This document shows positions 1 through 64,000 of a stretch of 64,000 nt of DNA, one piece after another. How positions within the stretch are numbered: position 1 is the first letter of the stretch; each line of letters starts with the position of its first letter. Location of the stretch: the sequence record NC_134264.1. One strand, given 5' to 3'. Both the position numbers and the translations under genes were made by a program. The notes beneath the pieces are model-generated. The model saw only the letters and a list, made by a program, of their open reading frames with translations. It did no database searches and had not been told where the DNA came from. This DNA comes from Escherichia phage Lindwurm.

Positions 1-577
1 TACTACTTTCGTTGATAGATGTAAATAAGAATTTGATTTGACCCTGAGTTACTTTAACATTAGATTCTAGTATTAAGTGCATTCGGATACCTGGTTTTAG
101 CCCAGCCGAAGACGATGCATGAGCGATAAACCCTGCATCAAGGGGAAACATGTCCTCACTAATACTATTTAACATTCTAATAATATGTCGAGCCATGCCA
201 ACAAGATCAAACTTGTTACAACCACCTGTATCTACAATACCATCCACATCCATTGCAATTATATGACTTGGGTTAGATACATTAAAGTTGCCCTTCTTAC
301 GTCGCACATTATTTTTAGGTGCAAGACATCGACCTCGTACCGCAACGATATGAGGGTCAGACGTTAAACGTCTCATAAGAGGAAGCATTTCTACTAGGGT
401 TTGAGGATCAACTTCATCAATTACATCAAACTTGAAGGGCATTGAAGCTGGTTTACCTTCAGGATGCTTTGAAGAAAATCTTTTAGCAAAAAGATAGTCT
501 TCTGCTTTAACTTCTCGCCAATTGCCTGTGGCTAAATCGCGATGAAATCCTGCATGACCTTGTAGGATTGAGAACAC
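1..577 (-). CDS. hypothetical protein, C-terminal part beyond window edge
   Basis: Open reverse frame from GTG at 577 (AGGAG 7 nt upstream) to window start; contains IIAMDVDGIVDTGG motif; not in ORF track because it runs off the edge. Confidence 0.4.
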   Translation of the reverse strand, partial: MFSILQGHAGFHRDLATGNWREVKAEDYLFAKRFSSKHPEGKPASMPFKFDVIDEVDPQTLVEMLPLMRRLTSDPHIVAVRGRCLAPKNNVRRKKGNFNVSNPSHIIAMDVDGIVDTGGCNKFDLVGMARHIIRMLNSISEDMFPLDAGFIAHASSSAGLKPGIRMHLILESNVKVTQGQIKFLFTSINESS

Positions 578-1139
578 AACAATACTCCTGTGTTGGAAAT
601 GAAATAAGTTTTCTTTAGGACTATTCAGAAAGAATAGAACAACTGTTACTGTCAATTTCTCAACAAATTAATTGCAAATACTGAAGTGGGGTGGCAACTT
701 CCACTTTCACGCTGCGCTGCTGCTTTGCTATACCGCACAAATCCTTGAGGATGGCCGCTAAGCCAGATTTGCTCACCTAATGCTTCATATACTAGCTCAT
801 ACTAGATGCAATATAACTTACAGAATCACGTCTCGGAGTTTTTCACTCCTCCCGTCTCACTTCACAACCACCTCTATCTAGGTTGCTTCGAGGCCTTACC
901 AGGGTTCCTACGGGACGCAGATCGCTAAGTATTCTATTAACTATTTGTTTAAAAACTAACACGTAACAGTTAAAACAACCCTTAATGGGGCAGCCTAACT
1001 GTTCCGTATCGCGGATTGTAAACAAGAAAAATTAGCAAAATCAATTTTTACTAATGTCTCTCAATTCAATATAAATATTATATCAAGATTTTGGGCATCC
1101 TGCAAGTAAAATTTTCCGGATGGTGCTATCATTGGTCTT

Positions 1140-1172
1140 GAGTACGGATAAAACCGAGCCAAAATGACTCGG
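1140..1172 (-). terminator. rho-independent terminator of the minus-strand nrdD operon
   Basis: ACCGAG/CTCGGT stem read on minus strand followed by T-run. Confidence 0.5.
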
Positions 1173-1196
1173 TAATCAGAGTTCAGCTAATAAAAA

Positions 1197-1589
1197 TCAT
1201 TCATCATTTAATCCCGGAACATAGATCCCAACACGGTTTAATTGTTCTTTAGCTTCTTTGAGAATATCTGGAGTGTACTCCCAAATATCATCTTCCACCT
1301 GTAAAAGATGGGGCGAACAACCATCATCCGGCACACGACATATGGCCAAACCACGTGGATGGAACAAAGAGAAGTTTAGGGCAACAATCAAGCCCATAGC
1401 AGACAATTCATTCCAATCCAATTCCCATTCCCCCGCGTAGCCGGATAGGAAAACACCAACACAGGGATCATCTGTTTGCTGCTCAGGAAAAGTGAAGGAG
1501 GCTTGTCTTACCCCCAACCAACGTTGTAGCAGCTTCTCCGCACGTTTCACCAAACTAGGGTCAATCTGACGCCAATATACTTGTTCCAT
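1197..1589 (-). CDS. hypothetical protein, paralogue of adjacent 142-aa ORF
   Basis: 130-aa ORF; shares WxELDxMGL(I/V)xALN and G(I/Y)xxPGL blocks with 1599..2027. Confidence 0.55.
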   Translation of the reverse strand: MEQVYWRQIDPSLVKRAEKLLQRWLGVRQASFTFPEQQTDDPCVGVFLSGYAGEWELDWNELSAMGLIVALNFSLFHPRGLAICRVPDDGCSPHLLQVEDDIWEYTPDILKEAKEQLNRVGIYVPGLNDE

Positions 1590-1598
1590 TATGCCTCC

Positions 1599-2027
1599 TT
1601 AGGCAGTTAAACCTGGGATCATATACCCGAAACGTCGAAGTTTCTGAATCCCCTCATTTACTTCTTCCGGTGAGTAAGACCAACCATAACGTTCATTAAT
1701 CTGAAAACCAGGAGATTCACTAGTTTTATAGTTAACAACTAGGCGATGCTTAGCAGGCATAAACAGCTTATAGTTTAACGCAAAAACTAAGCCCATTTCG
1801 TCTAACTCTTTCCAGCCCACAATCTCTTCAAGATCCTCCTCTACCTGAACAATTAAACCAATACAGGGAGCCTCATCAATATCATCTTTAAAAGCAAAGG
1901 AGATTTCGTTATTCTCACACCATATTTTCAAAGAGTTAATAGCCTCATTATACAGGCTAGCCGGGAGAGTACGCCAAAAGTTAACTAAAATTGGGTTAGC
2001 TTCTTTAGAGAATACATTATTGAACAT
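1599..2027 (-). CDS. hypothetical protein, paralogue of adjacent 130-aa ORF
   Basis: 142-aa ORF, tandem with and similar to 1197..1589. Confidence 0.55.
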   Translation of the reverse strand: MFNNVFSKEANPILVNFWRTLPASLYNEAINSLKIWCENNEISFAFKDDIDEAPCIGLIVQVEEDLEEIVGWKELDEMGLVFALNYKLFMPAKHRLVVNYKTSESPGFQINERYGWSYSPEEVNEGIQKLRRFGYMIPGLTA

Positions 2028-2029
2028 AT

Positions 2030-2542
2030 TTACACCTTAAATTGTTGCAAGGATTTACACATTTCAAGATTTGGGCTAAATTCTAGCATATAGCTAACAG
2101 CTTTTAAATCTTGAAGATTTATCCCAGTCCTACCGTTGACTATAACCGTTGGATACTGATACATCATAGCACCCGCATCATCAAGCACACACCAATGTTT
2201 GAGCTTATGCTTTTCAACGAAGCGAAGAACAGAATTACCCCTAGATAATCCACCCCCAGTAAAATCCGTTGTACCAAGAAAACGATCGATAAGACCTAAT
2301 CCGGTCATAATCTGAATGTTCTCCATCTCATTTCTGACAGAGAACCAAGATGATACTCCAACAATCATTATTGGAGAAGGACGAATAAAGTCCTGAAAAG
2401 CCTTGAGAAGCGGTTTGAAAACCCAATCACTTCCAAAGAAAATCTTTTCATCATCAGGCGCATGATATTGGGAGATGCTCGAATTGAGCACCCCATCAAT
2501 GTCTAGAAAAATAATTGGAGTATTACTTATTTCCTGACACAT
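2030..2542 (-). CDS. HAD-superfamily phosphatase-like protein
   Basis: N-terminal FLDIDGVL (DxDGx) motif typical of HAD hydrolases. Confidence 0.55.
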   Translation of the reverse strand: MCQEISNTPIIFLDIDGVLNSSISQYHAPDDEKIFFGSDWVFKPLLKAFQDFIRPSPIMIVGVSSWFSVRNEMENIQIMTGLGLIDRFLGTTDFTGGGLSRGNSVLRFVEKHKLKHWCVLDDAGAMMYQYPTVIVNGRTGINLQDLKAVSYMLEFSPNLEMCKSLQQFKV

Positions 2543-3338
2543 AAGGTCTACCCTCTAAATGAGCTTCTACACGAGCAATAAAATCAGGATCACTGAAAGC
2601 ATCTACCGCACCTTTACTCCAGTAAGGGATACCGCGTTCTTCCAGCTGGTACATCTCACTACGAGTCATACCTTGATAGCTCGGTTCCGCCGCTAGGGCA
2701 CTATCATAGTAGTTAACAACCATTAGCTTGGCAGCAGTCAAATTAAGAACAGGAAATAATTCCCAGTAGAAGTTAATTACTTGGTTAGAGCAACCAACCA
2801 CAACGATCATATCTTGACTGGTAATACCATCAAAAACATTGTACATTTCTGCGTACGCTGGAGCATGCTCCCCAAAAAAGATTACATTAGGTTTAACCCA
2901 TTTATAATCGTCTGGATCAATAGAATTGTACCCTACATCAATAATCCGTTTATTGCTACTATTGTAGCTATCAGCTACAACAACCTCTTTTAAATATCCG
3001 TGAATGTGCAGAATGTCACTATGTGGAACGCCAGCACGCTCAATAAGGTCATCAACGTTGGTAGTCAAGTTTACTACTTGGCCTGGATATTGTTTATACC
3101 ATTCACCAATACGCAAATGCGCAAGATTGGGTTCAACAGTTTTTAGCTCTTCACGACGCTTGTTGTAAAACATATGGGTTTTATGATAAAAATTACCACG
3201 AAAGGCATGAATATTACATACCTCTTCTAGATCATAATCATCCCACAATGCTTTACCGCTAGCAGTATCAGTACGAAAAGCTCGTACACCACTTTCAACA
3301 CTCAAACCTGCACCACTAATAATAATTAATCTACGCAT
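2523..3338 (-). CDS. Sir2-family (sirtuin-like) NAD-dependent enzyme
   Basis: GAGLSVESGVRAFR, TTNVDDLIERAG, HIHG, PNVIFFGE and VVVGCS blocks match sirtuin core; no CxxC zinc ribbon. Confidence 0.7.
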   Translation of the reverse strand: MRRLIIISGAGLSVESGVRAFRTDTASGKALWDDYDLEEVCNIHAFRGNFYHKTHMFYNKRREELKTVEPNLAHLRIGEWYKQYPGQVVNLTTNVDDLIERAGVPHSDILHIHGYLKEVVVADSYNSSNKRIIDVGYNSIDPDDYKWVKPNVIFFGEHAPAYAEMYNVFDGITSQDMIVVVGCSNQVINFYWELFPVLNLTAAKLMVVNYYDSALAAEPSYQGMTRSEMYQLEERGIPYWSKGAVDAFSDPDFIARVEAHLEGRPYVSGNK

Positions 3339-3552
3339 TTTTCACCTGTTCTCTGAAGTTTTGCCCAATACTGTCTAATAGCTCAGCTAATTCTTTATTG
3401 CCTTTCTCCATTAAGGTATTAGCAATAACTTCTAGCATAGTAGCACAGGATTCAACACCATCCTTATAGCCAGTTTCCCACTGCTGCATTAATGCGTTTT
3501 CCAAAGCGTCGTTTAAACCCTTATCTGGTAGCATCGGCTTCGAGAATGCCAT
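3331..3552 (-). CDS. hypothetical protein
   Basis: 73-aa ORF in minus-strand operon, overlapping neighbours. Confidence 0.4.
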   Translation of the reverse strand: MAFSKPMLPDKGLNDALENALMQQWETGYKDGVESCATMLEVIANTLMEKGNKELAELLDSIGQNFREQVKNA

Positions 3553-3745
3553 AAAGTTTCTCCTCTAGTTCCATAACACGATTTTCATAAGAGGCACGCA
3601 ACTTTTCAATTGCCAGCGCACGCACTGTAACCTCATTAGAATTAATAGCTAATTGGGCCAGATCTTCTGTTTCCATACGTCCGTTGTAAATTAAGCGATA
3701 TTTAAGGTGTTTCACATTCTTAGTCATTATTAAACTCCACTGCAA
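3521..3745 (-). CDS. hypothetical protein
   Basis: 74-aa ORF in minus-strand operon. Confidence 0.4.
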   Translation of the reverse strand: MQWSLIMTKNVKHLKYRLIYNGRMETEDLAQLAINSNEVTVRALAIEKLRASYENRVMELEEKLYGILEADATR

Positions 3746-4100
3746 CTGTTTCTAGGTCTTCATCAGAAAAATTAGAGTATACATCTTTAAGGTATTGTTT
3801 AATGTCTTCAGTAATATCTTCGTATCCCTCAGGAATACGTTGGTATACTTTTAGTACTCTATTATAAACAAATTCAATATCATACTTTATTTCACCCTCA
3901 TCCTCGTCAAACAAGCAATCTGAGTTATACGGTGATACATCTAGATTTGTTTCTACCCAATCACCAATAATTGATGGATATCCAATACCCTCTAGATGGG
4001 AATAATCTCCAGTAGATGCAAAAATAGCTTCTCTAAGATCGTCTACGCCAAGATGGAAACCACCACATGTAGACTCAACTATATAGGGCTTTAATTCCAT
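3720..4100 (-). CDS. hypothetical acidic protein
   Basis: 126-aa ORF immediately downstream of nrdD; no radical-SAM CxxxCxxC so not NrdG. Confidence 0.45.
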   Translation of the reverse strand: MELKPYIVESTCGGFHLGVDDLREAIFASTGDYSHLEGIGYPSIIGDWVETNLDVSPYNSDCLFDEDEGEIKYDIEFVYNRVLKVYQRIPEGYEDITEDIKQYLKDVYSNFSDEDLETVAVEFNND

Positions 4101-4199
4101 ACCTTTCTCCTCTCAAATTTATAAATCTATTATATATAAATTTTTGGCTGAAAGCAAATAAAATAAAAGCCAGGTCGACTAGCAACCCGGCTGATTAGC

Positions 4200-6074
4200 T
4201 TATTTAGCTCGAATATCCTGATGTTTCACTCTGCCCATCACCTCGTGCTGTTTACCGGGGTTAAATGGACGAGCACCCGGATTTCCAAGATACCCACAAA
4301 CTCGACGAGTTACTTCAAGAGTTTCGGGGTCATGATTACCACAGATAGGGCACTTAAATCCATCTTCGGATGCTATTGTTTCACCTAAGAATCCACATTT
4401 ACCACAAGAATCCACCGGAGTATTAATACCGAAGTAATGAACCTTACTAGCAGCATAATTAATAACCCATTCCAATGCATCTGGGAATCGTTTCATATCC
4501 GGTAATTCTACATAGGAAATACACCCACCAGAAGCAATCGGAGTAAAGTTAGATTCATAATCAAATTTGACGTTAGGAGCAACTTTACGTTCCACATCAA
4601 GGTGGTGAGAGTTAGTGTAGTATCCTTTGGACAGAATATCTTCATGCTCCGGGAAATATTCACGGTCTAGACGACAAAAACGGTCACATAGGGATTCTGA
4701 TGGTGTAGCATACAGGCTATAACCTAACTTAGTCTCTTCCTTCTTTTGATCGACCCTATCTCGCATGTACTGCAATACACGCTGAACAAACTTGATGCAG
4801 GTCTCGGACATTGTATCTACATCTTTGCCAAACATGAACTGTAGCATTTCATGGCAACCAATATACCCTAGAGATACAGAAGCACGGTTATAGAAATGAT
4901 CGAATACATATTCATCAGGCCCCAAGCGTAACCCAAAGGCTCCTGACATATAGAGGATGGGTGCAGCTTTAGCTTGAATGTATTTTAAGCGATCAACTCT
5001 CCACTCCAACGCTTTTAATGCTGTATCCACACGTAGCTCAAGCAAATCAAAGAATAGGTCAATATTTCCCTCAGCTTCGATAGCAATTCTAGGCAAGTTT
5101 ACAGAAACAACACCTAAGTTATTACGACCGGCAGTTTCACCATCTTCTGTAGCAGCTAGGAATGAACGACAGCCCATAGAAACTTTATAGTCTCCAGTAA
5201 CTTCTACAACCTTGTCATAACTGATATAATCTGGATACATACGTTCAGCAGTACATTTCATAGCTAATTTCTTGATGTCATAATTAACATCTCCTGGTTT
5301 CATATTTACGCCATCACGAAGTACAAATACCAGTTTCGGGAAGATAGCTGTACGTTTATTGATACCTAAACCATCCATGCGTACTTTCAGTATTGCCCTC
5401 TGTACTAGACGTGCTTCCCAAGAAGTTCCTAGACCAAAACCAAAGGTAATAAATGGACTCTGACCATTAGAGTTGAACATGGTATTGATTTCATATTCTA
5501 AACCCTGACAAGCGTCATAGACTTCTTTTTCAGTCATCTCCGTAGCCATTACGGATGCTTTGGCTTCATCCTTAGTCCAACGTTTTGCAAACGCATGATT
5601 TTTATCATAGGATTTACGAACATAAGGGGCTAATACTTCATCAAGGCGATCTACAGAAGTACCACCATACTGATGGGAGCTAACCTGAGTGATAATCTGA
5701 GCAGTAATAGCCGCCGCAGTAGTAATAGAGTTTGGAGTGCTAATTTCAGCATTACCAACCTTCATACCATTCTTCAACATATCTTCCAGAGCTACCAGAC
5801 AACAGTTAGTCATGCCTAATGCAGCATAATCAGCATCATGGAAATGAATATCCCCAATCATATGAGCATTTCGAATCTGAATTGGCATTTCTTCTAGAAT
5901 CAGATACTTACTCAATTCACCTGCAAGCATATCCCTTTGTGTAGGGAAACGTTCTGAGGGTTTATTGGCATTATTAAATAGCAGCTCTTCATCTGCTGAC
6001 CCTTCGATAATCTCTTTGCAGTTTCTAATTAACGCCTGCATTTCTTTATATTTTAGTTCTTCGTTACGATTCAT
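4200..6074 (-). CDS. nrdD: anaerobic ribonucleoside-triphosphate reductase (class III)
   Basis: 624 aa; C-terminal glycyl-radical motif RVCGYLG and CxxC zinc site (CGKC...CPIC). Confidence 0.9.
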   Translation of the reverse strand: MNRNEELKYKEMQALIRNCKEIIEGSADEELLFNNANKPSERFPTQRDMLAGELSKYLILEEMPIQIRNAHMIGDIHFHDADYAALGMTNCCLVALEDMLKNGMKVGNAEISTPNSITTAAAITAQIITQVSSHQYGGTSVDRLDEVLAPYVRKSYDKNHAFAKRWTKDEAKASVMATEMTEKEVYDACQGLEYEINTMFNSNGQSPFITFGFGLGTSWEARLVQRAILKVRMDGLGINKRTAIFPKLVFVLRDGVNMKPGDVNYDIKKLAMKCTAERMYPDYISYDKVVEVTGDYKVSMGCRSFLAATEDGETAGRNNLGVVSVNLPRIAIEAEGNIDLFFDLLELRVDTALKALEWRVDRLKYIQAKAAPILYMSGAFGLRLGPDEYVFDHFYNRASVSLGYIGCHEMLQFMFGKDVDTMSETCIKFVQRVLQYMRDRVDQKKEETKLGYSLYATPSESLCDRFCRLDREYFPEHEDILSKGYYTNSHHLDVERKVAPNVKFDYESNFTPIASGGCISYVELPDMKRFPDALEWVINYAASKVHYFGINTPVDSCGKCGFLGETIASEDGFKCPICGNHDPETLEVTRRVCGYLGNPGARPFNPGKQHEVMGRVKHQDIRAK

Positions 6075-6103
6075 TACACCCTCCTTCTCTAACTAAGACT
6101 ACT

Positions 6104-6132
6104 ATTATAACTCATTCGAGGGCGGATGTCAA
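6104..6132 (-). promoter_or_regulatory. consensus sigma70 promoter for nrdD operon
   Basis: Minus strand reads TTGACA-17 bp-TATAAT upstream of nrdD start. Confidence 0.6.
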
Positions 6133-6183
6133 CAATATTTTACTATAAAGTTCTGTAACATGATCTGAGTCAAAAAATTTTAT

Positions 6184-6212
6184 TTGCCAACCTCTATTAA
6201 AAATTGTATAAT
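6184..6212 (+). promoter_or_regulatory. T5-type early promoter
   Basis: TTGCCA-17 bp-TATAAT with A/T-rich upstream tract. Confidence 0.5.
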
Positions 6213-6324
6213 CACGCACTCGTGTATGCGATATAAAATGATTATCTAGTATCACACATCTCCCGTTAAAAGCAAGCAAATTTTTTATTTAAATGCAATA
6301 TCATAGGCTTATTTAAAATTGTAG

Positions 6325-6353
6325 TTGCTTTTTACTGTATATATTGGTATAAT
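6325..6353 (+). promoter_or_regulatory. T5-type early promoter upstream of phoH
   Basis: TTGCTT-17 bp-TATAAT. Confidence 0.6.
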
Positions 6354-6426
6354 ATATTTGTAAGTTGATAAACAAGATCTTTTTGTTGATCCTCTGTTAG
6401 CGAAGTACACTATAGGAGTGTTATTT

Positions 6427-7179
6427 ATGGGAAAAGCACGTCAAAAAAGAGAGAACCGCAATGGTTCAAGAAAGTGTGGCAACAAATATGAGAATAACGT
6501 AATTCAGGCTGATTTTTCTAATGATTACGCTAACCCAGTTGCTAAATCCCTAGTAGGTAAAAACCGCGAGCAAAAATCATATATCAATATGATCAAGAAC
6601 AACACAGTGACTGTGGGTATCGGTGAGCCAGGTACTGGTAAAACCTTTATTCCGTCCGTTCTTGCAGCTCAGGAACTCGTAGACATTCACTCAGATATTG
6701 AGCAAGTGATCCTCGTACGTCCTAATGAACCTCTAGGTAAGTCTCTTGGTATGCTTCCTGGTGATCTAGCGGAAAAGCTAGAGCCTTGGTTGGAGCCAAT
6801 AGCTGATGGTATGAAATGGGCCATCGGCGATCATGCATATAAGGGATATGTCGAACGTCAGAAAATTAAATTTTTGGCTATCGAACATGCTCGTGGCAGA
6901 ACTTTCAACAACTCCTATGTAATTGTCGATGAAGCTCAGAATATTTCCGTTGAGGCAATGATTTGTCTCCTAACTCGTGTAGGACAAGACTGCCGTTTAA
7001 TTATCTGCGGAGATATAGCTCAGAAAGACATTAAAGGTGACTCAGGTCTAGCACTCCTTATGGAAGTCTATGAGAAATACGAAAATGCCCCATTCTCAAT
7101 GATCGAATTGATTGATAACGTTCGTTCTGTTGAGTCTAAAGCATTCTATGATATTTTTAAAGACATGGGGAAGGTGTAA
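6427..7179 (+). CDS. phoH: PhoH-like ATPase
   Basis: Walker A GEPGTGKT; PhoH-like length; AGGAG 8 nt upstream of ATG 6427. Confidence 0.8.
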   Translation: MGKARQKRENRNGSRKCGNKYENNVIQADFSNDYANPVAKSLVGKNREQKSYINMIKNNTVTVGIGEPGTGKTFIPSVLAAQELVDIHSDIEQVILVRPNEPLGKSLGMLPGDLAEKLEPWLEPIADGMKWAIGDHAYKGYVERQKIKFLAIEHARGRTFNNSYVIVDEAQNISVEAMICLLTRVGQDCRLIICGDIAQKDIKGDSGLALLMEVYEKYENAPFSMIELIDNVRSVESKAFYDIFKDMGKV

Positions 7180-7180
7180 T

Positions 7181-7402
7181 ATGGGAAACGTCGTTCATCT
7201 GAGCCGTAAAACTAAAATACATCGTACTTCACTGAGTGCTGCTAATATGATTACACGTAAGGAAGGGGAAGAAAGTCCTAAGACAACCCTAGCGTGGAAA
7301 ATTGTAACCTCAAATCCAAATAAACCATTCAATTATAACGAGCTGAGCACCTCCATAGATATTCTATTAAAAGAAGTAGCTAGAGCTAAAGTAATTGAAT
7401 AA
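7181..7402 (+). CDS. hypothetical protein
   Basis: 73-aa ORF from ATG 7181 with GGAAGG RBS; track ORF 7112 trimmed to this start. Confidence 0.4.
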   Translation: MGNVVHLSRKTKIHRTSLSAANMITRKEGEESPKTTLAWKIVTSNPNKPFNYNELSTSIDILLKEVARAKVIE

Positions 7403-7429
7403 GCTAAAAAGCTAGACTGGTAGTATACA

Positions 7430-7462
7430 GGGCCTGAGTATGAAAATACTCGGGCCTTTTCT
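7430..7462 (+). terminator. rho-independent terminator
   Basis: GGCCTGAGTA/TACTCGGGCC stem followed by TTTTCT. Confidence 0.6.
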
Positions 7463-7477
7463 ATCAGAAAATTTTAT

Positions 7478-7506
7478 TTGCCTAATGACCGATAATAAAG
7501 TAGAAT
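7478..7506 (+). promoter_or_regulatory. promoter upstream of nrdA
   Basis: TTGCCT-17 bp-TAGAAT. Confidence 0.5.
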
Positions 7507-7544
7507 ATTCCTTAAATCCTGATAACTATAAAAAGGAAAGCCAA

Positions 7545-9875
7545 ATGAGCCATCGCATTGAAAAAGTAATTAAACGTGACGGTACTGTAGAAGACTTTGC
7601 TCCTGAAAAACTCAATGGTTGGGCAGAGTATGGTTGCAAAACAGTTGATGTAAGTTGGTCAGCCATTACTATGGCTGCTCAAAAAACTCTGCCTAAAGGG
7701 GTTGTAGATTCCGACACTCTGATGGATGCATTAATTAAAGCTGCTGAAAGTCTTATCAAAGATAACCCAGCATACGATGTACCAGCAAAGGAATTACGTC
7801 TTGCGCAAATGCGTAAACGCCTTTATGACTCTTTCGAACCACCTTCTCTACGCTTCTTCCATGACCATATGGTTAGCGTAGGTGCATGGGAAGACATGAG
7901 TGCATGGATTACAGATGAGCAATTTGAAGCTCTGAATCAGGTTATCGACCATGATCGTGACCGTCTTTTTACTAGTGGTGGACTGAAGCAGTTCTTTGAT
8001 AAGTATTCCCGTCGTAACATAGCCACTGGTGAAATTTACGAAACTCCGCAGTTTGCCTACATGGGTATGGCAATGGCGATGCTATCTCAACCTAACTGGA
8101 CAATTCTAGATGCAATCGATCTCTACAACGCAATGTCACTCCACAAAATCAACGTTCCTACGCCGCCACTGGTTGGTCTGCGCTCTAGTGACCGTGGATT
8201 TGCTAGTTGCTGCCTCGTGGATTCCACTGACACGTTGGATTCAATCGACACCGCCGAGCACATCGTCTTCAAAATGGTCGCAGCCAGAGCGGGAATCGGG
8301 TATCATCTTGAAAGCCGATCAATTGCTGATCCGGTGCGAAATGGGGCATTCCCGCATTCCGGAAAACTGCCATATTATCGACACATTGACCGCTCAGTAA
8401 AGGCCAATACTCAGCAAACTCGTGGTGGTTCTGCTACAGTGTCTTATCCATACTTCGACCCTGAAATCATTCAATTGATGCAGGTTAAGCAACAACGTGC
8501 TACAGATGAGAATAAAATCGATAAGATGGATTATTCTCTGAGCTTTAACAATCTTTTGTTAAAACGTTATCTTAAAAACGAAGATATTACGCTAATGTCA
8601 TACTTCTATGCTCCAGAAGTTCATGAAGCGTTTTATAGTGATGACGAGGCTAAATTTGAAGAAATCTACGTGGCAGCGGAGAAACGTGTGGCATCTCTTA
8701 CAAAGATCGACCACGAAGGAAGAACAGTTCCTGCAGCTCCTAAAGTCTCTGCAAAAGAAATCCTAGATACTTGGCTACGTATCCGAATGGAAACAGGACG
8801 TATGTATGCTCATCACATCGGGGAATCTAACCGTCACGGTAACTTCCTTGATCCGATCCGTATGACAAACCTTTGTGTTGAAATTACTCAGCCTACACGC
8901 CCGTTCCATCATATCACGGAACTGTATAAGACAAAAGAGCAGCTTGATCAAATGAAGCCGGAGGATATCGGTGAAGTATCTCTGTGTAACTTAGGTGGTG
9001 TTGTACTTGGACGCATGGAATCTCTGGCTGAGTGGGAAAAAACTTGCTACATCCTTCTGAAATTCGTTGATACAATTATTGAAATTCAGGATTATCCATT
9101 CCCAACTATGGAGTATACGGCTAAGAAACGTCGTAATGTTGGTATTGGCCTGATGAACGCAGCAGGTGCAATGGCAGCAGAAGGTCTGGCTTACGAAGGT
9201 ATTGAAGCTCGTAACTGGATCCACCGTGAGGCTGAAAAACTGTCTTACTTCCTGCATAAAGCCTCTGTACGCCTAGCTAAAGAACAGGGCGCATGTGAGT
9301 GGTTTGATCGTACTAAACCGTCTAAAGGAATTCTGGTAATCGACACGTACAAGAAAACTGTTGATGAACTGGTATCCGTAGGTCTAGAAATGGATTGGGA
9401 GTCTCTGCGTGCAGATATTCTGAAATATGGTATGCGTAACTCTGTTCTGACTGCTCAGATGCCAGGAGAAAGTTCTTCTGTTCTGTTAGGTGTTACTAAC
9501 TCTATCGAACCACCTCGTAAGATTGTATCTATCAAGGGTAGTGCAGTAAATAAAGTAATTGCAATTGCTCCGGGTGCAACCGATTGGGAAACGTTAATGA
9601 GCTATAAACTGGCTTATGATGTAGATCGTATCGAGTGGATCAAGTGGGTAGCAACTATGCAGAAATTCTTCAGTCAGTCTATCAGTACGAATATGTATTA
9701 TGACTACACCAAGTTTGAGAATGAAATCATTCCTGGCCCAGTAGTAGTTCGTGATTTCATGACTGCTGTTAAGTATGGGTGGAAAACTTGGTATTATGCT
9801 AACTTCAATACCGCAAATGGTGGAGGTGCTGGAGAAGAAGCAGCCGGTTGTGCATCCGGTGGTTGTACTATTTAA
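7545..9875 (+). CDS. nrdA: ribonucleoside-diphosphate reductase alpha subunit
   Basis: ATP-cone start MSHRIEKVIKRDG; NLCVEI active-site block; ~776 aa; RBS AAAGGAAAG. Confidence 0.9.
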   Translation: MSHRIEKVIKRDGTVEDFAPEKLNGWAEYGCKTVDVSWSAITMAAQKTLPKGVVDSDTLMDALIKAAESLIKDNPAYDVPAKELRLAQMRKRLYDSFEPPSLRFFHDHMVSVGAWEDMSAWITDEQFEALNQVIDHDRDRLFTSGGLKQFFDKYSRRNIATGEIYETPQFAYMGMAMAMLSQPNWTILDAIDLYNAMSLHKINVPTPPLVGLRSSDRGFASCCLVDSTDTLDSIDTAEHIVFKMVAARAGIGYHLESRSIADPVRNGAFPHSGKLPYYRHIDRSVKANTQQTRGGSATVSYPYFDPEIIQLMQVKQQRATDENKIDKMDYSLSFNNLLLKRYLKNEDITLMSYFYAPEVHEAFYSDDEAKFEEIYVAAEKRVASLTKIDHEGRTVPAAPKVSAKEILDTWLRIRMETGRMYAHHIGESNRHGNFLDPIRMTNLCVEITQPTRPFHHITELYKTKEQLDQMKPEDIGEVSLCNLGGVVLGRMESLAEWEKTCYILLKFVDTIIEIQDYPFPTMEYTAKKRRNVGIGLMNAAGAMAAEGLAYEGIEARNWIHREAEKLSYFLHKASVRLAKEQGACEWFDRTKPSKGILVIDTYKKTVDELVSVGLEMDWESLRADILKYGMRNSVLTAQMPGESSSVLLGVTNSIEPPRKIVSIKGSAVNKVIAIAPGATDWETLMSYKLAYDVDRIEWIKWVATMQKFFSQSISTNMYYDYTKFENEIIPGPVVVRDFMTAVKYGWKTWYYANFNTANGGGAGEEAAGCASGGCTI

Positions 9876-9883
9876 TAAAAACA

Positions 9884-9910
9884 AGGAGATCTTCGGGTCT
9901 CCTTTTTCTT
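9884..9910 (+). terminator. rho-independent terminator
   Basis: GGAGATC-TTCG-GGTCTCC hairpin plus TTTTTCT. Confidence 0.65.
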
Positions 9911-9921
9911 TGAAATTTTAC

Positions 9922-9950
9922 TTGCTAATCGCTACCAGATTTGCTATAAT
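9922..9950 (+). promoter_or_regulatory. T5-type early promoter upstream of nrdB
   Basis: TTGCTA-17 bp-TATAAT. Confidence 0.6.
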
Positions 9951-9981
9951 ATTCCTGAAATAGTGAGAAAGAGGAAAATCA

Positions 9982-11127
9982 ATGACTACTTTACTAAACC
10001 TGAATTGGGATCATACTAACGCTGACCTTTTCCTGGGAGATTCTCTCGGTATCGCAGATTATGTACGTGTAGCACATCCAGAACTAGAGCGTCTGGCACT
10101 TCTGCAACGCTCTCAATTTTGGACTGAAACTGAAATCAGTCTGGAAGCAGATAAGAAACAATGGCCTAATCTCCCACGGGAAATTCAGGAAATTACACTC
10201 CTGAACTTAGCCTGGCAGACTCAAACAGATTCCTTTATCAGTCGTGCTCCTGAAGCAGCTATTATGCCGCTTGTAAGTCGTCCAGAATTGGAAGGTATGC
10301 TCAAGCAGTGGAGCTACTTCGAAGATCTGCATAGTCGTGCTTATAGCAATATTATTCGTAATGTGCTAACTGATCCAGCAGAATTTATTGATTCTGTAAC
10401 CAAAAACCAAGAAGCATTCGCACGCATCGCTGATTCTGTTGAACTATTCGATGAACTGTACCAGTTAGGTCAGTATTTCATCGCAGTACGCGATCATCGT
10501 GGCGACAATACATATCCAGAAACTGAGTTCCCTGAAGTTAAACGTGAAACTCAGGCTAAGCTATTAGATGCTTACTTTGCGATCTACGGTCTGGAAGCAA
10601 TGCAGTTTTACGCATCCTTTGCATGTACCTTTGCACTAGCAGAGAACGATATTCTGCAAGGTATTGCTAAAAATCTGCAATTAATCGCTAAAGATGAAGC
10701 TCTGCACACTCAGATGTCCAAAGCAATCATCCAGATTATGTTCCAGCAGTTTGACAAAGATCTGGTGGATGAAGCAGTGGCTAAAGCACCAGCACAGCTC
10801 CTGAAAACTCTGAAAACTGAAATTGAATGGGGTCATTTCATTTTCAAAGGTCGTAGTCTGATTGGCTTGAATGCAGAACTTCTAGAAGAATATCTGTACT
10901 TTGTGGGGCGTAATGCGTTTATGCACATTGGTGTAGAATGGCCTAGTCATTTACCAGTAATCACCAAAAACCCTATTCCGTGGATCATGAACTGGTTGGA
11001 TACCACTTCTTTACAGCCTGCTCCACAAGAAATCCAGATTGGTGCAGCCTACCGTGTAGGTCAGGTAACTGAGACCTCTACGGATACTCTAAAAGATCTG
11101 GGCAATGAATTTGGAGATTTCTTATGA
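9982..11127 (+). CDS. nrdB: ribonucleoside-diphosphate reductase beta subunit
   Basis: 381 aa; EALHTQ-type di-iron ligand blocks. Confidence 0.85.
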   Translation: MTTLLNLNWDHTNADLFLGDSLGIADYVRVAHPELERLALLQRSQFWTETEISLEADKKQWPNLPREIQEITLLNLAWQTQTDSFISRAPEAAIMPLVSRPELEGMLKQWSYFEDLHSRAYSNIIRNVLTDPAEFIDSVTKNQEAFARIADSVELFDELYQLGQYFIAVRDHRGDNTYPETEFPEVKRETQAKLLDAYFAIYGLEAMQFYASFACTFALAENDILQGIAKNLQLIAKDEALHTQMSKAIIQIMFQQFDKDLVDEAVAKAPAQLLKTLKTEIEWGHFIFKGRSLIGLNAELLEEYLYFVGRNAFMHIGVEWPSHLPVITKNPIPWIMNWLDTTSLQPAPQEIQIGAAYRVGQVTETSTDTLKDLGNEFGDFL

Positions 11128-11657
11128 TAACGGCATTATATGCAGTTGGGCCGAATGGGGAGTTCGGCCTCCGAGGTAAACTCCCCTGGGGTTCCTTCAG
11201 AGAAGAACTAGATGCTTTCTACTCTCAACTGGACGTGTTGAACCCAGATAACATCATCATTGGTGCGGGTACTTATTTAGCACTTCCAGAAGTTGTTCGG
11301 CAACGTATGATTGGAGAATCTGACCTCTTTATTCGTGCGGATCGTCCTCTGCCTGATGATATTAAACATGGTATCTATACCCCAATTTCAAAGATTGGGG
11401 ATACATTACCTACGTTCTTAAAAGATCAGCAGACAGTGGTTTTAGGTGGTGCAACATTACTGTACGAAATGTATATTCATGGACATATTGAAAGTGCTTT
11501 TGTATCCACAATCTTTAGTACTCAAAAACTAGAGGCAGATGTATATCTGGATAATACGATTCTAGATTACAACTATGAATCTACTCGTTTAGTTTACGCA
11601 ACTGGCGCAAACAGTGATAACAGCCTGCGATTTGTACAGGAATTGGTTACTTATTAA
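11124..11657 (+). CDS. dihydrofolate reductase-like protein
   Basis: N-terminal MITALYAV...GKLPW and GGATLLYE resemble DHFR; sits next to thyA. Confidence 0.6.
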   Translation: MITALYAVGPNGEFGLRGKLPWGSFREELDAFYSQLDVLNPDNIIIGAGTYLALPEVVRQRMIGESDLFIRADRPLPDDIKHGIYTPISKIGDTLPTFLKDQQTVVLGGATLLYEMYIHGHIESAFVSTIFSTQKLEADVYLDNTILDYNYESTRLVYATGANSDNSLRFVQELVTY

Positions 11658-12496
11658 TGCAACAATATTTAAAAATTCTAACAGATGTAATTTTACTGGG
11701 TGAACCACGTAACGATCGTACAGGGACAGGCACGGTTTCAATTTTTGATTCCTATGCTAAGTTCGACCTACGTGAAGGATTTCCCGCCGTAACCACTAAA
11801 CGTCTAGCTTGGAAATCAGTAGTTGGAGAACTCCTATGGTTTTTATCTGGATCTACAAATCTCCATGATCTGCGAGTATTCACATTTGGGCGTGACGAAG
11901 GACAGTGGACTATCTGGACTCCAAATTATGAAGACCAAGCTATAAGTATGGGCTATGACAACGGTAATCTAGGACCAGTATATGGTAAACAGTGGCGTAA
12001 CTTTGGCGGACGAGATCAGATTCTAGAACTCATTGAGGGTCTCAAGAATAATCCACATGGTCGTAGACACCTAGTATCTGCATGGAACGTAGCTGAACTG
12101 GATAAGATGGCATTACCACCATGTCACTATGGTTTCCAATGTTACGTAAGTAATGATGGATACTTAGACCTTAAATGGACACAACGTTCTGTAGACTGTT
12201 TTCTAGGCCTACCTTTCAATATTGCTAGTTATGCTTTATTAACACATATCCTAGCAAAATTGACTGGATTAAAACCTCGTTATCTCATCTTTAGTGGTGG
12301 AGATACACATATCTACAGTGATCATATAGAGCAAGTAGAGGAGCAAATGAAACGTAAACCACGTCCTTTGCCAACTCTAGTAATGCCAGAGTTTGTAGAT
12401 CTCTATGATTTATTAGAGAATAATACTGCGGCTTGGTCTTTCAAGCTGGAAGGGTATGATCCGCATCCAGCTCTTAAAGCTAAAATGTCCTCTTAA
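11657..12496 (+). CDS. thyA: thymidylate synthase
   Basis: PPCHYGFQCYV active-site block; 279 aa. Confidence 0.85.
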   Translation: MQQYLKILTDVILLGEPRNDRTGTGTVSIFDSYAKFDLREGFPAVTTKRLAWKSVVGELLWFLSGSTNLHDLRVFTFGRDEGQWTIWTPNYEDQAISMGYDNGNLGPVYGKQWRNFGGRDQILELIEGLKNNPHGRRHLVSAWNVAELDKMALPPCHYGFQCYVSNDGYLDLKWTQRSVDCFLGLPFNIASYALLTHILAKLTGLKPRYLIFSGGDTHIYSDHIEQVEEQMKRKPRPLPTLVMPEFVDLYDLLENNTAAWSFKLEGYDPHPALKAKMSS

Positions 12497-12502
12497 CTTA
12501 AG

Positions 12503-12526
12503 TAGCCCTTCGGGGCTATTATATTT
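12503..12526 (+). terminator. rho-independent terminator
   Basis: TAGCCC-TTCG-GGGCTA hairpin plus T-rich tail. Confidence 0.6.
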
Positions 12527-12536
12527 GAAATTGTAC

Positions 12537-12566
12537 TTGCTTATTAAGTACAATTTCAAATATAAT
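12537..12566 (+). promoter_or_regulatory. T5-type early promoter
   Basis: TTGCTT-18 bp-TATAAT. Confidence 0.55.
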
Positions 12567-12647
12567 ATACTCAATAAGTACAAAAGGATAATAAAATGAG
12601 TAGAGAAATTGAATTAGAACAAGCCCTTCTGAATTTACTCCAATTAC

Positions 12648-12980
12648 TTGCAGGGTGATAAAGAAACTATTACTAAGGAACAGGTATTATTAATACTAGA
12701 CTCTATCACTTCTAAATTCAGGACTTTAGAAGACTACTACTCTGTAGGCAATGGAGATGAGAAGGTAGAGTTATGTCTAAATCTCCTAGAAGATATGGGT
12801 TGGGATGAGGAAGATCAAGTAGGATATTTAGGTATATCTACAGAAATTCTAGAAAATACAGAGCATGAAAATATACTTGAAGTAAAGAGCAGAAGTGCTA
12901 TTCGGTATAATACTTATGGTACAGGTATTACAGGAATAAAAGCATTACTTAGTATAGATATAGGATGGTTAGATGAATAA
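12648..12980 (+). CDS. hypothetical protein (possible frameshifted 5' extension from ATG 12596)
   Basis: 110-aa ORF; good RBS+ATG at 12596 is in another frame and stops at 12658. Confidence 0.35.
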   Translation: MQGDKETITKEQVLLILDSITSKFRTLEDYYSVGNGDEKVELCLNLLEDMGWDEEDQVGYLGISTEILENTEHENILEVKSRSAIRYNTYGTGITGIKALLSIDIGWLDE

Positions 12981-13521
12981 AAAGTTACCTAGCCAAGAAA
13001 GATTAAAAGAATTATTAATCTATGATCCAGATACCGGTATATTTACTAATAAGGTAAGTCGTGGTAGGGGAGGAAAAGCAGGTTCACCCGCTGGATACCT
13101 AAGAAAAGATGGCTATATAACTATTAAGATAGATAAAATAGATTATTTAGCACATAGACTAGCCTTTCTATACATGACAGGATCAATACCAGATTTAATA
13201 GACCACAAAAATAGGATTAGGTCAGATAATAGGTGGATAAACCTAAGAGAAGCTACAAGCCAGTCTAATAATAGAAACTGTACCGCATCGAGTAAATCTG
13301 GATATCTAGGTGTACACTGGAACAAACAATTACAGAAATGGCAAGTACAGGTGATTGATAATAAAGGTAAAAATATTTATGGGGGTGTTTTTGACTACTT
13401 AGACCTAGAAAGTGCGGTCATAAAGGCTAATGAACTGAGAAAAACACTTCATGGTAGCGAAGCAGTTATAGAAGATTTCTATACTAACTATTACCCACCA
13501 GTAGAGGAACTTAATAAGTGA
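12973..13521 (+). CDS. HNH homing endonuclease with AP2-like DNA-binding domain
   Basis: IDHKNRIRSDNRWINLREATSQSNNRN HNH motif; GYLGVHW AP2-like block. Confidence 0.7.
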   Translation: MNKKLPSQERLKELLIYDPDTGIFTNKVSRGRGGKAGSPAGYLRKDGYITIKIDKIDYLAHRLAFLYMTGSIPDLIDHKNRIRSDNRWINLREATSQSNNRNCTASSKSGYLGVHWNKQLQKWQVQVIDNKGKNIYGGVFDYLDLESAVIKANELRKTLHGSEAVIEDFYTNYYPPVEELNK

Positions 13522-13994
13522 GCGTTTTCCACATTTACACAGATGGTGCTTGTAAGTCTAACCCAGGTCCAGGTGCTTGGGGTTTTATTGTCTATGATGA
13601 TAACGACGATCGTTTAGGTTCTAAATCTGGTTATAATCCTAAAACTACAAATAATGAGATGGAACTCACAGCTATTGTAGAAGCTCTACGTTGGTCTGTT
13701 AAAAAAGATAATAGACCAATTGCTATCTATACTGACTCTGCTTATTGCAAAAACGGCATGGAAAGTTGGATGTTTTCTTGGCAAAGGAAAGGCTGGAAGA
13801 AAGCAGATGGTGAAGTTCCTCTTAATCTAGAACTTTGGCAGGAAGCATTTAAATTAACACAGCAGTATATCAACTTTCATAATACTAATCCTACCTTTAT
13901 TAAGGTTAAAGGACATTCTGGTATTAGTGGTAATGAAGCTGTAGATGCATTGTGTAATACTGTTATTACTGAGCAAGAACTTGCCGAGATGTGA
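13518..13994 (+). CDS. rnh: ribonuclease H
   Basis: YTDGACKSNPGPGAWG, ELTAI, YTDS and HSG blocks of RNase HI. Confidence 0.85.
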   Translation: MSVFHIYTDGACKSNPGPGAWGFIVYDDNDDRLGSKSGYNPKTTNNEMELTAIVEALRWSVKKDNRPIAIYTDSAYCKNGMESWMFSWQRKGWKKADGEVPLNLELWQEAFKLTQQYINFHNTNPTFIKVKGHSGISGNEAVDALCNTVITEQELAEM

Positions 13995-14014
13995 TAAATA
14001 AATTAAAAATTTTC

Positions 14015-14043
14015 TTGCTTAAAGCCCTCTAATTTAGTATAAT
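14015..14043 (+). promoter_or_regulatory. T5-type early promoter
   Basis: TTGCTT-17 bp-TATAAT. Confidence 0.6.
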
Positions 14044-14070
14044 ATTCGTATTGAAAGTGAGGAGGGCTTT

Positions 14071-14355
14071 ATGCGGATTTATAACTCAAATTCATTAGGA
14101 TTTAAACCATTGAGAAAACGTGCACAATCACCTCGTCAAATAAGAAAGGCTAATATTGGTGAGCCAGAGACACGACTTCCACCTCCTCCAGAACAACGTT
14201 TAGTTTATCTGGACGAAGAATTAGCGGAACGCGAAAGAAAAGCTCAAGAAGAGATTGAGCGTAAGAAAATGTGTACTGCTCCAGCCTACTCCAAAGGGGC
14301 TTATCAGTATATCTATACAGCCGAGGAGGCTAAAGATGCGGGGCGTAAAAAATGA
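14071..14355 (+). CDS. hypothetical protein
   Basis: 94-aa ORF with GAGGAGGG RBS. Confidence 0.5.
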   Translation: MRIYNSNSLGFKPLRKRAQSPRQIRKANIGEPETRLPPPPEQRLVYLDEELAERERKAQEEIERKKMCTAPAYSKGAYQYIYTAEEAKDAGRKK

Positions 14356-14801
14356 AGATTACCGAATTTAAAGGTACTTATAGTTTCTTATCTAACTTTT
14401 ATTTATCACCAATCACTTTCGAATACCTAAACGAGATATGGCATGCTGATACTGTAGAACATGCTTTTCAGGCTATGAAATCCGACCAAAAAGATGATGT
14501 AGCTCATGTACTGCGCTCCCTAAATGCAGGAGTTGCCAAACGTAGAGGACGTAAATTAACTCTACGCTCTGACTGGGATAAGGTAAAAGATGATGTAATG
14601 CTAGAGCTTTTACGGTTAAAGTTTGCAATACCTGATTTGAGAGACAAACTGTTAGCAACAAAAAATGCAACTTTGATCGAAGGAAATACCTGGGGAGATA
14701 CATATTGGGGTGTTTGTCGAGGCATCGGGGATAATACTCTAGGTGTTCTTTTGATGCAGGTAAGGTCTGAAATTAAAAGAAGCTTACAGTTAATAAATTA
14801 A
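14352..14801 (+). CDS. NADAR (YbiA-like) domain protein
   Basis: YSFLSNFY, EHAFQAMK and GNTWGDTYWG blocks typical of NADAR/DUF1768. Confidence 0.65.
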   Translation: MKITEFKGTYSFLSNFYLSPITFEYLNEIWHADTVEHAFQAMKSDQKDDVAHVLRSLNAGVAKRRGRKLTLRSDWDKVKDDVMLELLRLKFAIPDLRDKLLATKNATLIEGNTWGDTYWGVCRGIGDNTLGVLLMQVRSEIKRSLQLIN

Positions 14802-14809
14802 AAATTCAT

Positions 14810-14838
14810 TTGCTAAACGCTTCAAATTCTCGTATAAT
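14810..14838 (+). promoter_or_regulatory. T5-type early promoter
   Basis: AAAAATTCATTTGCTA...CGTATAAT; TTGCTA-17 bp-TATAAT. Confidence 0.65.
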
Positions 14839-14876
14839 ATACTTCATAAATTGATAAACAAAAAGGAAAACAAATA

Positions 14877-15392
14877 ATGGCTAAGCAGAAAAACGCAAAA
14901 ACTCAAGCAGCTCCGGCAGTTAAAACTTTCCCGCAGACCGAGGCTAATCGCAAAGCTCGCCTGGAACGTCACCTGCGTAAGCATCCTACCGATACCCAGG
15001 CTGCGCAAGCACTGAATAATCCGGCTCCGATTCGTAAGAAGCCTAAAGCTAAAAATGCCGCCCGTAAATCCTACAAAATGGTTATGTATGTAGAAAATTA
15101 CGGACACAAATCTGTCCCAGTTTCCCTGAGCTTCAACGCTGGGGCTGAATTGTTCTCTCGTAATGGTATGTCTATGAAAGACTATGAGAAGGCAGTTAAC
15201 CAGAAGCGTAAACCAACAGCAGATGTATTGCGTGATACTCGTGGACAGTTTGGTTCTGTTAAGCCAAATATCCTTGGCGTAGAGTATAGTAAAGATAATG
15301 TTCGTGCTCTGTGTTACGGTGTAGGCATTAAATTCACTGGTGATTCTGCTCGTAAATCTGCTAAACCAGCTCGCAAGCGTAAAGCGAAGTAA
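14877..15392 (+). CDS. hypothetical basic protein
   Basis: 171 aa with Lys/Arg-rich termini; AAAGGAAAAC RBS. Confidence 0.55.
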   Translation: MAKQKNAKTQAAPAVKTFPQTEANRKARLERHLRKHPTDTQAAQALNNPAPIRKKPKAKNAARKSYKMVMYVENYGHKSVPVSLSFNAGAELFSRNGMSMKDYEKAVNQKRKPTADVLRDTRGQFGSVKPNILGVEYSKDNVRALCYGVGIKFTGDSARKSAKPARKRKAK

Positions 15393-15455
15393 CAGGTAAA
15401 TAGGGGCGAAAGCCCCTACAATCGACTAATTCTCTAACTAATCAAGGATATTTTT

Positions 15456-15671
15456 ATGTTCTCTAAGAAACCACGTTCTGTTACTGAAATCGTTGCTTCC
15501 TTTACCACTATCACTGATGAGCTTCAAGCTCGTATTGAGGCTGATCAAAAAATCGCTGCTGATATTCAGAAACAGCAGGAAGAACTCGCTTTAAAGTTGG
15601 CTGAAACCAACAAGAGTGAAAAATCTGCCCAAACTATTAAGGAAAATATCCTTAAACTGCTGGGCAAGTGA
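15456..15671 (+). CDS. hypothetical protein
   Basis: 71-aa ORF with AAGGA RBS. Confidence 0.5.
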   Translation: MFSKKPRSVTEIVASFTTITDELQARIEADQKIAADIQKQQEELALKLAETNKSEKSAQTIKENILKLLGK

Positions 15672-15712
15672 TTTAGATCAGGGGGCGAAAGCCTCTCTTA
15701 TTTGGAGAAACT

Positions 15713-15934
15713 ATGCGTAATTTTGTAGCAAAGAATGATTTTAACCGTGCTAGCACCCATAAGTCAGCTAGGGATTATACACGACTTTCTAGTCATGAGG
15801 TAATGGATCTAGCAGTGGATGAGTTAGACTTAGATGACCTCTATATGGAAGAAAACTGGGATGTCAGTGAGGATATGCTTCCTGGTTTTAAAGACCCCAA
15901 GAAGTGGGAGTCTATTAAAGAGACAGCTCTTTAA
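15713..15934 (+). CDS. hypothetical protein
   Basis: 73-aa ORF with GGAGA RBS. Confidence 0.5.
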   Translation: MRNFVAKNDFNRASTHKSARDYTRLSSHEVMDLAVDELDLDDLYMEENWDVSEDMLPGFKDPKKWESIKETAL

Positions 15935-15962
15935 TAGTTTTCTACACAATAAAGGATAAGTT

Positions 15963-16664
15963 ATGAAAGTAAAACCATTTGGTATGCTAGATATTGAATC
16001 TCTAGGAACTCCAGGAGATTGTGGTACTACTCATATCGCAATGCCTTCTTTCGCTTTTGTGGCTATGCATGGAATTGATAAAGACCCTGACTTAGTATTT
16101 GTTACTTTGGATGTGCAGGATCAGCTTAATTCTGGTGCCAAAGTTACAGCATCTACTCTAGCATTCTGGATGGATCAGGCTAAACATAGCCCGTCTGCTA
16201 TCCACATTATGGAAGCTATGAATGAGCGTAATCCAAAACTGATTGCCTTCCAAAATGGTAAACATCATTGCACTAATAAACTTGGCTCTAACCATGCTGC
16301 CTTCTCTATGGCTCAAAATATTATGGAGTTGGCTCTAGGCGAAAATGCTTTGTATTATGGCAATGGCCCAGAGTTTGATATGACTATCTACTCTGCAAAC
16401 ACTTTCCATGCTGGAACCAATGAAGAAATAGTTCCGTGGAAATTCTGGAACTTGGGTAATGTTAGATCTCTTCGTAATCTCTGGATGCAAACTGGCTATA
16501 GTTATAAAGCTCTAGAAACCGAAGGTATTAGCTGGGCAATAGCTAAAATGGAGAAGATGGACACCATTCGTTATGGGATCTATCCGGTTAAGCACGATCC
16601 AGCATTCGATGCCCTAGTTGAGAGCTATTGTGTTGCAGCTATGATCGAAAAAGTGAAAATTTGA
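15963..16664 (+). CDS. hypothetical protein with DEDDh 3'-5' exonuclease-like motifs
   Basis: LDIESLG (DxE) near N-terminus and HDPAFDAL (Hx4D) near C-terminus. Confidence 0.45.
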   Translation: MKVKPFGMLDIESLGTPGDCGTTHIAMPSFAFVAMHGIDKDPDLVFVTLDVQDQLNSGAKVTASTLAFWMDQAKHSPSAIHIMEAMNERNPKLIAFQNGKHHCTNKLGSNHAAFSMAQNIMELALGENALYYGNGPEFDMTIYSANTFHAGTNEEIVPWKFWNLGNVRSLRNLWMQTGYSYKALETEGISWAIAKMEKMDTIRYGIYPVKHDPAFDALVESYCVAAMIEKVKI

Positions 16665-16693
16665 TTTGCTTCCGGCTCCAAAATTCTGTATAA
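16665..16693 (+). promoter_or_regulatory. T5-type early promoter
   Basis: TTGCTT-17 bp-TATAAT. Confidence 0.65.
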
Positions 16694-16734
16694 TATATTC
16701 ATAAATTTGAGAAAACAATAAAAGGAAAACAAAT

Positions 16735-16917
16735 ATGCCAGTATCTAAAAATGTTCGTAAAAATGGTAAGAAAGCTACTCGTAATCTGGGTATCCGTCGT
16801 ATGGCTGAACGTCAATCAGGTATCCAGAAAATCTTTGATCTGCTAAATCGTGCTAATCCTAAAATTGATAACAGTAACGATACTGTTCTGCGCACTCTGC
16901 TGGCAATTGGTCTGTAA
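16735..16917 (+). CDS. small basic hypothetical protein
   Basis: 60-aa ORF with AAAGGAAAAC RBS. Confidence 0.5.
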   Translation: MPVSKNVRKNGKKATRNLGIRRMAERQSGIQKIFDLLNRANPKIDNSNDTVLRTLLAIGL

Positions 16918-16970
16918 TAGACCAAATTTAAACAAATTCAAATCTCAAACTTCATATAAGGAAGCAAATA

Positions 16971-17609
16971 ATGACTACTCGTATCTCTAAAACTCGCGCT
17001 CTGGCAACTATCAAATCTCTGGAAGCTAAAATCCGTAAAGCTACTGAACAGCAGCTTCTGATTGCTGTTGGTGAAGGTAAGGATAAAAACCAGGTTGTAG
17101 TTGGCGCTGCAATCGAAGTAGCTGATCTGTCTACCCGTATTAAGACTGATTTCCAATCTCTACTGGATATGATGTCTCAGCGTGATCGTATCAAATCTGC
17201 TCTGATTAAGAGCAATGCAGAAACAATCGTTAAGATTGGTTCTCGTAAAATGACTGTTGCGGAAGCAATTGAAGCTAAGCGTTCTATGGAGCTTAAAGCT
17301 CAACTGCTGGCTAACATGCGTAAGCAGTTCCATGCCGCTACGGTTAAATTTAATACGCAGAAAGCACAGTTTGATGCTAAATATGAGCGTTTACAGGATA
17401 GCATGGCTACCCGCGATAAGAAAACTTCCGAAGATGAAGTTAAAATGCAGCTCAACCTGCTGGAACTCAAGAATACTCCATTCTTGATTGATCCGCTGGA
17501 ACTGGAGAAGCTGATTAAGCAGCATGACGAGGAATACCAGGACTTTGCAACAAATGTTGACTTTGTTCTGTCCGAGTCTAACGCTTCTACCTTCATTGAA
17601 GTAGAGTAA
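16971..17609 (+). CDS. hypothetical protein
   Basis: 212-aa ORF with AAGGAAG RBS. Confidence 0.55.
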   Translation: MTTRISKTRALATIKSLEAKIRKATEQQLLIAVGEGKDKNQVVVGAAIEVADLSTRIKTDFQSLLDMMSQRDRIKSALIKSNAETIVKIGSRKMTVAEAIEAKRSMELKAQLLANMRKQFHAATVKFNTQKAQFDAKYERLQDSMATRDKKTSEDEVKMQLNLLELKNTPFLIDPLELEKLIKQHDEEYQDFATNVDFVLSESNASTFIEVE

Positions 17610-17992
17610 TAATTTAAAAGCTAGTAAATCGGTAGACGAAAGCCCAAGCATCTTACCTCGCACCAGTGGTTGAAATACGAGGTTAAATAAGACCGCTGAC
17701 CATACTATAAAGTATAATCTATTGGAGATTATGTTTATTACACCAGCCTTTTAAGCTGACACGTAAAAACAAAGCGTCGTTGATATTACCGACACAACTT
17801 CAAAGATCAACATTTAAGTATGAAAGCTGAAAAGTTTAAAGAACTCAAACTTCTAAACTTCTAAAGCTAAAAGATGCAAAGTATTCGTTGATGATTCAAA
17901 CCCTAGATCAAAGGTACATGGCTCATAAGATATGGCCTGTGGCGCCTCTAGGCTGTTTATCGGTTTACTAGTTTCACAATTTAAAAATGTAT

Positions 17993-18021
17993 TTGCTAAT
18001 CTACTAAATTATATGTATAAT
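17993..18021 (+). promoter_or_regulatory. T5-type early promoter
   Basis: TTGCTA-17 bp-TATAAT. Confidence 0.6.
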
Positions 18022-18051
18022 ATATTTTTAAATTGATGAAACGAGGCTATT

Positions 18052-18369
18052 ATGACTTTTCATATTTTGATTGATGATGTGCGTAATCTTCATGGAATGG
18101 ACATTATCATTCGAACCCCAGAAGCCGCTGTAGAGTTTCTGAATAAAACTGATACCACAGGCCATTTCGTTTATATGGATAATGACTTGGCTGTAGATGG
18201 TATGGAAGGTTATCAAATTCTTCGTTTACTCTTAGAATTTGGGCAGAGACCAAAGAAAGTGGTACTAGTAACCTCGAACCCAGTAGCTAAGCAAAATATG
18301 CGTAATGATTTGCTTGACTTAGGGTATAAAGAAAATCCCAATCGTGTTGAATATGATTGGCAGGAGTAA
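18052..18369 (+). CDS. hypothetical protein
   Basis: 105-aa ORF with GAGG RBS. Confidence 0.5.
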   Translation: MTFHILIDDVRNLHGMDIIIRTPEAAVEFLNKTDTTGHFVYMDNDLAVDGMEGYQILRLLLEFGQRPKKVVLVTSNPVAKQNMRNDLLDLGYKENPNRVEYDWQE

Positions 18370-18374
18370 AAAGA

Positions 18375-18824
18375 ATGAAGGCAGCTTTGCTTTTAGTAGC
18401 TGCCCTTACCTTCAGCTTTAGTAGTCAGGCATCGCACGATGCAAAAGAAATAGATTGCATTGCTAAAAATATCTATTTCGAGAGTCGTGGTGAGGGCATA
18501 AAGGGAATGACGGCGATTGCACATGTTACTAAAAACCGTGTAAACTCCGGTAAATTCCCAGATTCCTACTGTAAAGTAGTATATCAGTCTAACCAGTTCT
18601 CTTGGGTATCTAAGAGACCAAAAGTTGATAAAACTGATGAGGCTTGGCAAACCGCTAAGAATTTAGCTAGAGTGATATACTACGTTGATTTACCACAAGA
18701 TCCTACATATGGAGCACTATACTTCCATAGTGGTAAAGATAAACCTTACTGGACAAAGAAGTTTAAGAAAACAACTAAGATTAAGGGACATACGTTTTAT
18801 AAACCTGTTGTCACTAAAACTTAA
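18375..18824 (+). CDS. secreted cell-wall hydrolase (SleB-like)
   Basis: Signal peptide MKAALLLVAALTFSFSSQA; NIYFESRGEG...AIAHV...NR hydrolase block. Confidence 0.6.
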   Translation: MKAALLLVAALTFSFSSQASHDAKEIDCIAKNIYFESRGEGIKGMTAIAHVTKNRVNSGKFPDSYCKVVYQSNQFSWVSKRPKVDKTDEAWQTAKNLARVIYYVDLPQDPTYGALYFHSGKDKPYWTKKFKKTTKIKGHTFYKPVVTKT

Positions 18825-18832
18825 AAATTTAC

Positions 18833-18861
18833 TTGCTTAAATACTTAAATTTCCGTATAAT
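18833..18861 (+). promoter_or_regulatory. T5-type early promoter
   Basis: TTGCTT-17 bp-TATAAT. Confidence 0.65.
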
Positions 18862-18892
18862 ACTTCCATAAATTAATGAGAGGAAGCGAAAT

Positions 18893-19063
18893 ATGAAATC
18901 AGTTGTAATTATTGGTGTTAACACTCGCGGTATTCGTACTACGAAAACTGTTAAAACTTCTAACGTTGCTGAAATCACTACGAACCCTAAAAAGTTTGAT
19001 TTCGCCAAAGTCTCAGCAGTTATGACAGAACAATCTTTTAACCAAGCGTTAGGAATGAAATAA
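18893..19063 (+). CDS. small hypothetical protein
   Basis: 56-aa ORF (below track cutoff) with GAGAGGAAG RBS; stop overlaps next start (TAATG). Confidence 0.4.
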   Translation: MKSVVIIGVNTRGIRTTKTVKTSNVAEITTNPKKFDFAKVSAVMTEQSFNQALGMK

Positions 19064-19617
19064 TGGAAGAGAATATTTTAGATGTTTTGCGTAGAGCTTT
19101 GCAGGATTCTAAGTTTAATGGTTCTGATAAAGAAGTCGCTAAAAGCTATCAGACCATAGTTGGGGATCTTCAGCGTATTGATAAAGACTTCATCACTTCA
19201 GAACAATTTGTGTCTTATCTCAAAGCTCAACTAAAAAGCATTAACCAGATGAAAGCTAAACTTCATGGTCAAGATCTTGATAGTTATAGCTTGCAGTCTG
19301 CTCAGTATGAATACATTCTAAATAAGTGGTTGCAGGAGTATCTGCCCCCTCAGTTGTCTGATACTGAGATTCGTAAATACTTTGCAGAATTAGTTAAGCT
19401 AAACCCCGGAATTACAAAGGGTATGCTGATGAAAGCGATTAAGGAAGAATTTCCTGGGCGTTATGATGGTGGTACTGCTGCTCAGATTGCTGGCGAATTT
19501 AACCAAGCAGATAGTTTAGTAAACTTAATAAAAGTTGCTAAACAGGATATTTCAGAAGGTAAATCATATACGCAAGAAGAAGCACTTGCTAAATTAAAGT
19601 CCGATAGATTAAACTAA
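19063..19617 (+). CDS. GatB/YqeY-domain protein
   Basis: EYLPPQLSDTEI and GMLMKAIKEEFPGRYDG resemble the YqeY C-terminal domain. Confidence 0.5.
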   Translation: MEENILDVLRRALQDSKFNGSDKEVAKSYQTIVGDLQRIDKDFITSEQFVSYLKAQLKSINQMKAKLHGQDLDSYSLQSAQYEYILNKWLQEYLPPQLSDTEIRKYFAELVKLNPGITKGMLMKAIKEEFPGRYDGGTAAQIAGEFNQADSLVNLIKVAKQDISEGKSYTQEEALAKLKSDRLN

Positions 19618-19625
19618 AAATTTAT

Positions 19626-19654
19626 TTGCTAAATGCCTTTAAATTCTGTATAAT
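19626..19654 (+). promoter_or_regulatory. T5-type early promoter driving ORF-free RNA region
   Basis: TTGCTA-17 bp-TATAAT; no ORF follows for ~0.8 kb. Confidence 0.6.
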
Positions 19655-20451
19655 ATATTCATAAATTAGAGAACAGCGAGCCGATTACGCTGAGTGCAGA
19701 ATCCCAACCGGAGCGCATTGAATAGAGTCGGTGGGTTAGTTGTAAAACTAGTACACAGGGGGCGGCAATCCCGGTTAGTGGCTAGAACGTGTAAAATGAG
19801 GCGTCTGAAACCTCTCCCCTAAACTCTTCTCTAATTTATAAATAGTGGGGTGTGGAAATCACTTATGTAGTAACACTGCCGTACTAGTATAATTGGTATT
19901 ATCAAGCCGTAACTGGTGGAAGATGTAGGTTCGAATCCTACGGTCGGTAAGAACTGGATAACTGGTGCTTTTAATGTAAAAGCTTCCGAGGTTAGTTGCG
20001 CACTGCCTAAACCACGCGGTAGTTGGTTCCAGACTAACCAACCAGTCTGCTGAATAGTTTTATTACGATTTAACTATGTCCAGGCTAAAGAAGAACTTTA
20101 GAAGGTATTCTAGGATAGTGAAGTTCTTTCTCCATATCGGAGTAGTTTTTCAAGCTATCCCCAAAGTGGGAAATGCTGACATGAGAGATGTCACTAATGG
20201 TGCACAATAGCACAGGTAATTCGCGATAACTCCTGTTGAGTAGCAGCAAAAGGCGGGAAGTCATGACCCCAAGCCTAACCGAGTCCTCAATATACCGCAG
20301 GACATAACCACTAAGTCACCCTGACTTAAACTGGAAAATAATAGACGTTACCGTATTTTGTCTTGAAATACTTAATGAGTGAGACTTATGACTCTCCCGG
20401 TATCGTCTGTATTTTTAAGAGTTTTTACAAGAGTTCTTAAAAATACTTAAA

Positions 20452-20525
20452 CGGGGTGTAGTCTAAGGGAGAGGCAGGAGTCTTCTAAATTCCTTTATGC
20501 AGGTTCGAATCCTGTCACCTCGGCC
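20452..20525 (+). tRNA. tRNA-Arg (anticodon TCT)
   Basis: 7-bp acceptor CGGGGTG/CACCTCG; T-arm GCAGG-TTCGAAT-CCTGT; loop cTTCTaa; CCA encoded. Confidence 0.75.
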
Positions 20526-20560
20526 AATTTTATTAACTGTAACTAAAACAAAGGAAACAT

Positions 20561-21508
20561 ATGTTTAATACTAAAAATATGAAAGAACTGACTTCTGAGC
20601 AGAAAGTAATTCGTACTATTAAACGTTGGGGTATTGGTGCTGTAGTTGGTTTAGCAGGCTTGATTCTAGCTTTTAATTCGTATACCATTGTTTCTGATGG
20701 TACGGTTAAAACCCAGACTTTCCTGGGTAAAGTAGACCCTAATCCAGTATTACCTGGTTTCCATCTTGTAAACCCGTTTGCATCTTTCGATACTTTTAGT
20801 ACAAAAGATATTGCTGTAAAATTAGATAAACTTCAGGTTCCTAGTCAGGATAAGTTTAAATCCACTGTTGACCTGACTGTTATGTTGCAGTTTGATGGTT
20901 CTAAGGCACCGATTAACCGTATTAACGCAGGTACTCAGGATCAGGCACTAGACAAGTATGTAACTGAAAAATTACTGTCTACTATTCGTGAGTTTGGTAA
21001 GTCTGTACCTAAAGCACAAGATTTGTTTGATGCTAAAATTCAGGCTCAATTGCAAACTGCAATTCAACAAGAAGTTGAAGAGTATGCACGCCCATATGGT
21101 TATACAGTTAAGCAGGTATTCCTTCAGGATATTACTTTGCCACCGGTAATCATGGAACAGGTACAGAATACCAAAGTTCGTGAAGAGCAAGTTAATGCTG
21201 CGAAAGCTGAACTGGCTCGTGTTGAACAAGAAGCACAGCAGAAGGTTAAACAAGCAGAAGCAGATCGTGAAGCTCGCAACAACCAAGCTATTGCTAATGA
21301 ACGTGACGCAGATGCTAAACTGTACGCAGCTAAGAAAGAAGCTGAAGCTAACGCCGCATTGCAACGTACCATTACTCCTGAGATGATTCGTTGGAAACAA
21401 CTGGAAGTTGAGATGATTCGTGCTCAGAAATATCAAGGTGGTGTACCTCAGACTGTGGTAGGTACTGGCTACGATGGTCAAATGATCATGGATATGCGTA
21501 ACAAATAA
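20561..21508 (+). CDS. SPFH/band-7 (prohibitin/HflK-like) membrane protein
   Basis: N-terminal TM helix, SPFH-like core and long Ala/Gln/Glu-rich coiled coil. Confidence 0.6.
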   Translation: MFNTKNMKELTSEQKVIRTIKRWGIGAVVGLAGLILAFNSYTIVSDGTVKTQTFLGKVDPNPVLPGFHLVNPFASFDTFSTKDIAVKLDKLQVPSQDKFKSTVDLTVMLQFDGSKAPINRINAGTQDQALDKYVTEKLLSTIREFGKSVPKAQDLFDAKIQAQLQTAIQQEVEEYARPYGYTVKQVFLQDITLPPVIMEQVQNTKVREEQVNAAKAELARVEQEAQQKVKQAEADREARNNQAIANERDADAKLYAAKKEAEANAALQRTITPEMIRWKQLEVEMIRAQKYQGGVPQTVVGTGYDGQMIMDMRNK

Positions 21509-21531
21509 TAGTTACACGTAATCTTCGAACC

Positions 21532-21568
21532 AAGCCCGCGTTTCCTCCGAGAGCGCAGGCTTTTCTGT
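21532..21568 (+). terminator. rho-independent terminator
   Basis: AGCCCGCG...CGCAGGCT stem followed by TTTTCTG. Confidence 0.5.
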
Positions 21569-21582
21569 ATTTAAGGCAAAAT

Positions 21583-21622
21583 AAAAAGCCCCTAAGTCTT
21601 TCGACTAGGGGCTTTATTGTTT
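21583..21622. terminator. bidirectional terminator
   Basis: Perfect 9-bp stem AGCCCCTAG/CTAGGGGCT flanked by A-run and T-run. Confidence 0.65.
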
Positions 21623-21628
21623 GGTTCC

Positions 21629-21823
21629 TTAGAACCATATACTCTTGTTACAGCAACCACCCATACGGGAGGCCAATCTTGACTGAAAATCTACTCTAGG
21701 GGGCAGGATAAGAGTAGGCTTAAAGGCAAACGGATTGAACGCCGGTATTTGCGTAAACATTGCTGGAGAGCAACAACGTGCTACAGGCATTGGGCAGCAC
21801 GAAACAGGTTTTCTGCAACACAT
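21629..21823 (-). CDS. small Cys-rich protein
   Basis: 64 aa with CC pairs (MCCRKPVSCC...ARCC...GGCCNK); strong AAGGAG RBS. Confidence 0.5.
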   Translation of the reverse strand: MCCRKPVSCCPMPVARCCSPAMFTQIPAFNPFAFKPTLILPPRVDFQSRLASRMGGCCNKSIWF

Positions 21824-21832
21824 AATTTCTCC

Positions 21833-22249
21833 TTAGGAGTTATTACCACCATTTTGAGCTTTTGCAATTTGGCTTTGGCAGAAGCTATTAAACTTACCCA
21901 TAAGTGATACAAGCTGTTTCCCATCCTCTGTCTTTGCGAAGTCTTCGAAAAGGGCTAGTACTGCCTGTCCTTCCGCGGAAACCTGTGGTTGTTGGGTTTG
22001 TTGCTGAACTTGCTGCTGAGGCACCTGTTGCTGCATTTGTTGGGGCATTTGCGACTGCCCGCTCATTTGCTGCATCATTTGCATAGGACTCACACTTCCA
22101 GGGTTTTGCTGGAGTTGTTGCTGCATCTGTTGCGCTTCTGCTAAACGCTGTTGCAATTGTTGTAAGTAGGGGTTATCCAGACCCGGAATGGGCTGCTGGG
22201 AGCCCATACTTTGATTAAGTCCGTTATTTACAAAACCATATTTACTCAT
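21833..22249 (-). CDS. Gln-rich low-complexity protein
   Basis: 138 aa with long Q-rich tracts. Confidence 0.5.
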   Translation of the reverse strand: MSKYGFVNNGLNQSMGSQQPIPGLDNPYLQQLQQRLAEAQQMQQQLQQNPGSVSPMQMMQQMSGQSQMPQQMQQQVPQQQVQQQTQQPQVSAEGQAVLALFEDFAKTEDGKQLVSLMGKFNSFCQSQIAKAQNGGNNS

Positions 22250-22270
22250 AATGGGCTCCTCCCCTTAATA

Positions 22271-23257
22271 TTAAGCCGGCAGTTTAGCCTGCAGACCAGC
22301 CAGAGTCTGAGTGATAGTACCAAGACTTAAAGCGATTTGATTAATTACCTGACCGTTAGCACCGCTACCCGCAGCGATTGCTTCACGTAGGCGACACGCA
22401 TCTAACTCATCCTGGATACGCGCAGTAGTTACACCGGCGATCGCAGTCTGAAGTTCACAGCAACATTCAGCAATCTGACGTTCCAGAGAGTTCTGGTTAG
22501 CACACATCTGAGCCTGAACAGCGGCAAACTGGTTATTAGTTTGTAAAGTCTGCTGGAAAGCGATCTGTGCAGAATCAAACTTATCTTGTGCACGAGCTAT
22601 CTGATTAGCTGCGAAAGATTGATCAATCTGGCGAGAAAGATCGAACTGGCCCTGAATAACGTTGCGAGTTTCCTGGCAGATCTGATTAGACAGATTAGCA
22701 CCTGTACCATAGATCGTAGTTAGTACAGACTGAGTATCACGGCTCTGGTTTTGGGATGTCTGGCTAAAACCATTGTTAACTGCGCTTAAAACAGCTCCAG
22801 TGCCCTGGTTAGCTTCTGTACGAGTAGTGTTAATAGCTGCTAGAATACTAGCGGTATCTTGGTTCTGAAGTACTGCATCAACTGCGGTACCTTCACCAAC
22901 TACACCACGCCCACCGAATCCACCGAAACCACCGAATCCGCCTGTTAATAGAGCACCGATTAGGATAGCTCCGAATAGTCCCATACCTTCACCACCGAAA
23001 GCACCTGCGTTTGCTGGGTAACCACCCAGTAGGCCAGGAAAGCCACTAGTGAATACGTTTACTGGTTCTTGCATTTTATGTTTTCCATATTTATGACAAT
23101 GTTCATCATCGTCATCTTCTTCATCGTCGTGTTCGCGATGTTTCTCTTCGTAGGCTCTGACCTTCTCCCACTTTTTCTTATCTGATTCCTCGTGACGGTG
23201 CAGTTCTGCTGCAACGCTAGCGACGGTCTCAGGACTCTTAGCTACTTCTTCTGTCAT
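22271..23257 (-). CDS. acidic / Gly-rich / Gln-Asn-rich protein
   Basis: Start MTEEVAK at 23257 with AGGAGG RBS; DDEEDDDDE tract, GGFGGFGGFGGRG tract, Q/N-rich C-terminus. Confidence 0.55.
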   Translation of the reverse strand: MTEEVAKSPETVASVAAELHRHEESDKKKWEKVRAYEEKHREHDDEEDDDDEHCHKYGKHKMQEPVNVFTSGFPGLLGGYPANAGAFGGEGMGLFGAILIGALLTGGFGGFGGFGGRGVVGEGTAVDAVLQNQDTASILAAINTTRTEANQGTGAVLSAVNNGFSQTSQNQSRDTQSVLTTIYGTGANLSNQICQETRNVIQGQFDLSRQIDQSFAANQIARAQDKFDSAQIAFQQTLQTNNQFAAVQAQMCANQNSLERQIAECCCELQTAIAGVTTARIQDELDACRLREAIAAGSGANGQVINQIALSLGTITQTLAGLQAKLPA

Positions 23258-23464
23258 TTTTTGACACCTCCTAGTATATAGAAAATGTGTGTCTCTTTGA
23301 TCACTCATCCATAACATATACTTTACACTACCCCAGCGAAAATGTCAAGGGGTCTTTAAAAATTGCCCCCGGATTTTTAGTGGGGTCACAAATTTTGGTC
23401 CTCACTACTTATCTGCTACCCTTAAATGCCCTATGATTTTCCTCTAAAAAGTTAAAAAATTTAA

Positions 23465-23493
23465 TTGCTTGAATGCTATATTCTCTGTATAAT
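23465..23493 (+). promoter_or_regulatory. T5-type early promoter
   Basis: TTGCTT-17 bp-TATAAT. Confidence 0.65.
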
Positions 23494-23523
23494 ATATCTA
23501 TAAATTTGAGAGAGGAACCAAAT

Positions 23524-24042
23524 ATGAATGTTGATGAGCTAACACAGCACCTCTTATCTAGAGGATTTGATACAGATAAATATCATTGCTGGTTAAGTAC
23601 GGAAGGATGGCTAACAGTCCCGTTGTATGACTTCTCTGGGATGTTGAGGGGCTATCAAACTTATAATCCTTCTGCTCCAAAAGGTCATGGTAAGTGCCCC
23701 TTTGAAGCTAAATACTTTACTTATTCTACTACCCAGTGTGTATGGGGACTAGAAACTCTCAATGGAGATGAAAAAGTAGTATTGATTGCTGAATCTGTAT
23801 TTAAGGCAGTTGCGTTACATAACGCTGGTTATCCAGCCCTAGCAATGTTGGGTTCTTCTCCAGGAAAAGCGTTATTAAAGCAACTGAAATTACTACCTTT
23901 TAAATTGATAGCTGTCGGGGACAATGATCCTGCGGGTGAAAAATTTGCTAGAAAATTAAACGGCTTTGTTTCTCCTGTAGATGTAGATGAGATGTCTACC
24001 GAAAACTTGAAAAATTTTCTTGCTATGAAGCTAAATTTCTAA
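23524..24042 (+). CDS. TOPRIM-domain protein (DnaG-primase-like)
   Basis: VVLIAESVFKAVALHNAGYPALAMLGSS and LIAVGDNDPAGEKFARKL match TOPRIM E...DxD motifs. Confidence 0.5.
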   Translation: MNVDELTQHLLSRGFDTDKYHCWLSTEGWLTVPLYDFSGMLRGYQTYNPSAPKGHGKCPFEAKYFTYSTTQCVWGLETLNGDEKVVLIAESVFKAVALHNAGYPALAMLGSSPGKALLKQLKLLPFKLIAVGDNDPAGEKFARKLNGFVSPVDVDEMSTENLKNFLAMKLNF

Positions 24043-24048
24043 TATAAT
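24020..24048 (+). promoter_or_regulatory. T5-type promoter preceding tRNA genes
   Basis: TTGCTA-17 bp-TATAAT overlapping 3' end of preceding ORF. Confidence 0.55.
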
Positions 24049-24063
24049 ATATCTTATAAATTC

Positions 24064-24152
24064 GGAAGAATAGCATAACGGTATTGCAGCAGATTGCTAA
24101 TCTGTCGGTTTGAAATATAGCCTTGTGGGTTCGATTCCCACTTCTTCCGCCA
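24064..24152 (+). tRNA. tRNA-Ser (anticodon GCT)
   Basis: Acceptor GGAAGAA/TTCTTCC; T-arm GTGGG-TTCGATT-CCCAC; loop ttGCTaa; long variable arm; CCA. Confidence 0.8.
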
Positions 24153-24158
24153 GATTTT

Positions 24159-24236
24159 GGTTCTCAAGCTCATATGGTATGAGCACCCAGCTCATAACTG
24201 GAAGGTACGTAGGTTCGAATCCTCGGGGAGCCACCA
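24159..24236 (+). tRNA. tRNA-Met-like (anticodon CAT), imperfect T-stem
   Basis: Acceptor GGTTCTC/GGGAGCC; D-stem GCTC/GAGC; loop ctCATaa; T-stem has 2 mismatches; CCA. Confidence 0.5.
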
Positions 24237-24254
24237 ATTAAATAGAGGTCACAA

Positions 24255-24443
24255 ATGGATCTATATATAGTTTATGTTGTGTTTATTCAAGATAGAGAAT
24301 ACCCGGATGAATATAAAAAAGGATATAGGTTAGCCAGAGCTACCTCTGAAGCCCAAGCTATGGATAAAGTGGCAGATTATATGATTACGGTAGAAAACGT
24401 ACACTATATCGACTACCTTGAAGCCTCAAAAGTAATTGACTAA
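24255..24443 (+). CDS. hypothetical protein
   Basis: 62-aa ORF after tRNA pair. Confidence 0.4.
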   Translation: MDLYIVYVVFIQDREYPDEYKKGYRLARATSEAQAMDKVADYMITVENVHYIDYLEASKVID

Positions 24444-24452
24444 GGAGACTAT

Positions 24453-24638
24453 ATGTCCAAGTTTCAAGAACTCAAGCAAGAGCTAGAAGAGTGTGCCTGC
24501 CCTGAGTGTAGGGGAATTGGTGAAAGTTCTGATGCAGAAGCAGGAGATACTTTTTGCAATATCTGGGTTTGCCCAAATTGCAATGGTACAGGTATTAATC
24601 CTAACTGTGGTATTTCCCTAGATATTGAACGAGGATAA
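24453..24638 (+). CDS. small Cys-rich zinc-ribbon-like protein
   Basis: CACPEC...CNIWVCPNC pairs; AAGGAG RBS. Confidence 0.45.
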   Translation: MSKFQELKQELEECACPECRGIGESSDAEAGDTFCNIWVCPNCNGTGINPNCGISLDIERG

Positions 24639-24738
24639 TACCTGTGAAACTAAAAGATTACTATATTGGTTGGTTTGTGGGACTAGTAGTAGGATTTTCA
24701 CTAGGCTATAATATGTATCAACTAATAAACTGATTACA

Positions 24739-24815
24739 TGGGGGTGTAATCGAATTGGCATAGGTACTGGACTTAAAATTCAGGTTTTGTGGGTTCGAAT
24801 CCCACCACCCCTACC
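24739..24815 (+). tRNA. tRNA-like gene (anticodon TAA, weak D-arm)
   Basis: Acceptor GGGGGTG/CACCCCT; T-arm GTGGG-TTCGAAT-CCCAC; loop cTTAAaa; no clean D-stem; CCA. Confidence 0.5.
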
Positions 24816-24991
24816 AAATTAAGGAAATAAGATGTATAGACATCCACCTCCGCCAACACGTCGTTCTAGAGAAGTTATTCTCATGGAGTTGACTAAAAAC
24901 TTCAAGGCAACTCTTGAAGATAGAGATCTAGGCACGGATGAAGACATTGATTTTATTTGTAGACTATTAAAGATGAAACTGGAGAAACAAC

Positions 24992-25198
24992 ATGGCTAAT
25001 CCTGAAATTACCGCACAACGTTTCATGCTTAAAGGTATGATTGCTGAGGCGGGTTTAACTCAAGAGGTTGCAGATTTTCATAAGCAATTTCTTGATATTA
25101 TAACTCTAGCTAAAGAAACTGGAGAAAAAGAACATGGAGCGGCAATTATGGCTATATCTCTTATTAGTCTAGACTTGGCTGAAGAATCTGGAGTTTAG
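24992..25198 (+). CDS. hypothetical protein
   Basis: 68-aa ORF. Confidence 0.45.
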   Translation: MANPEITAQRFMLKGMIAEAGLTQEVADFHKQFLDIITLAKETGEKEHGAAIMAISLISLDLAEESGV

Positions 25199-25228
25199 AT
25201 CCTCCAAACAGAATTTTTAAAAATGTAC

Positions 25229-25258
25229 TTGCCTTTTGCTTTAAATTTCTGGTATAAT
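25229..25258 (+). promoter_or_regulatory. T5-type early promoter
   Basis: TTGCCT-18 bp-TATAAT. Confidence 0.55.
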
Positions 25259-25288
25259 AGTTATATAAATTGATGAAGGAGTTAACGA

Positions 25289-25564
25289 ATGCAAAATCGT
25301 GTTATAGCAGCTGGTATTGAAAGTGCAATCTGTAAATCCTGGGAAGGCTGGGAAGGTGAGATTGAATGGCTTTATTTCTACGATGTAGAGCTTCTGCCGG
25401 AAATTAAAGCTAAATGTGTTGAAGCTGGCATGTCTCCAGATGCAAGAGCTGATATTGATATTTCAATGTCTGAACTTAAAGGTCGTGTAATCACTGTTAG
25501 TGATGAGGGCGAAGAAGTTTTTGAACTTCCGTTCTCCTTAACTGTCACTCCTAAGTTCGACTAA
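25289..25564 (+). CDS. hypothetical protein
   Basis: 91-aa ORF with AAGGAG RBS. Confidence 0.45.
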   Translation: MQNRVIAAGIESAICKSWEGWEGEIEWLYFYDVELLPEIKAKCVEAGMSPDARADIDISMSELKGRVITVSDEGEEVFELPFSLTVTPKFD

Positions 25565-25600
25565 CTAATACAGCATTGGGCAAGTTCTTTAAAATTTGAC

Positions 25601-25629
25601 TTGCCCAATACTATAAAACTTGGTATAAT
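25601..25629 (+). promoter_or_regulatory. promoter preceding tRNA cluster
   Basis: TTGCCC-17 bp-TATAAT. Confidence 0.5.
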
Positions 25630-25762
25630 ATTTATCTAATTTGGAAAGTTCTTTTTAAGGTAGTTCTTACTTTAGCAGAGTAAATTTTTGGCAGATGGCC
25701 CCCACCATTTTACCGATAACTCCTAGTCAGTGCGGTAACACTGGCTACCTTAAAGAGAATTT

Positions 25763-25850
25763 GGGCGTTTATTCCGTAAGTGGTAGCGGAGGGGACTGTA
25801 AATCCCTGGTCATTGCGACTCGAGTGGTTCGACTCCATTAACGCCCACCA
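25763..25850 (+). tRNA. tRNA-Tyr (anticodon GTA)
   Basis: Acceptor GGGCGTT/AACGCCC; stem GGGGA/TCCCT; loop ctGTAaa; long variable arm; CCA. Confidence 0.8.
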
Positions 25851-25857
25851 ATTTAAT

Positions 25858-25932
25858 GCACCTATCGTCTAGCGGTTAGGACACCACTCTTTCACAGTGG
25901 GAACACGAGTTCGATCCTCGTTGGGTGTGCCA
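25858..25932 (+). tRNA. tRNA-Glu (anticodon TTC)
   Basis: T-arm ACGAG-TTCGATC-CTCGT; stem CCACT/AGTGG; loop ctTTCac; CCA. Confidence 0.8.
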
Positions 25933-25941
25933 ATTAATAAT

Positions 25942-26012
25942 TGGGGTACGCATAGGTTGCAAATGGGCCTCCAAAACCCATGAAAAGGTTTCGAATACCT
26001 TTACCCCTGCCA
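25942..26012 (+). tRNA. tRNA-Trp-like (anticodon CCA), compact
   Basis: T-arm AAGGT-TTCGAAT-ACCTT; loop ctCCAaa with C-A closing mismatch; 3-bp D-stem; CCA. Confidence 0.5.
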
Positions 26013-26018
26013 AAATTT

Positions 26019-26093
26019 GCACCTTTAGCTGAGATGGATTAGCGCTTGCCTGAAGAGCTTGAGAGGTTCGTTCGATTCGAACAGGGTGCACCA
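26019..26093 (+). tRNA. tRNA-Phe-like (anticodon GAA)
   Basis: Acceptor GCACCTT/AGGGTGC; D-stem GCTG/TAGC; T-arm GTTCG-TTCGATT-CGAAC; loop ctGAAga; two U-U in anticodon stem. Confidence 0.55.
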
Positions 26094-26110
26094 ATTTGAG
26101 GGAGCTGCTG

Positions 26111-26383
26111 ATGCATCCTGAAAACTTCTTTATTTACTGCGCTGATAAGTCGCTGAAACGTAGAATTAACAAAGTCTATCATTATCGTGCTAGTCAACAG
26201 CCTTATGTATATGCTTTTGATGATGATCACATTCCACTAGAACAATTATCTTGTGATTACATGATATTGAAGAACTTTGACGAGACAAAGATCTCAAGCG
26301 TTCATAATCGACAGAATCCATTAACGTGGAAATATAAGAAGAAAAAGAAAGGCATCAAATTTTTAAAAAATGTAGTTGCTTAG
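26111..26383 (+). CDS. hypothetical protein
   Basis: 90-aa ORF from ATG 26111 with GAGGGA RBS. Confidence 0.45.
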   Translation: MHPENFFIYCADKSLKRRINKVYHYRASQQPYVYAFDDDHIPLEQLSCDYMILKNFDETKISSVHNRQNPLTWKYKKKKKGIKFLKNVVA

Positions 26384-26404
26384 TTTCCAAAAGTTCTGTA
26401 TAAT
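26376..26404 (+). promoter_or_regulatory. T5-type promoter preceding tRNA genes
   Basis: TTGCTT-17 bp-TATAAT. Confidence 0.6.
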
Positions 26405-26452
26405 AATTACATAAATTGAACTGGAGAAGCAACATGATAGAATAAGATAAAT

Positions 26453-26528
26453 CGACCGTTGGCTGAATGGCTTAGGCGAAGGATTGCAAATCCTTTTTAT
26501 GTGAGTTCAAATCTCATGCGGTCGTCCA
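26453..26528 (+). tRNA. tRNA-Cys (anticodon GCA)
   Basis: Acceptor CGACCGT/GCGGTCG; stem AAGGA/TCCTT; loop ttGCAaa; T-arm GTGAG-TTCAAAT-CTCAT; CCA. Confidence 0.8.
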
Positions 26529-26536
26529 AATTTTTA

Positions 26537-26619
26537 GGGTCGTTAGCCAAGTGGTTTGGCGGCGGATTGTTAATCCGTGTCGAAAGACAACGTAGGTTCG
26601 AATCCTACACGGCCCGCCA
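26537..26619 (+). tRNA. tRNA-Asn (anticodon GTT) with 13-nt variable region
   Basis: Acceptor GGGTCGT/ACGGCCC; D-stem GCCA/TGGC; loop ttGTTaa; T-arm GTAGG-TTCGAAT-CCTAC; CCA. Confidence 0.6.
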
Positions 26620-26721
26620 AATTCTGTGTAGAGTTAAGTAAACCGGTAGCCAACCAGCTATCATTGCTGATATCGAATTCAGCCACAGATACCGTTTTCA
26701 TTAATAACTGAGGAAACAAGC

Positions 26722-26907
26722 ATGTCCAAGAATGTAATTGCGCAGCTAGAAGTTCATCGTGATAGCACTATCAACAATATTGAAGTTGAGAAGAAATACA
26801 TCGAAGAACTTAAACATGATATACTGGTAAGTCTCAACCGTCTTAACGTACGAAAAGAGTTTCTTAAGGAACTTAATGCAGCTATTGAAAAACTCAAAGC
26901 TGAGTAA
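26722..26907 (+). CDS. hypothetical protein
   Basis: 61-aa coiled-coil-like ORF with GAGGAAAC RBS. Confidence 0.45.
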   Translation: MSKNVIAQLEVHRDSTINNIEVEKKYIEELKHDILVSLNRLNVRKEFLKELNAAIEKLKAE

Positions 26908-26916
26908 ATGAATTAT

Positions 26917-26993
26917 GCGACCGGGGCTGGCTTGGTAATGGTACTCCCCTGTCACGGGAGGGAATGTGGGTTCAAATCCCATCGGTCGCGCCA
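26917..26993 (+). tRNA. tRNA-Asp (anticodon GTC)
   Basis: Acceptor GCGACCG/CGGTCGC; stem CTCCC/GGGAG; loop ctGTCac; T-arm GTGGG-TTCAAAT-CCCAT; CCA. Confidence 0.8.
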
Positions 26994-27019
26994 AACTAAA
27001 CTAGCACGAGAAATATGCT

Positions 27020-27367
27020 ATGATTAATGCTAAAGAAGAATTGTTACTTGCCCTAAAGAATACTAATTCTGAAGTTAAGTGTATTAAGATAGAATTCGGT
27101 TATTATGGTGACAAAGAAGTTTGGGTATTGCCCGTAGGTTATACAGAAAAAGATATTGAAGATTTTCTAAATAATCTAGACTTTAAATATGATTCTGGTT
27201 ATGGTGGGCAATTGCTTTATGGTAACGTGTGGTTTACTGATGGAACTTGGTTAGAACGTGGTGAATACGACGGTTCTGAGTGGTGGGAATATAAGGCTAC
27301 GCCAGCAATCCCAGAAGAATGCCGAACAATTAATGGTGAAGTAGATCGTACTTTACTATTAAATTAA
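27020..27367 (+). CDS. hypothetical protein
   Basis: 115-aa ORF. Confidence 0.5.
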   Translation: MINAKEELLLALKNTNSEVKCIKIEFGYYGDKEVWVLPVGYTEKDIEDFLNNLDFKYDSGYGGQLLYGNVWFTDGTWLERGEYDGSEWWEYKATPAIPEECRTINGEVDRTLLLN

Positions 27368-27489
27368 CAAAATTTCAGTGCAGAACACGGAGCTAGCAAT
27401 TCGGAAGTGCTGACTCATGATAAGCTGCCTATGTACTTGCGAAGCGGTCGTGTCCAAGACTCGGACTCTTGCACTGAAAACAATCAAAC

Positions 27490-27610
27490 ATTCTAGCGTG
27501 GTTGATGGGGAAACCAGCTTGGCGAGGGCAGAAGCTCGTTCGATTCGAGTGAAAGAATGGTTCTCGTAAGTCCGCACAAGTGATAACAGGTTCGAGTCCT
27601 GTCTAGAATG
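27490..27610 (+). ncRNA. oversized tRNA-like element (~121 nt)
   Basis: Perfect 7-bp acceptor ATTCTAG/CTAGAAT and T-arm ACAGG-TTCGAGT-CCTGT enclosing ~95 nt with an inner T-arm-like hairpin. Confidence 0.4.
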
Positions 27611-27769
27611 ACACTATAAAGTTTACTTATTATGTAGGTTCCGGTAGACCGGCGGGTCTATTCTGGCATTTAAGAGAGGTCTCGCAAGCCTCTTTGTCAG
27701 CAGTGGGGTTGGTAGCCTCCAGGTGGCCTACACAATAAGTAAATTTATTAAAAATTCATTTGCTATTCT

Positions 27770-27798
27770 GCTTAATTCTCTGTATAATATATCTTATA
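27770..27798 (+). promoter_or_regulatory. T5-type early promoter
   Basis: TTGCTA-17 bp-TATAAT. Confidence 0.6.
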
Positions 27799-27820
27799 AA
27801 GTGAAGAGAAGGAAAGCTAA

Positions 27821-28018
27821 ATGAAGAAAGTTTTATTACTATCCGTATTCCTACTTACTGGTTGTTTTAAATTTGACTCAACCATTAATAAAGAGTATGA
27901 ATTTGCTAAAAATTTCTGTGGCGGAGAGAGTAATATAAAGAATTTCTACATATATAGTACGATTCCTAGTACCGTTTATTGTGTAGACGGACGAATTATT
28001 AATATTCCTCCACAATAA
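27821..28018 (+). CDS. small lipoprotein
   Basis: MKKVLLLSVFLLTGC signal peptide with lipobox LTGC. Confidence 0.5.
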   Translation: MKKVLLLSVFLLTGCFKFDSTINKEYEFAKNFCGGESNIKNFYIYSTIPSTVYCVDGRIINIPPQ

Positions 28019-28027
28019 AAGAATTAA

Positions 28028-28103
28028 CAGTGCGTAGCGCAGTTGGTAGCGTGGGAGCCTTGGATGCTTCGGGTCGCAGGTTCGAGTCCTGCCGCACTGA
28101 CCA
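28028..28103 (+). tRNA. tRNA-Pro (anticodon TGG)
   Basis: Acceptor CAGTGCG/CGCACTG; T-arm GCAGG-TTCGAGT-CCTGC; loop ctTGGat; CCA. Confidence 0.8.
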
Positions 28104-28109
28104 AACAAT

Positions 28110-28187
28110 TGCGGGTTAGATCTCTGGTAGAGATCACTAGTCTCATAAGCTAGAAAGAGGTAGGTTCGATTCCTGCACCCGCTTCCA
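28110..28187 (+). tRNA. tRNA-Met/Ile2 (anticodon CAT)
   Basis: Stem CTAGT/GCTAG; loop ctCATaa; T-arm GTAGG-TTCGATT-CCTGC; first acceptor pair mismatched; CCA. Confidence 0.65.
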
Positions 28188-28207
28188 TTTTAATAGAGGA
28201 TTTCGAA

Positions 28208-28375
28208 ATGAAAGTATTTCGATTAGTAGTAAGTGACAAACGTTCAGGTAAGAATACATCAAAATCCTTACTTGCTCATTACGGTAAAAATTGGGATGAA
28301 GTAATGGTAGAGTTTAGTACTAATCACCCTTACTTAAAAGTCCACTCTATTAAAGAAGTGTATAATGGTTACTAA
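28208..28375 (+). CDS. small hypothetical protein
   Basis: 55-aa ORF between tRNAs, hand-translated, AGAGGA RBS. Confidence 0.4.
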   Translation: MKVFRLVVSDKRSGKNTSKSLLAHYGKNWDEVMVEFSTNHPYLKVHSIKEVYNGY

Positions 28376-28376
28376 T

Positions 28377-28455
28377 AGATCGCTAGCTCAATAGGTTTAG
28401 TAGCATCCGACTTTTAATCGGAAGGTTCTGGGTTCGAGTCCCAGGCGATCTACCA
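28377..28455 (+). tRNA. tRNA-Lys (anticodon TTT)
   Basis: Acceptor AGATCGC/GCGATCT; stem TCCGA/TCGGA; loop ctTTTaa; T-arm CTGGG-TTCGAGT-CCCAG; CCA. Confidence 0.8.
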
Positions 28456-28473
28456 ATTTCAAGAAAAATGCAG

Positions 28474-28502
28474 TTGCTTAATGCTTAATTTCTTGTTATA
28501 AT
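28474..28502 (+). promoter_or_regulatory. T5-type promoter driving ORF-free segment and tRNAs
   Basis: TTGCTT-17 bp-TATAAT. Confidence 0.6.
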
Positions 28503-28834
28503 ATTTATATAAATTGATGCGAAAATAGCTGCCTAGATATCAGGTGTATGACGTCTACACTAGCAGAGCTACCGAAAAAGAGATCCTCAGGATAAACGTC
28601 GTAGCAAAATTAGTCTGATATCCATCAATTTAGTTCACTAAGGTATTAGCTTGACCTAGGACTGGCTGCCAAAAAGCACGATCCCTACGATTCGGGAGAA
28701 GTTCTAGATTAGTCCACTAGATTCAGCGGCAACTGAATAGTGTATCGGGTTTGCGAGATGACGCGGTTCCTTCCGCTCGAAGCGAAGGTGCTGTAGTTAC
28801 GCCGAGCTAATAGCCTTAGTAAACTAAAGAATTT

Positions 28835-28908
28835 GGGGATATAGTTTAATGGTAGAACATCTGCTTTGCACGCAGAAGACGAGGGTTCAACTCCCTCTTT
28901 CTCCACCA
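28835..28908 (+). tRNA. tRNA-Ala (anticodon TGC)
   Basis: Stem TCTGC/GCAGA; loop ttTGCac; T-arm GAGGG-TTCAACT-CCCTC; one acceptor mismatch; CCA. Confidence 0.7.
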
Positions 28909-28913
28909 AATTT

Positions 28914-28998
28914 GGGGCTATGCTGGAACTGGTAGACAATACGGCCTTAGATTCCGTAGCTTAAATGCGTGGGAGTTCGAGTCTCCCTAGCCCCACCA
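28914..28998 (+). tRNA. tRNA-Leu (anticodon TAG)
   Basis: Acceptor GGGGCTA/TAGCCCC; loop ctTAGat; long variable arm; T-arm GGGAG-TTCGAGT-CTCCC; CCA. Confidence 0.75.
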
Positions 28999-29014
28999 AC
29001 TTATAGGGTAATGT

Positions 29015-29599
29015 ATGCAGTTTGTACCAATAAAAGATGCACCAGGGTATTTAGTAAATGAAACAGGGGATGTGTTATCTACATTTACTAATAAAATTTT
29101 ATCAAGATATATAGTTGATGGATACCCTGCTGTAAAATTACAGATAAATGGTAAGCAAACTTCGGTACTTATACACCGAATTATTTCTCATGTATTTGGG
29201 GACTTATATAATCTATTTGACCCTGAATTAGAAGTAGATCACAAGGATAGAGATAGGCTGAATCTATCTAAAGATAATCTTCAAGTTTTGTCAAAAATAG
29301 AACATCAGAAGAAAACTAATAAAGATAATGGATGGTCTGATAGTAGAGTACCTTGCCCCTTATGTGGAAATCTAATGCTTCAGAGATCAGTAACATGTAC
29401 AAATTGTAAGCCAAAACCTACAGGAAAGTTAATAAAACCAGAATTGTCCTTAGAAGACATAACTGAAAAGGTTTTATTAATGGGGTGGGTTAAGGCAGCT
29501 AAAGATCTAGAAGTATCAGAGTCCACTTTACGTAGACGATATACTAAACTAACCGGATTAAGCCCAAAAGTATTAACAGAACAACGGAAAAGCAAATAG
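29015..29599 (+). CDS. HNH homing endonuclease
   Basis: IKDAPGYLVNETGDV N-terminal motif; VDHKDRDRLNLSKDNLQVL...EH HNH core; C-terminal HTH-like segment. Confidence 0.7.
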   Translation: MQFVPIKDAPGYLVNETGDVLSTFTNKILSRYIVDGYPAVKLQINGKQTSVLIHRIISHVFGDLYNLFDPELEVDHKDRDRLNLSKDNLQVLSKIEHQKKTNKDNGWSDSRVPCPLCGNLMLQRSVTCTNCKPKPTGKLIKPELSLEDITEKVLLMGWVKAAKDLEVSESTLRRRYTKLTGLSPKVLTEQRKSK

Positions 29600-29679
29600 A
29601 CTGGTGACTAAACCCGATTGGAAATCGGTTGAGTGGTAGCAATACCGCCTTATGGGTTCAACTCCCATCTTTTCCGCCA
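29586..29679 (+). tRNA. tRNA-Ser (anticodon GGA)
   Basis: Acceptor GGAAAAG/CTTTTCC; stem CCGA/TCGG; loop ttGGAaa; long variable arm; T-arm ATGGG-TTCAACT-CCCAT; CCA. Confidence 0.7.
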
Positions 29680-29691
29680 AACAATTTATAC

Positions 29692-29786
29692 GGTAGGTCA
29701 ATCCAACGGCTGGCGCTGGACTCCGACTTGAAATCGGTTGATCGTAGTGATACGGTGTAAGGGTTCGATCCCCTTACCTACCTCCA
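29692..29786 (+). tRNA. tRNA-Ser (anticodon TGA)
   Basis: Acceptor GGTAGGT/ACCTACC; loop ctTGAaa; long variable arm; T-arm AAGGG-TTCGATC-CCCTT; CCA. Confidence 0.75.
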
Positions 29787-29791
29787 AATCT

Positions 29792-29923
29792 TGAAGTATG
29801 CCGGAATCGGTAGACGGGGCTGCCTAAAAGGTTTATAGAGAACATCCACTCTCTACAACATACCTCATAAAGCGGCTGAGATAAATGGTCTATCTCGTGA
29901 AGGTTCAAGTCCTTCTGCTTCTT
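29792..29923 (+). ncRNA. oversized tRNA-like element (~132 nt)
   Basis: Perfect T-arm GAAGG-TTCAAGT-CCTTC and 6/7-bp acceptor enclosing hairpins AGAG..CTCT and GAGATA..TATCTC; no CCA. Confidence 0.35.
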
Positions 29924-30152
29924 GATACACCTATGGCTCAAAGTGTAACGGTGCTATTTGATACTCTTAGTAAGACTTTCCCGACATGCGTTCGGGAGTA
30001 AGCTGCTAAGGCTAGAGTAGAAGAGTTTCGGAGAGCCGCCACAATTGAAAATTCGTACTCGTCTTGAGCTGCGTGCAATAGGAGATAACTTGATTAGTAT
30101 TCTAGAACATGCTAATTGAGGAAGGTTTCGCTAACCCTGCGAGTTTTCAATT

Positions 30153-30229
30153 GTGGCTATATCATAATTGGTTAATGATCCTGATTGTGAATCAGGCCTA
30201 TGTGGATTCGAATTCCACTAGCCACCCCA
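30153..30229 (+). tRNA. tRNA-His (anticodon GTG)
   Basis: Acceptor GTGGCTA/TAGCCAC; D-stem TCAT/ATGA; stem CCTGA/TCAGG; loop ttGTGaa; CCA. Confidence 0.8.
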
Positions 30230-30287
30230 AATTAACTTAAATAGGGAATAAAATATAGCTGATTTCTGCAAACAATGCTCCGTTGAT

Positions 30288-30452
30288 ATGTGGGGTAGAG
30301 ATACTGGTGATCTTTCTGGTTTGATTACAGAAGCTGAGGTCAAAGAAGGTTATGGTGCAGTTGTGATTTGCGAAGGATGCGGAGTTATTCGAGTAGATCA
30401 TGAAGGCAAACGTTTAGAAGAACAGGAAAACTTAGGAGAAACAAATGAGTAA
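30288..30452 (+). CDS. small hypothetical protein
   Basis: 54-aa hand-translated ORF; no clear RBS. Confidence 0.3.
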   Translation: MWGRDTGDLSGLITEAEVKEGYGAVVICEGCGVIRVDHEGKRLEEQENLGETNE

Positions 30453-30681
30453 TGCTTTAATTAGTGAAATTATGTTAACACGTCTTGCAGAACTGCAAAC
30501 TCTTCGAGATGAATCTCAGAATAACTTAGCGTACCATAAACAAATGGTAGATACTCTTACTACTCGTATTGATACTTACGAGCGTGATATTGCAGCATTA
30601 CAAGCTCTATTCTCTGTACCAGCACCAGATACGTTAGAACAGCCTGCTGTTTCTCAGCCAGTAGAAACAGCATCTAGTTAA
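30445..30681 (+). CDS. hypothetical protein
   Basis: 78-aa ORF with GGAGAAAC RBS. Confidence 0.45.
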   Translation: MSNALISEIMLTRLAELQTLRDESQNNLAYHKQMVDTLTTRIDTYERDIAALQALFSVPAPDTLEQPAVSQPVETASS

Positions 30682-30690
30682 TAGCATTCT

Positions 30691-30766
30691 TGGGATGTAG
30701 ATCAATTGGCAGATCGTCGGCCTCTGACTCCGAAGGTTCCACGTTCGATCCGTGGCATCCCAGCCA
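30691..30766 (+). tRNA. tRNA-Gln (anticodon CTG)
   Basis: Acceptor TGGGATG/CATCCCA; D-stem GATC/GATC; loop ctCTGac; T-arm CCACG-TTCGATC-CGTGG; CCA. Confidence 0.7.
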
Positions 30767-30772
30767 AACAAT

Positions 30773-30848
30773 TGGAGAGTAGTGTAACGGTTAGCACAAC
30801 GGCCTTTGACTCCGTTAATGGTAGGTTCGATTCCTCCTTCTCCAGCCA
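30773..30848 (+). tRNA. tRNA-Gln (anticodon TTG)
   Basis: Acceptor TGGAGAG/TTCTCCA; loop ctTTGac; T-loop TTCGATT; CCA. Confidence 0.7.
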
Positions 30849-30856
30849 AGTAATAA

Positions 30857-30932
30857 GCGGTTAAGCACACGGGTTGTGTCGCAGGCCTTCCAAGCCTAGC
30901 TGAGTAGGGTTCGATTCCCTCTAGCCGCTCCA
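30857..30932 (+). tRNA. tRNA-Gly (anticodon TCC)
   Basis: Acceptor GCGGTTA/TAGCCGC; stem AGGC/GCCT; loop ctTCCaa; T-loop TTCGATT; CCA. Confidence 0.65.
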
Positions 30933-30948
30933 ACTTTAAGGAAACATT

Positions 30949-31200
30949 ATGCACGTTTTTGAGTTTCGTAATAAAAGTACCGATAAACGAGTTATTGTTA
31001 TTGGAGAAACATACCGAGCATACGAACAAACTGACGGATCTGTTATACTGAATGATGAGAAAGGGGGTTTTAGCTTTTATCCAGAAGAACCTTATGAAGA
31101 GTTTCGAAAACAATTTAACCTAGACTGGAGAAAGCATTTAAACACTGTTGCTTCATCTGTAGTATTGCCAACTACCAGTACTGTGCTCTCTAATGGCTGA
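30949..31200 (+). CDS. hypothetical protein
   Basis: 83-aa ORF with AAGGAAAC RBS. Confidence 0.45.
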   Translation: MHVFEFRNKSTDKRVIVIGETYRAYEQTDGSVILNDEKGGFSFYPEEPYEEFRKQFNLDWRKHLNTVASSVVLPTTSTVLSNG

Positions 31201-31357
31201 TAACCTAAAAGTCAAGATCGATAAACAAAAGAAACGTGTAGAAGTAGAGATTGGTGAAGAACGTGTAGCCTTCACCTTTGAATTTCTACAACAAATGGCA
31301 ATGACAGTTATGACTGATAAGTCTCCTGTTATTGAAAAAGAAATCCCGTTGAAATAA
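31193..31357 (+). CDS. small hypothetical protein
   Basis: 54-aa hand-translated ORF, start overlapping stop of preceding gene. Confidence 0.35.
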   Translation: MADNLKVKIDKQKKRVEVEIGEERVAFTFEFLQQMAMTVMTDKSPVIEKEIPLK

Positions 31358-31365
31358 CGGGTTCT

Positions 31366-31452
31366 GCTGGGTTGGCAGAATGGTTGAATGCACCTGATTT
31401 GTAATCAGGAGGAGTAATCCCACTGCAGGTTCGAATCCTGTGCCCAGCACCA
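31366..31452 (+). tRNA. tRNA-Thr (anticodon TGT) with ~15-nt variable region
   Basis: Acceptor GCTGGGT/GCCCAGC; stem CCTGA/TCAGG; loop ttTGTaa; T-arm GCAGG-TTCGAAT-CCTGT; CCA. Confidence 0.6.
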
Positions 31453-31466
31453 ATTTAAGGACTAGT

Positions 31467-31634
31467 ATGTTTAAACTACTAGTAGTTATCTGGTATAGTC
31501 AATCAAACAGAGCTAATACCTCCCACGTTATAGACTTTAATACTAAAAACGAAGCTGAAAAAGCATACGCTAATTTAATAGAACGTAATAAAGAATCTCG
31601 TAGTATAGTTTATGAAGTGACTAAACTCTATTAA
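31467..31634 (+). CDS. small hypothetical protein
   Basis: 55-aa ORF from ATG 31467 with AAGGA RBS. Confidence 0.35.
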   Translation: MFKLLVVIWYSQSNRANTSHVIDFNTKNEAEKAYANLIERNKESRSIVYEVTKLY

Positions 31635-31642
31635 AAATTCAT

Positions 31643-31671
31643 TTGCTTTCTCTCTTATTTCTTGTTATAAT
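31643..31671 (+). promoter_or_regulatory. T5-type early promoter
   Basis: TTGCTT-17 bp-TATAAT. Confidence 0.65.
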
Positions 31672-31701
31672 ATTTATATAAATTAATGAGAGGGAAACCA
31701 A

Positions 31702-31995
31702 ATGAAACGTTATCTTTCTGTTGTGTTCCAAACTGGTGGTCAACGCTATACCTATGAATTTCCTAGCTCTTGGAAGATCAAAGAAGGTGATCAAGTAGTA
31801 GTGTTAACACCGCGTGAGGGTTTCAAGGTAGTAACGGTTAAGCAAGTATTTCCAAAAGAGCATGAACCAGCTAAAGGCATTCGCTATAAGATGATTCATG
31901 GTGTAGTTCGTCAAGTACCACGAGCGGAAGTCGAAATCAAAGTAGATAAAGATGGTAAACTTAAATATACCTCTTGCTTAGACGAGTTGCTATAA
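31702..31995 (+). CDS. hypothetical protein
   Basis: 97-aa ORF with GAGAGGGAAAC RBS. Confidence 0.5.
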   Translation: MKRYLSVVFQTGGQRYTYEFPSSWKIKEGDQVVVLTPREGFKVVTVKQVFPKEHEPAKGIRYKMIHGVVRQVPRAEVEIKVDKDGKLKYTSCLDELL

Positions 31996-32201
31996 TGAGG
32001 ATTACTTTCACAGAAAAGATCATGAGTAATGGTGTTATGATCATTACCGCATGGGATGGTAGTCAGTGGTGTAGTGTTTCAGGTATTAAGCCTGAAAAAC
32101 AAACACTAGAAAATATCTCAAAGATTAAGCGAATAATGGCAGAACGTGCACGACTTCCAGGTGCGCCTAGAAATGGCAAACGTTCTGCTGTAAAATGTTA
32201 A
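31995..32201 (+). CDS. hypothetical protein
   Basis: 68-aa ORF; ATG overlaps preceding stop (TAATG). Confidence 0.45.
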   Translation: MRITFTEKIMSNGVMIITAWDGSQWCSVSGIKPEKQTLENISKIKRIMAERARLPGAPRNGKRSAVKC

Positions 32202-32202
32202 T

Positions 32203-32279
32203 ACTTCGGTAGCTTAGCGATCTAAAGCACTCGGCTGATAACCGAGAGATCGGGGGTTTAAATCCCTCCCGGAGTACCA
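32203..32279 (+). tRNA. tRNA-Ile (anticodon GAT)
   Basis: Acceptor ACTTCGG/CCGGAGT; stem CTCGG/CCGAG; loop ctGATaa; T-arm GGGGG-TTTAAAT-CCCTC; CCA. Confidence 0.8.
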
Positions 32280-32375
32280 AATTTAGGAATTAAGACTATG
32301 CGTCCAGGAAAGTTTAAAAAAGCTAATTGGACTAAAGAGTATAAAGAATACTTACTTAGTCTAGTAAAACATAAT

Positions 32376-32451
32376 AGTTAGTTGGCAGAGCGGTTATGCA
32401 CCTCCTTCATACGGAGCGATTACAGTGGTTCAAATCCACTACTAACTACCA
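32376..32451 (+). tRNA. tRNA-Met (anticodon CAT)
   Basis: Acceptor AGTTAGT/ACTAACT; loop ttCATac; T-arm AGTGG-TTCAAAT-CCACT; CCA. Confidence 0.75.
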
Positions 32452-32488
32452 TTAAAATAGCTAGAGATAGCTAAATTTAGGAGCAGCT

Positions 32489-32683
32489 ATGTTAACAATT
32501 AAAATAATGTCAGCCAAGAATGGGGAACAGATTCATACAGGCAAAAGTGTAAGCTTTAATCCTAGAAATAAAAGATTGGCTATAGTTGGAGTAGACCAAG
32601 CCATCTTTTTAAAAGAAGATGAAGTAGCATATGTCATGAACCAAACTGGTAAGACAGTTTCCGTATACTATGGAAAAGTATAA
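32489..32683 (+). CDS. hypothetical protein
   Basis: 64-aa ORF with AGGAG RBS. Confidence 0.45.
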   Translation: MLTIKIMSAKNGEQIHTGKSVSFNPRNKRLAIVGVDQAIFLKEDEVAYVMNQTGKTVSVYYGKV

Positions 32684-32725
32684 AGAATAAAAAGCTGAGC
32701 CAAATTCTAACATCGGGGAGATCTA

Positions 32726-33094
32726 ATGAAAGCATATCAAAATCTTAAATCTGGCGTAATTAACCTTGTTCATGAAAATCAGATTATTCAGCTATACTCC
32801 GACAACGGTGAACTTAAACAGAAAGTTCTAGTTGAAGATCTAGAAGGTATCACACCGCAATTCGATCCTGAATCCTTCCGTGAAGTTAAGGTGGAAGTCG
32901 TCCCTCAAATCGAAGGTGGTCAGCACCTAAATGTCAATGTGTTAAGCCGTGATCAGCTTTTGGATGCGCAGAAACATCCTGAAAAATATCCTCAGTTGAC
33001 CATCCGTGTCTCTGGCTACGCTGTTCGATTTAATGCACTGACTCGTGAACAACAGAACGACGTTATTAGTCGTACATTTACTCAGGCAATGTAA
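32726..33094 (+). CDS. autonomous glycyl-radical cofactor (GrcA/YfiD-like)
   Basis: [11 protein letters not shown] and [27 protein letters not shown] match the GrcA glycyl-radical domain. Confidence 0.75.
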
Positions 33095-33175
33095 TGGGGT
33101 TTGGATACGATTTCTCCCAGCTACGCAAGGTAGTCGAGCAAACTCCGTTTATCTCCCAAGTTTTAGGAGAAATGT

Positions 33176-33481
33176 GTGGATCGAGCATTAAGACGCCATC
33201 ACCGGCAACGTGTGAAGAACAACCGTAAGAAGTATTGGACAGTCTTTCCACATGAAGAAAGCCCTAAGCGGTTAGGTATTATCACTACTACTCCTTGCAT
33301 CTGTTCTTGTTGGATGTGTGGGAACCCTCGCAAATATTATAAGAATAGTAAAGCAGGTATGAAAACCTCGGAGATCAGGAAAATGGAAGCGATGATTGCG
33401 GACATCACCTATACTGGTGGTATTTCAAATGATGAATTTGATGGCTTCGTAGCGTTCGAAGATGAACGCCCCGATCTGTAA
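33176..33481 (+). CDS. Cys-rich hypothetical protein
   Basis: 101 aa with CICSCWMCGNP cluster. Confidence 0.45.
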   Translation: MDRALRRHHRQRVKNNRKKYWTVFPHEESPKRLGIITTTPCICSCWMCGNPRKYYKNSKAGMKTSEIRKMEAMIADITYTGGISNDEFDGFVAFEDERPDL

Positions 33482-33492
33482 TTAATAACAAA

Positions 33493-33526
33493 CCCCAGCT
33501 ATTGAATAAGTAGTCTGGGGTTTTTC
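33493..33526 (+). terminator. rho-independent terminator
   Basis: CCCCAG...CTGGGG stem followed by TTTTT. Confidence 0.65.
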
Positions 33527-33602
33527 TGTATAAAGGTACATAATATATGTATAATAAAATTCATCCACATTAGGTTAATTTAAAAGACTTAATGGAGGTA
33601 AT

Positions 33603-33950
33603 ATGAGCCGTACTTATCGTAAACAATCTGGTGATCAGTGGTGGAAGTCTAAAGAACAATTCTCTCAAGAATATTCTTTCCTCAAAGAAAATGGCTACTG
33701 GATTCGTGTTATTTATGCCAAATCCTGGGACGACATCAAAAAAGAAATGAAGGAAGCAACCATTCGTAATGAGAAAAAGGATGGTTATAACTGGAATTCT
33801 ATTAGTAAGAATGTTAAGTGGCATTCTAATAAAATGGTTCGTCAAGGGAATCGTCAAGAACTCCACCGCGTGATGAAAGATCCAGAAAATTATGATTATA
33901 ATCGCGATCATGACATGCGTAAACGTGGGTTATGGTGGTGCTATGACTAA
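33603..33950 (+). CDS. hypothetical protein
   Basis: 115-aa ORF with GGAGG RBS. Confidence 0.5.
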   Translation: MSRTYRKQSGDQWWKSKEQFSQEYSFLKENGYWIRVIYAKSWDDIKKEMKEATIRNEKKDGYNWNSISKNVKWHSNKMVRQGNRQELHRVMKDPENYDYNRDHDMRKRGLWWCYD

Positions 33951-33966
33951 ATTCTGAAATAATTCA

Positions 33967-33995
33967 TTTGCTAAACCTCTCTTTTCTTGCTATAA
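33967..33995 (+). promoter_or_regulatory. T5-type early promoter
   Basis: TTGCTA-17 bp-TATAAT. Confidence 0.65.
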
Positions 33996-34026
33996 TATGT
34001 TTATAAATTGATGAGAGAGGTTTGAA

Positions 34027-34308
34027 ATGAAAACTCGTCTAGACTGTGCTGTTCATGTTCTTGAACATGATGTTGCGGGAACCTGTATGTCTTACCACGA
34101 AGCAGGTCGTTTAATTAAAGAACGTGTGGCAGATGTGTGCGGATTGAAGATTACTGCTGAGGAAGCTGATGATCTTTTAGGTCAAGCACTGGAGAAAACC
34201 GAAATGTTTCTCTGTGATTCTTGTTCTTGGTGGTGTGAAGCCCACGAACGTTCTTTCAACGATTATGATGTATGTCGTGATTGTAGTGGGGAGGATGAAG
34301 ATGAATAA
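34027..34308 (+). CDS. Cys-rich hypothetical protein
   Basis: 93 aa; CDSCSWWC...CRDC; acidic tail GEDEDE overlaps next gene's RBS. Confidence 0.5.
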   Translation: MKTRLDCAVHVLEHDVAGTCMSYHEAGRLIKERVADVCGLKITAEEADDLLGQALEKTEMFLCDSCSWWCEAHERSFNDYDVCRDCSGEDEDE

Positions 34309-34600
34309 GTTTATTATTGCACTGATGATATCCGCAGTTAGTTTCGGTTCTCTGGCGTCTACCAAAGTTTCTATGAAAAATGGTAATGTTAAAGTCCAAC
34401 AGAACGGCATTATTACCGAGTATGGTAAAGTTCGTGATGTTAAGGAACGTAATGGTAAAGTAGAAATATATACTAATAAAAACTTCTCTACTCCAGCCGT
34501 TACTATTAGCAAACGCGGTGAAATAACCACTCAACGTACTAATAGTTCTGATTCTTTTACTTGTCGTTATGATTGCGACTTTGAAGGTGAAGATGAATAA
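34301..34600 (+). CDS. secreted small protein
   Basis: Signal peptide MNKFIIALMISAVSFGSLAST; acidic tail EGEDE overlaps next start. Confidence 0.5.
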   Translation: MNKFIIALMISAVSFGSLASTKVSMKNGNVKVQQNGIITEYGKVRDVKERNGKVEIYTNKNFSTPAVTISKRGEITTQRTNSSDSFTCRYDCDFEGEDE

Positions 34601-35012
34601 TTTAGACCCTAGAATTAAATTTGCAATTACAGAAATCCAAGATCAAATTGATGAGGACTTCACTGTTTGGTCAAGGTCTGGTAATGGAGAATATTGCCAG
34701 CTTTATAGCATGAAAATGGGTATTTCAATTGAGCTTAACATCAACTCTGAAGGTAGAGTAGAAGCCCAACCCATGTTCAGTATTCCAGGCTTCTCAGGAT
34801 TTGTTGCAGGTATAAAATTGTGTCTACCAAATAACCATCTTCATCGAGTTATTTGTCAGTTAGAGACTATTAAGCATTTCTTGCCAGAAGGTAACATTAA
34901 TGACTACTACCATGAAGTTGTAGCAGCTCATATGATGAAAGAAAGTAAACGTCGGAGAGAAGAACGTGAAAAGACTAAACATCAACAGCACAGTGCAGAT
35001 CCCAGCAACTAA
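34593..35012 (+). CDS. hypothetical protein
   Basis: 139-aa ORF from ATG 34593 with GAAGG RBS. Confidence 0.5.
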   Translation: MNNLDPRIKFAITEIQDQIDEDFTVWSRSGNGEYCQLYSMKMGISIELNINSEGRVEAQPMFSIPGFSGFVAGIKLCLPNNHLHRVICQLETIKHFLPEGNINDYYHEVVAAHMMKESKRRREEREKTKHQQHSADPSN

Positions 35013-35358
35013 GGATGTTTTAACATTCCTACGTAGTGAGAATACTCAGTTTTGGCATGACTATATTCAGGAAAATAAAAATAACCCAGATGTAGTTGCC
35101 TTTGCCAAAAAACGTATTGGTGAATATAAAGATCCAGAGATTAAAGATGGGATGATTACCATGCAGTTATGGGTAGCTATGAAAACCTTTGGACCCACTA
35201 TGAGTCTAGGATTTACTCCACTGTTTACTAATATTCTAATTAATGAAAAGGATCTGAAATTATTATCTCTCCATTTGCTCTTTGGTTCGTCATTGGATCT
35301 GTGGTTGCTATTTACAGCTTGGTTGATGATCTGTATATTTCTAAGAATAAAGATGTAA
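34966..35358 (+). CDS. hypothetical protein (3' part uncertain)
   Basis: 130-aa ORF; hydrophobic C-terminus may be a frame artefact. Confidence 0.35.
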   Translation: MKRLNINSTVQIPATKDVLTFLRSENTQFWHDYIQENKNNPDVVAFAKKRIGEYKDPEIKDGMITMQLWVAMKTFGPTMSLGFTPLFTNILINEKDLKLLSLHLLFGSSLDLWLLFTAWLMICIFLRIKM

Positions 35359-35653
35359 TATTATACGTTATACATAAAACTCGACCGTTAGATCTGCCCC
35401 CTCTTGATGATAAAACATTACTCAGATGTGCTAGATCTATGATATTTATTGTGGATATTCTTCTAGGCCCAACATCTGTGTTTTTCTTTTATAGAAAGAC
35501 TCGTAATATGAAAAAATTTAAAGCTGAAATGCAGAATACCTAAAGAACTCGCGTAGGACCGAGTTGCGTCACCTGCAACTGTTACGGATAAGGGAGTCGT
35601 GCCCCTTAGTGCGGTAAGTGGTGAGTTGGTCGCTGACCTTAACTGGAGATTAT

Positions 35654-35998
35654 ATGACTATAGTACTAATTCTTGTTACCACCTGGTTTTTAATCGGCGC
35701 TGTGTATGCAGTAGCTATACTTAGACACTTAGATGAATATTCTGCTGAATGGTTCATTAAACACCTTCGTATAGACAACAAAGAGCACGAGTTTGAAAAC
35801 GAAAAACAAAGAAAAGCAGTTGAAGAAATGACAGGCGAAGAATGTTTATTCTACATGCGTGCAATAGGATTCTTAGGATTATTTGGTGCTGGCCCACTAG
35901 GTTTTACCATAGCCCCTTATAAAGAAACAGTAGACGATATTAAGTTATGGAGAAATGCAGGGGTACTACGCAAAGCTAGAGAAACCAATATTACATAA
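35654..35998 (+). CDS. membrane protein
   Basis: Start MTIVLILVTTWFLIGAVYAVA (TM helix) with GGAG RBS. Confidence 0.5.
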   Translation: MTIVLILVTTWFLIGAVYAVAILRHLDEYSAEWFIKHLRIDNKEHEFENEKQRKAVEEMTGEECLFYMRAIGFLGLFGAGPLGFTIAPYKETVDDIKLWRNAGVLRKARETNIT

Positions 35999-36042
35999 GA
36001 TTGATACTAAATCAACTTACTAGCAAAAGCAAATAATGACAA

Positions 36043-36078
36043 AGCCCAGCCTGCACTTTTGCGACTGGGCTATTTTTA
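36043..36078 (+). terminator. rho-independent terminator
   Basis: GCCCAG...CTGGGC stem followed by TATTTTTA. Confidence 0.6.
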
Positions 36079-36092
36079 TAATAAAATTTTAG

Positions 36093-36121
36093 TTGCTTAG
36101 ATGCCCAAACTTTTGTATAAT
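36093..36121 (+). promoter_or_regulatory. T5-type early promoter
   Basis: TTGCTT-17 bp-TATAAT. Confidence 0.65.
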
Positions 36122-36152
36122 ATGTTTATAGATTGAGGCAAGAGGATTAAAT

Positions 36153-36851
36153 ATGAGGATTATTTCTAAGTTCGCCGATGTGTATGATTTGCAGAACAGT
36201 TTGTTCGACCCAGATCGTGTGTGGGAACGTAAAACTGAGGAGTTACTGGTTAAAGTAACTGATGATGCAGAAAAGAACATTGTGCATACTCGCCAGGTAT
36301 TTCGTGATGGTTCGCTATCTTTTCGTGGTGATTTCGAATATTTTGTAAACCCACTATTTGTTGCAGGTGAAGTTTACTGGTTACACGAGCTGTACTGCTG
36401 GCATCCAGCGTTTAGCTTCAAAACGTTCAACCTCGACACTATGTTCGATAAAATGGAAGAGATGGGATTGCATGCTCGCTCTTACTTAATGGATAAGAGT
36501 CGTGGAGATGTTCGTGAAACAATGCGTGATTTGCTCGCTGAAGCAAAACCTAAAGCAGAACGTATCTTATCCGAACTGCGTGTACCGATTGCATATGTGA
36601 AAGGTATTAAAAAGAACGATAACGATGATGTTCGTAACTTCGTGATTCAGACTAACATTCGTTTCCATCAGTCAGGTATTCCGTGGCAGGAAATTGAAAG
36701 TAACTTATACCGTTTACACCAAGTTCTCGAACAGTATATCTTCGGTGTACTAGGAACTGGTGAGCCTGATATGATTAAAGTATCAGATAAAGACAGGTTA
36801 GCAGCGCATGGATTTGATACAAAAACTTCTTTCAGGAATATGGCACGGTAA
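36153..36851 (+). CDS. hypothetical protein
   Basis: 232-aa ORF with AGAGGA RBS. Confidence 0.55.
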   Translation: MRIISKFADVYDLQNSLFDPDRVWERKTEELLVKVTDDAEKNIVHTRQVFRDGSLSFRGDFEYFVNPLFVAGEVYWLHELYCWHPAFSFKTFNLDTMFDKMEEMGLHARSYLMDKSRGDVRETMRDLLAEAKPKAERILSELRVPIAYVKGIKKNDNDDVRNFVIQTNIRFHQSGIPWQEIESNLYRLHQVLEQYIFGVLGTGEPDMIKVSDKDRLAAHGFDTKTSFRNMAR

Positions 36852-37257
36852 GTGGTATATCCTGGGAGCAGGTCTAGCGATAGGCATCGGGTTCGGTGCT
36901 TATCACTTAGTAGATAAAGTGGAGACTTTAGCGGGAGATCTTGCAGTAGCTACTAAAAAGATTTCTTCTCTAGAGACTTCCCTTAATAATGTGAAAGCTG
37001 AAAGCGAACTTCGTGAGACTAGAATGAATCAGTATTTCACGATGAATAATATTTCTCAAGCAGACTTAGATAAGAAAATTGGTCAGCTTGATAAAGCACT
37101 TAACCGCCAAGATATTATAGCTGCAAAGCCTGGATTGGTAACATTAATTGCTAAAAAGCAGAGTAAGGAGTTCGAGGAAAGATTAGCATGTTTAACTGGA
37201 AACTTGGAATACTGCTCGCAGCCGCAATCACAATCACAGGCTGTGCACAAGAAATAG
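36808..37257 (+). CDS. i-spanin-like membrane protein
   Basis: N-terminal TM helix then coiled-coil periplasmic domain. Confidence 0.4.
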   Translation: MDLIQKLLSGIWHGKWYILGAGLAIGIGFGAYHLVDKVETLAGDLAVATKKISSLETSLNNVKAESELRETRMNQYFTMNNISQADLDKKIGQLDKALNRQDIIAAKPGLVTLIAKKQSKEFEERLACLTGNLEYCSQPQSQSQAVHKK

Positions 37258-37541
37258 AGCCAGAACCCACACACGAGTTACCAACAGCTCATGTAGATTG
37301 GCCTAAAGGACTTCAACCTTGTAGCTTTGACTTTAAGTTTGAAAAGAAATTAGCTACAAATGGAGAAGATGGCGTAGTAGTTGTTGTACCATATAAAGAT
37401 TGGAATATGTTGGCAAAATGCCGTGAGGCAGAATATTCATATATTTCACGACTGACAAGTATGGTTTGCTTCTATCGTCAAGATTTGCAAGAAAAACGTT
37501 GTTTAGTATATTATCCACCAATTAACAATAGGAAAGATTAA
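37188..37541 (+). CDS. lipoprotein (o-spanin-like)
   Basis: Lipobox LAAAITITGC; start overlaps 3' end of preceding TM/coiled-coil gene. Confidence 0.4.
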   Translation: MFNWKLGILLAAAITITGCAQEIEPEPTHELPTAHVDWPKGLQPCSFDFKFEKKLATNGEDGVVVVVPYKDWNMLAKCREAEYSYISRLTSMVCFYRQDLQEKRCLVYYPPINNRKD

Positions 37542-38293
37542 TGTCAGTATTAGTCGGTTTACATGGTGAAGCTGGTTCGGGAAAAGATACAGTTGCAAAA
37601 TTAATTATCGATTGGTGTAATGACACGTATCCAACGTGTTTATCCCGTCGTTATAGTTTTGCTAAGCCCGTTTATGAACTTGCATCCGTAATCCTCGGTG
37701 TAACTCCAGAGTTTCTAGGAGAGCGCAGAGGAAAAGAGATTGACCAATGGTTTACGGTCACACAATCTCAATTGGAGCGAGCCAGAGATGTGTGGTTTAA
37801 GTACGGTATCGATAAGTTTGAAGACTTCTCGTACGTTTGGCCTATTTTTGAGGAAAAATATCTTAATCCTCAACAACTTATCTCAGAGAGTAAAGAAGAT
37901 GGACTTTATAGTTTATTTATTTCTCCGAGAAAAATGTTACAGCTCGTAGGAACAGAGCTAGGAAGGCAGCTGGTGCATGAACGCATTTGGCTCATAATTC
38001 TGGAGCAATCCATCGCTAAAGACGACCCAGACGTCGCCGTAATAACAGATGTTAGATTCCCCAATGAAGGAGAGTTACTCAGAGAAACAAACCATTTAGA
38101 TATGGATTCTTTGATAGTAAATGTAGTACCCGCTGAGCAGAAGTTCACTATTAAATCAGATCATCCATCTGAAAGTGGTATTCCTGCAAAATATATTACT
38201 CACGAATTAGTTAATAAATTCGATGGTATCAATAACCTTAAACTAGAAGTTTATAACTTCTGTGACTTAGAGCTAGAACCACTAGTTGGATAA
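37541..38293 (+). CDS. deoxynucleoside monophosphate kinase
   Basis: P-loop GLHGEAGSGKDT; 250 aa, the size of the T5 dNMP kinase. Confidence 0.7.
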   Translation: MSVLVGLHGEAGSGKDTVAKLIIDWCNDTYPTCLSRRYSFAKPVYELASVILGVTPEFLGERRGKEIDQWFTVTQSQLERARDVWFKYGIDKFEDFSYVWPIFEEKYLNPQQLISESKEDGLYSLFISPRKMLQLVGTELGRQLVHERIWLIILEQSIAKDDPDVAVITDVRFPNEGELLRETNHLDMDSLIVNVVPAEQKFTIKSDHPSESGIPAKYITHELVNKFDGINNLKLEVYNFCDLELEPLVG

Positions 38294-38305
38294 TCAAGGA
38301 TCGCT

Positions 38306-38905
38306 ATGACTAATAAAAAAGAAGAAAAGACTAACCTGTTTCACTCCATTCGCCAATCTAACGAGTATACCTTTTTCTTTGATGAAGAATTAGGCCCGCC
38401 GGATGAATACCGTGATTTATCAATGGTACTTATGCAGGCACATGAGGATGACGAAATTAATCTGATGATTAATGGCCCGGGTGGTTATGTTGATACTGCT
38501 GCACAGTTATCTAACTTAATTGCTAATTGCCGTGGAACAGTTATAGGACATCTGGTTGGTCCTAGTGCTTCTGCTTACTGCACAATTTTCCTATCCTGCC
38601 ATGGGTGGGTAGTACATCCACATGCTACGCTAATGGGACACACGTTCTCTGGCGGATTCTGTGAGAAGGGTCAAGAAATCAAGAAAGCCTATGAATCTTA
38701 CAACAAGTTCGTAGAAGATATGATGCTAGATGTCTACTATCCGTTCTTCTCAATAGACGAAATCGACGAGATGGTAAAAGACAACAAAAATATCTATCTA
38801 GATAGCAAAGAAATTCATAAGCGTATTGAAATCTTGGCAAAATATCGATCTGAGCAATATAATAAAGCCCAGTTACCTCAATCAGAAGAGCATAACGAAG
38901 AGTAA
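38306..38905 (+). CDS. ClpP-like serine protease
   Basis: NGPGGYVDTAAQ and GPSASAYC...H blocks resemble ClpP Ser/His. Confidence 0.6.
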   Translation: MTNKKEEKTNLFHSIRQSNEYTFFFDEELGPPDEYRDLSMVLMQAHEDDEINLMINGPGGYVDTAAQLSNLIANCRGTVIGHLVGPSASAYCTIFLSCHGWVVHPHATLMGHTFSGGFCEKGQEIKKAYESYNKFVEDMMLDVYYPFFSIDEIDEMVKDNKNIYLDSKEIHKRIEILAKYRSEQYNKAQLPQSEEHNEE

Positions 38906-38914
38906 GTAATTTTA

Positions 38915-38946
38915 AGCCAGGGTTTAACGACCCTGGCTTTTCTTTT
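38915..38946 (+). terminator. rho-independent terminator
   Basis: GCCAGGG...CCCTGGC stem followed by TTTTCTTTT. Confidence 0.65.
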
Positions 38947-39061
38947 ATCTAAAATTCTTCTTGACAACGACAAAATTTTATGCTCCAGAAGTGATCTTTA
39001 AAAACACATTGTAATTTTCCTCCAAAATTAGTATAATGGTACTGGTTAGAGGAGGTTACAA

Positions 39062-39718
39062 TTGGAAAAGTTCTTACAATTATTAACGGTACTGCTCCAA
39101 GAAGCGAAAGATCCAGCATCGCTTCTTAAACGTCTGCTAACTATCTTAGTTGCTGTCATTATTTTCTTATTTGTTAGTAATACTAGCGAGGTGATGTCAT
39201 TCTTAAAGACTTTCTCCACGTCTGCGGTTCTACAGGATGTTCAAACTCAAAGGATAGATAACTTTCCTAATGTAGCTAGAGAGAAGAGCATGGTACTCTT
39301 TTCTCAAACGGGTGCGGATGCTGTTTTTGTCGTCAAGTATAAACCCGATGCCATTAATGATTATTCTAACATTATTGCATGGGAAAGCAATGCGCAATTA
39401 GATAGGGCTGACTTGGCCGATAAAGCGGTAAATAAAACGTCTGAGCTATATAGACGTCACTTGGAAGGCTTTAACTACGCATCGGATTTAAGTGTAAAAG
39501 TAAATAAATACATGGGGTTAAATATACCTGCGTTTAAGAACGTTACTTTTAATTACATATACACTTGTCCGTATTTCAATCTAAACAATATCTATGCTGG
39601 ATATATTGGTATTGCTTGGAAAGATAATCCTGTAGATGCAGCCGATTCTGAGAAATTTAACGAGTATTTAACAAAGCTCTGTTCCCCACAACAGAGATCT
39701 TTAGGTAGATCAATATGA
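39062..39718 (+). CDS. holin-like membrane protein
   Basis: TTG start after AGAGGAGG RBS; N-terminal TM; directly upstream of endolysin; 218 aa. Confidence 0.55.
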   Translation: MEKFLQLLTVLLQEAKDPASLLKRLLTILVAVIIFLFVSNTSEVMSFLKTFSTSAVLQDVQTQRIDNFPNVAREKSMVLFSQTGADAVFVVKYKPDAINDYSNIIAWESNAQLDRADLADKAVNKTSELYRRHLEGFNYASDLSVKVNKYMGLNIPAFKNVTFNYIYTCPYFNLNNIYAGYIGIAWKDNPVDAADSEKFNEYLTKLCSPQQRSLGRSI

Positions 39719-40128
39719 GTTTTAAATTTGGTAAAAATAGCGAAAAACAATTAGCTACTGTTAAGCCAGAGCTACAAAAAGTAGCTCGTAGAGCTTTAGA
39801 ATTATCTCCATATGATTTCACGATCGTACAGGGTATTCGTACAGTAGCACAAAGTGCCCAGAATATTGCTAATGGTACTTCATTTTTAAAAGATCCTAGT
39901 AAAAGCAAGCATATTACTGGGGATGCCCTTGATTTTGCTCCATACATTAATGGCAAAATTGATTGGAATGATTTAGAAGCATTTTGGGCAGTTAAAAAGG
40001 CTTTTGAACAAGCTGGTAAAGAACTGGGCATTAAACTTCGCTTTGGTGCTGATTGGAATGCTTCGGGAGATTATCACGATGAAATAAAACGTGGTACCTA
40101 TGATGGCGGTCATGTCGAACTAGTTTAA
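39715..40128 (+). CDS. endolysin (L-alanyl-D-glutamate peptidase type)
   Basis: 137 aa; HITGDALDF and C-terminal GGHVE resemble Zn-binding H/D/H of T5-type endolysin. Confidence 0.65.
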   Translation: MSFKFGKNSEKQLATVKPELQKVARRALELSPYDFTIVQGIRTVAQSAQNIANGTSFLKDPSKSKHITGDALDFAPYINGKIDWNDLEAFWAVKKAFEQAGKELGIKLRFGADWNASGDYHDEIKRGTYDGGHVELV

Positions 40129-40138
40129 TTAATAACTG

Positions 40139-40163
40139 AGGCGGGAATATTCCCGCCTTTTTA
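40139..40163 (+). terminator. rho-independent terminator
   Basis: GGCGGGA-ATAT-TCCCGCC hairpin plus TTTTT. Confidence 0.7.
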
Positions 40164-40205
40164 GGCAAAGGGGGCTTTAATAATTTTTGAAGATAGGAGA
40201 AAGCC

Positions 40206-40622
40206 ATGTTTGCAGAACTATTCACTATGATGCTGCTAGGTATCTGGAAAATAAGTCTAGTAGTATTCGTTTTAATGATAGTCTTTACTATCCTTGCATT
40301 AACTACCCGAAATAGCTTATTAATAAAGGTTATTCACGGACTAGAGTATATAATTATGGGTTCATTCGGCGTTTGTAAATGCAATTGCCATAGAGATACG
40401 AAATATTGTTGGTTATGGATGGAACTAGAGAATCCTATATCCATAGCTTTGGCTGTTTCATTCGGTATGATTCTTATGGCCCTTACTCTAGCATTAATAC
40501 CTTTGATGTTAGCTGGGGGAGTTACAGCGTATTTCACCCTTTTCTCCCCGATACTTATGTACTCAATTTACCCAATAACTATGTATCTAGTTAGGAAAAG
40601 ATTTATACATGTAGTAGATTAA
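40206..40622 (+). CDS. multi-pass membrane protein
   Basis: 138 aa with several hydrophobic segments. Confidence 0.5.
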   Translation: MFAELFTMMLLGIWKISLVVFVLMIVFTILALTTRNSLLIKVIHGLEYIIMGSFGVCKCNCHRDTKYCWLWMELENPISIALAVSFGMILMALTLALIPLMLAGGVTAYFTLFSPILMYSIYPITMYLVRKRFIHVVD

Positions 40623-40635
40623 GATAAAAAAGTAG

Positions 40636-40664
40636 TTGACTTTTAGCCCTAGTTATTATATAAT
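40636..40664 (+). promoter_or_regulatory. sigma70-type promoter
   Basis: TTGACT-17 bp-TATAAT. Confidence 0.6.
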
Positions 40665-40697
40665 ATATACATAAATTAGTTAAGAGAGGTATATATT

Positions 40698-41129
40698 ATG
40701 TCTGATCGCTTCTATACTCAAATGGCGGAACATTTTCGTATACCACATTACGAGCTAAACATTGCACTCCGTGATCATGACTCTCCTGAGTACAAAAAGC
40801 TCGAAAAGAAAGCGGAAAAATCTATTGATACAAAGGTAGGTGCATCTATGTCTAAGGGCAAAAAGTTAACTCGTCTTGATCTTAATAAAATTTTAACTGA
40901 ACTTTTGGGTACTGATATTGAAGGTGCTAAATTACCACTTCTTGTACTAGAGACTATGATTAAAAAGGTCAAAAATAAAGAATATAAGAAGGTAGAAGTC
41001 CCGGAAGGCAGATTAAAGGCTCCTTATCAGGAAGCATTAACCGAGTGTTTGGGTGTAAATCTTGATCTGAGCACCGCAACCGTAAAAACTATGAAAAACT
41101 TCTTAGAGGCCATTAATAACTATGAGTAA
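40698..41129 (+). CDS. hypothetical protein
   Basis: 143-aa ORF with AGAGAGG RBS. Confidence 0.5.
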   Translation: MSDRFYTQMAEHFRIPHYELNIALRDHDSPEYKKLEKKAEKSIDTKVGASMSKGKKLTRLDLNKILTELLGTDIEGAKLPLLVLETMIKKVKNKEYKKVEVPEGRLKAPYQEALTECLGVNLDLSTATVKTMKNFLEAINNYE

Positions 41130-41412
41130 ATTAGTATATCTATTGAAAGGTTCCACTTGCAATCCTTGCAAAATGTTTGAGCCAGTATTTGATAAAGTAG
41201 TCAATGACTATAATTTGGAAATCCATAAAGAGACTGATAATACAGAATTAATGCAGAAATTTGGTGTGCGCCAAGTTCCTGTAGTAGTTCTGGCGGATCG
41301 CTTACCTAATGGTCGAGTAGAAGCCAATCATATTCTGATTGGACGTCAGCTTCGTAAAGAAACTATGCACGAAGCTATTAAAAATTTCCTGGATGATAAT
41401 CCAGAGGACTAA
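41122..41412 (+). CDS. thioredoxin/glutaredoxin-like protein
   Basis: CNPC redox motif near N-terminus; 96 aa. Confidence 0.55.
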   Translation: MSKLVYLLKGSTCNPCKMFEPVFDKVVNDYNLEIHKETDNTELMQKFGVRQVPVVVLADRLPNGRVEANHILIGRQLRKETMHEAIKNFLDDNPED

Positions 41413-41419
41413 TAAACAA

Positions 41420-41450
41420 AGCCTGATCTTAGCTGATCAGGCTTTTATTT
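41420..41450 (+). terminator. rho-independent terminator
   Basis: GCCTGATC...GATCAGGC stem followed by TTTTATTTT. Confidence 0.65.
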
Positions 41451-41453
41451 TAC

Positions 41454-41482
41454 TTGCTTTTTGCTAAAAATTTTGGTATAAT
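41454..41482 (+). promoter_or_regulatory. T5-type early promoter
   Basis: TTGCTT-17 bp-TATAAT. Confidence 0.6.
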
Positions 41483-41509
41483 ACTTATATAAATTGATCG
41501 GAGGATTAA

Positions 41510-41755
41510 ATGTTAGCGGAACAAGCAAAGCGTTTAGCCAGGATAAATAGAGCTGCACTTCTTAAGAGCAGAAAGAAACCATATAAGTATGTTAAAAAGA
41601 GAATAGTTTCTTCTGTGGAGATTGGAGGTTCTTTTGTACAGTTTAATCGTGATGAAATTAGTTATGAAGCTATAAAAGCCCTCTATAAGGAGGGTTATAC
41701 TCTCCAACTATCTAATGATTATGGCACAACTATTTTAACTGTTATTTGGGAATAA
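41510..41755 (+). CDS. hypothetical protein
   Basis: 81-aa ORF with GGAGGA RBS. Confidence 0.45.
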   Translation: MLAEQAKRLARINRAALLKSRKKPYKYVKKRIVSSVEIGGSFVQFNRDEISYEAIKALYKEGYTLQLSNDYGTTILTVIWE

Positions 41756-41757
41756 TT

Positions 41758-42621
41758 ATGAAAAAAGAATTTAATGTACATAAAACTCTAGTAGTGCCTG
41801 ATGATGCCAACCTGTTTTTCGTTGGTGATATTCATGGATGCAATGATTTGCTAGAAGATGCGTTGAAATTAGCAGGGTATAATGGCAAAAAAGATTGCTT
41901 AGTATGTGTTGGTGACTTAATTGACCGAGGCACACAAAACCTACAAGTTTTAGCCAAATTCCTGTATAATCCACATTTTATCAGTGTCCGTGGTAATCAT
42001 GACCAATTTATGATTGCAGGAGATTGGGCTAATTGGATGTATAATGGTGGTCTGTGGGCCATGAATGAGCTGGATGCAGACACCATTAAAAATATTGCCG
42101 AAGATATGGCTGAAAAAATGCCAGTATTCCTAACTGTTAGACATCGTGGTAAGAAGTATGGTGTTGTTCACGGTGGCGTACCTTTTACGTACAAAGAATG
42201 TGGTAATGAAGTAGAAACCCCAGTATGGGATAATCTTATTGCACAAGTAGAAGCAGCTAAGGAAGACCCACATGACCACCCTGGATACCATGTTGAACCA
42301 TATTTATGGGATCGAGATGTAATCCAAGAAATAGGCTTCCACTTGTCCAAAAATGGCGAGGAACACCCATATTTCCAGCGTTACGCAGGATTTAAAGAAA
42401 AATACACGGTAGAAGTACCAGAAGTTAAGGGGGTAGATTTCGTATTTCACGGACATACTGGAGTTCCTTACCCACTTCTTTATAAAAACCGTGTCTATCT
42501 TGATACCGGCGGTGTTTTCAACGGGCAGTTGACGGTTGCGCAAGTTAATGATGAAACGGGCAAAATCACCACATTTACTACACTCCGGGAAGATAGCTGT
42601 GGTGTACAGAGGATTCTATAA
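41758..42621 (+). CDS. Ser/Thr protein phosphatase (calcineurin-like metallophosphoesterase)
   Basis: GDIHG, GDLIDRG and GNHD signature blocks. Confidence 0.75.
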   Translation: MKKEFNVHKTLVVPDDANLFFVGDIHGCNDLLEDALKLAGYNGKKDCLVCVGDLIDRGTQNLQVLAKFLYNPHFISVRGNHDQFMIAGDWANWMYNGGLWAMNELDADTIKNIAEDMAEKMPVFLTVRHRGKKYGVVHGGVPFTYKECGNEVETPVWDNLIAQVEAAKEDPHDHPGYHVEPYLWDRDVIQEIGFHLSKNGEEHPYFQRYAGFKEKYTVEVPEVKGVDFVFHGHTGVPYPLLYKNRVYLDTGGVFNGQLTVAQVNDETGKITTFTTLREDSCGVQRIL

Positions 42622-42863
42622 TGGAACGTGAAGAACGTTATGTAGTTATAAAGCTGTCTGATATTGAGAAAGCCATAGAATTAGGGCATATCACTCAAAG
42701 CAACTTTACCACTTTGGAACATATCCTATCTAAACTACAGTATAGTCGAGCGCAACGTGGTAAGGAGGATCTCAAAACCGTCGTGGTAGAGCATGATTGG
42801 CCAGAGTACGAAGAAGTCTGGAAGATGCTGGAGAATCGTGTTGAATTTGAACAAGCACGATAG
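42621..42863 (+). CDS. hypothetical protein; TAG followed in-frame by 41 further codons
   Basis: 80-aa ORF ending TAG at 42861; same frame stays open to 42989. Confidence 0.5.
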   Translation: MEREERYVVIKLSDIEKAIELGHITQSNFTTLEHILSKLQYSRAQRGKEDLKTVVVEHDWPEYEEVWKMLENRVEFEQAR

Positions 42864-43096
42864 GAAGAGATTAACAAAGGCTACCAAGAAGCGAAAGAGC
42901 ACTATGAGGTTTATGATGAAATATTCAAACTTCGTGGTATTAGTAGTTATTGTCAGGGTTGGAATAAATATGCGGAGGAAGTTCTGTAATGAGAAGGACA
43001 CGCTAAGAAATTGATGCCGAAGTTCTTCATGGCATTGCAGTTTGTGTTGGGCTAGCTTTGTTGATGGCCTTACCGTTTATTTTATAAGGATTAAAT

Positions 43097-43687
43097 ATGA
43101 AAGTTAAATTCTGGTCAGACTTGCATCTAGACCACCCTGGAGCGTTACGTTTCCGTCCGTGGTTTAAGAACATGAAAGAGCACGATGAGTATATTCTAGA
43201 CACTTTGTCCAAGCATATTGGTAAACGAACAAAACTTATTTTGCTAGGAGATATTGCAGTAGGCCGTGAGGGACTGGCTAAATTAAAGTCAGTTATCCAC
43301 AATGTTCCTAATCAACTCATTATGGGTAATCATGATGCGGAACGTCAAGGACTGAGCATTAGGGACTTAGCAGAAGTTTATGATGATATTCAGGCTCTAG
43401 GTAAACAGACTGGAGGTGGCAAAAAGTTTTGGCTATCTCACTGCCCTTTGCATCCTAATGAACTTCGTGGCAAACTAAATATCCACGGACACGTACATAC
43501 TACTTCTTTACGTGATCCACGTTATATCAATGTCTCATTTGAAATGAGTAAAACTCCAATTCCACTAGAGGATATTGTGTCTGGTAAGTTTACTAGCTAT
43601 GATAGAGTAGTTAATTGTACTACCGGCGAAGTATTACAAATAGGGGAAGATGTAGCTGCTGTATTACGTGGTGATATAAATGTCTGA
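43097..43687 (+). CDS. metallophosphoesterase
   Basis: DLHLD, GDIAVG, GNHD and GHVH blocks. Confidence 0.65.
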   Translation: MKVKFWSDLHLDHPGALRFRPWFKNMKEHDEYILDTLSKHIGKRTKLILLGDIAVGREGLAKLKSVIHNVPNQLIMGNHDAERQGLSIRDLAEVYDDIQALGKQTGGGKKFWLSHCPLHPNELRGKLNIHGHVHTTSLRDPRYINVSFEMSKTPIPLEDIVSGKFTSYDRVVNCTTGEVLQIGEDVAAVLRGDINV

Positions 43688-43802
43688 GTATATAGCTGAG
43701 GCTATTATTAAACGAATCATACAAGCGATAGCAATACTTATAATCATTTGTATTGCTGTTGGCGCAGGATTAGGCATTTTAATTAAAAGTTTTATTTGCT
43801 AA
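43680..43802 (+). CDS. small membrane peptide
   Basis: 40-aa hydrophobic hand-translated ORF. Confidence 0.3.
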   Translation: MSEYIAEAIIKRIIQAIAILIIICIAVGAGLGILIKSFIC

Positions 43803-43824
43803 AATGCTTAAGTTTCTGTATAAT
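43796..43824 (+). promoter_or_regulatory. T5-type early promoter
   Basis: TTGCTA-17 bp-TATAAT. Confidence 0.65.
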
Positions 43825-43854
43825 TACTTTATAAATTGATGAGAAGGAATCAAA

Positions 43855-44286
43855 ATGAACAAAGTTGATAAAGCTCTAGTTTTCGCAGCAGCAGATAAGT
43901 TTGAACAAGTTAAGGCAACTTTCCGAACCTTGTTCCAGTCTTACGTTCAGGATAAGTCTAATCCTATCTCTGAACGTTTGATGGTCTGGGAATGTCATGC
44001 TTGCAATGCCCTATTAATTGCGGATTATCGTAGCGATATAGATAAAGATCTGTGCGAAATCCTTATCGCTGAGGAGGCAGAACGTTATCAGTTAATATCT
44101 TTCCAAGATTTGGCGGACCATATCATTCCTGATGATCTTTGGGATAAATACTACGGTGATCCTGAAGATGAAGGAATGACTCCAGAAGCCTGTATTGAGC
44201 TGATCTGCAAAGATCATCCTGAAATTGCAGAGAAATTTGAAAAAGTTTTTGCTTCTGAGTTCTCCGGCGTTGTTAACGATTGGTAA
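43855..44286 (+). CDS. hypothetical protein
   Basis: 143-aa ORF with GAAGGAA RBS. Confidence 0.5.
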   Translation: MNKVDKALVFAAADKFEQVKATFRTLFQSYVQDKSNPISERLMVWECHACNALLIADYRSDIDKDLCEILIAEEAERYQLISFQDLADHIIPDDLWDKYYGDPEDEGMTPEACIELICKDHPEIAEKFEKVFASEFSGVVNDW

Positions 44287-44303
44287 GTAATTAAAAAATT
44301 CAG

Positions 44304-44332
44304 TTGCTTTAAGCCTTAAAATTCTGTATAAT
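44304..44332 (+). promoter_or_regulatory. T5-type early promoter
   Basis: TTGCTT-17 bp-TATAAT. Confidence 0.65.
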
Positions 44333-44364
44333 AAGTTTATAAATTAATGAGAGAGGAAATTCTA

Positions 44365-44616
44365 ATGGAAAACATGACTAAAAATGAAATGGCTAACGTT
44401 CTGGCAATTCTCCTCGACATGCAGGGTTTTGAGGGTCAGCTCATGAAGATGTCTATTCCGGCAATGAAAAAGATGTATGATTCTCTGAATAAGAATGCTA
44501 TGGCGTTCAACCTTGCAAAACAGGAAGCACGTTTTGCGAAAGAACATCAGGCAACTGCTGAACGTCGTGCAGCATCTTTTGAGCGTGAAGTTAAGCAACT
44601 GAAAGGTAAGAAATAA
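44365..44616 (+). CDS. hypothetical protein
   Basis: 83-aa ORF from ATG 44365 with GAGAGAGG RBS. Confidence 0.45.
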   Translation: MENMTKNEMANVLAILLDMQGFEGQLMKMSIPAMKKMYDSLNKNAMAFNLAKQEARFAKEHQATAERRAASFEREVKQLKGKK

Positions 44617-44777
44617 TGGAGAATAAACTAGCATTAGTAGCAATAATGGTAGTTTTTCAGGCGATATTTTTGGGACTTATTCACAATAAAGTTTCTAAAC
44701 TAGAAAACTCAGCAAAAGAACTGAAAGTAGAAATGTGTAAATTAGTCCCGGATAACGAAAAATGTAGGGGTATTTAA
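44616..44777 (+). CDS. small membrane protein
   Basis: 53-aa hand-translated ORF, overlapping both neighbours. Confidence 0.35.
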   Translation: MENKLALVAIMVVFQAIFLGLIHNKVSKLENSAKELKVEMCKLVPDNEKCRGI

Positions 44778-45058
44778 TGTTAACTGAAATTCTCATTGGA
44801 CTACTAGTTCTTATGACACTAGTAGCGATTGGTGGGGTTATTGGTATTGTAAGCATACGAAAAAACATGGAGAGTATGCTTACTACTAATAGTGGACTTC
44901 ACTGCCGCTTAATAGAACAAGAACAGGATATTGAACTAGCACAAAGACGCTCAGATATTCTAAAAGAAAAACTAAACAATATTGAAGCAATAGCTGGGAA
45001 TACAAAATTACCTAATAAAGTAATGCGTGCACAGATAATTACGGAGATTAAAAAATGA
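44777..45058 (+). CDS. membrane protein
   Basis: 93 aa, N-terminal TM helix. Confidence 0.45.
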   Translation: MLTEILIGLLVLMTLVAIGGVIGIVSIRKNMESMLTTNSGLHCRLIEQEQDIELAQRRSDILKEKLNNIEAIAGNTKLPNKVMRAQIITEIKK

Positions 45059-45300
45059 TGATGTTTATTCTAGCGTTTTATCTAATTGTGGTTGGCGTAC
45101 TGGTTACTAAATACCACACATGGACGCCAAAGAATGTTGTTAAGGTAGCTTTATTTGTTATTCCAGTTCCACTTATTATCTTTTCTATGTTACTGGTGAT
45201 GTTAGTTGGTAAAGTAACAAAAACCGATATTAAACGTATTGCCGATGAATTGCAACAGTCTTGTGACATGGTAGAGGACATTCTTAAAGATGAAGCTTAA
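45055..45300 (+). CDS. membrane protein
   Basis: 81 aa, two hydrophobic segments. Confidence 0.45.
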   Translation: MMMFILAFYLIVVGVLVTKYHTWTPKNVVKVALFVIPVPLIIFSMLLVMLVGKVTKTDIKRIADELQQSCDMVEDILKDEA

Positions 45301-45616
45301 TTTTAATGAATTAAATACCTTACATGAGATATTACAGTTTGTGAATAATAATATTAGTATTCCAGATGATACACTAGAAGTTCTCATGTTAATCGAGAAA
45401 AAGGTAGGGATTGAAATTGAGGACTCTTGGAAACCACTTTCTGTATTAACACCTCTTAATATGAAAGTGATAGTTAAAAATATTGATACTGGTGAAGAGT
45501 GTGAAATGATTCGTAAAGAACTAGCTGATAGCTATTCACCAAAGTCTGTAGTAATGTATCATAATGACATACCTAAGATCCTACAGACAGCTAATTACGT
45601 ATGGCGTCTCCCATGA
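45290..45616 (+). CDS. hypothetical protein
   Basis: 108-aa ORF. Confidence 0.45.
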   Translation: MKLNFNELNTLHEILQFVNNNISIPDDTLEVLMLIEKKVGIEIEDSWKPLSVLTPLNMKVIVKNIDTGEECEMIRKELADSYSPKSVVMYHNDIPKILQTANYVWRLP

Positions 45617-45715
45617 TTGATTTAGTACCAATTACTGCAGGGCTAATAGCACTATTAGTGCTTGCAGTTTTTATTATTGTGGAGCAGGCCAAAGTAATAA
45701 GGAGACTTAAAAACA

Positions 45716-45916
45716 ATGATAAAACGTCTTGTTTATCAGGCACCAAAGATTGTAACTGAGTATTTTGTATTACTGCCTCAGATTGTATTTCTAACAGCAT
45801 TATTTAATATACTTTTTCGACATCTAGGAATAACGGAAAATATCTTCTACACTTCTGAACTACTTCCTTTTATGTACGAAGGCATTATCGTGGCAATTAA
45901 CGGAGTTCGTAAATGA
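45716..45916 (+). CDS. small membrane protein
   Basis: 66-aa hydrophobic ORF. Confidence 0.35.
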   Translation: MIKRLVYQAPKIVTEYFVLLPQIVFLTALFNILFRHLGITENIFYTSELLPFMYEGIIVAINGVRK

Positions 45917-46374
45917 CAGCATTACAACAACTACAGAATTACTGGTTTGATAATCAATTTAACGATCTCTTCATCCAGTTGTTTGTCGAAACGAACGGAC
46001 GCTTCAACTACCGATTCTTTAATAAGTTTCACGAAACAAAATTCTCGCATACAGAAATTAATGCAGCAATCCAAGACCTAACTGGTTCTAAAGTAATTCA
46101 ATATCGTGAAGTAGACTTCACACCAGATTGTTTTGGATTTGAATTGTTTAAGAAAGCATATAAATTTGGTAAGTTTGAGGATGCTCGTCAATGGGTTCAT
46201 GATTTCTGGTACAACACTGATATTGTTCCTAGTCGTGTACTGATTCTTAACTGGATTGCTAAACAACATCCACCTAAAGCTCAATCGTCCTTCTTACCAA
46301 CTGACACAGGAAACCTCTACCATGACAGAAAAGAAAAATCCATTGCTGGAGCAGATGAAGGAATGGGAGAGTAA
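45913..46374 (+). CDS. hypothetical protein
   Basis: 153-aa ORF. Confidence 0.5.
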   Translation: MTALQQLQNYWFDNQFNDLFIQLFVETNGRFNYRFFNKFHETKFSHTEINAAIQDLTGSKVIQYREVDFTPDCFGFELFKKAYKFGKFEDARQWVHDFWYNTDIVPSRVLILNWIAKQHPPKAQSSFLPTDTGNLYHDRKEKSIAGADEGMGE

Positions 46375-46693
46375 TATTGAATCTGGTCTAGTAGACGGTG
46401 AAGATATTGTTAACTCCATGTTAGAAGTAACAATAGATAATGTTAACCCTATTTTGGCTGGGGAAGCTTCTGATCTTATAGGACTTTCTAGTACTTTCGA
46501 TTCTTTGGCTAGATTAGCTTTAGATGATGAAGAGATAACCAAAGAAGATCTCGCCTCAGCTATGAATATGGCTATTAACGCTTACATTGGCAAACGTACC
46601 GATGAACTCGACAAACAAATCAAAAAGCGTGATACAACATTAAATCTTATGGAAACGGCCACTATTTTAAGAAGTGGTAAACAACTTCATTAA
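46322..46693 (+). CDS. hypothetical acidic protein
   Basis: Start MTEKKNPLLEQ at ATG 46322 with AGGA RBS. Confidence 0.45.
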   Translation: MTEKKNPLLEQMKEWESNIESGLVDGEDIVNSMLEVTIDNVNPILAGEASDLIGLSSTFDSLARLALDDEEITKEDLASAMNMAINAYIGKRTDELDKQIKKRDTTLNLMETATILRSGKQLH

Positions 46694-46699
46694 TTCTAG

Positions 46700-46731
46700 G
46701 GGCCAGGACTTAATTGTTCTGGCCTTTTGTG
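46700..46731 (+). terminator. rho-independent terminator
   Basis: GGCCAG...CTGGCC stem followed by TTTTGTG. Confidence 0.6.
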
Positions 46732-46747
46732 TATCAAGGAATATAAT

Positions 46748-46945
46748 ATGAAAGCACTAGATAATTACTTAAAGGCTAAATATAGTCCTATAGAAGATCA
46801 ATCTGCTGTAACTTGTGAAATAAGTCGAGATAATACAGTACGATTAGCTCAAAAAGGCGGAGGAACATCTGCCAGTATTATTTGGCTATCCGAAGAACAA
46901 GCAAAAGACTTGTACCATAAACTAGACAAGTTATTTAACAAGTAG
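46748..46945 (+). CDS. hypothetical protein
   Basis: 65-aa ORF with AAGGA RBS. Confidence 0.4.
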   Translation: MKALDNYLKAKYSPIEDQSAVTCEISRDNTVRLAQKGGGTSASIIWLSEEQAKDLYHKLDKLFNK

Positions 46946-46946
46946 T

Positions 46947-47393
46947 ATGAGAGAAAAAGTAAATGAATTACTAATCGAGGAAGCTAACAACTTCCCAATA
47001 AATAGGTTCATCAAATCTGATGGATCTATTAATAGAACTAAGATTAAGCAGCTACATCCCGACTTTCAGCAAGAAGCACTAAACCTTATATTTATCAAGA
47101 AAGCTGTTGCAGTTCATGGAGCTTTCTTTGGGTATGAGCGTGTAAATTATAAAACAATGCAACAGCAAGTCGAGATCTACTGTCCAGATCATGAAGGGTA
47201 TTATTGGCAAACTGCTAGATCTCATTTAGAAGGGCATGGTTGTAGACTGTGTGCACACAAGGTTGTGCAGCGTGTCACGGATTATGGAACTTATACCGTG
47301 CCAGCATGTTATCATAAATTTGTAATTGACGATAATCATATAGTTTGGTATAATAAGTTTTCAAAGTTAAGAATGGAGATAAATAGTGAGTAG
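46947..47393 (+). CDS. hypothetical Cys/His-rich protein
   Basis: 148 aa with CPDHEGYYW...HLEGHGCRLCAH cluster. Confidence 0.5.
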   Translation: MREKVNELLIEEANNFPINRFIKSDGSINRTKIKQLHPDFQQEALNLIFIKKAVAVHGAFFGYERVNYKTMQQQVEIYCPDHEGYYWQTARSHLEGHGCRLCAHKVVQRVTDYGTYTVPACYHKFVIDDNHIVWYNKFSKLRMEINSE

Positions 47394-47667
47394 CTATATT
47401 ATATGGTCAAATCCATTGGCAGCACTTAGTAACAAACTATTTAAAACAACGTGGGGCTATAATGAAATAGAATTAAGCAGTCGCCCAATACCAAATACAT
47501 GCTCTCTAGTCCCAGATCTGTATAAAGTAGTAATAAATAACGTAGAATATTTGGTTGACGAATTTGATAGAAGGTATATACTAGAGAGTATTTATGATAA
47601 CAATACATCAATGAATGAACTGATAGATCATGCCCAAATGTGTGATAAAAGCTGGATGTTAATATGA
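47386..47667 (+). CDS. hypothetical protein
   Basis: 93-aa ORF. Confidence 0.45.
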   Translation: MSSYIIWSNPLAALSNKLFKTTWGYNEIELSSRPIPNTCSLVPDLYKVVINNVEYLVDEFDRRYILESIYDNNTSMNELIDHAQMCDKSWMLI

Positions 47668-47897
47668 AAATCATAGCAATTATTTTAGTAGTTATGTTAT
47701 TCATCGTAGTACTTGTATCTTTTGCTATTATGCGTAGAGCTAGAGAACTAGCAGAAGATCTAATAAAATTACGTGGTGAGTTAGCTGCTCTTAAACTACA
47801 ACGAGAGAGCTTAAAAGTATTCGTAGCTCAAGGTAGCGTAGAGCATACAGCGGAAGACTTCATCGTATATCTTAAACGTTACATTGGAATTAAATAA
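47664..47897 (+). CDS. small membrane protein
   Basis: 77 aa, N-terminal TM helix. Confidence 0.4.
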   Translation: MKIIAIILVVMLFIVVLVSFAIMRRARELAEDLIKLRGELAALKLQRESLKVFVAQGSVEHTAEDFIVYLKRYIGIK

Positions 47898-48082
47898 TGG
47901 AAACTCTTTTTCTTTTAATGCTCGTAGGTTCCTTGCTGGTTATACTAGCACTTCTACTAATCTGCAATATCCTTAATAATAAGAATCTAGAGCTAAAGTG
48001 TGAGAACCAAATCCTTAATCGTGAACTTAAACAATATAATCTAGCAGCCCATAAACTGTTAGACAAACTGGAGAATATATAA
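47897..48082 (+). CDS. small membrane protein
   Basis: 61 aa, N-terminal TM helix. Confidence 0.4.
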   Translation: METLFLLMLVGSLLVILALLLICNILNNKNLELKCENQILNRELKQYNLAAHKLLDKLENI

Positions 48083-48696
48083 TGTTTACACAACAACCTA
48101 TTCAAGTAGTACTAGACCATGAACTGAACACATGGGATTATAGCTTTAAAGATTTAACTGCTACTGTACAATTCAAATCTATGAAGCTAACATTTGCGCA
48201 CACTGACCTTAGAGCCTGTAAAGATCTTGAGGATAAGCTCGAAGATGCTCGTAAGATTTTTGGTAAGGCTCGCATCCCAGCTGATAATCTAATTAACGCA
48301 TTAATCGATGCAGGGTACAAACTTGTGAAGACTGAGGTGAACCGCCCTAGTACTCCAGTAACTATTAGAGATCCGTGGCAGTCAGGGACAATCTCAATGC
48401 TGAATAACTCGGATAAAAGATTAATGTCGGATATGCACAATGTTCCCTGTGGGGGTGTGGTAAGTAGTACGCAGTCATATAAGTTTGTGGAAGATTACGG
48501 CCCTTCTGTGCAGTTGAAACATACTCAAGAAGCCTTTGAATCTGATATGCGGAGCGTAGCACCTGTGGATGCTGGAGTTTCTAGAAGTTCTGTTTGTACT
48601 ATTCATTTTAATAATCCTAGTAAACATGGAAGTCTAGAAGATGCTATTATGGAGGCGTTGGGAGCTGCTATTAATGAAGATAAGAGGGATAATTAA
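48082..48696 (+). CDS. hypothetical protein
   Basis: 204-aa ORF. Confidence 0.5.
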   Translation: MFTQQPIQVVLDHELNTWDYSFKDLTATVQFKSMKLTFAHTDLRACKDLEDKLEDARKIFGKARIPADNLINALIDAGYKLVKTEVNRPSTPVTIRDPWQSGTISMLNNSDKRLMSDMHNVPCGGVVSSTQSYKFVEDYGPSVQLKHTQEAFESDMRSVAPVDAGVSRSSVCTIHFNNPSKHGSLEDAIMEALGAAINEDKRDN

Positions 48697-49427
48697 TGAA
48701 AGATTTGGCTGTAAAGTTTAAGAATATTCTAGCCCTCGCTAAGGGGGCTGATCATCGCTGTTTCTCTGATTTAACCACTGAAGAGAAACATGCAGTAATG
48801 TTTGTTTGCGAAATGTTCCCAGCTAGATGGGAGGGTGGTAAGATTAAGTATGATAACAAAGCAGCAAAAGCTGACCTTGCTTATTCTTACGTTGATATGA
48901 ATAAACTCCTCAAGTCTTTAGACCCCACTGCTAAAGGTCACATGGGAAACTATATTCATGTTATCATTGATGAACCTCTCCCGGCTTATAGAGAAACATC
49001 CGCTAGAGAAGCATTAGAAGCATATCCAGAACAATTATACATCCCACCTAAGAAATGTAAGTTCGATTATCTTCCGGCGTTAGCATTTGAAACTAGTATC
49101 ACGTTTGAAGATATTTATAGAACGATTGGAGCTGTAGTAGCACGGATTGCAGTGGCACATCATCGTGGCATAGAACTTACTACAGCGGAAGATTATATCC
49201 TATACGCTATCCATGATGAAAAGGACTCCTTCAAACGTCTAATGGATGCTCTAGGATTAGGCAGTCTCACTGCGCTTGTGCTTAACCAGGCTCCTAGAAC
49301 CAAGCGTTATGCAAAGGGATCTATTACTCTTGAAGAAACAGGATCTACATCTTCATTCCTTGCTACATATATTTATTTAGCATCTAAAGGAATCTATCTA
49401 AAGGCTAGAAAGAATGTCACTATATAA
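48696..49427 (+). CDS. hypothetical protein
   Basis: 243-aa ORF. Confidence 0.5.
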   Translation: MKDLAVKFKNILALAKGADHRCFSDLTTEEKHAVMFVCEMFPARWEGGKIKYDNKAAKADLAYSYVDMNKLLKSLDPTAKGHMGNYIHVIIDEPLPAYRETSAREALEAYPEQLYIPPKKCKFDYLPALAFETSITFEDIYRTIGAVVARIAVAHHRGIELTTAEDYILYAIHDEKDSFKRLMDALGLGSLTALVLNQAPRTKRYAKGSITLEETGSTSSFLATYIYLASKGIYLKARKNVTI

Positions 49428-49770
49428 AGTATATATTCTTGCGAACAGGGATCTGACAAAGATCCCTAAGAGAACAAAGATCGGTATTAGCATGAATCCA
49501 CATAATAGGATTCAAACTCTAAACTTAGATAAGATAGTCTATCGAGGTTTTGACGATTTATACGTATATGGGATCTATGAAACCCATAACCCTAGAGATC
49601 TAGAAGCCGCTGCTCATATCTACTTTAAGAAATACCGCTGTAATTTAAAGGGATTCGAAGGATGTACAGAGTTCTTTGATATTCACCCACAACTTGCAGA
49701 ACGATTCCTATTAAATACAGGAGCCAAAAAGATTTACGATCCCAATACCAATCTCGAAGGAGATGTATAA
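49414..49770 (+). CDS. T5orf172 / GIY-YIG-like nuclease-domain protein
   Basis: KVYILANRDL...KIGISMNPHNR resembles the GIY-YIG-like T5orf172 signature. Confidence 0.5.
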   Translation: MSLYKVYILANRDLTKIPKRTKIGISMNPHNRIQTLNLDKIVYRGFDDLYVYGIYETHNPRDLEAAAHIYFKKYRCNLKGFEGCTEFFDIHPQLAERFLLNTGAKKIYDPNTNLEGDV

Positions 49771-49787
49771 ACATTAACAAAATCTTC

Positions 49788-49817
49788 TTGACAACTCATT
49801 GCGGCACATGTTATAAT
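49788..49817 (+). promoter_or_regulatory. consensus sigma70 promoter facing ORF-free repeat region
   Basis: TTGACA-18 bp-TATAAT; nothing coding for ~1.7 kb downstream. Confidence 0.55.
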
Positions 49818-50120
49818 AATCTCATAGATTAAAAACAACTCTTGTTTTGAACTCTAGGGGCGATGATTATTACACTTAGTATTACGTCTATACGTTGCGA
49901 CAGCATGAGTATAGATCTAATTACTAAGTCTTCAGTAATACTCACGCGCCCCACGAGTAAGCTCTCATGAAATGGGGCTACTTTACTTTTAATTTACCTT
50001 ATAATATTTAAAGACAATATCTGTGTTCAAGATGATACACCTGTTGCCACCCTCCATCTCTAGGATCACATACACTTTCCTAGAAACTCCAGAGTTCTCA
50101 CGAAATATCACACTTCTAGT

Positions 50121-50191
50121 GGGCGGTTCTCCTAAGTTTCTAGGAACATATACTAGGCGGTTAATACAGGGCGGTTATGGGGAGGGCGGTT
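50121..50191. repeat. four direct copies of GGCGGTT
   Basis: GGGCGGTT at 50121, 50156, 50169 and 50184. Confidence 0.7.
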
Positions 50192-50235
50192 ATTTCTAGG
50201 AGACATTTTTTGAAAACACTTTTCCAGAAATTACT

Positions 50236-50836
50236 GTCGGATTTGCACATTGTGTTTCTAGAAATTTATGGTCGGATTTGCACAATTGCCTAAGTTTTTA
50301 GGAACATATAATCTCCTGAAAATGGCAGCATTATTTCGGGCCGAAGGCCCATGATTGCCTGAGTTTTTAGAGCCACAAGAATTTTCACTTGTCAAGCTAT
50401 TTTGCCCCATTTTGCTAATAAAATTTTACTTTATCTCGCCCCAAGCCCAATTAACCTAAATTATCTCAACTCTTCCCCAAAAACGCAGCAAATCAGGCGT
50501 TGCACGCCACACATGCTGCCCCCCTAGCTTCTCCCCTAATTTTCTCTCGCTCTCTCAACTTCTCCCCAAATCCACACAACCCACACCCTCCAATCGAAGT
50601 CACAAAAATCTTGTCGGTTTCGCACATCTTAATCCTAGAAAAACCATGTCGGATTTGCACATACCCCACAGGATTCGAACGCAGTTCGAGATTGCTGGAG
50701 TTTTTGGGAAAACTCCTTGTCGGATTTGCACACTATAAAAATTTTTCGGGTCGGATTTGCACACTACCAAAAATTGTCGGATTCGCACATACACGCCCGC
50801 ACGTAACACCCGTGGAGCAATGTCGGTTTTGCACAA
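50236..50836 (+). repeat. eight dispersed copies of 14-mer GTCGG(A/T)TT(T/C)GCACA
   Basis: Copies at 50236, 50270, 50612, 50647, 50718, 50749, 50775 and 50821. Confidence 0.8.
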
Positions 50837-50838
50837 AA

Positions 50839-50860
50839 GCGCAGGGCAATTGCCCTGCGC
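50839..50860. repeat. perfect 22-bp palindrome GCGCAGGGCAATTGCCCTGCGC
   Basis: Read directly; self-complementary. Confidence 0.8.
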
Positions 50861-50867
50861 TAAATAC

Positions 50868-51040
50868 GAATGATAATAAGAATCAATCTCATTTAGAAAG
50901 TGGAATGAGAATGATAATAATTCGCATTTAGAAAATGAAATGAGAATCAATCTCATTTAAGAAGTGAAACGATTCTCATTTAGAAAGTGGAATGCAAATG
51001 ATAATGATTTGCATTTAAGAATGGAAGTGAGAAACACTGT
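50868..51040. repeat. array of AATGAGAAT / ATTCTCATT-type palindromic half-sites
   Basis: Repeated TCTCATTTAGAAAGTGGAATG and ATGCAAAT...ATTTGCAT units. Confidence 0.65.
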
Positions 51041-51048
51041 TATTTAAG

Positions 51049-51141
51049 TTATCCACAGACTTATTAACAGCACGATTTGACTTGACAAAATCCTAGCCAT
51101 TTTGAGGCGTTATCAACAGACTTATCCACAGCTTATCCTAC
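51049..51141 (+). promoter_or_regulatory. DnaA-box cluster
   Basis: Perfect TTATCCACA at 51049 and 51122; 8/9 TTATCAACA at 51110; 7/9 at 51133. Confidence 0.65.
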
Positions 51142-51158
51142 TGTATAAATATACAGTA
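51139..51158. promoter_or_regulatory. LexA (SOS) box-like palindrome
   Basis: TACTGTATAAATATACAGTA, 19/20 to consensus TACTGTATATATATACAGTA. Confidence 0.6.
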
Positions 51159-51348
51159 GTCCTATGTAGTGAATAATTCTAATATAGCGTTAAAACGTCC
51201 TAGATCGCATTCTAACGCGTTTAATTTTGGTGGGGATACTAAAACAAGGGCAAAATTGGAGGAGGCTTGAAAATTAGTTAGCCCGCTAACGATCACACAA
51301 GGCGACACGTAACACCCTAACCATTAGCAGGCTAACCATCGCGGGCGC

Positions 51349-51369
51349 GGTTAAATGAGAATGATTCTC
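51349..51369. repeat. 21-bp palindrome AAATGAGAAT-G-ATTCTCATTT
   Basis: Perfect 10-bp arms; same half-site family as the 50868-51040 array. Confidence 0.7.
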
Positions 51370-51524
51370 ATTTGAGAGTTGGGGGCACTTCCTGATAGTT
51401 GCGCCCCGTGATTATTATAGTAGTGGGCAACCGTTACGCTTTGCCCACTCCCGCCACTCATCTTGATGCCTAGACTTGCGACGGCGTACTAAAAACCGCT
51501 TGTACCAGTGATTAAACCATCGTT

Positions 51525-51728
51525 TCATAAACCCTCCTCCGGTAGTCGATGCGTGATTTTTTCCTCTTCCCCGTAGGAATCCACCAAATGCTGATAATAA
51601 CCATCGTGATCATAAATCACTTTATCATACTCGCCACGCTCGACCGCTCGCCGATTCTCCGGCGTATCAGGCACGTAAAAAACGTCAACCATTGTACTAG
51701 TTTTGGTCACAACAATTTTATTGCTCAT
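51525..51728 (-). CDS. hypothetical protein
   Basis: 67-aa ORF, last gene of minus-strand operon. Confidence 0.45.
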   Translation of the reverse strand: MSNKIVVTKTSTMVDVFYVPDTPENRRAVERGEYDKVIYDHDGYYQHLVDSYGEEEKITHRLPEEGL

Positions 51729-51782
51729 AATAACTCCTAGTAAATATATATAATCTCATTGCAATACGCCAAAACTATATAG

Positions 51783-51998
51783 TTACTCATATTCTAGCTC
51801 GAAAATACTCTCACCATATAATTTGATTAAATCAATTAAATAAAACGCTGTGCCAGTATTATTATTTCTTCTTATAAATCTATGATGCGCGTCTTTAAAT
51901 ACAGTGAATACATCACCTGTTTTACCTACTCCCCATAAATCCTGTGTTAATTTTACCCGTTTAACCTTTAGCAACATATTCCAAGTAATTTCATTCAT
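51783..51998 (-). CDS. hypothetical protein
   Basis: 71-aa ORF; overlaps upstream stop. Confidence 0.45.
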   Translation of the reverse strand: MNEITWNMLLKVKRVKLTQDLWGVGKTGDVFTVFKDAHHRFIRRNNNTGTAFYLIDLIKLYGESIFELEYE

Positions 51999-52339
51999 TG
52001 CGCCACCTTTCGAAACGCTGTTTCAATACTATCCGCAGTGGATTGAATATATGCGCCTTTCATTATCAGGCGCTCAGTACATACCTTGCGGAAAATATTA
52101 ATAAAATCATCTTCATTTTCTGCAATTAATGCTTCCCCCATAACTTGAACGTCACAAGATGCAAAGGTCAAAAATTGAAACGCTAGTTCACGGGCAACGA
52201 CCGCATTGATTTTATAATGCGCCTTGCCCTCATAAATATTAATAACGCCCTTATAAGCTGGTGAAAGCTGATTTAAATAGTTTGCTAATAATGCCGGGCG
52301 GCAATTAGCAACAAAACGATTGCCCTCATAAATAACCAT
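51995..52339 (-). CDS. hypothetical protein
   Basis: 114-aa ORF. Confidence 0.5.
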   Translation of the reverse strand: MVIYEGNRFVANCRPALLANYLNQLSPAYKGVINIYEGKAHYKINAVVARELAFQFLTFASCDVQVMGEALIAENEDDFINIFRKVCTERLIMKGAYIQSTADSIETAFRKVAQ

Positions 52340-52466
52340 TCGACAACCTCCCGATTAGGTATCCAGATAAAAGCATAAAAATCCCCAATGAAATGGGGTC
52401 ATTTTTGAATAAGGTGGCGGTAAAACCGCCAACCATTGCAAGGGCAATAACGATAACGCTTTTCAT
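52326..52466 (-). CDS. small membrane peptide
   Basis: 46-aa hydrophobic hand-translated ORF; ATGA overlap with upstream stop. Confidence 0.35.
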   Translation of the reverse strand: MKSVIVIALAMVGGFTATLFKNDPISLGIFMLLSGYLIGRLSNGYL

Positions 52467-52675
52467 AGTACCCCACGAAACGCAGCGTAAAAGGTGGCAA
52501 AATGTTTAACCGTTTCAGCGATCACGTTGCCGCGCTTATCAAATTTTTTCTCGGTAACACGAAAAGCGTTTTTATTACGTGCTACATATTCGATTTTACA
52601 ATCTTCCCGCTCGAACGTGTTAGCATCCACCAGCTTAAAGCCTTTCGAACGTGCAAGAGAAACGTTGCGGATCAT
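52463..52675 (-). CDS. hypothetical protein
   Basis: 70-aa ORF with AGGAGAA RBS. Confidence 0.45.
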   Translation of the reverse strand: MIRNVSLARSKGFKLVDANTFEREDCKIEYVARNKNAFRVTEKKFDKRGNVIAETVKHFATFYAAFRGVL

Positions 52676-52677
52676 TT

Positions 52678-52827
52678 TTATTCTCCTTTACCAGTCATGC
52701 AGCCCAGCAGATAAGAAAATACAGCGATACCCGCGCCGATAATAACCGCGTGAACGCCGAAAGCTATTGCAAACAAAGATAAAATAGCGCCCAAGATACC
52801 CGCTAAAATAGCTCGAAAAATAACCAT
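52678..52827 (-). CDS. small membrane peptide
   Basis: 49-aa hydrophobic hand-translated ORF with AGGAGG RBS. Confidence 0.35.
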   Translation of the reverse strand: MVIFRAILAGILGAILSLFAIAFGVHAVIIGAGIAVFSYLLGCMTGKGE

Positions 52828-52876
52828 TTGTGATAGCCTCCTAGTTAGTGGGGCGAAAGTAACGCCCCGTTATTAA

Positions 52877-53107
52877 TTACATTAAAACAATTTTTGCCGC
52901 TTGTTTTTTGGTACAGTGTTCCGCTTTCAGGGTATCCAGCAAAAAGCCAGCCGTTTGCTGATCGATTTTATCGGCGTTATATAGTTCCTGTATGGTGTTA
53001 TAAGTTTTAGCAATACCGAACTCCTGCACCATTTCATGAATGATGACGCGGTTAGATACCCAGCCTTGCGCGGTAAACAGATGACTAGCAGAAGAATAAG
53101 CAACCAT
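52877..53107 (-). CDS. hypothetical protein
   Basis: Start MVAYSSASHL at 53107 with GGAGG RBS; track ORF extends to 53140. Confidence 0.4.
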   Translation of the reverse strand: MVAYSSASHLFTAQGWVSNRVIIHEMVQEFGIAKTYNTIQELYNADKIDQQTAGFLLDTLKAEHCTKKQAAKIVLM

Positions 53108-53213
53108 TTTAAGCCTCCAAATTTTTGGGAAAATTTTCAACCGTCCTCAAACGGTGTAAAGGCATTATAGCAAAAAAGGCCACCATAAAAGGCGACCTTT
53201 ACAAAACTTTACA

Positions 53214-53732
53214 TTAAACTACTTGTAAGGATTCAACATTGAAACATCGTTTCAATTCGTCATGTAAAACAGCGTATTCATCCCATCGGGTACTATCAGG
53301 GATATAAACAAGCTGTTTTAATCGGTTTGCATATATTACCGCTTTGTTATCAATTATCTCGACGCCACCATATTTAATAATTAATTTCATGACGGAATTA
53401 ATAGGATCGCCGCCGTTTACATATGTGCCGGATTTACTTAGCTGATAATGATAAAGGCTCGCATATACGTTTTCATTTTCATACCATTCGCCAGTTTCTT
53501 CGTCTTCGTAACCATCGCTACCAAAACGAGAAGCGTTATCAATAGCCATTTCATGGGCGAAAGCGTCCAGATCACAACCAGCGGGAACAAAATGTTCTTC
53601 CGTCCAACCTTCCCCGCAATAGCCAGTATGACAATCGACTAAAATGATCATATCGTGTTTAGCCGTGCTCACTTCCCCTAGCGAGAAGCCGTATTTTTCT
53701 TCTAACATAATTAGTCTTCTATTAATTAACAA
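53214..53732 (-). CDS. hypothetical protein
   Basis: 172-aa ORF with Cys/His cluster DCHTGYCGEGW. Confidence 0.5.
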   Translation of the reverse strand: MLINRRLIMLEEKYGFSLGEVSTAKHDMIILVDCHTGYCGEGWTEEHFVPAGCDLDAFAHEMAIDNASRFGSDGYEDEETGEWYENENVYASLYHYQLSKSGTYVNGGDPINSVMKLIIKYGGVEIIDNKAVIYANRLKQLVYIPDSTRWDEYAVLHDELKRCFNVESLQVV

Positions 53733-53772
53733 GGGAATAGTAAAGCGGGGAAATAATCCCCGCTAGATATTA

Positions 53773-54759
53773 TTACTCGTTTTCGGTGTTAGTGGTAAAA
53801 GTAGAGATATCGATACCTTTTACCATTTCATCGATCATCTCAGCGATGTTAAAACTTTGCACCATTTCTAACATTGCCGCTTCCATAGCCGCCCCTGCTA
53901 CCGCTTTCGCTTTCTGGTTAGTCGGGGCGTACTGGTCAACCGCTACACTCAGCAGGTTAGCGATCACTACACGACCAATCGGCGTATCAATATAGCCTTT
54001 GATCATAAACGGTGCTTTTTTAGCCGCTACTTTCGTGATTTGAGTTAGTGCAATTTTACCAGCTTCCAGTTTTGCAGCGTTTACAACAGCGGATTTATTA
54101 GCGGCAACGATATTAGCGATCTTGGTCATGGTATTTTTTCCTTTGTTTTCAGTAGTTTGAGTATTAACGCTTTGAGTGTTAGAGCTTACAACCTGTTTTT
54201 CAATATTGTCAATACTTTCTTCCCTTTCGAAAGAAAATCCGGCGTCAACAATATCGCCTTCATATACACGATCATATAATTCCGGTGGCAATAAAAAATT
54301 ACCGTTATCATCAAAAGCCAATATAGCTGCATAACGATAGCCATCATAATCTGAACGATTCCACCCAACTGATAAATGACGCCAAAATGAATCGAGAAAA
54401 TTTTCTACATCATAAAGATCATTATCATTAGCCTTATAGTTTTCTATCGAGAAAACTTCTAAGCCCGCCCCAGTATCGTAGGCTTTTACTGTGCTACCTT
54501 TTACTATTACAAAATCAGCGTCCGGCCCCCGACTAGTGAGCAATTGATAATCCTGATTATATAAAACAAGCGTTGCCCCTTGTTTATATAACGGTAGAAA
54601 ACTATTCATATTATATGCATCATAATCATCAAGAAAATTATGATGAATAGTTTCAACCTTGTTAATAAAATGTTTAATGCTGGTTGACTTGCTACCATCC
54701 AGCAGGTTGCGCAATGCACCTTTTAAAACGGTGGCGTTATCAGGTTTATACAGCCTCAT
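53773..54759 (-). CDS. hypothetical protein
   Basis: 328-aa ORF, first gene of minus-strand operon. Confidence 0.55.
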   Translation of the reverse strand: MRLYKPDNATVLKGALRNLLDGSKSTSIKHFINKVETIHHNFLDDYDAYNMNSFLPLYKQGATLVLYNQDYQLLTSRGPDADFVIVKGSTVKAYDTGAGLEVFSIENYKANDNDLYDVENFLDSFWRHLSVGWNRSDYDGYRYAAILAFDDNGNFLLPPELYDRVYEGDIVDAGFSFEREESIDNIEKQVVSSNTQSVNTQTTENKGKNTMTKIANIVAANKSAVVNAAKLEAGKIALTQITKVAAKKAPFMIKGYIDTPIGRVVIANLLSVAVDQYAPTNQKAKAVAGAAMEAAMLEMVQSFNIAEMIDEMVKGIDISTFTTNTENE

Positions 54760-55023
54760 TTGTTCGGCCTCCTCGTTAATCGGTGAGTGAATGATAAAGG
54801 TAATTTTCTAGCATAGGCAAATATTATTTTACCTTTTTATTTTCCTTGCCTAGCGCCTATTTTTATGATAACCGCGCAGCGATGTAGTAAAGAGCAAAAC
54901 ACGGCGAAGCCACCAGGCCGTCGCATTGAGGCTTTGCTTTAATATTACCTAACAGCGTTTAGCTCGTTAGAACGCGATTTAGGCCGCTTAAAATTGATTG
55001 CAGTCGTTAACACTACCTTTTTA

Positions 55024-55043
55024 CCCTGTATATTTATACAGTA
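55024..55043. promoter_or_regulatory. LexA (SOS) box-like palindrome
   Basis: CCCTGTATATTTATACAGTA fits CTGT-N8-ACAG with AT-rich spacer. Confidence 0.55.
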
Positions 55044-55051
55044 GGATAACC

Positions 55052-55133
55052 TGTGGATAAGTCTGTGTAAAAGTCCTTATATTGCCGCCTATCGTGTCAA
55101 GTTATTTTGTGCTGTGGATAACATTGTGGATAA
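55052..55133 (-). promoter_or_regulatory. DnaA-box cluster
   Basis: Three perfect TGTGGATAA boxes at 55052, 55113 and 55125. Confidence 0.65.
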
Positions 55134-55174
55134 CTTAAATGATAGTGGTTCTCACTTAGGCCGATAGTTTCTTA

Positions 55175-55222
55175 TAGTTATTATTTACTGTAGTTATTAT
55201 TTATTATAATTATTATTTCTCA
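55175..55222 (+). repeat. three tandem 16-bp AT-rich iterons
   Basis: TAGTTATTATTTACTG / TAGTTATTATTTATTA / TAATTATTATTTCTCA. Confidence 0.65.
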
Positions 55223-55416
55223 TTAATTTATAGGTATATTATATATCATTAAATAGTTAGCTGGCTAATGAGATTTTCCGTGATTAATAGTCTGCTAATA
55301 ATTTAATCCGGTACAATCCACCAGCATGATTATCATCCTAGCAATTATTAGTCTGCTATCTTTCCGATACACACTAACAAATAAAAGTCAATTAATTTAT
55401 TTCATAAAATAAGTAG

Positions 55417-55502
55417 TTATCCACTGGAAAACAAAAGTCAAGTGGATAACTAGGAAAATTTCATTTTTGCTTTTGGGGATAAGTTATCAACAAGGCTAGA
55501 AT
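55417..55502. promoter_or_regulatory. additional imperfect DnaA boxes
   Basis: TTATCCACt at 55417, AGTGGATAA at 55441, TTATCAACA at 55494. Confidence 0.45.
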
Positions 55503-55895
55503 GCGCCTAAAACGCTCCAGAACGCGATAAAGTTTTTAGCCATCCCATCATAAGGGGATAAGCCGTTTATCGCTACCACGAGCTTTTTAGATTTTGTCAA
55601 GTAGGGCAAAGCAAATATAAATGAAAAAATTACTTGCCTATATGCTATGTTTTGTGGTATTCGCGCGCCCGTTTCTTTTAATTTTAGGCCGTCGCCGGAC
55701 GTGGTGCGGTGGATCGTGTCTTTACGTTTCTTTACAAAAATAAGGTTGCGCCATTTTTAGTATTTGCTATTATTTATCTCGTAGGGCGGCAATGACGAAC
55801 TACACGGCGGGAAGTTTACCGCCACGCTCTTTAAAAATTGGGTATATCTTAAAGCCTATCGGCGGTAAACTTATACATTATAAGGAATCGACGAT

Positions 55896-56099
55896 ATGAA
55901 ACAAACGCTTTTGATCACTGGCAAGCCTAGCAAGGCACTAGATAGCAAAACAAAAAATTTGTTGACAGTAGCGCAAAGATCGGTAAAATATCGATTTAAG
56001 CAATACAAGAAAGGCCGCCAGCAAGGTCTAGAAATGATCTGGCGAAACATTATGATTGACTTGAAAGAAAATCATAAAAAATCTCAAAAAATTGTTTGA
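55896..56099 (+). CDS. small basic hypothetical protein
   Basis: 67-aa ORF with AAGGAA RBS. Confidence 0.4.
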   Translation: MKQTLLITGKPSKALDSKTKNLLTVAQRSVKYRFKQYKKGRQQGLEMIWRNIMIDLKENHKKSQKIV

Positions 56100-56326
56100 C
56101 ACCCTAGCCGATAGGCTTTAAGATGTACCCAGTTCGATAAGAGCGATAACTTGATAAAATTTGACGGTCGGTGCTTACCATAATGCATCCCGCCCCCTAA
56201 CTGGGATATAGCGGCCTACGTGGAGTTCTTTAAATTGGTTAAACTGGCGAGCGGATTGTTACTTATTACCTGCTACTTTCTAGCAGGTAATGCGGAACAA
56301 TCCCCAAATAACTAGGAGTTTATACT

Positions 56327-56578
56327 ATGCAAAACGTTATTACCGCGCCGAAAGTTGGTCAATCCGTCTTCATTCCTTTCGTTACTAAAACGGATGAATT
56401 AACCGGAAAAGCCGAACGTATTAAAGGTGCGGCGCTTATGCCGTTCGATACAATCGACGCGGTATATGCTGAAAATGAACGCAGTAACAACGGCAAGCCG
56501 ATTTATAACGTTCGCGTTAAATCCGGCGACGTTGTAAAGGTTGTTCAACGCAACGAAAAATGGGAAGCTGTATTGTAA
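56327..56578 (+). CDS. hypothetical protein
   Basis: 83-aa ORF with TAGGAGTTTATACT RBS context. Confidence 0.5.
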   Translation: MQNVITAPKVGQSVFIPFVTKTDELTGKAERIKGAALMPFDTIDAVYAENERSNNGKPIYNVRVKSGDVVKVVQRNEKWEAVL

Positions 56579-56679
56579 TGTAGTGTTAACTTTATATTCC
56601 CCTGAAATATGGGGAATATATGGATTAACATTTAGTTAATCATTAAATCCCTTAAATTAAACTAATAGGAGTTTTTACC

Positions 56680-57087
56680 ATGACTAACGCTAAAACCGCA
56701 AAATTTGCATGGAATGAAGAAAATACCCAAAAAGCTGTTTCTATGTACCAGCAGTTAATCAATGAAAACGGTTTAGATTTTGCAAATAGCGACGGCTTAA
56801 AAGAGATTGCGAAAGCAGTAGGCGCGGCTTCTCCCGTATCCGTTCGGTCAAAATTGACCAGTGCAAAAGCCTATCAAAAAAGCGATAAGCCGCGCAAAGT
56901 TGGCGGCGGTAGTTCTATTCGTAAGGCTCACTATGTGCGCGTTATTGCAAAACACGCTATCGATTCCGGCATTATCAAAGACGCCGATGATCTGGCAAGC
57001 CTTGAAAGTGCTAAACTTGAAACGCTGGACGCCGTAGCGCAACTGTTAGGCGTTGCCGATGAAGTGAAACAGGCCGCAGGGGAATAA
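56680..57087 (+). CDS. A2: A2-like pre-early DNA-binding protein
   Basis: 135 aa (size of T5 A2); sits immediately upstream of A1-like gene. Confidence 0.5.
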   Translation: MTNAKTAKFAWNEENTQKAVSMYQQLINENGLDFANSDGLKEIAKAVGAASPVSVRSKLTSAKAYQKSDKPRKVGGGSSIRKAHYVRVIAKHAIDSGIIKDADDLASLESAKLETLDAVAQLLGVADEVKQAAGE

Positions 57088-57465
57088 TAGTTATATCTTG
57101 CCCCCTTCTAGTTAGGGGGCAATAATATAACTGTTTAGCGATAGTTATTTTCTTCCCTTAAATCAGGAGTTTTAAAAATGATTTTCTTCCCTACTGAATC
57201 CTTAATTCTAGGCTTATTTATTATGGCGGCCTCGTTATTGTTCTCTTATTTTCAAAATGATTTAGATTCATATTATTTTAAACGTAAATCTAAATTAGCG
57301 AAGCGTTTAGGTCTGATTTGTTTTATTGCCGCCGTTGCTTGTGGTGTTAGTTCTAGCCTAGTGCCTTTAAATTAATGTTGCAAATTATAACGCCTATTAT
57401 TCGAGGCGTTATATTTGGCAATATTGCCGTTATTAACCTAATCCCTTTAATGGAGTTTTATTACT

Positions 57466-59136
57466 ATGATTATTTCCGCAGAAAAACAAACCGTTATCCT
57501 GAAAATGGCCGCTGATTTCAATTTCTACGGTAAACGCCTGCGCGCCACTAAATTGGAAGTTTGTGACGATATTTCGAAAGCGGTATACGATACTACTAAA
57601 CACTCCACCGCTATCTGCGACTGGCTGGAAGCAAATAAACCAGCGAAACCAAAAGTAGCAAAAGTAGCAAAAGCCATTAAAAACGATGAGCGCCCCGAAG
57701 CGGCTGGGATTGTTTCTAGTACCGTGGAACAGTGGGAAGTAAAACAAGGTAAACGTTTTATTATTACGTCGATTCAGAATAATACTTTCCCGCATAAAAA
57801 CTTTTTAGCCTCACTGGAGCAATTTGCTAAATATATCGGCGCTGATTTGCTTGTTTCTAAGTATATTTATAATAAAAACGGCTTTCAAAATGGGGAAGGT
57901 GCCGACGGAATCATATTTGATTCCGTGTTTGATAAATATATTTGCAGCAAAAACGTGTTTTTGAATAACCGCCGTTTCGCTTTCATGGCTGAAATTAATG
58001 TTTTGCCCACCGCAGATTATCCGCTTTCAGGATTCGCAGAAACTGCAACGGCTTTAAATATTGAGGGGCTGGCAATTGGTCACGCTAAAATTACCGCTGA
58101 AAGCGTGCCAGCTTTAAAAGGTGAAGTAGTGCGCCGTATGTATTCAACCGGAACGGCAACACTCAAAAACTACATTCAGCAGAAAGCAGGACAGAAAGCG
58201 GAAGCACTTCATAATTTTGGTGCGCTGATTGTCGAGTTTGACGATGATGGTGAGTTTTTTGTTCGCCAGCTTGAAACAATGGACGAAAGCGGCATGTTTT
58301 ACGATTTGAATATTTGCGCCACTCCTTCAGGATGTTTTGAAACGTCGGGGCATGTTTTAGGCTTGCAGTATGGCGATATTCATGCAGAAAAACTAGATGA
58401 GGCTTGCGCTCAAGCGTCTTGGGGTCATGGGGATACTTATGGGCTTGTGGATATTCTCAAACCAAAATATCAGTTTGTACATGATGTGCATGATTTTACA
58501 TCCCGCAATCACCATAACCGCGCATCCGGTGTATTCCTAGCGAAACAGTATGCCGCCGGACGTGATAAGGTTATTGATGATCTTATCGATACGGGTCGCG
58601 TGCTGGAATCGATGGAACGTGATTTTAGTCAAACGATCATTGTCGAATCGAATCACGATTTGGCGCTATCCCGTTGGCTTGATGATCGTAATGCTAACAT
58701 TAAGGACGATCCCGCAAACGCGGAACTATATCACCGCCTGAATGCGGCTATTTACGCGGCAATCGGTGAACACGACGAAACGTTTAACGTGCTAGATTAT
58801 GCGCTGCGCAAGGTTGCAGGTTGTGAATTTAACGCCATTTTCCTGACAACTGACCAATCGTTTAAAATTGCAGGCATTGAATGCGGCGTACACGGTCACA
58901 ACGGCATTAACGGCAGTCGTGGCAATCCTAAGCAGTTTAAGAAACTGGGTAAATTGAACACGGGGCACACCCATACCGCTAGCATTTATGGCGGCGTATA
59001 TACCGCTGGCGTAGCTGGTAGTCTGGATATGGGTTACAACGTTGGCGCGTCAAGCTGGACGCAGACGCATTTAATTACCTATGCAAACGGTCAGCGCACT
59101 TTGATTGACTTTAAGAATGGTAAATTCTTTGCGTAA
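57466..59136 (+). CDS. A1: A1-like pre-early protein with metallophosphoesterase motifs
   Basis: 556 aa (size of T5 A1); GDIH and VHDVHD blocks. Confidence 0.65.
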   Translation: MIISAEKQTVILKMAADFNFYGKRLRATKLEVCDDISKAVYDTTKHSTAICDWLEANKPAKPKVAKVAKAIKNDERPEAAGIVSSTVEQWEVKQGKRFIITSIQNNTFPHKNFLASLEQFAKYIGADLLVSKYIYNKNGFQNGEGADGIIFDSVFDKYICSKNVFLNNRRFAFMAEINVLPTADYPLSGFAETATALNIEGLAIGHAKITAESVPALKGEVVRRMYSTGTATLKNYIQQKAGQKAEALHNFGALIVEFDDDGEFFVRQLETMDESGMFYDLNICATPSGCFETSGHVLGLQYGDIHAEKLDEACAQASWGHGDTYGLVDILKPKYQFVHDVHDFTSRNHHNRASGVFLAKQYAAGRDKVIDDLIDTGRVLESMERDFSQTIIVESNHDLALSRWLDDRNANIKDDPANAELYHRLNAAIYAAIGEHDETFNVLDYALRKVAGCEFNAIFLTTDQSFKIAGIECGVHGHNGINGSRGNPKQFKKLGKLNTGHTHTASIYGGVYTAGVAGSLDMGYNVGASSWTQTHLITYANGQRTLIDFKNGKFFA

Positions 59137-59203
59137 TTAAATTGATAAGCTGGGAATATTCCCAGCTTAAATACCTTATTAAATTAATTGGAGTTTTATA
59201 GAT

Positions 59204-59596
59204 ATGAAAAAGCAAAATATTCCATTCGATCGCGCTCAGTCCTCAATTGTTCTAGTTTATTCTAATGGCGAACGTTACCACGTCGAGGCGGGGCACGTTA
59301 TTGATGAATTATTAGATTTCAATGATGCGATGCAGGTTACAACATTTGCATATATGCAGGGCAAACTAACCAGCCATATTAAAGCAAAAGGCGTTTATGT
59401 TGACACGATGAAACAAGAAACAATCATTATTGACGCAGTAAAATCCGGCCTAGCCTTTGCAGTTGTCGCGCCTTGCCCCGCTTGCCTTGATGATCAATTG
59501 ATTTCTGCAAAAGTATATACTTGTGCGGGGATTCGTTCCAGCGTATCCGGCGAAGATATTAGTTTTATCGCTGATGCGTTGGCTTATGGTCTTTAA
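59204..59596 (+). CDS. hypothetical protein
   Basis: 130-aa ORF with TTGGAGTTTTA RBS context. Confidence 0.5.
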   Translation: MKKQNIPFDRAQSSIVLVYSNGERYHVEAGHVIDELLDFNDAMQVTTFAYMQGKLTSHIKAKGVYVDTMKQETIIIDAVKSGLAFAVVAPCPACLDDQLISAKVYTCAGIRSSVSGEDISFIADALAYGL

Positions 59597-59676
59597 TAGT
59601 TGATTTATTATTACCCGCTTATAAATAGCGGGTAATGCTGGATAAACTAAATCCCTTTAATGGAGAACGTAACAAA

Positions 59677-60411
59677 ATGAATCAAGTTAAAACGAATATT
59701 ACCCGTAATTTCCCGCATATTTCCCGCGTCATGATTTGGGATCTGGACGGCACTATCATTAATTCTTTCCATCGTGTAGCGCCTTGCTTTGATAGCGAGG
59801 GCAATTTAGATTTAAATAAGTATAAAAATGAGGCTTGCAAACATCATTTAATAATGCAAGATACCTTATTGCCATTAGTTGAATATATGCGCCAGTGCAT
59901 GAATGATGCAAATACTTTAAACGTTATTTGTACCGCTCGACTGATGAGCAAGTCAGACTATTATTTCTTGCGCAAACAAGGCTTGCGCGGTCGTGATAAA
60001 AGCAATATCCGTGTATTTTCCCGCGATACACTACACAAGTATTTTGAGGCTGATAAAGTTAGCGAGATATACCACAGCAAAGACGCAGTATACAAATCTT
60101 ATTATTTTGAATTATTTAAACAGCTATATCCGAACGCTGATTTCACAATGATTGATGATCATAAAGGTGTGCTATCAGCGGCGGCGTCATACGGATTTAA
60201 AACGCTGGACGCACAAGCCGTTAACGATATTCTATCAATCGGCGTGGCATTGATAGGCGGAACCTTTATTGATGAATCTCTCGATGATGATAATGATTAT
60301 CAGTTCCTAGCTGACCGATTGAAATTATGTTGGGAAAGTATGACCGAGGAAGAACGCGCAGAATATAGTTGCAGCCCTCAACAATATATTGAGAAATTAA
60401 AAGTTGCGTAA
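59677..60411 (+). CDS. dmp: HAD-family 5'-deoxynucleotidase (Dmp-like)
   Basis: 244 aa from ATG 59677; WDLDGTII HAD motif; RBS context AATCCCTTTAATGGAG shared with A1. Confidence 0.6.
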   Translation: MNQVKTNITRNFPHISRVMIWDLDGTIINSFHRVAPCFDSEGNLDLNKYKNEACKHHLIMQDTLLPLVEYMRQCMNDANTLNVICTARLMSKSDYYFLRKQGLRGRDKSNIRVFSRDTLHKYFEADKVSEIYHSKDAVYKSYYFELFKQLYPNADFTMIDDHKGVLSAAASYGFKTLDAQAVNDILSIGVALIGGTFIDESLDDDNDYQFLADRLKLCWESMTEEERAEYSCSPQQYIEKLKVA

Positions 60412-60568
60412 TAATTAAAGTTGAAATAGTCACGGTGTGTAATGATAACATGCCGTGACTATTAGCTTGCTAAGTACCGGGCGGTAATGAGACTCATTCT
60501 CATCTGGGAGGCCACTGGACACACCTCCATGTGTAATCTTATGAAATTTGGCAAAAGTCAAATTAGCG

Positions 60569-60778
60569 CTATTTACGGACTGACTGCCTGAGAATGGACT
60601 GCCATAGAGGGTCAGTCTTAACAAGATTATTGATGTACTCAATAGCTTCATCAAATCTCATAAATCCTTCTGGGATTTCCGAAGACTTAGGAAAAACTGA
60701 GAGCATCTCCTGGGTGAGACCTCTCTTTTCAATTTCTTCCTTAGTTAATTTAAACTGCTCATAGTTATTCTTCACCAC
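60569..60778 (-). CDS. hypothetical protein
   Basis: 69-aa ORF. Confidence 0.4.
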   Translation of the reverse strand: MVKNNYEQFKLTKEEIEKRGLTQEMLSVFPKSSEIPEGFMRFDEAIEYINNLVKTDPLWQSILRQSVRK

Positions 60779-60989
60779 TCACCTTAGCCCGAAATCTCTT
60801 CCGCGACGCCCGAGATCCATCCGACCACTCCCGCTCAAACTCCGCACGTTTCTCGTCAAACTTCCGCTCCCTTTCCGCAATCTCCCGCGTCACCCCCGCA
60901 ATATATTCCCGATGCTTGTTAATTGCCGCAGTCGTCCCGAAAACTCCCGCGAGTATCCCGATAATAAAAGCAATTATAATACTAAACAT
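60765..60989 (-). CDS. small membrane protein
   Basis: 74 aa, N-terminal TM helix. Confidence 0.4.
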   Translation of the reverse strand: MFSIIIAFIIGILAGVFGTTAAINKHREYIAGVTREIAERERKFDEKRAEFEREWSDGSRASRKRFRAKVSGEE

Positions 60990-61398
60990 TATTTATATTC
61001 CCGCAACTTACGTTCAATACGAGCTAAGTGGTTATCCAAGACACACTGCCCTAGAATTACCACAACTAATAAAACAATAATTATTACTCCCATTAAATCC
61101 ACCCCGCCATAGCTGCTAACCAAAAACCTACGAAGATTAGGAATAATACAAAACCAAATCCGTAAATATTAATCCACGCTTCGTACACTTCTCCGCGTCT
61201 GTTCTTTCTTTTATTTGACATATCTTTCGTGCCCCCGTAAATGTGGTATTTTAAAATATTTTATAATTTGTGCATAACCAACCATGCTTGTGACTTCCTA
61301 GAAGGACTTCTACTTTTCTTACATAGTGGTTTCTGCCAATATACCATCCAAGAAATAAAAAATTTAGTTTACTTGGATGTCTTTTTGCTTTATACTAA

Positions 61399-61665
61399 TT
61401 ACAGGTAGTTAGATTGCTCTAGTTTAAATTTACAATCACCATATTTAAGGTCAAACTGACTGAGATCCCACCACCCAAACTTAGTACGGAGCTGTACTAC
61501 TGGGAAGCGATCTCCCTTAATACGAACTTTTTGAACCTTGAGACCGTAATGTTCTTCTCCCGCACCACCAAAAGATTTTACAAATCCCGTGCAAAATGGT
61601 TTGGGAGCAGGTGCACAACCAGATAACATAACTGCGGCAACTAGTGCAATAACAAACTTTTTCAT
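61399..61665 (-). CDS. llp: lipoprotein (Llp-like receptor-blocking lipoprotein)
   Basis: Lipobox MKKFVIALVAAVMLSGC; divergent from and adjacent to receptor-binding protein gene. Confidence 0.55.
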   Translation of the reverse strand: MKKFVIALVAAVMLSGCAPAPKPFCTGFVKSFGGAGEEHYGLKVQKVRIKGDRFPVVQLRTKFGWWDLSQFDLKYGDCKFKLEQSNYL

Positions 61666-61750
61666 ATTTATCTCTCCATTTCTAATTTATGAATCTATTA
61701 TAGCAAAATAGAGGGATGAAAGCAAATACATTTTTATAATAGGAGATTAT

Positions 61751-63508
61751 ATGGGTTTTTTCGCTGGAAAATATAGCGATGGTAAGACCGTACTATCTTT
61801 AAATACTGAATCTGGTGGTGACATTAATCGTCACTATAGTCCAAATAATAATAGTATTTTTCATAGTGATATGCCATTTGTCCTAGTTGATGGTACTTAT
61901 GAGGCTGGGTTAGGCGATGCCGGAAATGGGTTTTTTGTATGTCAGATGCCCTCTGACATAATAAATATTAAATCTAATGACCCAGGTAGAGTTATACTAA
62001 CTGCCATTGAGATTAATGGTACTCATAGGGCTTTTCTTAATGGTACTCAGAGTAAGGTGGGTCAAACTATAGTTGCCACTCAAGCAGACCCCTTTAGATC
62101 TTTTGCTAGCGTTTCCCAGACTAGTGGATTTGCATTTGGTAATAGCCTGGCATCTGGAACATATAACTATAACTCATCTATAGGTCATGAAGAATCTATC
62201 TCTAGAAACGGTACTGGTGGAACCACCCTACATAGCACTTATCATGGTATAGTTAGGCCAGGTGCAGGAGCTCCAGTAGGTATTACTGTTGCAGAAGCTT
62301 TTGCACAGCTGGGTTTTCCTACTAATAGTAGTACAGTACCCATAGATGGTAATAACCAATATTACTGGGACCCAGGATGGATGTCTCCTTTAGGATCAGC
62401 ATACAGAGGACACGATTGGTTTTATGTTTGTAGCTCTAACATACGTGGGTATGGTGGAGTAAGACAAGGTCTTCCTGGTAATGTAAACACTATGTATCAT
62501 GATGGGGGTAATAGATTTGTTTGTAGGGGTTCTACAACCAATTTAGCTAATCAATCTGGTAATGCTACAATATTACAGGATTGGTATAACATAACTCCTA
62601 CTAAGGTTATTTGGTACGTTTTGAATTTAAGATATTCTAATGGTAATATGGGTATCTCTGGTAATCCTTTTACTGGTTCAGATATTCTTATCTCTCCCTC
62701 TAATTTTACTATAAAAGGGGTTAGTCTTCCTAATACTGGGTATAAGTTTATTAACCAGAATGCTTTTGGTAACTTAGGTTATAGGCCAGATATGGAATAC
62801 GTCGGAAATAACGCAGCGTACACTGGAGCCTTCGGAGATACCACTGCAAGGTGTGAACTTGTAGGCTCTAGTAATGGAAGTTTATGGTCTCCTGTAGACT
62901 ATGGAGGGGCTAAGTCTCAAATTAGTATTTACAAATTCGGAGCAGGTAAGCAATGGTACGTAAACTCAAGTAATAACACTATTGGTAACGAACATGGTAT
63001 TGTTTGGGGGCCTTCTTCAGTTCCTCTGAGACTTTTTAGTGGAAATGTTGGTAGTTCTTACATGGGGGATGATATTACTCCTTACTATCCAGGAACTGGA
63101 GATAGATATGTGGCTTTATCTACTATTGGACTAGGAATTCCAGGAGGTAATGCTACCATTATTCTTACTACTGAAGTTATATCTGGTAATCTTAATTGTG
63201 CTGGTGTTCCAGCTAATACATGGAATAACGGTGTATTTCAGGTGCAGGGAAGAAGGGCTTATATCTATAGTAATGGAGATGCAATATTCCACCAGATTTT
63301 AACATTACCTGTAGGTTACTTAGTACCCTTTCATACTACATCTGCATTTAGATACACACCTAATAATGCACTAAGTAGAAATAGTTTCATATATACAGTT
63401 AAAAATCTAGGAAATGGAAATGTAGAGTTAGGGGTAGTTATGCACGTAAGTTTAGGTAGTGCAGTTTTCCTACCTAGATTAAGAGTAACAGTTCAACGCC
63501 TTACCTAA
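61751..63508 (+). CDS. oad: receptor-binding tail protein (pb5/Oad-like)
   Basis: 585-aa Gly/Asn/Ser/Thr-rich protein next to divergent lipoprotein gene; AGGAGA RBS. Confidence 0.5.
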
Positions 63509-63518
63509 AGGAGGAAAT

Positions 63519-64000
63519 ATGGCAAATGATGTATTAGTACCAGATCTTATGTCCCCTGAAGGGATGGATGTAATTGAAGCTTATTTACAGTGTGGCAGCG
63601 ATGTGCCTTCTGCCGCACGTAGTCTTGGGATGTCCGAAATTGCCTTCCGAGATATTATGAATCGTAGTGAAGTTAAGAACTACTTAAATGATATTTTTAT
63701 GGAGAGTGGATTCCGTAACAGAGATCGTTTGTTTGGTGTTCTAGATGAAGTTATCAAGCGTAAGCTGGAGGAACTAGAAGAAACCGGCATGGGTTCTGAC
63801 CAGGATATTATGGACATTCTCTGGAAGGCACACAAGATGAAGATGGAAGAAATGAAAATGATGGTAGAACTGGAGAAAGTGAAGGCAGCAGCCCGTACTC
63901 CAGCCAATCAGACCAACATCCAGAATAATATTATTGCTGGAGCTGGGGATCAAAACTACATGGACTTAATTACTTCCCTAGCTACTGGAGGTAAGAAGTA
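63519..64000 (+). CDS. terminase small subunit-like protein, N-terminal part
   Basis: AAGGAGG RBS; HTH-like region then coiled coil; runs off window end. Confidence 0.4.

What the first reader, a model, noticed from the sequence alone, without database searches (positions are those of the whole stretch)
54760..55895. oriC-like architecture: DnaA boxes flanking three AT-rich iterons
Within a 1.1 kb non-coding gap, three perfect TGTGGATAA boxes (55052, 55113, 55125) and three imperfect boxes (55417-55502) flank three tandem 16-bp AT-rich repeats (55175-55222) inside a very AT-rich stretch. This is the canonical layout of a DnaA-dependent origin (DnaA boxes plus an AT-rich unwinding element), or alternatively a DnaA sink.
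Basis: partly seen in the sequence, partly recalled or inferred. Interest (0 to 1): 0.7.

Follow-up and report, generated by a model that had tools for sequence, protein, structure and literature searches.

The report
Known T5 DnaA-box element, not origin
The DnaA boxes are real and strongly conserved, but they are the already-published "IRC-spacer-IRD" element in the first-injected terminal repeat of T5-like phages, more likely a docking site for host DnaA (and, as I newly note, LexA) than a replication origin.

Summary
The window is a T5-like phage (Tequintavirus). The gap 54760-55895 is the central untranslated region of the terminal repeat, between the divergent pre-early operons (gene 011-like leftward; hdi-A2-A1-dmp rightward).

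The three perfect boxes belong to a 132-bp element (55026-55157) with an inverted twin at 51025-51156. This is T5's published IRC-spacer-IRD / IRD'-spacer-IRC' pair. Davison (2020) already called it "reminiscent of oriC" and proposed that it halts DNA injection by binding membrane DnaA. No experiment has tested this.

The element and its four box slots are conserved in every relative examined, down to Vibrio phages. The 16-bp AT-rich "iterons" vary from 0 to 3+ copies. The second box cluster is one of two alleles and is absent from T5. Several oriC features fail: no GATC enrichment, no 13-mers, no IHF site, mirrored box/AT-rich order, no initiator gene nearby.

Two additions. The flank of the element is always the most meltable DNA of the locus. 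The element's invariant palindrome scores as a top-grade LexA/SOS box.

The feature is already known, its function is open, and the origin reading is weak.

The parts
54760..55895 (.). Central untranslated region of the terminal repeat (first-step-transfer DNA), between the divergent pre-early operons. It corresponds to T5 'Repeat Regions 2 + 1', which are contiguous here because this phage lacks the HNH gene insertion.
   Evidence: ORF list. 528 phage records match, and the records' coordinates of 4.5-6.4 kb place it in the left terminal repeat. T5 annotation and sequence. Davison 2020.
54770..54860 (-). Promoter region of the leftward pre-early operon (homologue of the T5 putative pre-early promoter T5P4, upstream of gene 011).
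   Evidence: Near-identical sequence to T5 6331-6420 by direct reading. Promoter-like hits at 54852-54823 and 54820-54791 on the minus strand. A promoter upstream of gene 011 was characterised experimentally in T5.
55026..55157 (+). 132-bp element, homologue of T5 IRC-spacer-IRD. Layout: LexA-like palindrome, box pair, ~40-bp spacer with conserved GTCAAG, box pair, conserved TTAAATGATAGTGGTTCTCACT.
   Evidence: Inverted repeat I1 with 51025-51156, 132 nt, 79% complementary. Found in both places in all 41 related loci that retain this region. Alignment of 61 unique copies. Column conservation.
55024..55043 (.). LexA/SOS-box-like palindrome CCCTGTATATTTATACAGTA (CTGT-N8-ACAG), the homologue of T5 'palindrome D' of the twin element.
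   Evidence: CTGT-N8-ACAG search. A weight matrix built from 7 E. coli LexA sites verified in K-12 sequence scores it 23.4. The E. coli sites score 19-26 and the maximum over 200 shuffles is 21.8. CTG-N10-CAG is kept in 25 of 30 unique copies at this position.
55052..55072 (-). DnaA-box pair A: slot 1 TTATCCACA (55052-55060, perfect) and slot 2 TTTTACACA (55064-55072, relaxed consensus), head-to-tail with a 3-bp gap.
   Evidence: Slot 1 is perfect in 24 of 30 relatives and slot 2 in 8 of 30. The geometry resembles E. coli DARS1 TGTGGATAA-cca-TGTGTATTA.
55113..55133 (-). DnaA-box pair B: slot 3 (55113-55121) and slot 4 (55125-55133), both perfect TTATCCACA here, with a 3-bp gap. It lies 61 bp start-to-start from pair A.
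   Evidence: Slot 3 is perfect in 17 of 30 and slot 4 in 23 of 30. The 61-bp spacing is kept in relatives including Klebsiella and Pantoea phages.
55160..55420 (.). Very AT-rich stretch. 55163-55263 is the least stable 100 bp of the 64-kb window.
   Evidence: In 33 of 33 distinct related loci the least stable 100 bp (at or above the 99.5th percentile) lies within 350 bp of this side of the element.
55173..55222 (+). Three tandem 16-bp AT-rich repeats (TAGTTATTATTTACTG and variants). This is a variable-number repeat, not conserved iterons.
   Evidence: Tandem Repeats Finder: period 16, 2.9 copies, 86%. Copy number is 0 in T5-type phages, 1-3 in others, with 31-nt units in some.
55415..55451 (.). 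Palindrome AGTTATCCACT-N15-AGTGGATAACT, two one-mismatch DnaA boxes facing each other. This is allele A of a dimorphic segment.
   Evidence: Present in about half of the relatives and replaced in T5-type phages by GTCTTGA...TCAAGAC. AGTTATCCACT is identical to the first DnaA-box 9-mer of the E. coli uvrB-upstream cluster with its flanks, but the gap there is 5 bp rather than 15.
55474..55492 (.). TGGGGATAA-G-TTATCAACA: two one-mismatch boxes in opposite orientation. Also part of allele A only.
51025..51156 (-). Inverted twin of the element (homologue of T5 IRD'-spacer-IRC', next to the injection-stop region). Boxes at 51049 (perfect), 51061 (TTATTAACA), 51110 (TTATCAACA) and 51122 (perfect), with a near-consensus LexA box at 51139-51158.
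   Evidence: weight-matrix score 28.3; CTG-N10-CAG kept in 31 of 31.
55896..56099 (+). hdi (T5 gene 008, host division inhibitor) homologue, the first gene of the rightward pre-early operon. Strong promoter-like sites lie at 55962-55989 and 56096-56124 (homologues of T5P2 and T5P1).
   Evidence: Pfam DUF7416 / phrog_4718. Promoter scan. T5 annotation. Two experimentally characterised T5 promoters overlap hdi.

Best explanation
The finding is the T5-family 'IRC-spacer-IRD' element together with its AT-rich flank. It sits in the untranslated centre of the terminal repeat, which is the only phage DNA inside the cell during first-step transfer.

I think it is a docking module for host DNA-binding proteins. 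Each of its two box pairs has a strong DnaA box (TTATCCACA) with a weaker box 3 bp away, head-to-tail. This is a geometry that, in E. coli DnaA-regulatory sites, supports cooperative DnaA oligomers. A LexA-type palindrome lies at the outer end of the element.

A second copy in inverted orientation lies 3.9 kb away, next to the point where injection pauses. Inferred mechanism: host DnaA, and probably LexA, load on both copies as the DNA enters. Because DnaA oligomers are polar, inverted arrays become co-oriented in a U-shaped loop. The two copies can then be bridged or anchored (for example to membrane-associated DnaA) into a nucleoprotein complex. That complex would organise the first-step DNA and contribute to the pause, or to its release by A1/A2.

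Shown here: identity with the T5 element, non-random boxes, conservation, geometry, and LexA-box quality. Inferred: actual DnaA/LexA occupancy, looping, and any role in the injection pause. The element is probably not the replication origin.
For: **Identity.** The region lies in the terminal repeat of a T5-like phage. A 132-nt inverted twin is present. This matches Davison's description of paired boxes 3 bp apart with a fixed spacer and a twin near the injection stop signal.

**Non-randomness.** 6 perfect boxes against 0.61 expected, five of them in the two elements. 36 boxes with at most one mismatch against 19 expected, clustered.

**Selection on the boxes.**
- The outer slots 1 and 4 are perfect in 18-25 of about 30 unique copies, while the inner slots turn over among DnaA-like variants.
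- The spacer is less conserved: 0.76 against 0.95-0.96 column conservation.

**Depth of conservation.** Klebsiella, Pantoea, Proteus and Vibrio Demerecviridae (A1 protein 74-32% identical) all keep two clusters of perfect boxes on opposite strands of the pre-early region. One cluster is always in the gap upstream of A2.

**Geometry precedent.** The E. coli DnaA-box cluster upstream of uvrB (DARS1 from memory, not annotated in the record) reads TGTGGATAA-cca-TGTGTATTA, against the window's TGTGGATAA-gtc-TGTGTAAAA. In datA, box 2 is preceded 3 bp upstream by a degenerate 9-mer.

**LexA box.** Weight-matrix scores of 23.4 and 28.3 equal or exceed verified E. coli sites. The positions conserved out to Vibrio phages are CTGTAT...ATACAG, with a variable centre.

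**Link of this copy to injection.** Davison cites Rhoades (1979) for a minor first-step fragment of about 5.8 kb, close to this element in T5.
Against: - No experiment shows DnaA or LexA binding, or any phenotype. Two recent papers say so explicitly.
- Binding of cytoplasmic proteins to DNA that has already entered does not obviously stop further entry.
- This copy lies 3.9 kb inside the stop point.
- The LexA palindrome of this copy is damaged (TTG...) in 5 of 30 relatives.
- A T5-like phage is recorded with host DH5a. That strain is recA1 to my knowledge, so LexA cleavage would not be essential for growth.
- The conserved non-box parts of the element (GTCAAG, TTAAATGATAGTGGTTCTCACT) are unexplained and could bind a phage protein such as A2.
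- The conserved, extremely meltable flank is not required by a pure docking model and fits an unwinding function better.
Confidence: 0.4

Rival explanations
1. Replication origin, or one of several: host DnaA loads on the box arrays and opens the adjacent AT-rich DNA, giving T5 replication proteins a start site. After circularisation through the terminal repeats there would be one copy per genome.
For: - A DnaA-box cluster lies next to the least stable DNA of the 64-kb window.
- This adjacency is conserved in 33 of 33 loci even though the repeat sequence is not.
- The two inverted arrays flanking 1.6-3.9 kb resemble bipartite bacterial origins (my knowledge, not tested).
Against: - Electron microscopy placed T5 origins internally and found several of them (Bourguignon 1976, Everett, as cited).
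- The strand bias is equally explained by rolling-circle or nick-primed synthesis (inference).
- The 16-bp repeats vary from 0 to 3+ copies.
- The gap has one GATC, no 13-mers and no IHF site.
- The box/AT-rich order is mirrored relative to oriC R1-DUE.
- No initiator gene is adjacent.
- T5 encodes its own candidate initiator helicase D2.
- The AT-rich flank is also where homing-endonuclease genes and promoters sit.
Confidence: 0.15
2. Transcriptional control region: DnaA and LexA act as repressors, activators or roadblocks for the divergent pre-early promoters. For example, they could shut down or time the gene 011-017 operon, which is bracketed by the two elements.
For: - The element lies about 200 bp upstream of the leftward promoter, and its twin lies just past the end of that operon.
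- A promoter-like site, TTAACA-16-TATATT at 55007-55034, overlaps the LexA palindrome, the classical SOS operator layout.
- E. coli uvrB is co-regulated by LexA and DnaA sites (abstract of PMC6015884).
- Pre-early transcription is shut off after about 5 min.
Against: - The -35 of the overlapping promoter-like site is not conserved in T5 (direct reading).
- The characterised T5 pre-early promoters lie elsewhere, overlapping hdi and upstream of gene 011.
- The promoter scan finds only about twice the shuffle expectation (14 against 7.6).
- Shut-off depends on phage A1.
Confidence: 0.2
3. The motifs are recognised by a phage protein, for example the A2 DNA-binding dimer or A1/A2. Their resemblance to host DnaA and LexA sites is then incidental or only partly relevant, and the pair of elements marks where A1/A2 act to restart transfer or to join the repeats.
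For: - A2 is a DNA-binding dimer required for second-step transfer, and phrog_1725 annotates it as a DNA-binding protein.
- Conserved parts of the element are neither DnaA nor LexA motifs.
- The element co-occurs with A1/A2 in all Demerecviridae checked.
Against: - The strong slots match the host high-affinity 9-mer exactly, and their variants stay within DnaA-like sequences.
- The palindrome conserves exactly the LexA-critical positions while its centre varies.
- The pause occurs without phage protein synthesis.
Confidence: 0.12
4. Conserved boundary sequences of a hypervariable gene cassette: the two elements persist because recombination between phages exchanges the poorly conserved genes between them. 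The AT-rich repeat is a neutral slippage and homing hotspot.
For: - The distance between the twins varies from 1.6 to 3.9 kb with different gene content.
- HNH genes are inserted beside the AT-rich stretch, with co-varying flanks.
Against: This does not explain why the conserved sequence consists of perfect host DnaA boxes and a LexA box. It also does not explain why the same motifs recur in Vibrio and Proteus phages without detectable DNA homology of the surroundings.
Confidence: 0.05

Closest known systems
Bacteriophage T5 IRC-spacer-IRD (Repeat Region 2) and its twin IRD'-spacer-IRC' (Repeat Region 3, injection-stop-signal region). Sources: Heusterspreute et al. 1987 and Wang et al. 2005 (as cited), and Davison 2020, bioRxiv 10.1101/866236.
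   Same: - Same position in the terminal repeat.
- Same 131-132-bp element with an inverted twin.
- Same four DnaA/DnaA* boxes in two pairs with 3-bp gaps.
- Same palindrome D.
- 84% identical to the T5 copy.
   Different: - This phage has all four slots within the relaxed DnaA consensus, three of them perfect, whereas T5 lost one.
- It lacks the HNH gene insertion.
- It carries a three-copy AT-rich repeat.
- It has an extra allele-specific cluster of four one-mismatch boxes, which Davison's text does not mention.
E. coli oriC (DnaA-oligomerisation region plus duplex-unwinding element)
   Same: Several high- and low-affinity DnaA boxes in head-to-tail arrays beside very AT-rich DNA.
   Different: - Box spacing is 3 bp, whereas it is 2 bp within oriC arrays (my knowledge).
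- No GATC-rich 13-mers, one GATC, no IHF consensus, mirrored box/AT-rich order.
- Variable AT-rich repeat.
- Two inverted copies kilobases apart.
E. coli datA and DARS1 (non-origin DnaA-box clusters that inactivate or reactivate DnaA)
   Same: A strong box and a weak box in head-to-tail pairs with a 3-bp gap. The E. coli uvrB-upstream cluster (DARS1 from memory) reads TGTGGATAA-cca-TGTGTATTA, and in datA TTGTAAACA-gag-TTATCCACA. In datA all essential boxes share one direction.
   Different: - No IHF site between the pairs, and 61 bp rather than 162 bp between the strong boxes.
- No inverted box I 5 bp from the strong box, as in the DARS core.
- The palindromic pair at 55415-55451 has a 15-bp gap.
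- I could not verify that the degenerate datA 9-mer is the published 'box 7'.
LexA (SOS) operators of Gammaproteobacteria, for example recA, sulA and umuDC; also the uvrB control region, where LexA and DnaA sites coexist
   Same: CTGT-N8-ACAG with an AT-rich centre. Weight-matrix scores (23.4 and 28.3) lie in or above the range of verified E. coli operators.
   Different: - Not demonstrably placed over a conserved promoter.
- Located in a virulent phage.
- Duplicated in inverted orientation next to DnaA boxes.

Membership tests
T5-family IRC-spacer-IRD DnaA-box element | Lies in the untranslated region of the terminal repeat, between the divergent pre-early operons. | tested here: met
   Matches map to 4.5-6.4 kb of records that start at the left end, and some records show two places. 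Flanking genes are gene 011-like, hdi, A2, A1 and dmp.
T5-family IRC-spacer-IRD DnaA-box element | A ~131-bp element with an inverted twin near the first-step/second-step boundary. | tested here: met
   Arms 51025-51156 and 55026-55157, 132 nt, 79% complementary. Both copies are found in all 41 related loci that retain this region.
T5-family IRC-spacer-IRD DnaA-box element | Four DnaA/DnaA* boxes in two pairs, 3 bp apart within a pair, with a fixed spacer between the arms. | tested here: met
   Boxes at 55052/55064 and 55113/55125. The 61-bp start-to-start distance between pairs is constant in relatives. 52 bp separate slot 1 from slot 3 by direct reading.
T5-family IRC-spacer-IRD DnaA-box element | Functions in the injection stop by binding DnaA. 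| not testable with these tools
   This is a hypothesis only, and papers from 2023 and 2026 state that experiments are lacking.
oriC-type DnaA-dependent origin | A cluster of high- and low-affinity DnaA boxes. | tested here: met
oriC-type DnaA-dependent origin | An adjacent AT-rich duplex-unwinding element. | tested here: inconclusive
   The least stable DNA of the window, and of 33 of 33 related loci, lies next to the element. Its repeats are not conserved, and AT-richness alone also marks promoters.
oriC-type DnaA-dependent origin | Conserved 13-mer repeats (GATCTnTTnTTTT) and GATC enrichment. | tested here: not met
   One GATC in 1.1 kb against a window density of 3.6 per kb, and no 13-mer.
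oriC-type DnaA-dependent origin | Box orientation relative to the unwinding element as in oriC (13-mers, then TGTGGATAA on the same strand), plus an IHF site. | tested here: not met
   The window has TGTGGATAA followed by the AT-rich DNA, which is the mirror image of the oriC order. No IHF consensus in the gap.
oriC-type DnaA-dependent origin | Replication starts here. | not testable with these tools
   The literature conflicts: internal multiple origins against a strand bias suggesting replication from one end.
Iteron-type plasmid/phage origin | Conserved direct repeats bound by an adjacent Rep/initiator gene product. | tested here: not met
   The repeats vary from 0 to 3+ copies. The flanking proteins are DUF7566 and Hdi, and no initiator family is hit.
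datA-type DnaA-inactivating site | High-affinity boxes in one direction with an IHF site between them at an optimised distance. | tested here: not met
   The boxes share one direction, but there is no IHF consensus and the spacing is 61 bp against 162 bp. Definition taken.
DARS-type DnaA-reactivating site | A core of box I (inverted), a short gap, box II, 3 bp, box III. | tested here: not met
   A II-III-like pair is present at 55052-55072 without an inverted box I. The inverted pair at 55415-55451 has a 15-bp gap, against 5 bp in the E. coli uvrB-upstream cluster (DARS1 from memory), and no box III.
LexA (SOS) operator | A CTGT-N8-ACAG palindrome scoring like known operators. | tested here: met
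   Conservation, and in distant phages.
LexA (SOS) operator | Overlaps a promoter that it represses, and is bound by LexA. | tested here: inconclusive
   A promoter-like TTAACA-16-TATATT overlaps it in this phage, but the -35 is not conserved in T5. LexA binding is not testable here.

The most novel reading that the evidence does not exclude
The element is a composite sensor of host-chromosome destruction. LexA and DnaA sites sit side by side at both ends of the variable pre-early operon. Phage A1 degrades the host DNA, which would cause LexA to be cleaved and DnaA to be released from its ~300 chromosomal sites. The element would then switch from LexA-bound to DnaA-oligomer-bound and open the adjacent, extremely meltable DNA. 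That switch would time the next stage of infection, either restart of DNA transfer or the first round of replication. A virulent phage would thus read two host master regulators as a clock.
Probability: 0.1. Interest if true: 0.8.

Novelty: already known. Interest (0 to 1): 0.4.

Why it matters
Why T5 stops injecting after 8% of its genome has been an open question for about 60 years. The only concrete molecular proposal, DnaA boxes as the stop signal, rests on these elements and has not been tested.

For a scan, the practical result is that this 'oriC-like' hit is a published feature of T5-like phages and should not be reported as a new origin.

This analysis adds three testable handles:
- The boxes persist down to Vibrio phages.
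- The element carries a top-grade LexA box that the held literature does not mention.
- Its flank is invariably the most meltable DNA of the locus, although the repeats there are not conserved.

These point to simple experiments (ChIP, box mutants, dnaA/lexA hosts, marker frequency) that could separate docking, timing and origin models.

Tried and rejected
- **Rfam and tRNA scans.** Nothing in the gap.
- **oriC hallmarks.** IHF consensus absent from the gap. GATC and 13-mers absent.
- **Lone perfect box at 43293 with an IHF-like site 9 bp away.** It lies inside a 196-aa ORF and was dismissed as chance.
- **Promoter over the LexA palindrome.** Present as a consensus match here but its -35 is not conserved in T5, so I did not build on it.
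- **TTGACA-like motif in the spacer as a promoter.** No usable -10 in either copy (direct reading).
- **datA 'box 7' equivalence.** I could not confirm the position of box 7 from the held papers, so it is kept only as a sequence observation.
- **Covariation test.** I fetched three A1-bearing phages of Alphaproteobacteria, whose LexA motif differs. Their A1 genes sit in replication modules without a first-step layout, so the test does not apply.
- **Primary papers.** Bourguignon 1976 and Davison 2015 are not held, so origin mapping is cited second-hand.
- **Second box cluster as a DARS core.** The spacing does not fit.
- **LexA cleavage as an obligatory trigger.** Unlikely, because a T5-like phage is recorded on DH5a, which is recA1 to my knowledge.
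Full report
**What the window is.** The 1.9 kb around the finding matches 528 phage records. Almost all are T5-like phages of Escherichia, Salmonella and Klebsiella, and the best is 92.9% identical. The matches map to 4.5-6.4 kb of records that begin at the left genome end, on the opposite strand. The window therefore runs in reverse orientation through the terminal repeat, which is the "first-step-transfer" (FST) DNA carrying the pre-early genes.

The gap 54760-55895 separates two divergent operons. The leftward one starts with a DUF7566 protein, the gene 011 homologue. The rightward one encodes Hdi (DUF7416), a DUF7177 protein, the A2 DNA-binding protein, the A1 "DNA transfer protein" and Dmp. 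None of these is a replication initiator. A 21-gene tRNA cluster further left also fits T5.

**Checking the observation.**
- Perfect TTATCCACA occurs 6 times in 64 kb against 0.61 expected. Three are at 55052, 55113 and 55125.
- A fourth box, TTTTACACA at 55064, fits the relaxed consensus.
- Four one-mismatch boxes lie at 55417, 55441, 55474 and 55484. Boxes with at most one mismatch number 36 against 19 expected.
- The 16-bp repeat is confirmed at 55173-55218, 2.9 copies, 86% matches.
- 55163-55263 is the least stable 100 bp of the whole window, about 4 sd from the mean.

**What the first cluster is.** The three perfect boxes belong to a 132-bp element (55026-55157) whose reverse complement lies at 51025-51156, 79% complementary. 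The T5 record annotates the homologous pieces as inverted repeats C and D, with C' and D' plus "palindrome D" near the 7.9% nick.

Davison's 2020 preprint describes exactly this. IRC-spacer-IRD lies in "Repeat Region 2" and IRD'-spacer-IRC' in "Repeat Region 3". Together they hold eight DnaA or DnaA-like boxes in pairs separated by 3 bp, with a constant spacer, "reminiscent of oriC". He proposes that they stop injection by binding membrane-associated DnaA. He also argues that a replication role is unlikely, because T5 origins were mapped near the genome centre and replication genes are not yet in the cell. Papers from 2023 and 2026 state that no experiment has tested these boxes and that the mechanism of second-step transfer is still poorly understood. 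The core of the finding is therefore a rediscovery.

**Conservation.** I collected 40 loci through the A2 protein (66-100% identity). The element occurs twice, in inverted orientation, in every locus that retains the region. The two copies are 1.6-3.9 kb apart.

The table summarises an alignment of 61 unique copies.

| Feature | This copy (30 unique) | Twin (31 unique) | Column conservation |
|---|---|---|---|
| Slot 1 perfect | 24 | 18 | 0.95 |
| Slot 2 perfect | 8 | 7 | 0.84 |
| Slot 3 perfect | 17 | 0 | 0.88 |
| Slot 4 perfect | 23 | 25 | 0.96 |
| Central spacer | - | - | 0.76 |

The inner slots turn over among DnaA-like variants such as TTTTACACA, TTATCAACA and TTATTAACA.

I then went beyond the T5-like genera using the A1 protein. 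Klebsiella, Pantoea, Proteus and two Vibrio Demerecviridae (A1 74-32% identical) each keep 2-5 perfect boxes in about 16 kb, in two clusters on opposite strands. One cluster is always in the gap upstream of A2. The boxes themselves are what is conserved.

**What is not conserved.** The AT-rich 16-mers are absent from T5-type phages, single in some, double or triple in others, and replaced by 31-nt units in a few.

The second box cluster (55415-55492) is one of two alleles of a ~110-bp segment. T5 and about half of the relatives carry a different sequence there, with a GTCTTGA...TCAAGAC palindrome and TTGTTAA repeats. Davison's text does not mention this cluster. In T5-type phages an HNH endonuclease gene is inserted between the element and this segment.

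One property is nevertheless conserved. In 33 of 33 distinct loci the least stable 100 bp of the 10-16 kb locus (at or above the 99.5th percentile) lies within 350 bp of the same side of this element.

**Testing the oriC comparison.**
- E. coli oriC has its three GATC-containing 13-mers followed by TGTGGATAA (R1) on the same strand. The phage has TGTGGATAA followed by the AT-rich DNA, which is the mirror image.
- The gap has one GATC, against a window density of 3.6 per kb.
- There is no IHF consensus and no conserved repeat.
- The box gap is 3 bp. That geometry is found in non-origin DnaA sites. The DnaA-box cluster upstream of E. coli uvrB, which I take from memory to be the DARS1 core (the record does not annotate it), reads TGTGGATAA-cca-TGTGTATTA, against the window's TGTGGATAA-gtc-TGTGTAAAA. 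In datA, box 2 is preceded 3 bp upstream by a degenerate 9-mer.
- The defining layouts of datA (IHF site, 162-bp spacing) and of the DARS core (inverted box I at 5 bp) are not met either.

**A new observation: a LexA box.** The invariant palindrome at the outer end of each element is CTGT-N8-ACAG with an AT-rich centre. That is the form of the gammaproteobacterial LexA operator; PMC2994835 gives the consensus as CTG-N10-CAG.

I verified seven E. coli LexA sites in K-12 sequence and built a weight matrix from them.
- The twin's site TACTGTATAAATATACAGTA scores 28.3.
- This copy's site CCCTGTATATTTATACAGTA scores 23.4.
- The E. coli sites score 19-26 in sample and 13.5-24 in leave-one-out.
- The best of 200 shuffled windows scores 21.8.

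The distant phages carry two or three such sites beside their DnaA boxes. The letters conserved are CTGTAT...ATACAG, while the centre varies. CTG-N10-CAG is kept in 31 of 31 twin copies and 25 of 30 copies at this position.

Davison's text calls this palD and does not mention LexA. No paper listed by the library searches that paired LexA with T5-like terms contains both. The older subscription papers are not held, so priority cannot be excluded.

**How it most likely works.** Shown here: identity with the T5 element, selection on host-type DnaA boxes and on a LexA-type palindrome, a fixed geometry, inverted duplication, and a conserved meltable flank.

Inferred: host DnaA, and probably LexA, load on both copies as the DNA enters. 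DnaA oligomers are polar, and a U-shaped loop makes inverted arrays co-oriented. The two copies could therefore be bridged or anchored into one complex that organises the first-step DNA and contributes to the pause or its release. Davison's citation of a minor first-step fragment of about 5.8 kb, close to this copy in T5, fits a pause at this element.

I put about 0.4 on this class of explanation. Within it, identity with the T5 element is near-certain, and real DnaA binding has roughly two-in-three odds.

**Rivals.**
[quoted passage not shown] That study conflicts with the older electron microscopy.
- **Control of the divergent pre-early promoters, about 0.2.** This is plausible from position. 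However, the only promoter-like site over the palindrome is not conserved in T5.
- **A phage protein such as A2 as the true ligand, about 0.12.**
- **Mere cassette boundaries, about 0.05.**

A strict requirement for LexA cleavage is unlikely. A T5-like phage is recorded on DH5a, which is recA1 to my knowledge.

**Verdict.** The origin interpretation is only partly supported. The feature is already known, and this phage is one more carrier of it. It is of moderate interest because the function is an old open question, and because the LexA-box and meltability observations sharpen the experiments that would settle it.

Noticed in passing
window 51139-51158 and 55024-55043; also L045-L049: The invariant 'palindrome D' beside the DnaA boxes scores as a near-consensus LexA/SOS box (28.3 and 23.4, against 19-26 for verified E. 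coli operators). It recurs next to DnaA boxes in Klebsiella, Pantoea, Proteus and Vibrio Demerecviridae. It is not mentioned in the held T5 literature.
   Followed up: yes
window 55413-55500 against L002 (T5) and other loci: A ~110-bp segment exists as two sharply different alleles across T5-like phages. Allele A carries DnaA-like boxes (a TTATCCACT palindrome plus TGGGGATAAGTTATCAACA). Allele B carries a GTCTTGA...TCAAGAC palindrome plus TTGTTAA repeats. The alleles are only loosely linked to presence of the HNH gene. This may reflect alternative protein-binding specificities or co-conversion by homing.
   Followed up: partly
window 55160-55300, relative to L002-L004, L008, L013, L016, L023, L026, L030: In T5-type phages an HNH homing-endonuclease gene with its own promoter is inserted in the AT-rich stretch. 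In all but one of them (L023) the 16-bp repeats are deleted as well, so the AT-rich flank is an insertion hotspot.
   Followed up: partly
window 50228-50835: There are eight copies of TGTCGGATTTGCACA (T5 'direct repeat D'), plus AT-rich palindromic 25-75-nt repeats at 50852-51049 next to the twin element. This is the presumed injection-stop region and its function is unknown.
   Followed up: no
window 55825-55863 and 56107-56145: A 39-nt inverted repeat (85% complementary) brackets hdi (T5 inverted repeats A'/A). One arm overlaps the strong promoter-like site 56096-56124.
   Followed up: no
window 55327-55413: A possible 28-codon ORF with a hydrophobic start (MIIILAIISLLSF...) lies inside the gap in allele-A phages. 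It has no obvious ribosome-binding site and is probably not a gene.
   Followed up: no
L055, L056, L057 (Rhizobium and Sphingobium phages): A1 ('DNA transfer protein') homologues in phages of Alphaproteobacteria sit inside replication modules, next to DnaB-like helicase, primase, ligase and DNA polymerase genes. This hints that A1's ancestral role is in DNA metabolism rather than DNA transfer.
   Followed up: no
window ~60450-64000: Past dmp the sequence continues into genes that in relatives lie at the right end of the unique region (receptor-binding protein side). The source record is therefore probably a circularly collapsed assembly with a single copy of the terminal repeat.
   Followed up: partly
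window 43293-43322: The only perfect DnaA box outside the two elements lies 9 bp from an IHF-consensus match. Both are inside a 196-aa ORF, so this is probably chance.
   Followed up: yes

What the first reader, a model, noticed from the sequence alone, without database searches (positions are those of the whole stretch)
55896..60411. A2-A1-dmp pre-early block with a shared extended RBS context
ORFs of 135, 556 and 244 aa match the sizes of the T5 pre-early proteins A2, A1 and Dmp; the 556-aa protein has metallophosphoesterase motifs and the 244-aa protein a HAD DxDGT motif. Their starts share an extended upstream element ((T)AAATCCCTT(T)AATGGAG before A1 and dmp, TAGGAGTTTT(T)A-type before A2 and two neighbours). 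Each gene is followed by a GC-rich perfect palindrome without a T-run.
Basis: partly seen in the sequence, partly recalled or inferred. Interest (0 to 1): 0.5.

Follow-up and report, generated by a model that had tools for sequence, protein, structure and literature searches.

The report
T5-type pre-early operon with modular leaders
This is the well-known "first-step-transfer" host-takeover operon (hdi-007-A2-005-A1-002-dmp) of a T5-like phage, and its genes are separated by a conserved, apparently undescribed cassette: a strong RNA hairpin, then a "CCC + A/T-rich" box, then a GGAG ribosome-binding site.

Summary

The shared leader is real. An exact 16-mer, AATCCCTTTAATGGAG, precedes both A1 and dmp. 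It is one case of a wider "CCC + A/T-rich" box lying 9-19 nt upstream of GGAG. This box occurs in 22 of 39 pre-early leaders of five diverged T5-like phages, against 2.6 expected. It is strand-specific (22 sense, 2 antisense) and rare before T5 early genes (4 of 77).

Six of the seven genes are followed by a strong hairpin (-16 to -26 kcal/mol) with no T-run. Relatives show compensatory changes and a 21:3 excess of G·U over A·C pairs, so the hairpins act in the sense RNA. They are not terminators.

Consensus boxA antitermination sequences follow the pre-early promoters in every relative examined.

The gene block is already known. The cis-architecture is a modest, apparently undescribed addition whose function is inferred, not shown.

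The parts
55792..55899 (+). T5.009-like 35-codon ORF, just upstream of the finding; overlaps a small hairpin (55806-55823) and boxA #1
   Evidence: Read from the sequence. T5.009 occupies the same position in T5. Coding status was not tested. The gene is reported in <15% of Demerecviridae (bioRxiv 10.64898/2026.04.02.716235).
55826..55836 (+). boxA #1, GCTCTTTAAAA, a perfect match to the Nus-factor boxA consensus GYTCTTTAANA
   Evidence: The consensus is from bioRxiv 10.1101/091223. It matches the E. coli rrnH spacer boxA TGCTCTTTAAAAATCTGG. It is conserved at this position in every T5-like locus examined.
55896..56099 (+). hdi (T5.008 homologue, 67 aa, DUF7416)
   Evidence: 87% identical to T5.008. 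Pfam DUF7416, E 5.8e-37.
55962..55989 (+). P-H22-type sigma-70 promoter inside hdi (TTGACA-16-TAAAAT, 11/12)
   Evidence: T5 annotates promoter P-H 22 inside T5.008.
56096..56124 (+). P-D/E20-type promoter (TTGACA-17-TAAGAT, 10/12)
   Evidence: T5 annotates promoter P-D/E 20 at the equivalent position.
56225..56235 (+). boxA-like #2, GTTCTTTAAAT (10/11; the critical C at position 4 is kept)
   Evidence: In Epseptimavirus-type relatives the same promoter is followed at about +17 by a perfect TGCTCTTTAACAATTTGG.
56253..56303 (+). Long leader hairpin upstream of 007; its 3' arm ends in AATCC of the 007 box
   Evidence: I1. -27.7 kcal/mol, z -7.6.
56299..56318 (+). 007 leader: AATCCCCAAATAACTAGGAG (box plus SD)
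   Evidence: The third C varies in relatives.
56327..56578 (+). T5.007 homologue (83 aa, DUF7177)
   Evidence: 89% identical to T5.007. Pfam E 4.7e-42.
56576..56638 (+). Intercistronic RNA hairpin after 007 (core 56593-56620), no T-run
   Evidence: -26.2 kcal/mol, z -6.2; antisense -20.3. One stem position shows all four Watson-Crick pairs among relatives.
56646..56671 (+). A2 leader: AATCCCTTAAAT box, then GGAG at 56668-56671
   Evidence: The box columns are invariant in 24 distinct relatives.
56680..57087 (+). A2 (135 aa, DNA-binding pre-early protein)
   Evidence: 100% identical to T5 A2. PHROG 1725 'DNA binding protein', E 4e-52.
57086..57135 (+). Intercistronic RNA hairpin after A2 (core 57098-57122), no T-run
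   Evidence: -26.2 kcal/mol, z -7.1. T5 has a different hairpin sequence in the same slot.
57153..57169 (+). 005 leader: TTCCCTTAAATCAGGAG (box plus SD)
57178..57375 (+). T5.005 homologue (65 aa, two-TM membrane protein)
   Evidence: 95% identical. PHROG 4820.
57373..57426 (+). Intercistronic RNA hairpin after 005 (about 21 bp, two-tier), followed by the conserved palindrome GGCAATATTGCC (57418-57429)
   Evidence: -23.3 kcal/mol, z -5.1; antisense -18.0..
57440..57455 (+). A1 leader: AATCCCTTTAATGGAG (box plus SD)
   Evidence: Near-invariant in 29 distinct relatives.
57466..59136 (+). A1 (556 aa): N-terminal three-helix domain, beta-rich middle, C-terminal metallophosphoesterase domain
59146..59169 (+). 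Perfect 24-nt palindrome hairpin after A1, no T-run
   Evidence: I6. -16.1 kcal/mol, z -5.3.
59171..59193 (+). 002 leader: ATACCTTATTAAATTAATTGGAG (box degraded to ACC here; ATCCC in most relatives)
59204..59596 (+). T5.002 homologue (130 aa)
   Evidence: 95% identical. PHROG 4576.
59597..59649 (+). Intercistronic RNA hairpin after 002 (about 21 bp, two-tier), abutting the dmp box
   Evidence: -22.8 kcal/mol, z -6.8; antisense -16.9. Compensatory A-T/G-C change at stem position 20/47.
59650..59665 (+). dmp leader: AATCCCTTTAATGGAG (box plus SD)
59677..60411 (+). dmp (244 aa, deoxynucleoside-5'-monophosphatase, HAD motif I DLDGT)
   Evidence: 95.1% identical to T5 Dmp. Weak HAD hits only.
60418..60468 (+). 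3'-terminal RNA hairpin after dmp (holds two G·U pairs), no T-run
   Evidence: -25.6 kcal/mol, z -7.1; antisense -17.6. Multiple compensatory pairs in relatives.

Best explanation
Shown: this is the leftward pre-early (first-step-transfer) operon of a Tequintavirus, hdi-007-A2-005-A1-002-dmp. Its proteins are the known T5 host-takeover set. A1 is a metallophosphoesterase-fold protein; published work shows it is needed and sufficient for host DNA degradation, and that A1 and A2 are both needed for second-step DNA transfer. A2 is a DNA-binding protein. Dmp is a dNMP phosphatase.

Inferred: host sigma-70 RNA polymerase starts at the strong P-H22 and P-D/E20-type promoters. The transcripts carry rrn-type boxA sequences, so polymerase is probably converted by NusB/NusE and the other Nus factors into a fast, termination-resistant form. 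That form runs through the whole operon and, on the left terminal repeat, off the DNA end.

Every internal cistron is built as the same module. (i) A very stable hairpin without a U-tract follows the upstream stop codon. Its constraint is on the sense RNA (shown). Its role is inferred: a 3'-exonuclease barrier and/or processing site and an insulator between cistrons, not a terminator. (ii) A strand-specific pyrimidine plus A/U-rich 'CCC box' ((A/T)TCCC(T/C)WWA) follows. (iii) A GGAG Shine-Dalgarno lies 9-19 nt further on, with a U/A-rich 8-11 nt spacer to AUG.

The box is most likely part of the translation-initiation region: a single-stranded landing or enhancer segment that lets ribosomes start independently on each cistron of a transcript made faster than it is translated.
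For: Identity: protein identities of 87-100% to T5.001-T5.008 in the same order. DNA is 90-94% identical to T5-like phages. PHROG families agree.

Hairpins: z -5.1 to -7.1. No U-tract, and none is called a terminator. Of 112 consensus pairs in relatives, 23 show two or more Watson-Crick types, with 21 G·U types against 3 A·C types. Sense RNA is more stable than antisense in 5 of 6 slots here and in 123 of 161 distinct panel sequences. Unrelated hairpin sequences occupy the same slot in different relatives.

Box: 22 of 39 leaders against 2.6 +/- 1.5 in shuffles, maximum 9 of 2000. Sense 22, antisense 2. All five strict-box hits in the + arm lie in leaders. In T5 the box is in 9 of 17 pre-early and 4 of 77 early leaders. 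Box columns are about as conserved as the SD.

boxA: a perfect consensus at 55826. There are 1-5 sense-strand copies upstream of A1 in every T5-like locus, including Vibrio and Proteus phages, and where a promoter is legible they sit about 15-35 nt after its -10.
Against: None of the cis-element functions was measured; all are inferred from sequence.

The distance from box to SD (9-19 nt) and from hairpin to box both vary, so no rigid geometry points to one mechanism. The box is absent or degraded before some genes (002 in this window; hdi and the other first cistrons). It is weak in the Vibrio relative (2 of 10).

In three of six leaders, folding predicts that the box pairs with the SD, which would argue for repression rather than enhancement.

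The two imperfect boxA copies are not statistically remarkable within the window alone: there are 28 one-mismatch hits against 17.8 +/- 4.4 expected.

The panel sequences are related, so the counts are not independent events.

Stable hairpins downstream of genes are not unique to the pre-early class in T5 (inconclusive).
Confidence: 0.6

Rival explanations
1. The CCC box is the recognition site of a class-specific post-transcriptional regulator. This would be a phage or host RNA-binding protein, or an endoribonuclease, that acts on all internal pre-early cistrons at once, for example to time or shut off pre-early protein synthesis. T4 RegA or RegB acting at early-gene ribosome-binding sites is the model.
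For: The box is specific to the pre-early class (9 of 17 against 4 of 77 in T5) and strand-specific. It lies next to the SD and is conserved across genera while the surrounding spacer diverges. Pre-early expression is known to be shut off in an A1-dependent way.
Against: No candidate RNA-binding protein was identified. The published shut-off is attributed to A1 acting on RNA polymerase at promoters. The first cistrons (hdi, 011) lack the box although they belong to the same temporal class.
Confidence: 0.2
2. The box is an internal anti-Shine-Dalgarno. (U)UCC(C) pairs with GGAG to form a weak hairpin that partly masks the ribosome-binding site. This could tune translation down, protect GGAG from cleavage, or make initiation depend on temperature or a helicase.
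For: UUCC/UCCC is complementary to GGAG. Partition-function folding gives summed box-SD pair probabilities of 1.65-2.9 for the A2, 005 and dmp leaders. One relative has SD GGAG changed to GGAA opposite UUCC, which improves the pairing (L022).
Against: No such pairing is predicted for the A1, 002 or 007 leaders (0.01-0.16). The helices are only 3-5 bp. The loop length varies from 6 to 17 nt. No covariation beyond CC/GG was seen.
Confidence: 0.12
3. The hairpins are leaky terminators or attenuators that create a gradient of expression along the operon. boxA-modified polymerase reads through them.
For: The stems are GC-rich and very stable, lie directly after stop codons, and boxA is present upstream. 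T5 annotators called similar structures in the other arm 'putative rho-independent terminators'.
Against: None has a U-tract, and the terminator scan calls none. [quoted passage not shown] G·U-rich A/U lower stems of 20-25 bp are not terminator-like.
Confidence: 0.1
4. The palindromes and shared leaders are DNA-level features: binding sites for A2 or a host protein, cruciforms, or recombination linkers that shuffle gene cassettes. On this reading the leader similarity is only shared ancestry or gene conversion.
For: Genes come and go at these junctions. T5.003 is absent here, and different hairpin 'alleles' sit in the same slot. The A1 and dmp leaders are identical over 16 nt in this phage but differ at two positions in T5, as gene conversion would produce.
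Against: G·U against A·C is 21:3 and the sense strand is more stable; DNA palindromes would show no such asymmetry. The hairpin sequences differ between slots, so they are not a common operator. The box is oriented with the gene in 22 of 24 cases and persists at 42% A1 identity.
Confidence: 0.06

Closest known systems
Bacteriophage T5 pre-early (FST) region, genes T5.001-T5.008 (NC_005859)
   Same: Same genes in the same order and orientation, with the same promoters. A2 is 100% identical, A1 94.8% and Dmp 95.1%. The same hairpin-box-SD architecture is present in T5 itself.
   Different: T5.003 is missing. Several intercistronic hairpins are different sequences in the same slots. hegG is absent upstream. 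The best overall DNA match is Salmonella phage L6jm at 93.9%.
Phage T7 early (class I) operon with RNase III processing hairpins (own knowledge)
   Same: Both are polycistronic host-takeover mRNAs made by host polymerase from very strong promoters. In both, cistrons are separated by stable two-tier hairpins without U-tracts, which leave protective 3' stem-loops.
   Different: RNase III cleavage was not tested here. Two of the six hairpins are simple 9-12 bp stems, too short for a typical RNase III substrate. T7 sites have no CCC box.
rrn operon and lambdoid nut boxA Nus-factor antitermination
   Same: The 11-nt consensus GYTCTTTAANA has the critical C4. The extended match to the rrnH spacer boxA is 15 of 17. 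The element lies in the 5' transcribed region after the promoters.
   Different: The transcript is a translated phage mRNA, not rRNA. No lambda N-type protein or clear boxB/boxC was identified. Nus dependence of T5 is not documented in the searched literature.
A/U-rich translational enhancers upstream of the SD (T7 gene 10 'epsilon' UUAACUUUA, atpE leader; own knowledge)
   Same: The element lies within about 20 nt 5' of the SD in highly expressed phage genes. It shares CUUUAA with epsilon and has an A/U-rich tail.
   Different: It has an invariant CCC core. It shows no special complementarity to 16S rRNA (duplex -10.3 against -9.2 +/- 1.7 for shuffles). Enhancer activity was not tested.
Calcineurin-like metallophosphoesterase nucleases (PolD DP1, Mre11/SbcD)
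   Different: No Pfam or PDB sequence-level match. A1 also has an extra N-terminal three-helix domain and a beta-rich middle domain.

Membership tests
T5 A1 / 'DNA transfer protein' (PHROG 1745) | Sequence homology to T5 A1 over the full length | tested here: met
   94.8% identity over 556 of 556 aa. PHROG 1745, E 5.5e-243.
T5 A1 / 'DNA transfer protein' (PHROG 1745) | Position in the FST/terminal-repeat operon between A2 and dmp | tested here: met
   Colinear with T5 and with Klebsiella, Pantoea, Proteus and Vibrio relatives.
T5 A1 / 'DNA transfer protein' (PHROG 1745) | Host DNA degradation and second-step-transfer activity | not testable with these tools
   Known for T5 A1 only from the literature.
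Calcineurin-like metallophosphoesterase superfamily (A1 C-terminal domain) | Five metal-binding motifs: DxH, GD, GNH(D/E), H, GHxH | tested here: met
   GD304xH306, H339-D340, (S)N396-H397-D398, H476-G-H478 and G500-H501-x-H503 are invariant in 15 and in 40 homologues down to 34-41% identity.
Calcineurin-like metallophosphoesterase superfamily (A1 C-terminal domain) | Beta-sandwich MPE fold | tested here: met
Calcineurin-like metallophosphoesterase superfamily (A1 C-terminal domain) | Sequence-profile match to Pfam Metallophos or to solved MPEs (a diagnostic, not a defining feature) | tested here: not met
   No Pfam hit at E <= 1 for any of 15 homologues, and no PDB sequence hit to an MPE. The family is too diverged for HMM detection.
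T5 A2 DNA-binding protein | Sequence identity and synteny | tested here: met
   100% over 135 aa. PHROG 1725, E 4.3e-52.
T5 Dmp / HAD-superfamily phosphatase | Homology to T5 deoxynucleoside-5'-monophosphatase | tested here: met
   95.1% over 244 aa.
T5 Dmp / HAD-superfamily phosphatase | HAD motif I DxDx(T/V) | tested here: met
   IWDLDGT at residues 21-27 of the 244-aa protein. It aligns to motif I of HAD hydrolase 2msn.
T5 Dmp / HAD-superfamily phosphatase | Significant whole-domain HAD profile match | tested here: inconclusive
   Pfam HAD_2 E 0.083, below the cutoff. Best PDB hit E 0.48. No NCBIfam hit.
Intrinsic (Rho-independent) terminators | GC-rich stem-loop | tested here: met
Intrinsic (Rho-independent) terminators | U-tract immediately 3' of the stem | tested here: not met
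   None of the six intercistronic hairpins is called by the terminator scan. The tails read by eye have no T-run. They are therefore not filed as terminators.
boxA (NusB/NusE) antitermination site | Match to GYTCTTTAANA with C at position 4 | tested here: met
   55826-55836 is perfect. 56225-56235 and 54885-54895 (-) match 10 of 11 with C4 kept.
boxA (NusB/NusE) antitermination site | Located in the transcribed leader downstream of a promoter, on the sense strand | tested here: inconclusive
   This is clear in Proteus, Vibrio and Epseptimavirus-type relatives, where boxA lies about +15 to +22 after TTGACA-N17-TATAAT-type promoters. In the window, copy #2 lies about 94 nt after the predicted P-D/E20 start. 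The promoter feeding copy #1 is only a visual guess (TTGTCA-16-TATAAA at about 55591-55618).
boxA (NusB/NusE) antitermination site | Conservation in relatives beyond chance | tested here: met
   14 perfect sense-strand matches in about 18 kb upstream of A1 in six diverged loci. The 64-kb window has 3 perfect matches on both strands together.
boxA (NusB/NusE) antitermination site | NusB/NusE binding and Nus-dependent read-through | not testable with these tools
   No paper holding both 'boxA' and 'bacteriophage T5' was found in the library.
RNase III processing signals (T7 early type) | About 20 bp or more of coaxial dsRNA, often with an internal loop | tested here: inconclusive
   Four of six hairpins are two-tier, 20-25 bp (after 007, A2, 005, 002). 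The one after A1 is a 10-bp stem, and T5's post-A2 hairpin is 9 bp.
SD-upstream translational enhancer | Conserved element within about 20 nt 5' of the SD of highly expressed genes | tested here: met
SD-upstream translational enhancer | Raises translation when present | not testable with these tools
   Needs reporter fusions or toeprinting.

The most novel reading that the evidence does not exclude
T5-like phages express their first-step-transfer genes through a dedicated RNA programme borrowed from the host rRNA operons. boxA would recruit the Nus antitermination complex so that polymerase outruns ribosomes. The hairpin-CCC-box-GGAG cassette would be a class-specific signal, read by a still unidentified host or phage factor, that governs processing, independent translation and coordinated shut-off of every internal pre-early cistron.
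Probability: 0.25. Interest if true: 0.55.

Novelty: new member of a known kind. Interest (0 to 1): 0.3.

Why it matters
The genes themselves add nothing new. This is one more T5-like phage carrying the textbook A2-A1-dmp takeover block.

The useful part is the regulatory reading. T5 pre-early expression is the first event of a two-step DNA injection that is still poorly understood, and how the class is expressed so fast and then shut off remains open.

A conserved boxA behind every pre-early promoter predicts that T5-like phages depend on the host Nus factors. The class-specific leader cassette offers defined targets (CCC box, hairpins) for mutagenesis.

The result also helps annotation. The real dmp start is 59677, not the longest ORF. 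The hairpins should not be labelled terminators. Dmp is widely mislabelled 'polynucleotide kinase'.

Tried and rejected
1. Box as an rRNA-pairing enhancer. The best duplex with E. coli 16S is -10.3 kcal/mol, against -9.2 +/- 1.7 for shuffled boxes. The 23S value, -9.8, is no better. Rejected.

2. Known RNA families. An Rfam E-value scan of 54500-61000 gave only three chance-level hits.

3. The box's TTTAAT as a -10 element of internal promoters. Only the A1 leader has a plausible -35, and a start there would remove the SD. The promoter scan does not call these sites. Rejected.

5. Within-window statistics for boxA with one mismatch are not significant (28 hits against 17.8 expected). The case rests on position and cross-phage conservation.

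6. The within-window test of the 16-mer allowing three mismatches is uninformative (2 hits against 1.06 expected). The exact-match and shuffle test is the relevant one.

7. Whether stable downstream hairpins are specific to the pre-early class in T5. This was confounded by tRNAs, promoters and true terminators in early intergenic regions, so it is inconclusive.

8. An alternative pairing of the A2 box with the 3' arm of the preceding hairpin (I4). It is thermodynamically uncompetitive and not general.

9. Literature searches for a prior description of the leader motif, the hairpins or boxA in T5 found nothing. Wang et al. 2005 (Virology), the T5 genome paper, is not held, so prior mention there cannot be excluded.

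Full report
**What the region is.** ORF listing and direct reading of window 55000-61500 show seven + strand genes between 55896 and 60411. A megablast of the region finds 550 phage records, almost all Salmonella, Escherichia or Klebsiella T5-like phages. The best is Salmonella phage L6jm at 93.9% over 99% of the query, and the annotations include A1, A2 and 5'-deoxynucleotidase.

I fetched the annotated T5 genome and compared proteins by BLASTP. The block is colinear with T5.008 (hdi, 87%), T5.007 (89%), A2 (100%), T5.005 (95%), A1 (94.8% over 556 aa), T5.002 (95%) and dmp (95.1% over 244 aa). T5.003 is missing.

Downstream lie a lipoprotein gene and a 585-aa receptor-binding-protein gene. 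Upstream lie the other pre-early arm on the minus strand and an injection-stop-like repeat region. So the window shows one terminal-repeat copy joined to the unique region.

**Protein claims.** A1 has no Pfam, NCBIfam or PDB sequence match. An alignment of 15 homologues down to 34% identity, and a second of 40, show invariant GD304xH306, H339-D340, N396-H397, H476-G-H478 and H501-x-H503. This is the canonical five-motif signature of calcineurin-like metallophosphoesterases.

This agrees with a 2026 preprint that calls A1 a predicted metallophosphatase and shows it is necessary and sufficient for host DNA degradation (bioRxiv 10.64898/2026.04.02.716235).

Dmp carries IWDLDGT, which is HAD motif I. 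It gives only sub-threshold HAD profile hits. Its assignment rests on 95% identity to the characterised T5 enzyme.

**The shared leader.** AATCCCTTTAATGGAG occurs exactly twice in 64 kb, 10 nt before the A1 start and 11 nt before the dmp start. That 16-nt identity exceeds the longest shared string in 300 shuffles of the six intergenic regions, where the maximum was 12. AATCCCTTAAAT precedes A2, TTCCCTTAAATCAGGAG precedes 005, and AATCCCCAAATAACTAGGAG precedes 007.

I printed all intergenic regions for T5 and for Klebsiella, Pantoea, Proteus and Vibrio T5-like phages, whose A1 is 74, 65, 42 and 34% identical. The general unit is a 'CCC + A/T-rich' box, (A/T)TCCC(T/C)WWA, lying 9-19 nt upstream of a GGAG Shine-Dalgarno.

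- With the regex CCC[ACT]0-2[AT]3 at -40 to -13, 22 of 39 pre-early leaders carry it, against 2.6 +/- 1.5 in composition-matched shuffles (maximum 9 of 2000).
- The reverse-complement pattern occurs in only 2 of 39.
- All five strict-box hits in the + arm lie in leaders.
- In T5 itself the box is in 9 of 17 pre-early leaders but only 4 of 77 early leaders.
- In 22-29 distinct Tequintavirus/Epseptimavirus sequences per gene, the box columns are about as conserved as the SD and more conserved than the spacer between hairpin and box.
- First cistrons behind promoters (hdi, 011) lack the box and use AAGGAA-type SDs.

**The palindromes.** Inverted repeats follow 007, A2, 005, A1, 002 and dmp. As sense RNA they fold at -26.2, -26.2, -23.3, -16.1, -22.8 and -25.6 kcal/mol, with z -5.1 to -7.1. 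None has a T-run, and the terminator scan calls none.

Most perfect GC-rich cores sit on imperfect A/U-rich lower stems, so four of the six are two-tier hairpins of 20-25 bp.

Across relatives the slot is always filled, but often by an unrelated hairpin sequence. Within alignable groups, 23 of 112 consensus pairs show two or more Watson-Crick types. One position after 007 shows C-G, G-C, A-T and T-A. G·U pair types outnumber A·C types 21 to 3.

The antisense strands fold less well in 5 of 6 slots here and in 123 of 161 distinct panel sequences. The panel is phylogenetically related, so these are not independent counts. Even so, the direction is consistent and is what selection on the sense transcript predicts. 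DNA palindromes or protein operators would show no G·U/A·C asymmetry.

**boxA.** The same intergenic print-outs showed (C/T)GCTCTTTAA(A/C)AAT(T/C)TGG behind the pre-early promoters of every relative. In the window, GCTCTTTAAAA at 55826-55836 matches the gamma-proteobacterial boxA consensus GYTCTTTAANA perfectly (bioRxiv 10.1101/091223). It matches the E. coli rrnH spacer boxA in 15 of 17 positions. A 10/11 copy follows the P-D/E20-type promoter (56225-56235), and another lies on the minus-strand arm (54885-54895).

One-mismatch copies are not rare in this A/T-rich genome: 28 against 17.8 expected. The argument therefore rests on position and on 14 perfect sense-strand copies in about 18 kb upstream of A1 in six diverged loci. 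I found no paper linking boxA or Nus factors to T5.

**How it most likely works.**

- Shown: gene identities; the MPE fold of A1; conservation, strand specificity and class specificity of the box; RNA-level constraint on the hairpins; absence of U-tracts; conservation of boxA.
- Inferred: host polymerase starting at P-H22 and P-D/E20 is modified through boxA into a fast, termination-resistant complex that ignores the hairpins.
- Inferred: the hairpins protect or define the 3' ends of cistron-sized RNA segments and insulate neighbouring initiation regions. The RNase III hairpins of the T7 early operon are the closest analogy.
- Inferred: the box provides an open landing or enhancer segment for independent initiation at each internal cistron.

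Folding predicts that the box pairs weakly with GGAG in three of six leaders, so a mild anti-SD role is a live rival. A class-specific regulator binding the box is also not excluded.

A role in pairing with 16S rRNA is rejected, as are Rfam families and internal promoters.

**Verdict.** The gene block is already known biology in a new T5-like isolate. The conserved hairpin-box-SD cassette and the boxA elements are, as far as the searchable literature shows, undescribed. They belong to known kinds of element and their function is untested. Interest is modest.

Noticed in passing
window 55806-55839 (+); also 54884-54896 (-): A consensus boxA (CGCTCTTTAAAAATT), preceded by a small hairpin GGCGG-N8-CCGCC, lies inside the 35-codon T5.009-like ORF just upstream of hdi. 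A related TGCTCTTTACTAC heads the minus-strand pre-early arm. The 009 'gene' may be mainly an RNA signal. It is reported in <15% of Demerecviridae and could not be deleted, for cloning reasons.
   Followed up: partly
window 55052-55492 and 51049-51130: Clusters of DnaA-box sequences (TTATCCACA, 0-1 mismatch): seven between the divergent pre-early arms and three near the injection-stop region. This matches the DnaA-box arrangement described by Davison (bioRxiv 10.1101/866236).
   Followed up: partly
window about 50240-51380 (minus strand): Injection-stop-like repeat region. GTGCAAATCCGAC occurs five times and TGTGCGAAWCCGAC twice. There are also several AAATGAGA-containing palindromic units.
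   Followed up: no
window 57418-57429: The 12-nt palindrome GGCAATATTGCC lies between the post-005 hairpin and the A1 box. It is nearly invariant in 29 distinct relatives and recognisable in the Klebsiella phage. It overlaps the 3' side of the hairpin's lower stem, so two alternative pairings are possible.
   Followed up: no
loci L001-L046, slots after A2, A1, 002 and dmp: Unrelated hairpin sequences replace one another in the same intergenic slot among otherwise 90-98% identical phages. Small ORFs such as T5.003 come and go at TAA(A)TTAAAT junctions. This suggests cassette exchange at these linkers.
   Followed up: partly
window 59677-60411: Dmp falls in PHROG 415, 'polynucleotide kinase'. 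Many GenBank T5-like records therefore label it polynucleotide kinase. This looks like a propagated misannotation of a dNMP phosphatase.
   Followed up: partly
window 59635-59676: The longest ORF for dmp starts at an upstream in-frame ATG (258 aa). That ATG lies in the 3' arm of the post-002 hairpin and has no SD. The conserved GGAG-N11-ATG start at 59677 gives the 244-aa T5-length protein.
   Followed up: yes
A1 homologues; loci L047-L060; proteins P0062-P0101: A1-like proteins occur in more than 1100 phage records, including non-T5 phages of Rhizobium, Caulobacter, Brevundimonas, Flavobacterium and Cellulophaga. Metagenomic relatives replace the T5-type N-terminus with HTH_23, HTH_38 or sigma-70 region 4-like domains. 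The T5-type N-terminus itself models as a three-helix bundle.
   Followed up: partly
T5 locus L061, early genes (10.9-49.5 kb): Many T5 early genes share their own stereotyped promoter-leader, TATAAT-N-(C/T)ATAAATTGATGAGAGGA-N-ATG. It differs from the pre-early CCC-box leader, so each temporal class has its own leader type.
   Followed up: no
window 60412-63508: Directly after dmp and its hairpin come small minus-strand ORFs, an 88-aa lipoprotein-like gene (61399-61665, -) and a 585-aa receptor-binding-protein-like gene (61751-63508, +). This is the arrangement at the right terminal-repeat junction of T5-like genomes.
   Followed up: partly

Follow-up and report, generated by a model that had tools for sequence, protein, structure and literature searches.

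The locus near the end of the window, which here denotes the whole stretch of 64,000 nucleotides of Escherichia phage Lindwurm (NC_134264.1) that was analyzed, raises the question of which outer-membrane protein of the host is recognized by this phage and whether the lipoprotein encoded next to its tail-tip gene blocks that receptor. The original prediction described a divergent gene pair, encoding an 88-aa lipoprotein with the lipobox LSGC and a 585-aa Gly/Asn-rich protein, likened it to the llp-oad pair of T5 and proposed a receptor other than FhuA. The analysis reported here leads us to read the pair as a module of a T5-like phage that comprises a BtuB-binding tail-tip protein and an Llp that blocks BtuB, a reading to which we assign a probability of roughly 90%. 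The identity of the genes, their family membership, the synteny, and the promoter motif were established from the sequences, whereas BtuB specificity and the exclusion phenotype are carried over from published experiments on identical or 95–99% identical proteins.

Organization of the Locus

Both genes and the gap between their start codons (Table 1) were confirmed in the list of open reading frames and in the sequence, and a composition count of the large product (Gly 13.3%, Asn 9.4%, Ser 9.4%) agrees with its description as Gly/Asn-rich. The gene order llp(−), oad(+), terS(+) is common to the window, T5, BF23, DT57C, and AKFV33, and terS is annotated at the same position in AKFV33, BF23, and DT57C. 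The synteny with T5 and BF23 includes small transmembrane ORFs and llp on one strand, a gap of 79–85 bp, and, in the opposite orientation, oad/hrs, terS, and terL; together with the full-length alignment of the large protein to T5 pb5, it bears out the proposed likeness to T5. In 115 phage records, DNA matches extend over 80% or more of the 2.3-kb region, near-identical copies of the module are present in more than 100 sequenced phages, and at the protein level the large protein is found in 523 records and the lipoprotein in 399. T5-like phages carry hundreds of conserved homologues of both genes, arranged alike, and neither ORF is therefore a chance occurrence. The window derives from a Tequintavirus (T5-like siphovirus) in which this locus is the host-recognition module, and the llp-oad pair is an ordinary module already described in the literature (2006–2021).

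Table 1. Features of the llp-oad locus in the window (position 1 is the first nucleotide of the window).
Feature	Coordinates	Strand	Basis
llp, 88-aa precursor of the receptor-blocking lipoprotein (superinfection exclusion / lytic conversion)	61399..61665	-	ORF list; BF23, AKFV33, and Cit2 proteins 100% identical
Signal peptide (aa 1–16) and lipobox Cys17 codon (LSG/C); Ala at +2 of the mature protein	61615..61665	-	Pfam LPAM_1 and sequence
Gap separating the divergent start codons, 85 bp	61666..61750		Sequence
Shine-Dalgarno GGAGAG for llp	61672..61677	-	Read off sequence
Candidate llp promoter: −35 TTGCTT, 61725..61720; spacer of 17 nt with TGC at its end (extended −10); −10 TATAAT, 61702..61697	61697..61725	-	Pattern match
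Shine-Dalgarno AGGAG for the receptor-binding gene	61741..61745	+	Read off sequence
oad/hrs, 585-aa tail-tip protein for receptor binding; pb5 family, BtuB clade, AKFV33-type allele	61751..63508	+	PHROG 4815; PDB 8b14_B, 8a8c_B
Small terminase subunit gene (terS), start; runs past the window end	63520..64000	+	ATG 11 nt after oad stop; AGGAGG before ATG

The closest relative is the orf158/orf159 locus of phage vB_EcoS_AKFV33 (HQ665011; PMC3326045), with 97.4% identity in DNA across the 2.3 kb, identical Llp and gap sequences, a promoter annotated at the same place, and a receptor-binding protein that differs by eight substitutions. Outside this locus, the window shares only about 89–95% identity with any phage of the collection; therefore, the phage is a different isolate or a species-level variant with respect to AKFV33. 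BF23 (genome OR083247) shares the gene order, the BtuB clade, and the Llp at 100% identity, and its llp and terS flanks are 96–98% identical in DNA, but its Hrs has 595 aa and is only 66–68% identical to the 585-aa protein of the window. At the DNA level, identity to BF23 falls to 50–77% over most of the receptor-binding gene (one 100-bp bin reaches 90%) and returns to 97% at terS, a profile indicating that, relative to BF23, the allele of this gene has been replaced between the gap on one side and terS on the other. The hrs-llp module of BF23 was reportedly described by Mondigler et al. in 2006.

The Intergenic Gap and Its Promoter

The 85-bp gap had been proposed as a control region shared by both genes, and this holds for llp, toward which a recognizable promoter is directed. 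A pattern search of the gap revealed a site that fits the T5 early-promoter consensus TTGCTT-N17-TATAATA; the equivalent site of AKFV33 is annotated as matching the “T5 promoter consensus TTGCTT (N17-18) TATAATA”. The gap, which is exactly that of AKFV33, differs at one to three positions from those of Bas32, Cit2, DT57C, and BF23 (three in BF23), and the motif is kept in seven relatives, among them these four phages and T5, whose otherwise diverged 79-bp gap contains TTGCTT-N17-TATAAT. A generic scan of positions 61000–64000 for promoters and terminators detected no terminator and, within the gap, no promoter; it overlooked that of llp because the −35 element there fits the generic scanner at only three of six positions. 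For the large gene the proposal of a shared control region did not hold, as neither the generic scan nor the pattern search found a consensus promoter for it in the gap. A plus-strand TATAAT at 61735–61740 was considered for this gene and rejected: it lies immediately next to the ribosome-binding site, and T5 and JLBYU43 lack it.

The Lipoprotein and Its Mode of Action

The N-terminus of the 88-aa lipoprotein (MKKFVIALVAAVMLSGC) contains the lipobox L-S-G-C at residues 14–17, which makes Cys17 the lipidated residue and leaves a mature protein of 72 aa, and residues 1–18 match Pfam LPAM_1 above its cut-off (E 5e-5). According to the +2 rule of the Lol system, lipoproteins without Asp at position +2 are sorted to the outer membrane. 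With Ala at this position, Llp would be expected on the inner leaflet of the outer membrane, facing the periplasm.

The protein is 100% identical to the BF23 “receptor blocking protein” and to its counterparts in AKFV33 and Cit2, and it is 98.9% identical to the Llp of DT57C, from which it differs by one residue, and to that of the BASEL phage IrisVonRoten (Bas32). In the presence of cloned DT57C Llp, BF23 and DT57C showed a more than 100-fold drop in plating and T5 was unaffected, and for BF23 Llp an exclusion of more than 10^6-fold has been reported (PMC4728585). The “receptor blocking protein” annotated in S124 was discarded as a FepA-type comparator, being a 103-aa ORF without a signal peptide or lipobox.

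How such a protein would block BtuB is suggested by analogy with T5, where the crystal structure of Llp bound to FhuA shows the periplasmic plug occupied and the extracellular loops EL7 and EL8 allosterically closed (PMC9586334). By this analogy, the lipoprotein would attach to BtuB at the plug and the periplasmic face and thereby hold extracellular loops in a conformation to which the tail-tip protein is unable to bind. Alternatively, it may be an unrelated lipoprotein that blocks BtuB otherwise than T5 Llp blocks FhuA, e.g., by cell-surface action or steric masking. This alternative, which we regard as unlikely, draws on the low pairwise identity of the two proteins (25–27%, with a large share falling in the signal peptide) and on the fact that a direct comparison of profiles does not prove them homologous: hhalign with mature-only alignments of the BF23-type proteins, with or without Cor, against the T5-type was not significant; the window Llp and a three-sequence profile, used as queries against PDB sequences, gave chance-level matches only and did not recover T5 Llp, which is present in the PDB; and Foldseek with the window Llp returned no match. 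The homologue search yielded 11 clusters, all 58–99% identical, with no bridge to Cor or T5 Llp; therefore, the alignment available to AF2 was shallow. The best fold match of the resulting AF2 model is T5 Llp, although the model may be unreliable, AF2 being inaccurate for T5 Llp itself (PMC9586334), and the BF23-type and T5 Llp proteins were termed non-homologous in older literature (PMC4728585; PMC10644984).

Several observations argue against an unrelated protein and for the T5-like mode of action. Both Llp proteins belong to PHROG 1119, to which the window Llp matches with residues 1–82 over profile positions 1–78 (E 1.8e-26), and T5 Llp (E 1.1e-19) and a T1-like Cor (E 8.6e-29) also match at full length. 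A transitive link is formed by the match of the window Llp to the T1-like Cor (E 3e-12) and of that Cor to T5 Llp in the PDB (E 0.027). All three proteins have a lipobox and two Cys residues at equivalent positions; in the window Llp these are Cys25 and Cys78 (residues 9 and 62 of the mature protein), which align with the pairs of T5 and the T1-like phage “grams”, are invariant in the 11 homologue clusters, and may form a disulphide like that between Cys11 and Cys58 of T5 Llp (PMC9586334). In addition, the gene lies at the same position behind the same promoter as in T5, and the absence of Asp at +2 predicts a site that faces the periplasm.

The window Llp is 34–39% identical to the “grams” member of the Cor lipoproteins, which are found in T1-like and lambdoid phages; the “grams” cor gene adjoins receptor-recognition genes, downstream of that for a J-like tail protein. 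The classical Cor proteins (T1, phi80, N15) block FhuA. Hence, where RefSeq labels BF23-type Llp as “Cor superinfection exclusion protein”, a family is named and not a target.

The Receptor-Binding Protein

Residues 1–585 of the large protein match positions 1–650 of PHROG 4815 (E 3.4e-272), and a full-length alignment was obtained with T5 pb5 of solved structure (PDB 8b14_B, 8a8c_B; E 4e-47, about 30% identity) and with BF23 Hrs. Because the sequence matches solved pb5, membership in the pb5/Hrs family, for which alignment had been proposed as the check, is settled. PDB entries 8A8C and 8B14 are those of FhuA-pb5, and 8A60 and 7QJF those of Llp. The conserved termini of the family are present, with an N-terminus of the M-x-FFAGK type and the C-terminus VTVQRLT; the FFAG start is common to T5, slur09, and S124, and all proteins compared end in QRLT or QRLA.

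The exact 585-aa sequence was not found in sequence records. Its relatives are AKFV33 orf158 (98.6% identical), Cit2 (95.4%), Bas32 (95.2%, with 28 substitutions scattered along the sequence), and DT57C, which carries a third allele (73%), followed by BF23 Hrs. In a pairwise matrix, the proteins of the window, AKFV33, JLBYU43, Cit2, Bas32, DT57C, BF23, and phiR2-01 are 56–99% mutually identical, whereas the window protein is 32–36% identical to the FhuA-type proteins of T5 and slur09 and 32% identical to the FepA-type protein of S124. It thus clusters with phages of an experimentally BtuB-dependent type, apart from the FhuA and FepA clusters.

Two parts of the protein, at about 151–270 in the center and about 481–570 near the C-terminus, are only 33–60% identical to BF23 Hrs. 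T5 pb5, about 30–32% identical, is 55 aa longer, and the residues missing from the window protein belong mainly to the center and the vicinity of the C-terminus, which are the loop regions of T5 pb5; there, the loops that enter FhuA have their tips at Gln115 and Phe170, and L4 is located at 570–590.

Receptor Specificity

The evidence points to BtuB as the receptor. Bas32 is listed in the BASEL collection with BtuB as its terminal receptor on E. coli K-12 (S5 Table; PMC8594841), the BtuB dependence of DT57C was demonstrated with btuB mutants (PMC4728585), and BF23 and phiR2-01 are also BtuB phages (PMC10644984). Membership in this clade, the receptor of the 95%-identical Bas32 protein, and the identity of the lipoprotein to the BtuB-blocking Llp of BF23 agree with the earlier expectation of a receptor other than FhuA, the receptor of T5. 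The argument first offered for that expectation, the length of 585 aa against about 640 aa in T5 pb5, fares less well: length alone is a weak guide, with BtuB-type proteins of 585–595 aa and a FepA-type S124 protein of about 637 aa, but the roughly 55 missing residues do fall mainly in regions that contact the receptor. The host of JLBYU43 had been considered as an fhuA-deletion host; it is actually a pstSCAB-phoU deletion strain and hence uninformative.

Recognition of FepA or of another, undescribed outer-membrane protein despite the clustering with BtuB-type proteins is very improbable. It could be entertained on the grounds that the two parts diverged from BF23 Hrs lie where T5 pb5 has its receptor-contact loops, but DT57C, which has diverged equally from BF23 in the same regions, experimentally uses BtuB; Bas32, with its scattered substitutions, is listed as BtuB-dependent; identity to the FepA-type protein of S124 amounts to only 32%; and the BtuB-blocking Llp has been kept at 100% identity. 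Least credible is the use of FhuA as in T5, with a “decoupled” BF23-type lipoprotein that blocks a receptor the phage does not use: FhuA was proposed for Cit2, whose Llp is identical and whose receptor-binding protein is 95.4% identical to those of the window, in a paper that reports the Cit2 protein as 96.9% identical to “T5 (NC_005859)” (PMC12980165), but BLASTP of the Cit2 protein against the pb5 of NC_005859 gives 30% and not 96.9%, Cit2 and BtuB-listed Bas32 share 98.1% identity in their receptor-binding proteins, the values in the same paper of 30.8% to FhuA-type S131 and 67–73% to BtuB binders are the pattern of a BtuB-type protein, and the window protein is itself only distantly similar to the pb5 of T5 and slur09. 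As judged from the recomputed protein identities, the published FhuA inference for the Cit2 allele does not survive.

With BtuB as the receptor, the module would operate as follows. The pb5 protein (Oad in T5, Hrs in BF23) would occupy the tip of the straight central fibre, and its irreversible binding to a TonB-dependent transporter of the outer membrane, which for the AKFV33-type allele would be the vitamin B12 transporter BtuB, would lead to ejection of the DNA. The strong sigma-70 promoter of the gap would drive synthesis of Llp early in infection; after export and lipidation at Cys17, Llp would be sorted to the outer membrane and, in its inner leaflet, inactivate BtuB as a phage receptor, probably by jamming the plug from the periplasmic side as T5 Llp does in FhuA. 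Blocked BtuB would prevent superinfection and the loss of progeny on the debris of lysed cells.

Implications for T5-like Phages

As a discovery, the finding has little weight, as the module, the receptor class, and the exclusion function are already in the literature; the recomputed identities that overturn the FhuA inference for Cit2, and the prediction that the fold of BF23-type Llp is closest to that of T5 Llp, are of some use. Its value is one of annotation: the need of this phage for BtuB is predictable, and loss of btuB is the expected route to resistance. The predicted exclusion of other BtuB-using T5-like phages is relevant to the design of phage cocktails.

A further idea, which we consider improbable, is that the AKFV33-type allele docks on BtuB through other contacts, tolerates BtuB variants (Salmonella, Citrobacter, O157) that the BF23-type cannot, or uses a second receptor. 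Docking could differ because the cassette has been swapped between an invariant llp and terS and the counterparts of the pb5 loops are so diverged from BF23 Hrs. If this were the case, the unchanged Llp would still protect the infected cell by acting on the conserved periplasmic face of BtuB, and the family would represent a natural series for one receptor bound in several ways.

Locus Layout and Phage Identity

The two genes are divergently transcribed from start codons 85 bp apart, as originally described, and this arrangement is confirmed both by the list of ORFs and by the raw DNA. Both are preceded by a good Shine-Dalgarno sequence as read from the DNA, and the L-S-G-C lipobox of the 88-aa lipoprotein, Llp, gives a Pfam LPAM_1 match above the cut-off. 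The ORFs are not due to chance, because the 2.3-kb locus matches 232 phage records by DNA, and in 115 of these the match covers 80% or more of the locus. The best matches are all Tequintavirus or Epseptimavirus (T5-like), and the nearest is vB_EcoS_AKFV33 (97.4% identity), whose record labels the counterpart genes "receptor-binding tail protein" and "receptor-blocking protein."

Features of the locus and its flanks (window coordinates)
Feature	Position	Strand	Details
A1, A2 and dmp (T5 pre-early genes)	57466-60411 and ~60500		A1, 556 aa; dmp, 5'-deoxyribonucleotidase
Four small overlapping ORFs downstream of llp	60569-61221	minus	69, 74, 44, 42 aa; same strand as llp
llp, 88-aa lipoprotein ORF	61399..61665	minus	protein start MKKFVIALVAAVMLSGC
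Gap between the two start codons	61666..61750		85 bp
llp promoter, predicted	in gap	minus	TTGCTT-(17 nt ending TGC)-TATAATA, then 24 nt with GGAGAG, then ATG
TATTATA, reads as a -10 hexamer both ways	61696-61702	both	TATAAT (llp, minus); TATTAT (plus)
Receptor-binding ORF, 585 aa	61751..63508	plus	Gly 13.3%, Asn 9.4%, Ser 9.4%

The small terminase subunit gene terS lies downstream of the locus, and small membrane ORFs followed by pre-early dmp, A2 and A1 lie upstream; the gene order is identical in T5 (AY543070) and BF23 (OR083247). The four small ORFs hold the position of T5.159-162, which encode single-transmembrane proteins, and of their BF23 counterparts. In T5 and BF23, the pre-early genes are located inside the ~10-kb terminal repeat, whose border separates dmp from the small membrane ORFs, so that the window spans the junction of unique sequence and terminal repeat.

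Since the last 24 kb of the window show at most ~89-95% identity to any phage in the collection, and an exact-protein database look-up found no record of the 585-aa sequence, the phage is judged to be a new variant, at isolate level, of a kind of phage already known.

Family and Receptor of the Receptor-Binding Protein

The 585-aa protein gives an end-to-end match to PHROG 4815 ("receptor binding tail protein"; E 3e-272) and also matches the solved T5 pb5 chains 8b14_B and 8a8c_B (E 4e-47); tblastn aligns it with T5 pb5 over its full length at ~30% identity. Together with the shared gene order, these matches bear out the proposed resemblance to T5 llp-oad. In an alignment of ten receptor-binding proteins, three groups were distinguished. 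The window protein falls in the BtuB-type group (56-99% identity among members) with AKFV33 (98.6% identity to the window protein), JLBYU43 (96.6%), Cit2 (95.4%), Bas32 (95.2%), DT57C (73%), BF23 (68%) and phiR2-01 (56%); its identity is only 32-36% to the FhuA-type proteins of T5 and slur09 and 32% to the FepA-type protein of S124. BtuB is given as the terminal receptor of Bas32 (IrisVonRoten) on E. coli K-12 (BASEL S5 Table, PMC8594841), the need of DT57C for BtuB was established with btuB mutants that were selected and then sequenced (PMC4728585), and BF23 and phiR2-01 are also BtuB phages (PMC10644984). Three clusters of T5-like receptor-binding proteins are likewise described in BASEL, where the cluster predicts the receptor. 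Because the window protein groups with proteins of phages with published BtuB use, BtuB is most likely the receptor, in keeping with the suggestion that it might be other than FhuA.

Use of FhuA has been proposed for Cit2, together with a "decoupling" of receptor-binding protein and Llp, from a reported 96.9% identity to "T5 (NC_005859)" (PMC12980165). The receptor-binding gene of Citrobacter phage Cit2 (comparison locus L006, OP745948.1, 758-2515) carries the same allele as the window, beside an identical Llp; however, its product recomputes to 30% identity with T5 pb5 (locus L013, NC_005859, 528-2450) and to 98.1% with the protein of BtuB-dependent Bas32, which makes FhuA use highly improbable. 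On these identities, the decoupling would most simply reflect a mistaken reference sequence, and the published receptor assignment of Cit2 looks wrong.

Allele Structure

DNA identity between the window and BF23 is 96-98% over llp, falls to 50-77% over the greater part of the receptor-binding gene (a single 100-bp bin reaches 90%) and returns to 97% at terS, the same cassette-like mosaic as in DT57C (Golomidova et al., PMC4728585). Protein conservation relative to BF23 is lowest at residues ~151-270 and 481-570. With HMMER, only residues 1-162 and 270-532 were aligned to T5 pb5, and most of the 55 residues by which the two proteins differ in length fall in the central and C-terminal parts left unaligned. 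These parts coincide with the T5 pb5 loops that enter FhuA (tips Gln115 and Phe170; L4, residues 570-590; PMC9586334), and the difference therefore maps to receptor-contact regions; thus, the length cited as a clue to the receptor has a structural counterpart, although length alone identifies no receptor. It seems unlikely that the diverged receptor-contact segments of the AKFV33-type allele confer different BtuB docking or a wider range of receptor variants while a frozen Llp keeps acting on the conserved periplasmic face.

Control Region

The sequence of the predicted llp promoter is that of the published T5 promoter consensus, and the AKFV33 record annotates the same site. The motif is kept in the gaps of BF23, DT57C, Bas32, Cit2 and T5, and in T5 it is still present although the surrounding coding sequences are otherwise unrelated to the window at the DNA level. 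In T5, the receptor-binding gene belongs to the late class. A promoter scan of 61000-64000 found no convincing sigma-70-type promoter for this gene; in the T5 and BF23 records, its predicted promoter overlaps both the llp promoter and the 5' end of llp. The TATTATA sequence is conserved in all relatives compared, including T5. A control region shared by both genes, as first supposed, is thus plausible but only half demonstrated, on the llp side.

The Llp Lipoprotein

Llp has the same sequence as the BF23 "receptor blocking protein" (100% identity), as do the AKFV33 and Cit2 proteins; those of DT57C and Bas32 differ at one residue, in the signal peptide. Its function is known, since exclusion experiments used an identical protein: BF23 Llp is reported to give >10^6-fold exclusion (Mondigler et al., as cited in PMC4728585). 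Cloned DT57C llp lowered the plating of BF23 and DT57C-group phages >100-fold and left T5 unaffected (PMC4728585).

A search of 5.8 billion proteins indicated a narrow BF23-type family of 11 clusters, all 58-99% identical. Many Epseptimavirus genomes carry a second BtuB-type allele, 68% identical; JLBYU43 (comparison locus L004, 251-517) has it too, alongside an AKFV33-type receptor-binding protein (601-2358). The two alleles have identical C-terminal halves (QLRTKFGWWDLSQFDLKYGDCKFKLEQS, 28 residues) and differ only in their N-terminal halves, which points to recombination within llp or to a strongly constrained receptor-contact segment.

The "receptor blocking protein, T5 Llp-like" of the FepA-type Salmonella phage S124 (locus L012, NC_048013, 1719-2030, minus strand) is a 103-aa ORF without signal peptide or lipobox, unrelated to both Llp types; this annotation is doubtful, and trees built with the ORF are therefore unreliable.

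The T1-like phage "grams" (locus L003, NC_049825, 6001-6228) encodes a Cor-type lipoprotein of 75 aa that resembles BF23-type Llp (34-39% identity) more closely than T5 Llp does, and the gene for it adjoins receptor-recognition genes downstream of a J-like tail protein. This Cor may block BtuB, because some Hanrivervirus phages, e.g., Bas06, depend on BtuB (BASEL S5 Table, PMC8594841). Chain D of PDB 9rps, an 82-aa "Phage lipoprotein," was weakly matched by a three-sequence Llp profile in the signal-peptide region only (E 0.96) and could represent the structure of a further phage exclusion lipoprotein.

Host-Recognition Module and Receptor Blocking

Every in silico-testable defining feature of an oad/hrs-llp module was found, apart from direct homology of BF23-type and T5-type Llp, for which hhalign of the mature sequences gave no significant match. 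Judged by sequence, the locus is a T5-like oad/hrs-llp host-recognition module combining an AKFV33-type BtuB receptor-binding allele with BF23 Llp; such modules are already known.

T5 Llp, a periplasmic outer-membrane lipoprotein, binds the FhuA plug in a non-native conformation, with Llp residues Ile39-Trp46 taking the place of the FhuA switch helix, and makes the extracellular loops EL7 and EL8 fold inward to cover the site where pb5 binds (PMC9586334). The hhalign result and a Foldseek search with Llp, which found no match, count against the same mechanism for BF23-type Llp. In its favor, PHROG 1119, the Llp/Cor exclusion family, is matched full-length by window Llp, T5 Llp and a T1-like Cor, all three of which have the lipobox and two Cys at equivalent positions; that Cor matches window Llp at E 3e-12 and PDB T5 Llp at E 0.027; and LRTKFGWW, invariant in BtuB-type Llp, aligns with Ile39-Trp46. 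By analogy, the chance that BF23-type Llp works through a T5-like periplasmic mechanism is put at about two in three; the authors of the T5 study propose that this mechanism extends to other TonB-dependent transporters (PMC9586334).
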